Part shown: positions 1-34,289 of the stretch, piece by piece
Numbering within the stretch: the first letter of the stretch is position 1
Layout: every line of letters begins with the position of its first letter
NCBI GenBank assembly: GCA_039800485.1
Contig: JBDLQR010000342.1
Coordinates: 1 to 34,289 of the forward strand
Source: Pseudomonadota bacterium
Lineage (GTDB): Bacteria > Pseudomonadota > Gammaproteobacteria > Ga0077536
Direction of reading: 5' to 3'
DNA length: 34,289 nucleotides
Notes under the pieces: model-generated
Database searches by the model: none
What the model was told of the DNA's origin: nothing
The model's input: only the letters and a program-made list of their open reading frames with translations
Translations under genes and position numbers: made by a program

Positions 1-115
1 CCACCAAGCCACTGAGAGAGACACTGCCTGCCAGAATGAGTGTTTTCCAGAGCCCCTCCAGCAACTGGGGACCATAGGCCACCAGTTCTCGCGAGAAGCC
101 GGCCAATTCAAGCAT
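1..115 (-). CDS. amino-acid ABC transporter permease, N-terminal fragment (continues beyond window start)
   Basis: Too short for the ORF track. Reverse-strand ATG at 115..113 opens [38 protein letters not shown], a typical HisM/GlnP-type permease N-terminus. It overlaps the ATPase stop by 8 nt and the frame is open to position 1. Confidence 0.5.
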   Translation of the reverse strand, partial: MLELAGFSRELVAYGPQLLEGLWKTLILAGSVSLSGLV

Positions 116-848
116 CGGAACTGCCTGAATTGCCGAAGAACTCGCGAATCCGCGCGTCATGATGCCCGCTCAGCAGACGCTCCGGGGCGTCCTCCGCCCT
201 GATTTCACCGGCATCCATGAAGATGACCTGGGCGGTGACATAGCGGGCCAGAAGCACATCATGCGTCACGCACAGCATGGTCACACCCTCGAAGCGCAGG
301 CGATTGATGAGTGCCACGACCTCGCGTGACATCTCGGGATCGAGCGCCGAGGTCGGTTCGTCAAAAAACAGGACCGCCGGATCCATGGCCAGCGCGCGCG
401 CAATCGCTACCCGCTGCTTCTGTCCACCCGAGAGCTGGGCCGGATATTTGGCACGATGCTCTTCCATGTCCATGCGCCGCAACTCGAGCAGGGCTTTGTC
501 ATCGGCGTCGCGGCTGGACAGTCCTTTCAGCTTGCGCAAGGCAAGGGTCACGTTTTCCAGCGCAGTGAGGTGCCGGTAAAGTGCGAACTGCTGGAAGACG
601 AAGCCGATGCGCTGGCGCAACAGACGCACATCCGTGTCGGCCCGGGTCACATCCTCCCCGCGGAACAGGATTTGGCCTTCGTCCGGGTCGATGAGCCGGT
701 TGAGGCAGCGCAGCAGGGTGGATTTCCCGCAACCGGAGGGCCCCATGATGACTTTGGTCTCCCCTTCCGCCAGGGAGAAATCGATCCCTTTCAGCACGGT
801 GCGATCACCGAAGCGTTTCACCAGACCTTTGACTTCGAGCAGCGCCAT
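108..848 (-). CDS. polar amino-acid ABC transporter ATP-binding protein
   Basis: Walker [13 protein letters not shown] signature [15 protein letters not shown], Walker [14 protein letters not shown]-loop CVTHD. ATG start at 848. Confidence 0.95.
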
Positions 849-857
849 GGGGGTCTC

Positions 858-1511
858 TCAGTGTGTCCCGAAGCCGGGGATCTCGAACCGCTTTTCCACT
901 GTGCGCACCCCCAACCGCAACAGCTGGTAGATACCAAAGTAGAGCAGGCCGGCCGCGAGGTAGATTTCCACCCCGCGCAGGGTGGTGGAAGCCAAGGCCG
1001 TCGCCTGGCGGGTGATCTCCGGGATCCCCACCGTATAGGCGAACGGCGAGTACTTCAGCACGGTGGTGAACTCATTCAGCATGCCGGGCACTGCAAGCCT
1101 CAGCATCTGTGGCAACTCTATGGACACGAGGATCTGCCCGCGCCCCAAGCCCATGGCTTCGGCCGCCACCAGCTCCTGGGGGTCCAGTGACTCCATGGCG
1201 CCCCTGAAAACCTCGCCCAGATAGGCCCCGGCGATCAGGCCAAGACTCAGCATCATCGACAGCAGTGGCGGAACCTTGATCCCGATGGCAGGGAAGCCGA
1301 AGAAAATGATGAACAGCAGTACCAGCACGGGCACTGCGCGGAAGACATAGGTGTAGACCTCCAGCAGCCAGCCCGTGCCGCGAATCTGCAAGCGTCGCAG
1401 TACAACGACGGCCAGGCCTGCGCAGAGGCCTGTCAGCATGCAGGACAGGGTCACAAGCACCGTCTGCCCCACTCCTTGGGCGAGCAGCCAGAGGATCTTC
1501 CCGAAATTCAC
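858..1511 (-). CDS. polar amino-acid ABC transporter permease
   Basis: About 5 TM segments. HisM/GlnP-like N-terminus (LAQGVGQTVLVTLSCML) and EAA-type loop AAEAMGLGRGQILVSIELPQMLRLAVPG. The start codon read from the DNA is GTG. Confidence 0.9.
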   Translation of the reverse strand: MNFGKILWLLAQGVGQTVLVTLSCMLTGLCAGLAVVVLRRLQIRGTGWLLEVYTYVFRAVPVLVLLFIIFFGFPAIGIKVPPLLSMMLSLGLIAGAYLGEVFRGAMESLDPQELVAAEAMGLGRGQILVSIELPQMLRLAVPGMLNEFTTVLKYSPFAYTVGIPEITRQATALASTTLRGVEIYLAAGLLYFGIYQLLRLGVRTVEKRFEIPGFGTH

Positions 1512-1536
1512 GCGGGATGCCGCTGCGCCTGAGTGC

Positions 1537-2280
1537 CTACTTCAGCCAGCGATCGATGATGGCTTGCAACTCGGCAGGCGGCAGCGACTCCAGGTAGGCG
1601 TCAAAGTCAGCCCGCAGTTTTGAATCCTTGGGGAAGGCGAAACCGAAACGGTCAAAGCCCGAAAACACCCAGCTGTCCGTGATCGGAAGCTTCTTGCGAT
1701 GCACCGCGGCCACCGTACCATCGAGGAAGGCCAGATCAAGATTGCCATTCTGCAGGTCGGCGAGAACCTCGTTGTACGAAGGGTAGAGCTTGACCTTGTC
1801 GAGTGTGTAGATGCCTTTGGGCTCAAGTTCGTTCTTGATGAAATCGCTGTAGGCCATTCCGCGCGGATAGCCGATGGAGTATTGCTTCAAATCATCCAGA
1901 CTGGCGATGGTGATACCACGTGCCTGCATGCTGACCAGATTCCAGGTGTTCTCCATGTAGGGCTTGGAGAAGTCCATCACTTCCTTGCGCTTGTCGGTGA
2001 TGGAAATCCCGGAGAAAGCGATATCGGCCTGCCCACCTACCACAGCACCCAGCATGCCTTGCCAGTCGTATGCGGTGAACACCGGCGTGCAGCCGGCTTT
2101 TTTGCAGAAACCGTTGAAGAGATCGAGGTCGATACCGGCCATCTTGCCATTCTCCTCGAACAGATTCGGCGGCGAAGCGGGCGTGACCGCAATACGGATT
2201 TCGGAGGCGGATTGCTGTTGGCCGCAGCCGGCGACGAGCACGATCAGCAATGCACCCAGCAGGGCGAGGAAACGCTTCAT
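1537..2280 (-). CDS. family-3 periplasmic amino-acid-binding lipoprotein (ABC substrate-binding protein)
   Basis: Start refined to ATG at 2280 (MKRFLALLGALLIVLVAGCGQ, lipobox LVAGC) with AAGGAC upstream. Body resembles SBP_bac_3 (IRIAVTPASPP..., ADIAFSGISITDKRKEVMDFSKPY). Confidence 0.85.
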   Translation of the reverse strand: MKRFLALLGALLIVLVAGCGQQQSASEIRIAVTPASPPNLFEENGKMAGIDLDLFNGFCKKAGCTPVFTAYDWQGMLGAVVGGQADIAFSGISITDKRKEVMDFSKPYMENTWNLVSMQARGITIASLDDLKQYSIGYPRGMAYSDFIKNELEPKGIYTLDKVKLYPSYNEVLADLQNGNLDLAFLDGTVAAVHRKKLPITDSWVFSGFDRFGFAFPKDSKLRADFDAYLESLPPAELQAIIDRWLK

Positions 2281-2382
2281 GAAGAGTCCTTGAATCTGGT
2301 TGGAGTGCGTCCCATGAGGGACATCCGGGACCGCGACGGCATTCCCGGCGCCCCGGAGCATAGCAAAGCTCGACGCTCGCAG

Positions 2383-3228
2383 CTAAAGCACTGCGAAGCG
2401 GCGCATCAGGGCATCGCAATGGCGACGGACCAGAGGCGAGACTGGTACACCCCCTGAAGATACGGCGGTGCGTGGCGCGATGGCCGCTACCGCCCTCTGG
2501 GACAACGGCAGTTCCAGAAAGGTGGCGATGTGACCACACTCCAGCTGCGGATCCTCCAGCAGTGATTCATAGCGCACCACCCGGACCTCAGGATGGTTGG
2601 CGAAACCCTGTTCGAAAAACAGCACATTCCGGTAGTACCACATCAGCGCCGCTGCAGAGGCCTCATCAAGGCCGTCTTCAACTGCCTCGCGCAGGACTTC
2701 CTGGGTAGCGTCCGACATGCCTCGACCGCGCCAATCCGAACCTGCCTTGTCTGCGGCCAGCCGGTGGGCCTGACGCACGAAGTTACCGAAGGACGCCAGC
2801 ATGGAGCGCGTGACCTCCTCGTACCCCCTCAGCATCCAGAGCGTTTTTGCAGGCGCATGGCGCTTCATCAGGCCCTCCAGATCCTGCAGTTCGCATAGCG
2901 ACTTGAGCACGAAGACGGGAGCGCGTGACCGCTTCATCAAGGCCTCGATCACGGGCTGGGGACGCATTTCGTAGCGATCAAAGGCCCGCGAATCCGTCTC
3001 ATGGTAGACATCGGTGTCCCAGACGCGATCAAGCACCTGCATCAGCAGATTGGTTCCCGAGCGCTGCACGCCCGCTACAAAGACATGGCGCCGATCGACT
3101 GGCCTCGCGTGCAGCCCATGTCCCACCTGCTTGCACAGGCGGTAGAGCCGGTCGCCGAGTGCCAAGGGCCGATCAGTCCCACCCGTACGCCGGAGCGACT
3201 CAGGCGAGTTCACGGAACGCCTCGACAA
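2383..3228 (-). CDS. sulfotransferase family protein (PF13469-like)
   Basis: PAPS 5'-phosphosulfate-binding loop VFVAGVQRSGTNLLMQVL about 50 aa from the N-terminus. C-terminal VVRYESLLEDPQ...ATFLELP pattern is typical of bacterial sulfotransferases. The track start is TTG at 3228; an alternative GTG lies at 3213. The 5' end overlaps the stop of the GT4 gene. Confidence 0.7.
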   Translation of the reverse strand: MSRRSVNSPESLRRTGGTDRPLALGDRLYRLCKQVGHGLHARPVDRRHVFVAGVQRSGTNLLMQVLDRVWDTDVYHETDSRAFDRYEMRPQPVIEALMKRSRAPVFVLKSLCELQDLEGLMKRHAPAKTLWMLRGYEEVTRSMLASFGNFVRQAHRLAADKAGSDWRGRGMSDATQEVLREAVEDGLDEASAAALMWYYRNVLFFEQGFANHPEVRVVRYESLLEDPQLECGHIATFLELPLSQRAVAAIAPRTAVSSGGVPVSPLVRRHCDALMRRFAVL

Positions 3229-4438
3229 GTGCAGAGATCTTGCGATCCCAGTGGTGTGACTCGGCGTATCGTCGGATCTCTGCCCGGTTCCAGTCTCGCG
3301 CCAGGGCCTCGGCCACGGCGCCCGTCAATGCCGCCTGATCACCAAAAGCCACGATTTTTCCGACCTCCGGGCTGGCCACCACTTCCGAGTTGCCTCCCAC
3401 GTCCGTCGTGATCACCGGCAGGCCGCACGCCATGGCTTCGAGGATGACATTCGCCCAGCCTTCATTGCGGGTGGGCAGCACAAAGACATCCGCCGCAGAC
3501 AGTGGCATGGACAGGTTTTCCGGCGACAAGGCGCCCAGGAAATGCACATGACCGGAGAGTCCGGCGGATGCCGCCTGTGCCTCAAGTTGGGAGCGCCAAT
3601 CACCCTCGGCGCTGGCGCCACCGATGATGAGGTAATGCAGTGAGGGATAACGGGTGCGCAGTGCAGGCATGATCTCCAGCACACGATGGAAGCCTTTGCG
3701 CTCCACGAGGGCCCCGACTGTCACCAGGACATGTGCATCGTCAGGCAGCCCCAGACGGGCCCGGGCTGCCGCGCGGTCCAAGGGCGCGAAGCAGGTCGTG
3801 TCCACACCATTACCCACCACCTGAGTCTGTTGCGCGGGCACACCCTGCTCGCGTGCCAGCGCCTGCAGGGACGCCGAGACTGAAAAGACACAACAGGCCC
3901 GAGTGAGTGCCTTTCGCACCCTGGGCAACAGAGCAGGATCACGGACGTGGCGCACTTCCGTACCCCGCAGCGTGAGCGTGACGGGAACCTTCAACCAACG
4001 ACCCAGCAAGGTGGCTGCGTATCCATCCGGATACGCGAAATGCGCGTCGATCAGGTCGAAGGCAAAGCGCTGGCGCAAGCTGCGCAGTGACCACCAGCAG
4101 GAGATGGCCAGCAACAGCCCATCGAGCCGTTTTGCGATGCCCGGCACACACAGGAAGCGGGGGTGCAAGACCTCGAATCCCTGCTGGACTTCCTTGCGGG
4201 GTGCGGGCGGACGAAAATGCGGCCGGAAGAGGCGTATCAGTCCTTGGAAAGGAAACCAGGGCACGGGCGCCATCACGATGAGCGGCAACTCCCGGCCTAC
4301 CCGGAACATGCGCTCGCGGATGAACAAGCCCGCCTGAGGCTGGCCCGGATGCGGAAACAAGGTGGAAAAGACGAGCAGCCGAGGACGCCTTCCGGAATAT
4401 TCCTCCGACCGCTGAGGGACCGTGCCGTCTGGATTCAC
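3200..4438 (-). CDS. GT4-family (group 1) glycosyltransferase
   Basis: C-terminal GT-B signature PTRNEGWANVILEAMACGLPVITTDVGGNSEVV (E-X7-E). Start refined to GTG at 4438, which forms a GTGA overlap with the upstream deacetylase stop. The 64-aa N-terminal extension in the ORF track overlaps that gene and looks non-coding. Confidence 0.85.
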   Translation of the reverse strand: MNPDGTVPQRSEEYSGRRPRLLVFSTLFPHPGQPQAGLFIRERMFRVGRELPLIVMAPVPWFPFQGLIRLFRPHFRPPAPRKEVQQGFEVLHPRFLCVPGIAKRLDGLLLAISCWWSLRSLRQRFAFDLIDAHFAYPDGYAATLLGRWLKVPVTLTLRGTEVRHVRDPALLPRVRKALTRACCVFSVSASLQALAREQGVPAQQTQVVGNGVDTTCFAPLDRAAARARLGLPDDAHVLVTVGALVERKGFHRVLEIMPALRTRYPSLHYLIIGGASAEGDWRSQLEAQAASAGLSGHVHFLGALSPENLSMPLSAADVFVLPTRNEGWANVILEAMACGLPVITTDVGGNSEVVASPEVGKIVAFGDQAALTGAVAEALARDWNRAEIRRYAESHHWDRKISALVEAFRELA

Positions 4439-5517
4439 GCGCGTCGCCTGTATCGGCTGATGGCGATTACGAGAGCCAGAGCCAGCAACAACACCAGCGG
4501 CCCCAGAGCGACCGTCGCATTCATACCGCCCTCCCCCAGCCGTTCCCACGCGCGCCGGTACGTCAGCCAGAAACCGGTATGTGGCACGAAACTCGTTGCC
4601 GGAGAGCATTCCAGCTCTCCTTTCTGCCACGCAGAGACGAAGCCCCGGGTGCTGCGGGCCGTGAGGTCGGGATGCGCATTTACATGTCGCAGGATTTCCC
4701 TGAACCGCTGGATGATGTGCTCATCCGGCACGCCGTTTCGAGTGAAGCTGAAACTGTGCATCATGATGTTCACGGCACATGCGTTGCGCTCCGCCATCTG
4801 GTCGAGCACCGTACTCAGCTCGTCGAGACTGCTGCTTTCGATATCCAGAAAGCGCGACGATGACCATCCCGGCACGCGCAGCTGCGAGTAGTAGGTCACC
4901 GGCAGCTCGATCACCCCTTTGTGCACGAATACATCGTTCTGCACATGTCCTTCCCGTGCCAGGGGCGACATCACCGCCGGGCTCAGCGAGGCGTCTGCGT
5001 CAATCCCGATCTGGCGCAGGGCGCGCAGGGTGGCGGTATTGGCGAGATACGCGCCCGCCCTGTGCGCAACAATATCCTTCGCGCCCCAGCTCTCGAGCAG
5101 TGACCTGCCCTGCTCGAGAATCTCCCGCTGCTCTGCCTGACCGAAGTGAGACATACCCCTGCGGCCGAACATGGGGTAGGGATGGGTGTGCAGTTGGAGA
5201 TCCTGCTCGGCCTCCAGAATATGCGTGGCAATCTCGCGTAGCGGTGCCTCCCCGTGCAAGGGGAGCTCATACACATTGAGATAGAACGTGGCCGGTGCGT
5301 GTTCCTCGGCCAGGATTTCGAGCATCCTGGGGACACCGTATTCCCCCGTATACCCGGGCAGCCGGCCAAAGATGTCCCGCTCTGGCGTTCTGCCTTGGTA
5401 GGACTCCACATCCACTGTGAACAGGACGGACGTGTCCGCACCGACGATATCGGAGGCAATTGACAGCAAGCATACAGAGGCAAGCCATACGGCCGCGCGC
5501 ACTGTGAGAGATCTCAT
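4435..5517 (-). CDS. polysaccharide deacetylase-like (CE4/NodB-fold) protein with N-terminal signal peptide and C-terminal TM tail
   Basis: Start refined to ATG at 5517 (ATGA overlap with upstream stop). It opens with the signal-like MRSLTVRAAVWLASVCLLSIASDIVGA. It then shows LFTVDVESY...GVPRMLEILAEEHAPATFYLNV...LQLHTHPY, resembling ArnD and XrtA-locus deacetylases. The C-terminus is GEGGMNATVALGPLVLLLALALVIAISRYRRRA. Confidence 0.7.
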   Translation of the reverse strand: MRSLTVRAAVWLASVCLLSIASDIVGADTSVLFTVDVESYQGRTPERDIFGRLPGYTGEYGVPRMLEILAEEHAPATFYLNVYELPLHGEAPLREIATHILEAEQDLQLHTHPYPMFGRRGMSHFGQAEQREILEQGRSLLESWGAKDIVAHRAGAYLANTATLRALRQIGIDADASLSPAVMSPLAREGHVQNDVFVHKGVIELPVTYYSQLRVPGWSSSRFLDIESSSLDELSTVLDQMAERNACAVNIMMHSFSFTRNGVPDEHIIQRFREILRHVNAHPDLTARSTRGFVSAWQKGELECSPATSFVPHTGFWLTYRRAWERLGEGGMNATVALGPLVLLLALALVIAISRYRRRA

Positions 5518-6380
5518 TCCGGCAGCAGGGATTCCCAGCGGGTGCCCCGCCACCGACGCACAAGTTCCGGGTAGTTGGAAATCGCCTCGCAAAGCGGCCT
5601 GTTCTCCTGCTTGAGTGTGGTAGGGGCCAAGGTACGGGGTTCCACTCCCAGATGAGACTGGATCCGTTCGAGGCTTGAGTGCGTATCCCGTGTCAGGTCC
5701 TCATAGGTCAGCTCGAGGAAAGGATGGTGCGCGAAACGCTCCCGGATCAGGGACTGATACCGGAGACGTCGCTCGAAAGTGTGTTCCGCCTTTTCCGGAT
5801 CAATCGGGATCGGCTCCTGTACCCACTGAGCGTCCGGAAGCGACATCCATCTCTGTGCCCGCTGGGCAACTTCCAGGGAGAGAAAATAGGCCAGAAGATC
5901 CTTGCGATGAAGACTGATCACGGCAATATCCTGCTCCGTTGCAAGCCAGTCCCACAGCACTTCCATCCCGGGCTGTCGGTCCAGGTGTTCCGGGAAGATC
6001 TTGAACCCTGCCGCGGCAACCCCTTCGTCATAAGCTTGATAGATGACATCGCGCACGAAAGCGACAGGATGAATATTGCGCCAGGCCTTCCACACGCCAC
6101 CAGTGTCCCAGTCAGGCGCTCTGACCTTGAAGAATATCTTGTTGGGATGCAGACACTCTCCGTAGGTGATGAGTTCCGGGTGACAGGTGAGCGCGCTCTG
6201 CAGCATGTTGGTCCCGGACCTTGCATGCGAAAGCACAATGAACCGTCGATAGTTTCGATTTTGCCCCTTTCGCTCCGGCAACGGACAGAAGTCGGAGTCT
6301 GGCCAAGGCGCGATGTTATTGCCCCCACCAAACAGGTTCCTGATTCTGGCGGCTGATCTCAGCAAGGGGTTTCCGGACAT
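5514..6380 (-). CDS. NodH/Stf0-like sulfotransferase
   Basis: PAPS loop FIVLSHARSGTNMLQSAL, a second motif ISLHRKDLLAYFLSLEVA, and a C-terminal LTYEDL...LGVEP...ISNYPEL pattern shared with the 7501..8346 gene. Start is ATG at 6380 (8 nt after the upstream stop) or ATG at 6401. Confidence 0.75.
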   Translation of the reverse strand: MSGNPLLRSAARIRNLFGGGNNIAPWPDSDFCPLPERKGQNRNYRRFIVLSHARSGTNMLQSALTCHPELITYGECLHPNKIFFKVRAPDWDTGGVWKAWRNIHPVAFVRDVIYQAYDEGVAAAGFKIFPEHLDRQPGMEVLWDWLATEQDIAVISLHRKDLLAYFLSLEVAQRAQRWMSLPDAQWVQEPIPIDPEKAEHTFERRLRYQSLIRERFAHHPFLELTYEDLTRDTHSSLERIQSHLGVEPRTLAPTTLKQENRPLCEAISNYPELVRRWRGTRWESLLPE

Positions 6381-6387
6381 GGCAGCT

Positions 6388-7263
6388 TCAGGCAGGTTCA
6401 TAACCGAGCACCACCAGAAGGTTTTGATGCCGCAGATTGAAGAGTTCCAGCATGCGGGGTGAGAATTCGGTCTCCCATTGTCTTGCAGTCCCTTTCCGGA
6501 CGTGCCTTGCACCGCCCTTCTGCTGATTCTTGAGTGAATGGGCCTCTACGAGTTGCAGCCCGCGCGCAAGCAAATCCGCGCGCAAACCGTAATGTCTGAA
6601 GACTATCTCCATGGCCTCGGCCTCTCTGCCGATGATATCCTCGTAGCGCATCTCGACGATGTGCGGGTTGCGGTAGTTCCAGTCCTTCATCTGCTGAAAC
6701 GCCGGCCCCAGACGCAGCATTTCCAGAATCATGCCGCGCTCCATCGGAAGCGTATTGAGGTACTCGAGATAGGATATGTTGCGGGGTGCGCGAGCCGGAT
6801 CGGACTCTACGTGCTCGGCAAACCATGGGTCCTCCAGGATTGCGCTCCAGTCGAAGGAAGGATCCCGGAACGCCTTTTCTTCTGTCCATAGATGGTAGCG
6901 GTAGCCGGAGACCAGCAGATCCCTGGGGTCACGGATGAAATGACTGCCGCGAAGGTCGGCCATTGCGTCGATACCGGGCACTGGTACGTTGTTGAGGCTG
7001 ATGAAGCGCTTGCCGGCTGTGGTGTGCAGCAGGCGGCAAAACTTCGAGGCATCGCTTTGGCAGTGGGCATAAGAGAAGCCGAACTCCTCTGCAAGTTCGC
7101 GCATGATGCGCTGAAAATAGACTGTCAGGCACTTGTGATAGGAGAAGTGCACCAGCGCCGGGACGGCGAATGGCTCCGGCACCTTGCGTGCAGCAACGGG
7201 TAGAGACCGCTGGCGCATGCGCCCCGGCATCCACGACGTAATATGTTCTGACAGAAACCCCAT
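6388..7263 (-). CDS. Sulfotransfer_1-like (cytosolic-type) sulfotransferase
   Basis: HFIRDPRDLLVSGYRYH (3'-phosphate-binding region) and RHVRKGTARQWETEFS (RKGxxGxW signature). Lys-containing N-terminal loop HFSYHKCLT. Start refined to ATG at 7263, preceded by GGAGGGA; the track start at 7281 is also ATG. Confidence 0.75.
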   Translation of the reverse strand: MGFLSEHITSWMPGRMRQRSLPVAARKVPEPFAVPALVHFSYHKCLTVYFQRIMRELAEEFGFSYAHCQSDASKFCRLLHTTAGKRFISLNNVPVPGIDAMADLRGSHFIRDPRDLLVSGYRYHLWTEEKAFRDPSFDWSAILEDPWFAEHVESDPARAPRNISYLEYLNTLPMERGMILEMLRLGPAFQQMKDWNYRNPHIVEMRYEDIIGREAEAMEIVFRHYGLRADLLARGLQLVEAHSLKNQQKGGARHVRKGTARQWETEFSPRMLELFNLRHQNLLVVLGYEPA

Positions 7264-7500
7264 GACATTCCCTCCGGCCATCGCTTTGGGGACACCCCCC
7301 GCAGGAACCTCGAAGCCCCTGATGATTCGTTGTAGCGGCGCTGCGCCGGCCAGCTTGAACGCACCTCACGCGCCTTTGTGGCCGCCTGCGCCGCTAAACT
7401 CCGGGGCCCGACCGGCCGCTACCGGGGGAACCCGTTCTAACAAGCGGGGAACATCAGTCTCAAAGCCAATGCCGCCCTCGGGGCCGCTCATCGGATTGAA

Positions 7501-8346
7501 ATGAGAAAATTACTGCGCTTGCTTGGTCTGGACGGCGTTCCCGAAGCTCCTGCAGCACCTCCGTCAACGCCGCCAGCCGCAGACGGCGATCTCCAACGCT
7601 GCGTGGTATTCGTCGGGGGGGTGCGCACCGGAACGACTGTCTTTCGCCACATGCTGGGGACGCATCCACGCATCACGGATCGCTTCGAAATCTTCAATTC
7701 GAACACGCCGCATGGCTTCTACCCTTTCTATCGCGACCATCTGAAGCAGCAACCGGACGCCATCTTCCCGGAACAGAATCTCGCCACGTTCGCGCGCTAT
7801 CTGACGCAGCTCAATGCCGCTGATGACCTGTCGCTCGTGGACATCAAGTACGAACATCTGGCGCACCTGCCAGCGCCATGGCGCATGCCCTTTTCTCCGC
7901 CAGCGCTGCTCGATCATGTGCGGGATCTGAATCTGAAAGTGATACACCTGCGGCGCAACCCGTTTCACTCGCTGCTTTCTGACCAGGTGGCAACCCAGAC
8001 CCAACGCTACAAACGCTACCGGGGTGAGGATGTTGCCCCGCCCCCTCCAGAAGTCAGGGTGCGCGTGAATCGGCACAAGCTCGAGGCCGATATGCGCGAG
8101 CGCCGGCAGGTTACCCGCATGGTGGATGACATGATCCCTGAGGCCAGAAGGCTGTCCTTTGATTACGAGAGCATGCTGGATACACAAGGTGCCTTCGACG
8201 CCTCCATGTGCTCAGCGCTCGCGGATTTCCTGGGAGTGGAGAGCCAGTTTGATCGGCAGCCAGGCCTGGAGAAAGTCATCGCACGCCCGCTGTCCGAGGT
8301 GATCGAGAACTATGCCGAGATCGCGGATCTGGAAAGCGCCGAGTGA
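7501..8346 (+). CDS. NodH/Stf0-like sulfotransferase (paralogue type of 5514..6380)
   Basis: PAPS loop VVFVGGVRTGTTVFRHML, second motif IHLRRNPFHSLLSDQVA, and C-terminal FDYESML...LGVES...IENYAEI. Transcribed divergently from the minus-strand operon. Confidence 0.75.
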   Translation: MRKLLRLLGLDGVPEAPAAPPSTPPAADGDLQRCVVFVGGVRTGTTVFRHMLGTHPRITDRFEIFNSNTPHGFYPFYRDHLKQQPDAIFPEQNLATFARYLTQLNAADDLSLVDIKYEHLAHLPAPWRMPFSPPALLDHVRDLNLKVIHLRRNPFHSLLSDQVATQTQRYKRYRGEDVAPPPPEVRVRVNRHKLEADMRERRQVTRMVDDMIPEARRLSFDYESMLDTQGAFDASMCSALADFLGVESQFDRQPGLEKVIARPLSEVIENYAEIADLESAE

Positions 8347-8450
8347 TCCTGAGACCCTGATGTATACAGTTGGAAGGATGATTTGCCTCCTTCGACGCTT
8401 TCTGGCCCAATCTCCGCGACACACTCCTCATCCAGTCTCCGGAGGTCCTG

Positions 8451-9023
8451 ATGCTTTCAACCTTCGTCACGGGCGCGGTGCTCGCGGTGCTCGTGTTCTA
8501 CGTCATCGTGATTTACAACAATCTTGTGAGACTCAAACACAATGTCTCGCAGGCCTGGTCGAACATCGATGTCATCCTGCGCCAGCGCCACGAGGAGCTC
8601 CCCAAACTCGTGGAAACCTGCCGACAGTACATGCAGCATGAACGGGAAGTTCTCGAACGCGTGACCGAGGCCAGAGCTGCCGTCAGCACCGCCCGCACCG
8701 CCGGCAGCGTGGCCGCGCTTGGAACAGCGGAAACGGCCATGCGGGCAGGTCTTGCCAGTCTGTTCGCTGTTGCGGAGAACTACCCCGATCTGAAAGCCGA
8801 TCAGACTTTCCAGCATCTGCAGGCCCGTATCTCGCAGCTGGAGTCCCAGATCGCCGACCGCCGCGAGTACTACAACGATGCAGTGAACCTGAACAACATC
8901 CGCATTGAGCAGTTTCCCGACAATCTGCTGGCTGCCAGATTCGGGTTCGGGCCACGCGAGCTGCTGGCTTTCAGCGAGGCGGAAAAAGCGGATGTCGATC
9001 TCAAGGCCTTGTTTGGTCGCTGA
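8451..9023 (+). CDS. lemA: LemA family membrane protein
   Basis: N-terminal TM followed by YNNLVRLKHNVSQAWSNIDVILRQRHEELPKLVE and ENYPDLKADQTFQHLQ...YYNDAVNLNNIRIEQFP, a classic LemA pattern. GGAGG lies upstream of the ATG. Confidence 0.9.
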   Translation: MLSTFVTGAVLAVLVFYVIVIYNNLVRLKHNVSQAWSNIDVILRQRHEELPKLVETCRQYMQHEREVLERVTEARAAVSTARTAGSVAALGTAETAMRAGLASLFAVAENYPDLKADQTFQHLQARISQLESQIADRREYYNDAVNLNNIRIEQFPDNLLAARFGFGPRELLAFSEAEKADVDLKALFGR

Positions 9024-9037
9024 GCGGAGCGACCCTG

Positions 9038-10015
9038 GTGTGGCTGGAGACACTGGAAGCGGATCTCAGGGCAGCAGATCCGGCAGGCATACAGACTGTC
9101 ATCATCCTGCTGGCCGTGCTCGCGGCCACCATGGCCTGGATGGCGGCCCGCGTATTCTTCCGTACACGCCTCATCGAGGACACTGCGACCTCCACCACCC
9201 GAGGGGCGCATCAGGGCTATGGGGAATTCGAGGGTCGTGCGCGGGGCCGTGAAGACGCGCCAGTCACCGCGCCGCTCTCCGGCCTGCCCTGCTGCTGGTA
9301 TCGCTTCCGGGTGGAGGAGCTCCAGCACCATCGCGGCAGCAATGGGCTCTCCCGCACGCGCTGGCAGGTCATCCAGCGGGCCGAGAGCGATCAGACTTTC
9401 TGGCTGGAGGACTCTACCGGACGGGTAGCGGTCGATCCGGTCGGGGCCGAGATGCATCCTCGCCACCGGGACGTCTGGCAGTCCCGTTCCGTTCTTTCCG
9501 GGATAAACCGGTCCACGCCTTTCTTCAGTGATTTTTTTGCCCATCATCCGGGTAACAGGCGCTACCGCTTCACCGAGGAACGTATCAACCGGAATGACCC
9601 GCTTTATGCGCTTGGCTTTCTCAGCAACCTGGGCAGCCATGTGCCGCAGCCTGATGCGGACGACCACGCCGCCGAACTGCTGCGGGAGTGGAAATCAGAC
9701 CAGCCAGCGCTCATTGCCCGTTTCGATGCGGACCGGGATGGTCGGGTCAGCCTGGCCGAATGGGAAGAAGCCAGACGGGCGGCGCGCACACAGGCCGCGG
9801 CCGCGACTGCGGATGCCGCGGTGACGCAGGCTCCTGCGGAAGGTGTGAACCTGCTGGGCCGCCCGCCGGCGGGCGGACTTCCCTACATCGTTTCCGCATT
9901 CTCACAGGCGGAGTTGCTGCACAAAAAACGCCGGAGGCTGCTGGCTTTCGGGCTGTTGTTTTTCCTCGCTGGCGGCTTGGCGGCCTGGCTGTACCAGATC
10001 CGGTTCGGCGTCTGA
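9038..10015 (+). CDS. GIDE-domain-like membrane protein with one EF-hand loop
   Basis: GTG start 8 nt after GGAG. N-terminal TM, then LIEDTATSTTRGAHQGYGEFEGRA...PLSGLPCCWYRFRVEE (GIDE-like core). Canonical EF-hand loop DADRDGRVSLAE at 9725..9760. C-terminal TM LLAFGLLFFLAGGLAAWLY. Confidence 0.65.
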   Translation: MWLETLEADLRAADPAGIQTVIILLAVLAATMAWMAARVFFRTRLIEDTATSTTRGAHQGYGEFEGRARGREDAPVTAPLSGLPCCWYRFRVEELQHHRGSNGLSRTRWQVIQRAESDQTFWLEDSTGRVAVDPVGAEMHPRHRDVWQSRSVLSGINRSTPFFSDFFAHHPGNRRYRFTEERINRNDPLYALGFLSNLGSHVPQPDADDHAAELLREWKSDQPALIARFDADRDGRVSLAEWEEARRAARTQAAAATADAAVTQAPAEGVNLLGRPPAGGLPYIVSAFSQAELLHKKRRRLLAFGLLFFLAGGLAAWLYQIRFGV

Positions 10016-10105
10016 TTGTGGCGCCACGCCGCCTGCTCTCGTGCCCGTTGGGTGCTTGCATCACACCTGCTACCCTGCGGCAGTCTTCAAGCCAGCGGGG
10101 ATCCG

Positions 10106-11851
10106 ATGTCAGTCAAACATTTCGTCAAGTACGAACCTCAGGAAAAGCCCCCTCACGCGCTGGCTGCCGGTCTGGGGGCGCAGATAGTCGTCCTCATCGT
10201 GACGGGCGTCATGGTCACTCCTTTGGTCGTGGCCCGCTCTGCCGGTCTTGATGCCGCGAGTTCCGCCTGGCTCGTCTTCGCAGCGCTTATCGCGGCAGGA
10301 CTCTCCACCTGGCTGCAGATCAGCCGTATTGGCATCATCGGGGGCGGCTTCGTTCTCTTCGTGGGCTCGAACGTAGCTTTCGTGTCGGTCTCCGTGAGCG
10401 CGATAGGCGCAGGCGGCTTGCCGCTCCTGGCAACCCTCGTTTGCGCGGCGTCACTTGCCACCTTCGTGTTCACGGCCAAGATGGGCGCCCTGCGCCGCGT
10501 GCTGACGCCTGCAGTGGGCGGTACGGTACTCATGCTGATGGCGCTCAGCGTGGCGCCCGTGGTGTGGAACATGTTCAAGAAAGTGCCACCTGAATTTGCA
10601 GGCACCCATGTTCCCGGGATTATTCTCCTCTCCACCCTTCTGCCCATCGTGGTGGTGTCGCTGTTCGCCCGGGACATGCTGCGCCTGTGGGCGCCGCTGA
10701 TGGGTGTAGTGGTGGGCTCGACCGTCGCTTATCAGTATGGCCTCGTGGATCTCGCGCCCATTGCCGCTGCGCCCTGGATAGGTCTTCCCCTGGGTGAATG
10801 GCCCGGGCTCTCGCTGACCCTGGACGCGAAATTCTGGGCTTTGCTGCCGGCCTTTATACTGATCACGATGGTGGGATGTATCGAGACTTATGCCGACGGT
10901 CTGGCAGTTCAACGCACGTCATTCCGTGAACCTCGTCCTATAGACTTCCGCTCCGTACAGGGGGCGATCAATGCCGATGGCGTTGGCAGCTTCATCGCCG
11001 GACTGCTGGGCACGGTACCCAACACGGTGTATTCCATGAGCGTAGGCATCATGGAACTCACCAGAGTGGCTGCTCGTCGGGTAGGGGTGTGGGGTGGCTT
11101 GTTCCTGATTCTGCTCGCCTTTTCACCCAAGATCGGCGCACTGGTCGCCGCTCTGCCGAGCCCGGTTGCCGGTGGATATCTGTTGATGGTGCTCGTGTTG
11201 CTGTTTGGTCACGGCGTACGCATGGTGACCGAAGAGCCTCTGAGCTTCGAAGCCGGGGTGGCGGTATGTCTTGGTTTCTGGGTGGGTGTAGGCTTCCAGG
11301 GCGGATTTCTCTTCAACGAGCTGATGCCCGACTGGGCCAAGCTGTTTCTCTCCAACGGCACGACTTCTGGTGGCCTCACCGCCATCATCCTGATGGGCTT
11401 CATCTCGCTGAAGACGCGAACGCGCGACAAGCTGAGCGTACCGCTGGAGATGGGTGCCCTCACGCAACTGAAAACCCTGGTGCAGGGCTTCTGCACGCGC
11501 CTCGGCTGGGACGAGCAGGCCGCCAATCGCCTGATGCTCGTGGCAGAAGAATCCCTGCTTTTCCTGCTCGAGAACCAGTCGAAAGGCGGGGATGCCGCCG
11601 CAAGTGCGAAAACGCAATTGCACGTCCGCATCAGAGAGGTCGAGCACGAGGCGGAGCTCGAGTACATCTCCGCGCCGGCAAGCGTGAACGTGGAGGCCGC
11701 GTTGATTTCGGTGCCGGCGGAGAGCGAGCACGAGGCGTCGCTGGAGGAAGAATTGTCACTGCGGCTGCTGCGCGGAATGACGCGGGAACTGAAGCATCTC
11801 CAGTACCACGGTACGGATTATCTGCTGATGCGGGTGGACAGCAGCGCCTGA
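10106..11851 (+). CDS. NCS2 (xanthine/uracil/vitamin C permease) family transporter with soluble C-terminal extension
   Basis: Start refined to ATG at 10106 (MSVKHF...). NCS2-like motifs GLGAQIVVLIVTGVMVTPLVV, CIETYADGLAV and INADGVGSFIAGLLGTVPNTVYSMSVGIMELTRVAARRVG. The last roughly 145 aa have no TM segments. Confidence 0.85.
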   Translation: MSVKHFVKYEPQEKPPHALAAGLGAQIVVLIVTGVMVTPLVVARSAGLDAASSAWLVFAALIAAGLSTWLQISRIGIIGGGFVLFVGSNVAFVSVSVSAIGAGGLPLLATLVCAASLATFVFTAKMGALRRVLTPAVGGTVLMLMALSVAPVVWNMFKKVPPEFAGTHVPGIILLSTLLPIVVVSLFARDMLRLWAPLMGVVVGSTVAYQYGLVDLAPIAAAPWIGLPLGEWPGLSLTLDAKFWALLPAFILITMVGCIETYADGLAVQRTSFREPRPIDFRSVQGAINADGVGSFIAGLLGTVPNTVYSMSVGIMELTRVAARRVGVWGGLFLILLAFSPKIGALVAALPSPVAGGYLLMVLVLLFGHGVRMVTEEPLSFEAGVAVCLGFWVGVGFQGGFLFNELMPDWAKLFLSNGTTSGGLTAIILMGFISLKTRTRDKLSVPLEMGALTQLKTLVQGFCTRLGWDEQAANRLMLVAEESLLFLLENQSKGGDAAASAKTQLHVRIREVEHEAELEYISAPASVNVEAALISVPAESEHEASLEEELSLRLLRGMTRELKHLQYHGTDYLLMRVDSSA

Positions 11852-11853
11852 AG

Positions 11854-12744
11854 TCAGGTGGGCACGGTCAGGCCGTGTACTTCACAGAGCCGCTTGATGA
11901 GGGTCGCGATACCTTCCGGATCCTCTTCATGCGCAAGATGCCCCAGACCCTTCAGGCGATGGACTGCCACACCCTGCATGAGGGTGGCTACCTCCTCAGC
12001 CTGGCGTGGTAGCACTGCAAGATCCTTTTCGCCCACCACCAGCTCCAGCGGAGAACGAAGACGGGGCAGGTCGCGCACGAATTGCGTGAGATCCCAGTGC
12101 GCCATCATGTCGAGGGTCGCCGCCACGTGCGGAGGATGCGACGCAAGTTTTTGATAGAGCGCGACGCCCTCCGCATCGAGGCGTGAGCCCGTGCCGGCGA
12201 TGAGGCGCTCGATTGCCCTGGGATCAGTCGCACGCCAGGCACAGAGTCTGGGAATCAAGCCACTGGCGGCGGTGATTTTTGCCAGTGGTGAAAAAAACAT
12301 TCCGCGCAGTCCGGGCAGCGGCAACAACGCCCCATTGAGTGCAATGACCACAGCGGGACTGTGTTCGTGCCACAGGCTCATCGCAACCAGAATGGCGGCT
12401 CCGGCGGAGTGTCCAACCGCCACTGCCGGTTTTATTTCCAGCGCCTGCAGCAGGCCAGCCAGTGAAGATGCCATGCCGGGCAGGGACATGGCGGCTGCAC
12501 TCGCGGGCCGCGAAGACAAGCCATGTCCTGGCAGATCCACGGCCACCACCATGAAATCTTGCGCCAACAATGGAAGCAGTCTGCGCCAGGAATGGGTAGA
12601 AGCGCCGGCGCCATGAACCAATAGCATCACCGGCCCTTGGCCTGAGGTCTGCACGTGCCAGCGTACTCCAGCGGCGGGCACGATGCGGCTGGGCGCGGCG
12701 TGCGGCCACGGCAGAGGGTCGCGTCGCCAGACGCCCGAGGCCAT
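11854..12744 (-). CDS. bchO: alpha/beta hydrolase, BchO-type magnesium chelatase accessory protein
   Basis: Start refined to ATG at 12744, 5 nt after the puhE stop. VMLLVHGAGASTHSWRRLLPLLAQDFMVVAVDLPGHGLS, nucleophile elbow GHSAGAA, and C-terminal MMAHWDL...GLGHLAHEEDP, all typical of BchO. Confidence 0.8.
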   Translation of the reverse strand: MASGVWRRDPLPWPHAAPSRIVPAAGVRWHVQTSGQGPVMLLVHGAGASTHSWRRLLPLLAQDFMVVAVDLPGHGLSSRPASAAAMSLPGMASSLAGLLQALEIKPAVAVGHSAGAAILVAMSLWHEHSPAVVIALNGALLPLPGLRGMFFSPLAKITAASGLIPRLCAWRATDPRAIERLIAGTGSRLDAEGVALYQKLASHPPHVAATLDMMAHWDLTQFVRDLPRLRSPLELVVGEKDLAVLPRQAEEVATLMQGVAVHRLKGLGHLAHEEDPEGIATLIKRLCEVHGLTVPT

Positions 12745-12749
12745 CGGAG

Positions 12750-13667
12750 TCAGAGTCCGGGCCGCTCCGGCGCGGATGGCGCGAGATCCCGGTGCAAAGC
12801 CTCTGCCAGCAGCAGAGGCGGGCCCACCACGGGCGCCGGCGTGACGCGATTGGCGCGGGCTCGCCGCGAAACACCCGGGTTCTCTCTGTTGGTACCTGGT
12901 CGCAGGCGCGATCGCAAGCCCAATGACCAGAGAGCATCCACCGGGAAAGGCATCACCATGCACCAATGTTCCAGCACCGCCAGGAACAGCAAGGAAGCCA
13001 CCAGCATTGCGCCGGTAAAGCCAAAGGGATCAGCGTTGGCTGACGGCATCAGGACAAGAATCGCTGTCAGCACGATCGTTGCTCCTGTCACCGCCACCGG
13101 AAAGAACAGGTTCATCGGTGCGCGCCTGAAATAGGTCTCCAGGTATCGAAGGTGTTCTGGCAGGAAGGCCTCGGAAAGATTTCTGACGCCGAGGAATACA
13201 TTGATCTTGGCACTGGTCCGCATCACCCAGAGTACGAGATAAGTCCAGAGTCCAACCCTGTTTGCCGCCTGCCAGGTCAAGGTCAGCACCAGCAGCGCGC
13301 CCCCGGCCAAGGCAATCTCGTGGTAGAGCAGGGTGCCCACCGCCGCCCTGAAACGCGGCCAGCCGCGCGCGCTTTCATCACAGCGCATTTTTCTCGGGCC
13401 TGTGATGAATCCCATCAGGAAGCTCATCTCGAGCCAACCCCACAGCACGAGCGCGCACCCGAACGCGGCATACGCGGCATGGGTCTCATGGCTGTCGGCC
13501 GAAAGGACGAGTCCGGCAAGCGCACCCAGCATCACAATCGTTGCCTGGCGCATGCTGCGCCCGAACGTGGCACGCGGGAGCCCGTCCAGGTGCAGGATGA
13601 GGGCCGTGCCGGCCCACCATGACAGGACTACGGACAGAACCGGCAACAGATAGCTCAGCATGAGCAA
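12750..13667 (-). CDS. puhE: photosynthetic complex assembly protein PuhE
   Basis: Polytopic membrane protein in the conserved position beside acsF. N-terminus LSYLLPVLSVVLSWWAGTALILHLDGLP. The track start is TTG at 13667, with ATG at 13661 two codons later. AGGAG lies upstream. Confidence 0.85.
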   Translation of the reverse strand: MLMLSYLLPVLSVVLSWWAGTALILHLDGLPRATFGRSMRQATIVMLGALAGLVLSADSHETHAAYAAFGCALVLWGWLEMSFLMGFITGPRKMRCDESARGWPRFRAAVGTLLYHEIALAGGALLVLTLTWQAANRVGLWTYLVLWVMRTSAKINVFLGVRNLSEAFLPEHLRYLETYFRRAPMNLFFPVAVTGATIVLTAILVLMPSANADPFGFTGAMLVASLLFLAVLEHWCMVMPFPVDALWSLGLRSRLRPGTNRENPGVSRRARANRVTPAPVVGPPLLLAEALHRDLAPSAPERPGL

Positions 13668-13680
13668 GGATGCTCCTGCC

Positions 13681-14745
13681 TCACCATGAGGGAGCCAGTC
13701 TTACCTGGCGCGGCAGCTCATGATGGCGCACCGGGATGCAGTACAGGTGGACGAAAGTCGCGACGCCTTTCAGCCCCAGCCATCCCCGACGCAAGGCGCC
13801 AAGGATTCCGCCCCGTTTTTTTGCGGCGCCAAAAGCGCGGGAAATGACGAGCAATCGCTCGAGGTCCGCGCGGAAAGCCGGATTGTCCGTATCCACCGTG
13901 AAAGGGAATACCTGGCGAGTGATCTCCGAGGTGATATCGAAGACTTTGTAATCATAGGTGGTCGCATCCATCCCCAGAGCCTTGTAGATCTCAGGCCGGG
14001 TGTGATCACGCACGTACATCGTGGCGTACACCGCCAGCACGAAGAACTTGATCCAGAGCTTGTTGAGGCCCGAGAGCAGGCCCGGGTTCGCCCGCATGAT
14101 CAGCGCGAATGCTTCGCCATGACGGAATTCGTCATTGCACCACTGTTCGAACCAGCGAAAGATGGGGTGGAAGCGTCGTTCCGGATGACGCTCGAACTGG
14201 CGGAATATCGTGATGTACCGCGCATAGCCGATCTTCTCGGAAAGGTAAGTGGCGTAGTAGATGAACTTGGGCTTGAAGTAGGTGTATTTCTTCTGCTTCG
14301 CGAGCTGATTGAGATCGATGGCCCGCCCGTAATCCTTGAGTGCCTGGTTGATGAACCCTGCGTGCCGGGCCTCGTCCCGGCTCATGAACGAAAACAATTC
14401 GCGTATTTCCGGGTTCTTGATGGCTTTCCTGATCTCCGCGTAGAGGATGCAGCCCGAGTACTCGGAAGTGCAGGAGCTGACCATGAAATCGATCAGCTCA
14501 TCATGGAGCGCTGGCGGCAGCTCCTTGATCTCCTGCAGAAAGGATTCATCCCGCGCAAAGTGATTACGGTTACCGTCGCGCCGGAACTCATCCATCATCG
14601 CTTCCCACTCCTGACGGACCGGACTGATGTCGAGGGCGTCGATGGCCTTCAAATCCGTGGTGTAGAAGCGGGGCGAGAGCATGTCCTCTTGCTGGGCCTT
14701 GAGGGTGGAATCCACGCTGATCCCTGCGGTTGGTGCTCGGCTCAT
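13681..14745 (-). CDS. acsF: aerobic Mg-protoporphyrin IX monomethyl ester oxidative cyclase
   Basis: [17 protein letters not shown], di-iron carboxylate motifs ([32 protein letters not shown]). Start refined to ATG at 14745 with AGGAGA 8 nt upstream; the track start at 14778 is GTG. Confidence 0.95.
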
Positions 14746-14778
14746 GAAATTTCTCCTGGGTGTTCCCGTCCGCTGCAC

Positions 14779-15255
14779 TCAGGCATCGGGTGAGGGATGA
14801 ATGAGGGCGCGGAATTCAGCGAGATTGGTCGGGCCGAAGGATTCCAGCGGTATACGTCGACCAGTGGCAGGGTCTGCCAGCTCCAGCCGGCCATCGCGCC
14901 ACTGCGTAAGCTGAAACACTGCCTCGGAGCCGACGCCGCGCGCGCGACGGTCACGCGCCAGGCCCCGCATGACACCACGAATGAAATTGTGGGTGCCCGG
15001 CGCGAGCACGATTCGCCGTTCGAGTTGCGCACCCGGGAAGGTCACCACCACGGCACCATCAGATCGGTCGTGGAATACCAGTTGGTGGGTGGAAAGTGGT
15101 GAATCCTGCACAGACCGCAGCGTCGGCTCAGTGCGTGATGCAATGAGCGTGGCCAGCAACACGAACAGCACCAAGGCTATTGCAGCCGGCAGGGCGCCAC
15201 GCGGACCCCGGCGCGCAGGCGCGAGGAACGCAGTGTGGGGCGTGCTTTTGCTCAT
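14779..15255 (-). CDS. puhC: photosynthetic complex assembly protein PuhC
   Basis: Start refined to ATG at 15255 (ATGA overlap with the puhB stop). Single N-terminal TM ALPAAIALVLFVLLATLIA, then a soluble domain. Conserved position after puhB. Confidence 0.85.
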   Translation of the reverse strand: MSKSTPHTAFLAPARRGPRGALPAAIALVLFVLLATLIASRTEPTLRSVQDSPLSTHQLVFHDRSDGAVVVTFPGAQLERRIVLAPGTHNFIRGVMRGLARDRRARGVGSEAVFQLTQWRDGRLELADPATGRRIPLESFGPTNLAEFRALIHPSPDA

Positions 15256-15875
15256 GGAGCGGAGGATGCCCACTCTGACGCAGTTCCAGAAGTCTCGACC
15301 GTACTGCCTACGGCCGCTTGGCGCAGGAGATCAGCGACCCGCCCGGGCTCGGCGATGGCGCGCAAGGTGGGCTGGGCGCACGCGAAATGCCAGGGCCTGA
15401 CATGGGGCCAGAACACCAGATAACTGATACGTGAGTCTGCACCGAGCGTCAGCGCGAGATCTCCGGTGCGATCCCCGTGCTCACGCAGGTCGGCTGCTTC
15501 CAGCCGCGAGAAGGGAATGTTCACCGTCATGGGAATGGCCACGCCAAACCGCATCACCAATCGTCGATTGGTCAAGGTGTAGAGCGTGCTGCGCGCGTTG
15601 AGCCAGGCCAGCAGCTGAAGTATGCCGAGACCGATGACAGCGCCAAGCAGGGTCGGTGCGAGCGCTGCGAGCCATTGGCTGCCCTGTGCGCCGCTTGCCC
15701 CGGCAGAAAACCCATGCCAGACAAGCAACGCGGCAAAGTAAAGGCTGACACCTCGCACATGGAAGGCATGGCGCGCCAGCGCCCGTCTGACCGGGGCACC
15801 TTGCCAGAGAATCCGCTCTCCCTGTGGAAGGACGGCAGGCAGGCCCGGGACAGGCTCGAACTCATGCTCATTCAC
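15252..15875 (-). CDS. puhB: photosynthetic complex assembly protein PuhB
   Basis: EFEPVPGLPAVLPQGERILWQGAP N-terminus, two TM segments and a bPH-like C-terminal part. GTG start forms a GTGA overlap with the puhA stop. Confidence 0.85.
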   Translation of the reverse strand: MNEHEFEPVPGLPAVLPQGERILWQGAPVRRALARHAFHVRGVSLYFAALLVWHGFSAGASGAQGSQWLAALAPTLLGAVIGLGILQLLAWLNARSTLYTLTNRRLVMRFGVAIPMTVNIPFSRLEAADLREHGDRTGDLALTLGADSRISYLVFWPHVRPWHFACAQPTLRAIAEPGRVADLLRQAAVGSTVETSGTASEWASSAP

Positions 15876-16654
15876 AGCAGCGGCCCCATGCGCTCTGGCG
15901 TCGCATACAGGTAGCCACCCGCAAAGTAGGCGACGAGCTTGTCCTCCTCGAGGAAAGTGACCTGGTCGGGATTGCGCAGGGCAGGTACCGTCGAGAAGTG
16001 CCTGGCAAGCACCGAGACGACGGTCACATCACGCCGTGACGGACTGACCTTGGCGTAGTTCATGGGCAGCAGGACATGCTTGCTTTCCCCGGCGACCGCA
16101 ACTTCCAGATACCGGATGACGTATTCCGCCCGGTCTATCCAGATGTCCGTCACCTCACCGGCAACCTTGCCATCAGCAGCCACCACCGGCATGCCACGGG
16201 GATCCGGATCTCCGCCTGCGACATGGAAGTCGGTTGCCACGCGCAGCGGCACGATCTTCGGCGCGCCGTCCACCGTGAGATCGGGCGTGTCGTGACGCGG
16301 CGCCCAGGCCGCAGGCCCTACACCATCGAGCATGGGGTCGCCGGTCGGTTCCAGCGGTGCACCTGGCCACGGGGCAACCGGTTTTGCGCGGAGCATGGGC
16401 TCAGCGCGCGGTGCAGGCGCCAGCACCTCGCCACCATGAGGCAGGCGGAAGGTCTTGGGCGCCGGCAGGTTGGGATAACCCTGCTTGATACCCTGGCTGC
16501 CCGGGTCGGAGGGATCGGTCTCCAGCGGATAGCCCTCACGCTTGTCTTCCTGGCGCAGGTAGTAGATCAACGCAAAAAAGAATATCCAGAACGCGTACAG
16601 CACCAGCTGTGCCACATCTATGTAACCCGTAATTGCACCTGTGGTGGTCGTCAT
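15872..16654 (-). CDS. puhA: photosynthetic reaction centre H subunit
   Basis: YIDVAQLVLYAFWIFFFALIYYLRQEDKREGYPLE is the hallmark RC-H N-terminus. PRC-barrel-like C-terminal half. GGAGAAG RBS before the ATG at 16654. Confidence 0.95.
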   Translation of the reverse strand: MTTTTGAITGYIDVAQLVLYAFWIFFFALIYYLRQEDKREGYPLETDPSDPGSQGIKQGYPNLPAPKTFRLPHGGEVLAPAPRAEPMLRAKPVAPWPGAPLEPTGDPMLDGVGPAAWAPRHDTPDLTVDGAPKIVPLRVATDFHVAGGDPDPRGMPVVAADGKVAGEVTDIWIDRAEYVIRYLEVAVAGESKHVLLPMNYAKVSPSRRDVTVVSVLARHFSTVPALRNPDQVTFLEEDKLVAYFAGGYLYATPERMGPLL

Positions 16655-16684
16655 GGCAGCTTCTCCATCAGCGATCTGGACTTG

Positions 16685-18124
16685 TCATCCGGGAAGATCG
16701 GCAAGGCCGAGTCGGCCCGTGCCCTGGGTTTGACTCCTGCCGGGCGCGACGCGGACCAAAGGTCCGAGGGCCACCAACATGGCAAAGAGCAGAAGAATCT
16801 CAATCTGATACACGACGGCATACCCGGTCGCTGGGTCGCGCAACACGCTGCCCAAAAGGCCTTGATCTGCCAGCCCCGAGACCAGATCGCGCAGACCGCC
16901 GCCTATGGCAATGGAAAGGCCGGCAGCCGTTGCCTGCACGGCACCCCAGGCACCGAGGGCAAGACCTGTGTGATGTTCAGTGCGCTGCAGGGCTGTGGCG
17001 ATCGTGAGTGTGCCCACCGCAAAGAGTCCCGCACCGAAACCCAGAAGCAAGGTTCCCGCGCGAAACAGTCCGGGCGAATGCAAGGGCTGGGCAAGCACGA
17101 TGGCGGCCAGCGCGGAGATACCCGAGACCCCACCGATACCTGCCAGGCGGCAAGGGTCGCCCCCGCGCAGCAGCAGACGTCCGGCCATGATGAACGCACC
17201 CAGCGCGCCGCCCGCCATGAGTGCCGTCAGGCTGGTGGTACCGCCCACGGAAAGCTGCATCACTTGCCCCCCATAGGGCTCAAGCAGAATGTCCTGCATG
17301 CTGAAGCCCGCAGTGCCCAGAGCCACGGCCAGCAGAAAGCGCCGCACGTGCGGCTGTGCGCTGAACTCCCGCCATGCACTGCCAAAGTCTGCCCGCGGCA
17401 AATGTGGCGCAGTCCGCGCAGGATCCCGCGCTTCCTGTTTCCAGAGCGCGATGACATTGATCATCAGGGTAATCAGGGCGGCACCCTGGATCACGCGAAT
17501 CAACCGCAGCGGTGAAAAGGCCTCGAGCAGCCAACCGAAAACGACCGCGCTGCCGATCATGCCGAGCAGCAGCACACAATGAAGCAGCGCCACCACGCGC
17601 GGGCGGTCTTCCCGGCGCGCGAGATCCATGGCGAGGGCGAGGCCCGCCGTCTGCGTAGTATGCAAGCCGGCACCTACCAGCAGGAAAGCCAGCGCGGCCC
17701 CGACCTGTCCATAGACGGCCGAGCCCGCACCTTCGCCGGACAGTACCAGCAAGGCAAACGGCATGATCGCGAAGCCACCGAACTGGAGGAGCGTCCCCAT
17801 CCAGAGGTAAGGCACACGCCGCCAGCCGAGAAAAGATCTGTGAGTGTCCGACCGGAAGCCCACGAAAACGCGAAACGGCGCGAACAACAGCGGCAGCGAG
17901 ACCATGATTGCGACCAGCCAGGCCGCAACCCCAAGCTCGACGATCATCACGCGATTGAGCACGCCGTGCGCGAGTACCATTGCCATGCCGACCGAGACCT
18001 GGAACAAAGACAGGCGCAGCAGCCTGGCCAGAGGCAGGGTTTCACTCGCCGCATCAGCGAAAGGCAGGTAGCGCGGCGCGAGCCGCGACCAGGCGCTTGC
18101 GACGGCCAAACCCTGACGCTTCAT
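16685..18124 (-). CDS. lhaA: LH1 assembly protein LhaA (PucC/BCD family MFS)
   Basis: 12-TM PucC-family protein (LRLSLFQVSVGMAMVLAHGVLNRVMIVELG) in the conserved bchM-lhaA-puhA position. ATGA overlap with the bchM stop. Confidence 0.9.
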   Translation of the reverse strand: MKRQGLAVASAWSRLAPRYLPFADAASETLPLARLLRLSLFQVSVGMAMVLAHGVLNRVMIVELGVAAWLVAIMVSLPLLFAPFRVFVGFRSDTHRSFLGWRRVPYLWMGTLLQFGGFAIMPFALLVLSGEGAGSAVYGQVGAALAFLLVGAGLHTTQTAGLALAMDLARREDRPRVVALLHCVLLLGMIGSAVVFGWLLEAFSPLRLIRVIQGAALITLMINVIALWKQEARDPARTAPHLPRADFGSAWREFSAQPHVRRFLLAVALGTAGFSMQDILLEPYGGQVMQLSVGGTTSLTALMAGGALGAFIMAGRLLLRGGDPCRLAGIGGVSGISALAAIVLAQPLHSPGLFRAGTLLLGFGAGLFAVGTLTIATALQRTEHHTGLALGAWGAVQATAAGLSIAIGGGLRDLVSGLADQGLLGSVLRDPATGYAVVYQIEILLLFAMLVALGPLVRVAPGRSQTQGTGRLGLADLPG

Positions 18125-18819
18125 GGGCGCACGAGCTCCTGGGCCTGGGAAATATAGAAGCCAGCCCGGATGACCTCGCTACGCCCCGGCCGCCATGCGC
18201 GCATCTGTGGATGCGTCGCCAGCAACTGATGAAGCCGTTGCTGCCTCACGGGTTCGATCGACGGGGCACGATTCCCGCGCGGAAACACCCGACCCACGGT
18301 ATGCATCAGGGCCAGGGCGAAAGTGCTGGGGGCGAAGGTGAAGACCAGCGACTCACGGGTGCGGGCGCCGAACCCGGCAAGCACGGTCACTACATCTTCG
18401 GCTCTGTAATGGATCAGCGAATCCATGGCCACGACGTGATCGAATTCACCAAGACTGGCATCAAACATGTCGCCCACATGGAACTCGACGCTGCCTGTGC
18501 CAACCTGTCGCGGCAGACGGTCGCGAGCCAGTTGTACCAGCGTCGGAGAGATATCCACCGCCACCACCTTCGCGCCACGCCGCGCAGCCTCGACTGCGAG
18601 CGCTCCGGTTCCGCAGCCCGCGTCGAGAATGCGCCTGCCACCGAGATCCTGTGGCAGGTAATCAAGCAGGGTTGCCCGCATGCGATCCCGCCCTGCGCGG
18701 ACTGTTGCGCGGATTCGCGAGACCGGGGCATCGGAGGTCAATCGGGCCCACGCGTCGGCAGCCGTGCGATCGAAGTAGGTTTCCACCTGCCCGCGTCTTT
18801 GGAGATAGGAACTAGCCAT
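18121..18819 (-). CDS. bchM: Mg-protoporphyrin IX O-methyltransferase
   Basis: SAM motif ILDAGCGTGALAVEAARRGAKVVAVDIS and an N-terminal YFDRTAADAWARLTSDAPVSRIRATVRAGRD pattern typical of BchM. Confidence 0.95.
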   Translation of the reverse strand: MASSYLQRRGQVETYFDRTAADAWARLTSDAPVSRIRATVRAGRDRMRATLLDYLPQDLGGRRILDAGCGTGALAVEAARRGAKVVAVDISPTLVQLARDRLPRQVGTGSVEFHVGDMFDASLGEFDHVVAMDSLIHYRAEDVVTVLAGFGARTRESLVFTFAPSTFALALMHTVGRVFPRGNRAPSIEPVRQQRLHQLLATHPQMRAWRPGRSEVIRAGFYISQAQELVRP

Positions 18820-18821
18820 GC

Positions 18822-23399
<4,578 letters not shown>

Positions 23400-23425
<26 letters not shown>

Positions 23426-25010
23426 CGTAGAGTGTCTCCACGGTAATCATGGCCAAGCCTCTTTCGCGCGCGAAACGCTCGGTGTTGCGTCGCGCCTTGC
23501 CACGGACGAAGAACGGAATCTTGCGCAGCTCCTGTTCCGTTTCGGGCGCCCACTGCGGGGGAGCCGGAGCATCCTGGTCACCTTCTTCTGTGGGCGGGCC
23601 GGCTTTCGGTGGGGAGGGCTGCACGGCAATGCCCTTGCCGAGGTGCGAGGGTACTGCCCGGTCGTTGAACTCGAAGTCTTCCCTGAACATCTGCAGCAGA
23701 TGTTCCTCCAGCCCCATCACCAAGGGGTGAACCCAACTGTCAAAGATGACGTTCGCGCCCTCGAACCCGTACACCGGGCTGTACCGGGCCGGTACGTCCT
23801 GAACATGGATGGGTGTGGAGATCACCGCGCAGGCTATGCCCAGACGCTTGGCAATATGCCGCTCCATCTGCGTGCCGAGGACCAGCTCCGGGGCCGCCTC
23901 GGCGATGGCTGATTCAACCGCGAGGTAATCATCCGTGATGAGTGCGGTGAGGCCGTAGAGGCCCGCGGCGGCACGCAGCTCACGGCCGAATTCGCGACTG
24001 TATGAGCCAAGCCCCACCACTTCGAAACCCAGTTCGTCCCGCGCGACGCGGGCCGCAGCGATGGCATGGGTGGCATCGCCAAAAATGAAAACGCGCTTGC
24101 CGGTGAGGTAGGTCGAGTCCACCGAGCGCGAATACCAGGGCAGGCGAGAGCTGGATGCTGCCAGCGAGCTGGCACCCGGTATTTCACTTTCCAGAATGCG
24201 TTCCTGATCGAGGCCCGCGAGCTCGGCAACTTCCCGCATGAAATCGCGGGTGGCTCCTACGCCCATCGGTACCGTTCGTGTGTAGGGCTGGCGGAAATTC
24301 CGCTCCAGCCAGACACAGGTGGTGCGCGATATCTCTGGATAGAGGTCAATGTTGAAGTCGGCATCGGGCAGTCGGGCAAGATCGGCAGGCGTCGCGCCTA
24401 GGGGTGCCACCACATTGACGTCCACCCCCAGGCGCGACAGCAAACGGGTGATTTCGATGACGTCATCCCGGCAACGAAAGCCGAGCACTGTTGGTCCGAG
24501 CAGATTGGCTCGAGGGCGGCGTACACCAGCCTGCTGGCCCGCCTCCGTGACGACTGCCTCTGAAACCCGCTCCGAAAGCGCGGCGCGGACGATCTGATAG
24601 AACGTTTCCGCCGCGCCCCAGTTTTCCTTCTTCGAATAGGCCGGCAGCTCCAGCGCCACGACGGGAACGCCAAGATCCATGCTCGCGGCCAGGGTGCCTG
24701 CCTGGTCCTGCAAAAGCTCAGCGGTACAGGACTCCCCGACCAGCAGCATCTGGGGACGAAAGCGCGCACAGGCCTCAGCAACGGTCTGCTTCACCAAGCC
24801 AGCGGTGTCGCCGCCGAGGTCGCGTGCCTGGAAGGTGGTGTAAGTGACGGGTGGACGCTGATCCTGGCGCTCGATCATGGTGAAGAGCAGGTCAGCATAG
24901 GTGTCGCCCTGCGGCGCGTGCAGCACGTAGTGCAGCTCGCGCATCGAGGTCACCACGCGCATGGCACCGATGTGCGGTGGGCCTTCATAAGTCCAGAGGG
25001 TAAGTTCCAT
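23400..25010 (-). CDS. bchB: light-independent protochlorophyllide reductase subunit B
   Basis: [19 protein letters not shown]..., [15 protein letters not shown], and the C-terminal [18 protein letters not shown]...[13 protein letters not shown] tail typical of BchB. Confidence 0.97.
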
Positions 25011-25019
25011 GACGGGCCT

Positions 25020-26797
<1,778 letters not shown>

Positions 26798-26853
26798 GGG
26801 CGCGCTTTCTCCGGCTAGCCTTTGTCCTGAGCGTATTCCTGCCACACCCCGAG

Positions 26854-26887
26854 TGTCAATCTAAGTTGACGTTAATTCCGTTTGACA
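26854..26887. promoter_or_regulatory. candidate tandem PpsR/CrtJ operators overlapping divergent -35 hexamers
   Basis: TGTCAATCTAAGTTGACG (26854..26871) and CGTTAATTCCGTTTGACA (26870..26887). Each is one mismatch from TGT-N12-ACA. The outer hexamers TGTCAA and TTGACA are inverted repeats and read as TTGACA -35 boxes towards bchF and ppaA respectively. Confidence 0.4.
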
Positions 26888-26961
26888 TGCGCGGGTGTCG
26901 CCCGGATGATCGCAACTCAGGTATCGGAGCCCCGCGGGTTCGTGGCAGAATCGAACCGTCT

Positions 26962-26982
26962 CACCGCGAAAATTTCGCGGTG
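26962..26982. repeat. perfect 21-bp palindrome in the bchF/ppaA intergenic region
   Basis: CACCGCGAAA-A-TTTCGCGGTG has 10-nt perfect arms. It is preceded by the hairpin GGTTCG-N9-CGAACC (26937..26957). It lies about 100 nt upstream of the ppaA ATG. Confidence 0.5.
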
Positions 26983-27085
26983 CTGCAACATGAACAAGAT
27001 GGAATCGAGTCAAGCACCTGTACCGAAGAAACCCATGACCCGCATCCAAACCTGAACTCCTTAAAGGACAGGGAGATATAAGCCC

Positions 27086-28027
27086 ATGACCATGTCCAAC
27101 AAGATCGGTGCCCAGAACACGCGCAGGCGGAGCCGAGAAAAGCCCGGTGCGCAGGATGGTCCGGACACCTCCCCTGACTTGGTCGAGACAGGTTTCGAAA
27201 GCCTCCTCCGCACGATTGAAGCAGACATCATCCCCAGGCTGCTTCTGGCACATCAAACCATCGCCCCGCTGAACGAACAGGCCCCAACGACCGATCTGCC
27301 AACTGTCACCACGGCTGATGTCGACAGGCTCACCCGTCTTACGCAGAGCAGGGACTTTGCGGCAGTCTGGAAGGAAGTGGACGGACAGCGCGTACGGGGC
27401 GTGCCGCTGGAGGCCGTTTTCCTCGATCTCCTCGCGCCGGTTGCCCGCCGCCTCGGCAGACTGTGGGAAGACGACTTGCTGGACTTCACCGGCGTCACCA
27501 TCGCGCTCATGCGCCTGCAACAGGTGATGCGCGAACTGGCCCCCGCCTTCAGCGCGCAGTGCGCGTTGCGCCCGCGCCAGACACCGCTGCGCATCCTCGT
27601 GACCACCGCACCCGGAGAGCAGCATCGCTTCGGGGTCCTGATGGTGGCTGAATTCTTCCGTCGCGCTGGCTGGGAGGTCAGGGAAGACACCGTCAACAGT
27701 GACGCGGCCCTGCGCCAACTGCTGGCCGAGTCACATTTCGACCTGCTCGGACTCTCCCTGGGCTCACAGACCGGCCTCGATGCGCTGTCATGGACTATTC
27801 AGGCCAGTCGCGATGCCACTCTCAACCGGGACCTTGGTATCATGGTCGGCGGCCCTGCGTTCGCGGACAATCCCGCTCACGTGGCACGCGTCGGCGCAGA
27901 CCTGACGGCCTCGGATGCACGTTCGGCAGTCGCCAATGCTGAAAATTTCATCAAGAACCTGGAAGCGCGCCGGATGACGCACGTGTGGCCCGGCGATTTG
28001 AACTCTGCAACGCTCAGACCGCACTGA
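27086..28027 (+). CDS. ppaA: cobalamin-binding antirepressor PpaA/AerR
   Basis: B12-binding-2 helical region (LAPVARRLGRLWEDDLLDFTGVTIALMRLQ). B12-binding Rossmann domain with LRILVTTAPGEQHRFGVLMVAEFFRRAGWEV (E-x-H-x-x-G). Sits immediately upstream of ppsR. Confidence 0.85.
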   Translation: MTMSNKIGAQNTRRRSREKPGAQDGPDTSPDLVETGFESLLRTIEADIIPRLLLAHQTIAPLNEQAPTTDLPTVTTADVDRLTRLTQSRDFAAVWKEVDGQRVRGVPLEAVFLDLLAPVARRLGRLWEDDLLDFTGVTIALMRLQQVMRELAPAFSAQCALRPRQTPLRILVTTAPGEQHRFGVLMVAEFFRRAGWEVREDTVNSDAALRQLLAESHFDLLGLSLGSQTGLDALSWTIQASRDATLNRDLGIMVGGPAFADNPAHVARVGADLTASDARSAVANAENFIKNLEARRMTHVWPGDLNSATLRPH

Positions 28028-28033
28028 TTCACC

Positions 28034-29440
28034 TTGAAGCACTCACTCGCCACTCTGGACGGCAAGGCTGCAAGCTCCTTGCTGACTGCCGTATCCGATA
28101 TCACGCTGCTGCTCGACAAGACCGGGCGAATTCTGGATGTCTCAGTGGGCAACCCGGAATTGTCCACACTGGATACCAGGAGCTGGTTGGGCAAGCCCTG
28201 GGTGGACACGGTCACGGTCGAGAGTCGCGACAAGATTGCCTTGCTGCTGAAGGAGCGTGCCGCGAAAAACGCACGCTGGCGTCAGGTCAATCATCCCGTA
28301 GGTACAGGTCAGGCCGACTTTCCGGTGCTCTACCGCACGGGAAACGTGGGCACCCAAGGCCTGATTGTGGCGATGGGGCGTGACCTGAGGGCCGCCGCAG
28401 CTCTGCAGCAGAAACTGCTGGAGGCCCAGCAAGCTCTGGAAGACGACTATGCCCGCCTGCGCCAGGTCGATACCCGCTACCGGTTGCTCTTTCAGACCAC
28501 GGCAGAGGCAGTAGTCGTTGCTGATGCAACGTCTGGCGTCGTGACCGAGGCGAACCCGGCCGCGGCCCAGCTACTGGGGCATGCAGGAAAGAAAGTCATA
28601 GGCCTGGCACTGAGCGAACTGATGTCAGGCCCGGGCTCCAAAACGCTGCAGGGATTGCTCGACACTGTGCGGGCCACCGGTCGCGGCGAAGAAGTCCGGG
28701 TCACACTCGGGCGTGGCACCGCAAGACGCGAATTTGCGGTCTCCGGTTCGCTGTTCCGGCAGGAAAACGTCGCGCATGTGCTCCTGCGTCTCGCGCCATC
28801 AGATTTGCGTCCTGTACTCGAGAAAACCACACCACCTGCCCAGCAACTGACGCAGCTGATGGACCGCTTCCCCGACGGGTTCGTGGTAACGGATCCTGCA
28901 GGACAGATTGTTGCCGCCAACAACGCTTTTCTCGACGCCGCAGAGCTCGGTACTTTCGAGCAGGCACGCGGCAAGTCGCTCGATCGCTGGCTCGGTCGCT
29001 CTCCGGTCGACGTGCGCGTGCTTCTGTCCAACCTTCAGCAGCATGGCGTGGTGCGGCACTTTTCCAGCGTGCTCAGCGGAGAGTTCGGCGCCAGCATGGA
29101 CGTGGAGGTTTCTGCGGTTTCAGCGCTGAACGCCGAAACCCCCAGCCTGGCGTTCATGCTGAGGGACATGCGACGTGTCGCCGGGCGTGATGGCGCCCGC
29201 ACCCCGCATCTGGCGGCCCCCGTGGAACAGTTGACGGAACTCATCGGTCGAGTCTCGCTCAAGGAGCTGGTTCGCGAATCGACTGACATGATTGAACGAC
29301 TGTGCATCGAAGCTGCCCTCGAGCTGACCGGGGACAACCGTGCATCCGCTGCGGAAATGCTCGGACTGAGCCGGCAGAGCCTGTACATCAAGCTCAGACG
29401 TCATGGTCTGGGCGATCTCGAGTCCGGCAACGAAGCCTGA
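28034..29440 (+). CDS. ppsR: photosynthesis gene repressor PpsR/CrtJ
   Basis: Multiple PAS-like segments and a C-terminal Fis-type HTH CIEAALELTGDNRASAAEMLGLSRQSLYIKLRRHGL. The N-terminus aligns by eye with the known PpsR N-domain. The start read from the DNA is TTG, 6 nt after the ppaA stop, so the exact start is uncertain. Confidence 0.9.
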   Translation: MKHSLATLDGKAASSLLTAVSDITLLLDKTGRILDVSVGNPELSTLDTRSWLGKPWVDTVTVESRDKIALLLKERAAKNARWRQVNHPVGTGQADFPVLYRTGNVGTQGLIVAMGRDLRAAAALQQKLLEAQQALEDDYARLRQVDTRYRLLFQTTAEAVVVADATSGVVTEANPAAAQLLGHAGKKVIGLALSELMSGPGSKTLQGLLDTVRATGRGEEVRVTLGRGTARREFAVSGSLFRQENVAHVLLRLAPSDLRPVLEKTTPPAQQLTQLMDRFPDGFVVTDPAGQIVAANNAFLDAAELGTFEQARGKSLDRWLGRSPVDVRVLLSNLQQHGVVRHFSSVLSGEFGASMDVEVSAVSALNAETPSLAFMLRDMRRVAGRDGARTPHLAAPVEQLTELIGRVSLKELVRESTDMIERLCIEAALELTGDNRASAAEMLGLSRQSLYIKLRRHGLGDLESGNEA

Positions 29441-29496
29441 CCCGGCGGCGGGGCGCCATAGCCTCGCCCCATCACTGAAAAACGCCCCTGCGCAGG

Positions 29497-29537
29497 TGTA
29501 AATTTTGTTTGACGCTTGAAAGCGTCAAGCATAAATT
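29497..29537 (+). promoter_or_regulatory. candidate bchG promoter with PpsR-like site and 20-bp perfect palindrome
   Basis: TGTAAATTTTGTTTGACG (TGT-N12-ACg, 29497..29514) overlaps TTGACGCTT-GA-AAGCGTCAA (29509..29528, 9-nt perfect arms). TTGACG-N17-TAAATT reads as a sigma70-like -35/-10, ending 6 nt before the bchG GTG. Confidence 0.4.
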
Positions 29538-29543
29538 GATGCC

Positions 29544-30410
29544 GTGTCGCGCCCTGGTTTCACTTCCGTAATCGAACTGCTGAAGCCGGTGACGTGGTTC
29601 CCGCCGATGTGGGCGTTTGCCTGCGGCGTGGTATCGACCGGCCAATCATTCGAAGGGCACTGGATTCTGGTGCTCACCGGCTTGCTGCTGACGGGTCCGC
29701 TGGTTTGCGGGACCAGCCAGGCTGTCAACGACTGGTTCGACCGGCATGTGGACGCCATCAACGAGCCCGGTCGGCCGATCCCCTCAGGTCGCATACCGGG
29801 ACGATGGGGGTTGTATGTCGCTTGCGTGTGGACATTGCTCTCACTTGCCGTCGCTCCGGCACTCGGTCCGTGGGGCTTCGGTGCCACCGTACTTGCCCTG
29901 CTGCTCGCATGGGGCTACAGCGCTCCACCTTTCCGATTCAAACGCAACGGCTGGCTCGGCAACAGTGCTTGCGCGATCAGCTATGAGGGACTCGCCTGGG
30001 CCACAGGTGCTGCGGTCATGATGAACGGCGTGATGCCGGAAAACAGGACGCTGGCGCTGGCCGCCCTCTATAGCGCGGGTGCTCACGGCATCATGACCCT
30101 CAACGATTTCAAGTCCGTACAGGGCGACCGCCAGTGCGGCATCGACTCACTTCCAGTGCTGCTCGGAATCTCCGGCGCCTGTCGTGTGGCTTGCCTGCTC
30201 ATGGCGGCTGCCCAGCTGGTGGTGGTGAGCTTGCTGGCAGCCTGGGGGCACGCGCTGCATGCCGTGGGCGTGGGAGTGCTGCTGATGTTGCAGATTTTTC
30301 TGATGGTGCGCCTGTTGCGGGATCCCGTGGCACGCGCGACCTGGTACAGCGGATTCGGCGTCACGCTCTACGTACTCGGCATGCTCCTGAGTGCATTCGC
30401 GCTGCGGTGA
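29544..30410 (+). CDS. bchG: bacteriochlorophyll a synthase (UbiA prenyltransferase family)
   Basis: VIELLKPVTWFPPMWAFACGV and the UbiA Asp-rich motif NDWFDRHVDAINEPGRPIPSG. GTG start; an in-frame TAA at 29532 excludes a longer N-terminus. Confidence 0.93.
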   Translation: MSRPGFTSVIELLKPVTWFPPMWAFACGVVSTGQSFEGHWILVLTGLLLTGPLVCGTSQAVNDWFDRHVDAINEPGRPIPSGRIPGRWGLYVACVWTLLSLAVAPALGPWGFGATVLALLLAWGYSAPPFRFKRNGWLGNSACAISYEGLAWATGAAVMMNGVMPENRTLALAALYSAGAHGIMTLNDFKSVQGDRQCGIDSLPVLLGISGACRVACLLMAAAQLVVVSLLAAWGHALHAVGVGVLLMLQIFLMVRLLRDPVARATWYSGFGVTLYVLGMLLSAFALR

Positions 30411-30424
30411 AGGAGAAAGCTCTT

Positions 30425-31756
30425 ATGGCAACAACCTTGGGTTGGCTGGGAATCATTCGTCTGGGGCTGGTCCAGACTGCGCTGGGCGCGATGGTGGTGC
30501 TGGCAACCTCCACCTTCAACCGGGTGATGGTCGTGGAGCTGGCATTGCCGGCCATGCTGCCCGGCCTGCTGGTCGCGGTGCACTACGTAACCCAGATCTT
30601 TCGCCCGCGCATGGGCTACGGCTCCGATGTGGGTGGCCGCAGTACTCCCTGGATACTCGGTGGAATGACCATGCTCGGGGCTGCCACGGTGGCCGCCGCA
30701 GTGGCGACGACCCAGCTGGCCCACAGCGTCATGCTCGGAACGATCATGGCCCTGATCGCCTATTTCGCGATCGGCCTCGGGGTCGGTGCCGCCGGCACTT
30801 CCTTGCTCGTCCTGCTTGCCAAGCGCGTAGACCCGGGCCGCAGGGCCGCGGCTGCGAGCGTGGTCTGGCTCATGATGATTGCGGGCTTCGCTGTCACGGC
30901 AACGCTCGCCGGCAAATTCCTCGACCCCTATACGCACATCCGTTTGGTGGAGGTCACGGCGAGTGTGGTGGCCATGGCACTGACCGTGACCTTCGCCGCA
31001 GTCTTTGGCCTCGAGAAACACGCACTGCCTGCCACGCTCGTCGAGACGGCGGCCGTTCAGACGCCCAAGGTCCCCTTCCTCACCGCGTTGGCCCAGGTCT
31101 GGGCCGAACCTGAGGCACGGCGCTTCACCATTTTCGTGTTCATCTCGATGCTCGCCTACAGCGCGCAGGATCTGATTCTGGAGCCTTTTGCAGGCGTGGT
31201 CTTCGAGTATACGGTCGGCCAATCGACCAGCCTGTCCGGGGTTCAGCACCAAGGTGTGTTCGTGGGCATGCTGGGTGTAGCGGTGCTCTGCAGCTACTTC
31301 AAGAACAGCTGGCTGGGCTCGCTGAAGATGTGGACGGTTACCGGCTGTCTCGCATCGGCGGCTGCCCTGTGGGCGATTTCGCTCGCAAGCCTGGTCGGAC
31401 CGGACTGGCCTTTGCGTCTCACGGTACTCCTGCTCGGCGCGTCCAATGGTGCATTTGCCGTGGCGGCCATCGGCTCGATGATGGCCAATGCAGGACAGGG
31501 AACCGCGGCACGGGAGGGTGTACGCATGGGTCTGTGGGGTGCTGCACAAGCCTTTGCCTTCGGGCTGGGAGGCTTCGCAGGGACTGCTGCGAGCGACATC
31601 GCGCATGCGCTGCTCTCGTCACCGGCCCAGGCTTATTCGGTGGTGTTTGGCCTCGAAGGGATGCTTTTCCTCCTCTCCGCCGTCATTGCGGGTCAGCTCA
31701 CCGTCTCCAACCTGCAAGCACGGCACCCGAAGACAGGCAGCACTGCCTACACCTGA
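30425..31756 (+). CDS. pucC: PucC-family (BCD/MFS) light-harvesting assembly protein
   Basis: Start refined to ATG at 30425 with AAGGAGA upstream. MATTLGWLGIIRLGLVQTALGAMVVLATSTFNRVMVVELALPA is paralogous to lhaA. Conserved position between bchG and bchP. Confidence 0.9.
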   Translation: MATTLGWLGIIRLGLVQTALGAMVVLATSTFNRVMVVELALPAMLPGLLVAVHYVTQIFRPRMGYGSDVGGRSTPWILGGMTMLGAATVAAAVATTQLAHSVMLGTIMALIAYFAIGLGVGAAGTSLLVLLAKRVDPGRRAAAASVVWLMMIAGFAVTATLAGKFLDPYTHIRLVEVTASVVAMALTVTFAAVFGLEKHALPATLVETAAVQTPKVPFLTALAQVWAEPEARRFTIFVFISMLAYSAQDLILEPFAGVVFEYTVGQSTSLSGVQHQGVFVGMLGVAVLCSYFKNSWLGSLKMWTVTGCLASAAALWAISLASLVGPDWPLRLTVLLLGASNGAFAVAAIGSMMANAGQGTAAREGVRMGLWGAAQAFAFGLGGFAGTAASDIAHALLSSPAQAYSVVFGLEGMLFLLSAVIAGQLTVSNLQARHPKTGSTAYT

Positions 31757-31786
31757 ACCACAGCTGGAAGCGAGGGAGTAACCGTC

Positions 31787-32980
31787 ATGGAACAGCAGAA
31801 GATTCTTGATGCCGTTGTTGTAGGAGGCGGGCCGGCTGGCGCCACGGCTGCCGCCGATCTGGCGGCTCGTGGTCTGCGCGTAATGCTGATGGATCGCGCG
31901 GGGCGGATTAAACCCTGTGGAGGCGCGGTTCCGCCGCAGCTGCTGCGCGAATTCGACATACCGGAGCACCTGCTGGTCGCACACGCCACGCGAGCCTGTA
32001 TCGTGTCGCCCACGTTGCGTGAAGTGGACATGCCGATCTCCAAGGGCGGGTTTGTCGGCATGGTCGATCGCGATACTTTCGATGAGTGGCTGCGCCAACG
32101 GGCAGAGGCCCGGGGGGCAATTCGTGTCGAGGGGCTTTTCAAAGGCAGTCGCCAGGAAACGGATGGCAGTCTGACCTTGCAGTATCAGCAGAAGGACGGC
32201 GAGATCCGTGAAGTGAGCACCCGTGCACTGATTGGTGCGGATGGAGCCGCCTCGCGCGTAGCGAAGGAAAACATTCCCGGCGCGGACCAGCTTGAATGCG
32301 TGTACGCCTACCACGAGGTCATCCGCACACCCGATCCCGCGAGCATGCCTGCTTTTGATGGAACACGCTGCGACGTGCATTATCGCGGCACGATTTCACC
32401 TGATTTTTATGGTTGGGTCTTCCCCCATGGAGACAAGATAAGCGTTGGCAGCGGAAGCGCGCACAAAGGGTTTTCCCTGCGTGGGTCTGTGTCCCGACTC
32501 CGCGCCGATACCGGTCTGGCCGAGGCGGAAACCCTGCGTCGCGAGGGCGCGCCGATTCCGCTGAAGCCCCTCCCCCGCTGGGACAATGGCCGTAATGTGG
32601 TGCTGGCCGGCGATGCTGCAGGCGTGGTGGCACCGGCATCAGGTGAGGGCATCTATTACGCGATGACCGGTGGCCGGTTGGCGGCAGATGCCGTCAGTGA
32701 GTTTCTGCAGAGCGGCAACCCCCGTGCGCTGGGCTTTGCACGCAAGAGATTCATGAAAGCCCATGGCCGTGTGTTCTGGGTGCTCGGCATGATGCAGCGC
32801 TTCTGGTACCGCAACGACAAGCGTCGCGAGCGCTTCGTCAGTATGTGTCGGGACCGCGACGTGCAGGAACTGACGTGGGAGGCTTATCTGAACAAGCGGC
32901 TGGTCCGCGCCAAGCCTCTCGCGCATGCACGGATTTTCTTCAAGGACATGGCCCACCTCATGGGCCTCGTCGCCCCATGA
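31787..32980 (+). CDS. bchP: geranylgeranyl diphosphate / geranylgeranyl-bacteriochlorophyllide reductase
   Basis: FAD fold DAVVVGGGPAGATAAADLAARG, KPCGGAVP, GDAAGVVAPASGEGIYYAM. GGGAG RBS. Confidence 0.95.
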   Translation: MEQQKILDAVVVGGGPAGATAAADLAARGLRVMLMDRAGRIKPCGGAVPPQLLREFDIPEHLLVAHATRACIVSPTLREVDMPISKGGFVGMVDRDTFDEWLRQRAEARGAIRVEGLFKGSRQETDGSLTLQYQQKDGEIREVSTRALIGADGAASRVAKENIPGADQLECVYAYHEVIRTPDPASMPAFDGTRCDVHYRGTISPDFYGWVFPHGDKISVGSGSAHKGFSLRGSVSRLRADTGLAEAETLRREGAPIPLKPLPRWDNGRNVVLAGDAAGVVAPASGEGIYYAMTGGRLAADAVSEFLQSGNPRALGFARKRFMKAHGRVFWVLGMMQRFWYRNDKRRERFVSMCRDRDVQELTWEAYLNKRLVRAKPLAHARIFFKDMAHLMGLVAP

Positions 32981-33022
32981 AGACGGTGCTGGCCGGGACA
33001 CCAGGCACGTCGTACTTCTGAC

Positions 33023-33301
33023 ATGCCCGCGCTCCCGGGTTCACTCCCTCTGTGGGCAGTGGACGGGATCCTGGTCCTCGTAGTGATGGAGTCTTGTCTA
33101 CTCTGGTGGGTCACTCGAAGGAAGCACGCAGTTCGTGCCTTCGCGCGGCCGTGGCTTGCCAATCTGGCGTCGGGTGTTTTTCTGCTGGCAGCGCTGCGGG
33201 CCGTGCTGTCGGAAGCCGGATTGCTCCCGGCGCTGGTGGCTCTGTCAGGTGCGTTGGTGGCACACCTTTGTGATCTGTATCAGCGCAGCCGGCTCCCCTG
33301 A
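33023..33301 (+). CDS. hypothetical small membrane protein (92 aa, 2-3 predicted TM segments)
   Basis: ATG ORF that fills the bchP/pufC gap. Hydrophobic stretches LWAVDGILVLVVMESCLLWWV, LANLASGVFLLAALRAVL and LLPALVALSGALVAHLC. No recognisable family and no clear SD. Confidence 0.35.
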   Translation: MPALPGSLPLWAVDGILVLVVMESCLLWWVTRRKHAVRAFARPWLANLASGVFLLAALRAVLSEAGLLPALVALSGALVAHLCDLYQRSRLP

Positions 33302-33335
33302 CGCCGCGCCGACCTCGACCTGCCGCCCGCTTTCT

Positions 33336-34289
33336 TTACTCCTTCACCACTGCCGGCGCAGGGCCACCCAGCTCGGGGTGATCCTTCAGCATGCTGACAC
33401 CACCCAACGGCTTGTTGAGACCCTGGTGGCAGGTGCTGCAATTGGCCTTGAGGGGATCACCCAATGGCCCCAGACGGTTTTCCGGAAACACGGAGGCCAG
33501 CGGCTCCATGTAATCGGTATTGATTTGACGGACCATCCGGATGCCGTGCCAGGCGGTCGCGCGCTGAGGGTTGCTCTCCTCCCAGACGGCGAAGGCTCTG
33601 GAGTTGTGGCAGAAGGTGCAGTTCACGCCGAGCGAATCAGACATGTGCATCATCAAGCCGTAAGTGCGTTCGGCTGAAAGGATGTCCGGCGCATGAGCGG
33701 GCTCGGTGGGCAGAGCCTGCGGCGCGTTCACCCGAATCTCGGAGGCGCCCAGCAGGAAGGGCGTATAGGGATCGAAAGGCAAGGATGACAGGCCGACGCT
33801 ACGGACGGGTGAATTCTGTCCATCCTGGTTGCCATCAAAGCGGGATCTGCGATCAGGTCCGGGGTCGCGTGACCAGAGATTTGCCGGAATATGCTGTCCA
33901 CCATGGCAGGTGTAGCAGGTGACGCCGGTTTCCCCGACGTGATCCTTCCAGCCGCCATTGATGGCGAGCGTCATCTCGATCATCCGCCGCGACACCACCT
34001 TGGTGTATTTGGAGTCATCGGCGAAATTGGCAGCTTCGTGGCAGTAGGCGCAACCCTCCTTGGGCGCAACCCATGCTGTGATGCTGGCCATCAAGCGTCC
34101 GAACTGGCCAGCGTCCAGATGCCCGAGCACCTTCACGTTCTTGTAGACATCACCCGCCTTGGGTCCACCTGGCGGAACCTGGGGCAAGGCGGCGGGGATT
34201 GCGGCCTGCACTGCCGCCGCCAGCTCATCGTCACCGGGTTCGGCCAGCTCAACCATGGCGGTACCCCGGAAGCCCTGCTGGGTGCTTTC
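33336..34289 (-). CDS. pufC: reaction-centre tetrahaem cytochrome c subunit, 5'-truncated by window end
   Basis: Four CxxCH motifs (CAYCH, CYTCH, CTFCH, CSTCH) and GPKAGDVYKNVKVLGHLDAGQFGRLMASITAWVAP. The frame stays open from 34256 to 34289 (ESTQQGFRGTA precedes the internal Met), so the true start lies outside the window. Confidence 0.9.
   Translation of the reverse strand, partial: ESTQQGFRGTAMVELAEPGDDELAAAVQAAIPAALPQVPPGGPKAGDVYKNVKVLGHLDAGQFGRLMASITAWVAPKEGCAYCHEAANFADDSKYTKVVSRRMIEMTLAINGGWKDHVGETGVTCYTCHGGQHIPANLWSRDPGPDRRSRFDGNQDGQNSPVRSVGLSSLPFDPYTPFLLGASEIRVNAPQALPTEPAHAPDILSAERTYGLMMHMSDSLGVNCTFCHNSRAFAVWEESNPQRATAWHGIRMVRQINTDYMEPLASVFPENRLGPLGDPLKANCSTCHQGLNKPLGGVSMLKDHPELGGPAPAVVKE

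Follow-up and report, generated by a model that had tools for sequence, protein, structure and literature searches.

Six adjacent genes, four of which encode sulfotransferases (ST) and the other two a glycosyltransferase and an exported deacetylase, raise the question of whether they make a product of their own or modify a polymer that is assembled elsewhere. The second reading is the one preferred here, with a probability of roughly 0.55: the six genes (A to F) would constitute an accessory module that decorates a polysaccharide of the cell surface (EPS, capsule or O-antigen), the genes for its priming, polymerisation and export being located elsewhere in the genome.

The five genes on the minus strand form an operon (E-D-C-B-A) with E as the leading gene, and F is transcribed divergently from it (Table 1). 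This layout, five coupled genes plus the divergent F, had already been proposed in the preliminary description of this DNA and was borne out, with the ATGA at 5514-5517 (D/C junction) and the GTGA at 4435-4438 (C/B junction) exactly in place. The B/A overlap, given there as about 3200-3213/3228, is of 14 nt, with the B stop codon (3200-3202) inside A and A starting at GTG 3213 or TTG 3228. There is also a fourth junction, absent from that explicit list, in which the E stop codon (6388-6390) lies inside D with a 14-nt overlap. On a contig of 98% identity, the same six lengths (291, 295, 360, 412, 276 and 281 aa) and overlaps were obtained with a separate gene caller, independently of this reading. 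The region between E and F is presumed to carry the promoters of both units. The promoter scan of this region showed no sigma-70 consensus or promoter-like sites, terminator-like sites did not exceed the level of shuffled sequences in the terminator scan, and the Rfam scan gave zero matches, including this region.

Table 1. Features of the six-gene cluster.
Feature	Position	Strand	Remarks
Gene A, ST	2383..3213	-	276 aa; GTG start; alternative TTG at 3228
Gene B, GT4 glycosyltransferase	3200..4438	-	412 aa; GTG start
Gene C, predicted CE4 deacetylase	4435..5517	-	360 aa
Gene D, ST	5514..6401	-	295 aa; alternative ATG at 6380
Gene E, ST	6388..7263	-	291 aa; GGAGGG 6 nt upstream; alternative ATG at 7281
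Gene F, ST	7501..8346	+	281 aa; divergent from E
Divergent intergenic region E/F	7264..7500		237 bp; read from sequence

Every large ORF was scanned in the window, which is the whole stretch of DNA analysed (34,289 nucleotides). Outside the six genes, these ORFs correspond to an amino-acid ABC transporter, LemA, GIDE, a xanthine/uracil-family permease and a photosynthesis gene cluster, the host being a bacteriochlorophyll-containing proteobacterium. No second glycosyltransferase, Wzx/Wzy, Wza/Wzc, ABC exporter, priming transferase or cysC/cysDN gene was found among the large ORFs of this 34-kb window, which confirms the earlier observation that genes for polymerisation, export, priming and PAPS synthesis are absent from it. 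The window lacks the set that defines a classical polysaccharide assembly locus (priming plus flippase/polymerase or ABC exporter, and PCP/OPX). It also differs from XrtA/PEP-CTERM EPS loci, since exosortase A/EpsI, stp1-3, amidotransferase 1, FemAB-like, TIGR03006 and O-ligase genes are all missing from it.

Concerning the STs, the preliminary description had called for profile HMM searches and structure predictions; the former covered all six proteins and the latter C and E. All four STs scored above the Pfam gathering cut-offs (27 and 22 bits for the two families), B was recovered as a GT4 enzyme and C as a CE4-fold protein. A was matched by PF13469 (6.9e-10, 40.0 bits) and PF00685 (2e-9, 37.6 bits), D and F by PF13469 (8e-10, 39.8 bits, and 7.8e-8, 33.3 bits, respectively) and E by PF00685 (1.3e-7, 31.7 bits). 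The motifs of the PAPS-dependent ST superfamily, a 5'-PSB with Lys/Arg and a 3'-PB of the R...S type, are present in all of them: RSGTN at residue 51 and R129-x7-S137 in A, RSGTN at 61 and R166-x8-S175 in D, RTGTT at 42 and R151-x8-S160 in F, and HKCLT and RDPRDLLVS, kept across 25 homologues, in E, whose family motifs are HFSYHKCLT, RDPRDLxxSGY and HxRxGxxxQW. Regarding these HMM and motif data, A, D, E and F are predicted PAPS-dependent STs, and the initial count of four STs with PAPS-binding signatures, of about three sequence types, was correct. The four are mutually unrelated ST types. Neither signal peptides nor TM segments were found in any of them and, therefore, they are predicted to be cytoplasmic.

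The AF2 model of E (pLDDT 88) presented PAP(S)-bound SULTs as its top Foldseek matches (~2e-8). It is closest to small-molecule cytosolic SULTs, not to carbohydrate STs, with hydroxysteroid STs and retinol dehydratase among its best structural hits. From both sequence and model, E is a predicted Sulfotransfer_1, cytosolic-SULT-like ST. The PDB sequence search, which gave no match for A or F, aligned D over the PSB and PB regions with 9vki, named 'LPS sulfotransferase NodH' (1.8e-8), and D is predicted to be a NodH-like cytoplasmic ST. Moreover, D and F share with the NodH/Stf0 group the R-x-G variant of the PSB that is typical of PF13469 (PMC11625862). Unlike in the NodH, LpsS, KpsS and Stf0 systems, the surroundings lack nod, trehalose-lipid and kps genes, and the membership of D in the Stf0 family failed (16.2 bits against 22 for PF09037, and 16.2 against 400 for NF047724); A, E and F had no match to these two models. 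In NCBIfam, no equivalog was found for A, C, E or F, and the matches of B and D were sub-threshold only. The relatives of D numbered 9 among 5.8 billion proteins, and those of F 729 at E<=1e-3 among 1.84 billion representatives. With four STs in 6 kb, the locus is about 55-fold denser in STs than the surroundings of 80 loci with C homologues (about 15 ST ORFs per 1.28 Mb).

C was matched by PF01522 (1.2e-5, 25.7 bits against a cut-off of 23.1). The CE4 fold was found in its AF2 model (pLDDT 95), for which Foldseek gave 3rxz (1.5e-11), ArnD (4.9e-10), HP0310 and other CE4 enzymes and esterases; ArnD, the second-best match, acts on an undecaprenyl-phosphate-linked sugar. In 39 sequences, D36 (TVDVE), H110/H112 (LHTHP), H152 and R153 (HRAG.Y) and H254 (MHS) are invariant. 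We infer that D36, H110/H112, R153 and H254 represent the catalytic Asp, the two metal His, the Arg and the catalytic His of the CE4/NodB motifs, the second of which (H-T-H) has a spacing atypical for CE4. C also carries a canonical Sec signal peptide (S-I-A site) and ends in a C-terminal TM helix followed by a poly-basic RYRRRA tail (positive-inside) and, therefore, its catalytic domain is predicted by sequence rules to face the periplasm. C would be an exported, membrane-anchored, de-N-acetylase-like enzyme of the CE4/NodB fold, and its first description as an exported deacetylase agrees with the signal peptide and the fold. The NodB/CE4 fold, the D/H/H/R/H catalytic-type residues and the exported location are shared with PgaB, IcaB, PelA and ArnD; in contrast to them, C belongs to a family of its own, without an NCBIfam model, and PNAG, Pel and Arn partner genes are absent. 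The hallmarks of this family are a conserved 'TGxWLTYxRAWER..GWKN' segment, the C-terminal TM anchor and the H-T-H motif, and the closest match of C in the GTDB representative scan has 53% identity. Family members without a signal peptide also exist, such as the Hydrogenophilales protein P0084, and two orientations are predicted accordingly. The combination of a CE4-fold deacetylase with PAPS STs is also found in the animal heparan-sulfate NDST, but the C model matches the deacetylase domain of NDST1 (2.7e-6) no more closely than it matches generic CE4 enzymes. Coupled N-deacetylation/N-sulfation of the NDST type was set aside as topologically implausible, since it needs a single compartment and C is predicted to be periplasmic and the STs cytoplasmic.

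B presents the two-domain GT-B profile (PF00534, 8e-39, 133 bits; PF13439, 55 bits), and its NEGWANVILE sequence reads as the E-x7-E motif. It is thus a predicted GT4 glycosyltransferase (retaining, GT-B fold), and it is the only one of the island, as first noted. Its best NCBIfam matches (TuaC, BshA, stp2 and MshA) are all far under their cut-offs, for example 114 bits against 409 for stp2. Its PDB relatives are BshA, MshA, PimB and WaaG, and its GT4 similarity is equal for glycolipid and thiol-conjugate synthases.

The homologous loci of other genomes bear on the function. C and a B-type GT4 are adjacent or one gene apart in at least 13 loci (Nitrospirota, Omnitrophota, Poribacteria, Clostridia, Tectomicrobia and others), with B orthologues of 150-500 bits beside the C homologues. 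Predominant among the 92 neighbour genes of these pairs are 23 GT4, 14 methyltransferases, seven AsnB-type amidotransferases, five Wzx and four Wzy_C. C and the B-type GT4 are a conserved adjacent pair of Wzx/Wzy polysaccharide loci in many phyla; together with the STs that accompany it in other genomes, this is an uncharacterised, widespread polysaccharide-tailoring pair. Furthermore, C-type deacetylases recur beside STs in Proteobacteria. Among the 23 best-matching C loci, 9 have an ST at no more than 10 kb from C, compared with 3 of the 57 others (Fisher p = 4e-4), and an ST directly adjoins C in MAGs of Hydrogenophilales, Betaproteobacteria and Rhodanobacteraceae.

One such locus belongs to a Chromatiaceae MAG, where the order is C, stp3 GT4, B orthologue (59% identity) and A orthologue (45%, with the stop/start overlap retained). 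C, B and A orthologues are inserted there in a canonical XrtA locus: the remaining genes all pass the XrtA/PEP-CTERM equivalog cut-offs (TIGR03006, 03019, 03087, 03109, 03088, 03108, 04063 and 03097). The full XrtA gene set around these orthologues was found only in this locus (L095), and AsnB-type amidotransferases, another likeness to XrtA/PEP-CTERM EPS loci, recur near C in other genomes. In Inmirania thermothiophila, C lies among Wzx, Wzy, AsnB and two STs, and in Methylocaldum it adjoins a Wzm/Wzt O-antigen locus.

These comparative data favour the decoration of a polymer over a self-contained pathway because the orthologues of C, B and A lie in complete polysaccharide loci, either XrtA/PEP-CTERM, Wzx/Wzy or ABC-type O-antigen. 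This context comes from A, B and C only; for E there is one informative case, and for D and F none. Both readings had been offered at the outset; polymer decoration is the one that the orthologue contexts favour, and a small glycoconjugate stays as a live rival. For the decoration module, we infer which sugar is donated and to what acceptor, in what order the steps run and where O-sulfation takes place, as follows. In the cytoplasm, B would add a sugar, probably an alpha-linked HexNAc, onto a lipid-linked repeat unit, and A, D, E and F would then O-sulfate different hydroxyls or sugars of this intermediate in a PAPS-dependent manner. After flipping to the periplasm, the anchored C would strip N-acetyl groups near the membrane, and the product would be a strongly anionic and possibly zwitterionic glycan.

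Some data argue against this module. Its four STs to one glycosyltransferase are far from any characterised EPS locus, the polymer locus of the organism is not in the single 34-kb contig that was read, and the E model resembles small-molecule SULTs. The synechan (xss) cluster of Synechocystis PCC 6803 resembles it in grouping PAPS-type STs from distinct subfamilies with glycosyltransferases for a sulfated extracellular polysaccharide, but it holds two STs to eight glycosyltransferases, along with Wzx, Wzy, PCP and the regulators XssQRS (PMC8205485), whereas the window combines a 4:1 ratio with an exported deacetylase and lacks genes for polymerisation and regulation. The tight six-gene arrangement is unusual, yet it has precedent. 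The rarity of characterised sulfated bacterial glycans had been overstated, as sulfated CPS from Vibrio and Cobetia and a GAG-like EPS from Pontiella have also been described. Few bacterial carbohydrate STs have a known acceptor.

In the strongest alternative, although an unlikely one, the cluster would be a complete pathway in itself, and its product a small amino-sugar glycoconjugate with several sulfates, such as a sulfated HexN-glycolipid. B would glycosylate a membrane lipid or metabolite, the STs would sulfate it up to four times and C would de-N-acetylate it in the outer leaflet. The mycothiol, bacillithiol and GPI-anchor pathways follow the same logic of a GT4 step and then a deacetylase, and the best matches of B include lipid and small-molecule enzymes (BshA, MshA, GlcNAc-PG synthase and PimA/PimB); however, its scores to such enzymes are at the generic GT4 level, at most about one third of the equivalog cut-offs. 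Also in its favour are the 4:1 ratio, the resemblance of E to small-molecule SULTs and the lack of polymerase, flippase, priming and export genes in the window, and a relative of the same lineage (L100) keeps a minimal D and B pair. On the other hand, the set has no lipid-synthesis or flippase gene alongside, and the true orthologues of B, C and A sit in multi-glycosyltransferase Wzx/Wzy or XrtA loci.

More doubtful still is the claim that the cluster alone leads to an undescribed amino-sugar glycoconjugate (a glycolipid or a short lipid-linked glycan), up to four-fold sulfated and de-N-acetylated, or, in a weaker version, that its action on an ordinary EPS yields a heparin-like polymer, highly sulfated and with partly free amines. 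Either version, if true, would add four new bacterial carbohydrate ST specificities together with a new deacetylase family. There is a demand for sulfated polysaccharides as heparin- and carrageenan-like materials, and this compact operon offers four unrelated STs, a GT4 and a deacetylase as a co-expressible set.

Among the near relatives, three sampled lineages (the window, L120 and L005/L099, with L005 on the 228-kb contig ERZ27247984 k141_2446798) have all six ORFs intact, with the four overlaps kept and dN/dS of 0.07-0.32. The six-gene set is under purifying selection and diverges faster than its flanks, with 66-78% identity against 90-96% for LemA, the permease and SBP. In L100, with the same flanks, only D and B are intact, E and C are missing and F and A are reduced to remnants. 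Intact genes, fast divergence and the loss in L100 are typical of variable surface-glycan genes. The last two features could also suggest that a former polysaccharide locus is decaying here, its remnant having little present function, but this is very improbable given the intact ORFs, the preserved overlaps and the dN/dS values. These natural variants, the full set of the window versus the D and B pair of L100, provide a ready comparison for assigning modifications to enzymes.

The speculation that the cluster makes carotenoid or isoprenoid sulfates or glycosides, tied functionally to the adjacent photosynthesis gene cluster, was unsupported and hardly credible. In its favour, a bchO-like hydrolase gene beside puhE, at the edge of that cluster, is 3.5 kb away from the island, the E model matches hydroxysteroid STs and retinol dehydratase, and no gene was named for the carotenoid-sulfating activity reported in Erythrobacter extracts (PMC6627997). 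Against it, three unrelated genes (LemA, GIDE and the permease) lie in between, the window contains no crt genes, carotenoid chemistry has no place for an exported CE4 deacetylase, and the linkage occurs only in close relatives syntenic over the whole region and therefore is not independent evidence. In addition, A, B, C and E have orthologues in sugar-polymer loci of non-phototrophs, and the neighbours of the homologous modules in such lineages (Methylocaldum, Inmirania, Planctomycetota and Nitrospirota) are always genes for sugar polymers. The finding has no bearing on photosynthesis or carotenoid chemistry.

Finally, a recent horizontal origin of the island was unsupported, as no flanking repeats, tRNA or integrase were found around it and the GC3 of the six genes (0.67-0.74) is near that of the flanks (0.73-0.83). 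The total GC shows a modest dip only, over D and E.

In the most probable reading (about 0.55), the six genes of the island tailor a surface polysaccharide that is assembled elsewhere. All junctions between the minus-strand genes are stop/start overlaps, of 14 nt at E/D and at B/A, ATGA (5514-5517) at D/C and GTGA (4435-4438) at C/B. The island coordinates and the translational coupling put forward in the preliminary description are right, as the sequence itself and L120 agree; in this 98% identical metagenomic contig, an independent gene caller gave the same protein lengths and overlaps as in the window. The E/D junction is a fourth overlap, absent from that description. No compositional or structural signs of a mobile island were found for the six genes.

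Features of the island and of the remainder of the window
Feature	Position	Strand	Remarks
A, sulfotransferase	2383-3213	minus	GTG start
B, GT4 glycosyltransferase	3200-4438	minus	GTG start
C, putative exported deacetylase	4435-5517	minus	
D, sulfotransferase	5514-6401	minus	
E, sulfotransferase	6388-7263	minus	GGAGGG 6 nt before ATG
F, sulfotransferase	7501-8346	plus	237 bp from E
LemA and, 15 bp on, GIDE-domain membrane protein	8451-10015		EF-hand-like segment in the GIDE-domain protein
Xanthine/uracil-family permease	10016-11851		
Photosynthesis cluster	11854-34289		bchO-like hydrolase, puhE (DUF3623), acsF, puhC/B/A, lhaA, bchM/L/H/B/N/F, ppsR-like PAS-HTH regulator, bchG, second PucC-family gene, bchP, pufC
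285-aa ORF	26861-27718	minus	between bchF and the ppsR-like regulator

The Pfam matches of the six proteins all exceed the curated cut-offs. Among the sulfotransferases, PF13469 hits A, D and F, and PF00685 hits A and E. The four are not duplicates of each other, since pairwise blastp gave marginal similarity for D-F only (5e-4). Each keeps the 5'-phosphosulfate loop (RSGTN in A and D, RTGTT in F, HKCLT in E) and the R...S 3'-phosphate motif, and none has a signal peptide or transmembrane segment. D aligned to the NodH-named crystal structure 9vki (1.8e-8), failed both the Stf0 and the trehalose-sulfotransferase models, and is NodH-like rather than Stf0-type. It is rare, with nine relatives in 5.8 billion proteins. 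The nearest relative outside the lineage with a long contig (P0008, 38% identity; loci L008-L011, at about 7.7-10.7 kb in L008) is in divergent orientation to a GT1-family glycosyltransferase of 554 aa and to small ORFs lacking annotation, near csrA, alaS and recA, a genomic context unrelated to the island. E belongs to a sizeable and well-conserved clade (449 hits) with an invariant RDPRD..S..Y; the best matches of its AlphaFold model (pLDDT 88) were PAP(S)-bound cytosolic SULTs (E about 2e-8), with TM-scores of only 0.41-0.48. Its homologues were located in one capsule/LPS-type sugar locus and as one orphan.

B is a clear GT4 (PF00534, 8e-39) and C passes PF01522 narrowly (25.7 vs 23.1 bits). 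The model of C (pLDDT 95) best matched 3rxz, a putative mycobacterial polysaccharide deacetylase, as well as ArnD, HP0310 and many CE4 enzymes. Residues D36, H110, H112, H152, R153 and H254 do not vary among 39 homologues, and D36, H110/H112, R153 and H254 probably represent CE4 motifs 1, 2, 3 and 5; a 'TGxWLTYxRAWER..GWKN' segment is also conserved. C carries a Sec-type signal peptide (…LLSIA/SD), a C-terminal transmembrane helix and an RYRRRA tail, so that by the positive-inside rule its catalytic domain is predicted to be periplasmic and membrane-anchored. C would work like the periplasmic CE4 de-N-acetylases PgaB and PelA or like ArnD.

C forms a separate, widespread family that no curated model covers, with two predicted topologies. 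Variant (i), with the signal peptide and a poly-basic tail beyond the C-terminal helix, has a predicted periplasmic domain (the window, 4435-5517, and loci L013, L016, L017, L019-L022, L024 and L035). Variant (ii) lacks both and is predicted to be tail-anchored, with a presumably cytoplasmic domain (loci L014/L025, L029, L031, L033, L034, L036 and L037); a sulfotransferase lies within 10 kb in 7/7 of these loci and directly adjacent in three. If this variant is cytoplasmic beside a PAPS sulfotransferase, it would be a formal counterpart, in bacteria, of animal NDST. For the island itself, NDST-like N-sulfation was rejected as topologically implausible.

The search for C over GTDB species representatives gave 80 loci. 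In at least 13 of them, a specific B-type GT4 (orthologues at 150-500 bits, generic GT4s at 60-90) adjoins C or is one gene off, and these pairs span Nitrospirota, Omnitrophota, Poribacteria, Clostridia, Tectomicrobia, Abditibacteriales and Gammaproteobacteria. Neighbours of the pair (n=92) are mainly GT4s, methyltransferases, AsnB-type amidotransferases, Wzx, Wzy_C, GT2s and UDP-GlcNAc 2-epimerase. A sulfotransferase was found within 10 kb of C in 9/23 best-C-match loci vs 3/57 others (iterated profile; Fisher p = 4e-4), counts that are lower bounds because the profile may overlook divergent sulfotransferases. Methylocaldum has a GT4, a Wzm/Wzt O-antigen-type locus and a Wzy_C protein next to C; the C of Inmirania thermothiophila is surrounded by Wzx, Wzy, GT2s, AsnB, a pyruvyl transferase, a sulfatase and two sulfotransferases; and in a Hydrogenophilales MAG a sulfotransferase follows C immediately. 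The most telling of the compared loci is that of a Chromatiaceae MAG (L021/L095), with the order C (42% identity), stp3 GT4, B orthologue (59%) and A orthologue (45%), and a stop/start overlap kept at the last. Its remaining genes (TIGR03006 deacetylase, FemAB-like protein, stp1, XrtA with EpsI, stp2, amidotransferase 1, stp3 and an O-ligase-like protein) all exceed equivalog cut-offs for the exosortase-A/PEP-CTERM EPS system. Here a known EPS pathway has evidently been supplemented with C, B and A.

The island resembles such sulfotransferase-bearing EPS loci, including that of synechan, which has two sulfotransferases, eight GTs and Wzx/Wzy/PCP (PMC8205485). Nevertheless, it belongs to neither the synechan nor the XrtA type, because the window lacks the defining assembly genes of both. 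In these 34 kb no GT other than B was found, nor any flippase, polymerase, exporter, priming transferase or PAPS-synthesis gene, and a sulfotransferase-dense, probable tailoring operon free of assembly genes is what is new here.

Within the lineage, L120 holds the complete set (island proteins 97-99%, flanks 99.6-100%). So does L005/L099, a locus with the same flanks including the photosynthesis cluster (island 66-78%; LemA 96%, permease 94%, SBP 90%). In L100 (942-3422, metagenome contig Ga0194123_10006619; LemA 92%, SBP 90%), D (56%) and B (75%) alone are intact, F and A are cut down to C-terminal remnants (35 and 40 residues), and E and C are missing altogether; the locus is thus a naturally reduced form of the island. 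The island genes evolve faster than their neighbours and their presence varies between close relatives. Rapid divergence and variable presence are hallmarks of surface-glycan tailoring genes.

The protein families and motifs, the compartment signals, the partnerships between genes and the selection are direct observations; donor, acceptor, step order and sulfation sites are inferred. B would attach a branch or terminal sugar to a lipid-linked repeat on the cytoplasmic side; HexNAc is a plausible donor sugar, given the de-N-acetylase partner of B and its GT4 relatives BshA and MshA, which use UDP-GlcNAc. A, D, E and F would O-sulfate different positions with cytoplasmic PAPS and, after flipping, C would de-N-acetylate close to the membrane. 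A self-contained pathway to a small sulfated amino-glycolipid or glycoconjugate is a weaker candidate; it is favoured by the lack of assembly genes, the 4:1 ratio of sulfotransferases to GT, the SULT-like model of E and the minimal D + B pair of L100, but the A, B and C orthologues are housed in polymer loci.

The dN/dS values (0.11-0.32 vs L120; 0.07-0.18 vs L099, where dS is saturated) indicate, on sequence grounds, that all six genes are functional and under selection. A decaying remnant is very improbable, as the ORFs are intact, the overlaps preserved and dN/dS low. Least credible is the carotenoid or isoprenoid sulfation on which the preliminary description had speculated: its only support is the nearby photosynthesis cluster and the weak resemblance of E to steroid and retinol SULT-fold enzymes, but near relatives are syntenic over the whole region, which explains the proximity, three unrelated genes lie in between, and the window has no crt genes.

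Outside the island, the window encodes an amino-acid ABC transporter, LemA, GIDE, the permease and the purple-bacterial photosynthesis cluster, where the 285-aa ORF, without a Pfam match, occupies a conserved position. The permease has about 180 additional C-terminal residues past its Pfam domain (53-429 of 611) with no family match, and a 581-aa form is conserved in a relative at 94% identity. The LemA/GIDE pair, which stands between the island and the photosynthesis cluster, is kept in all relatives.
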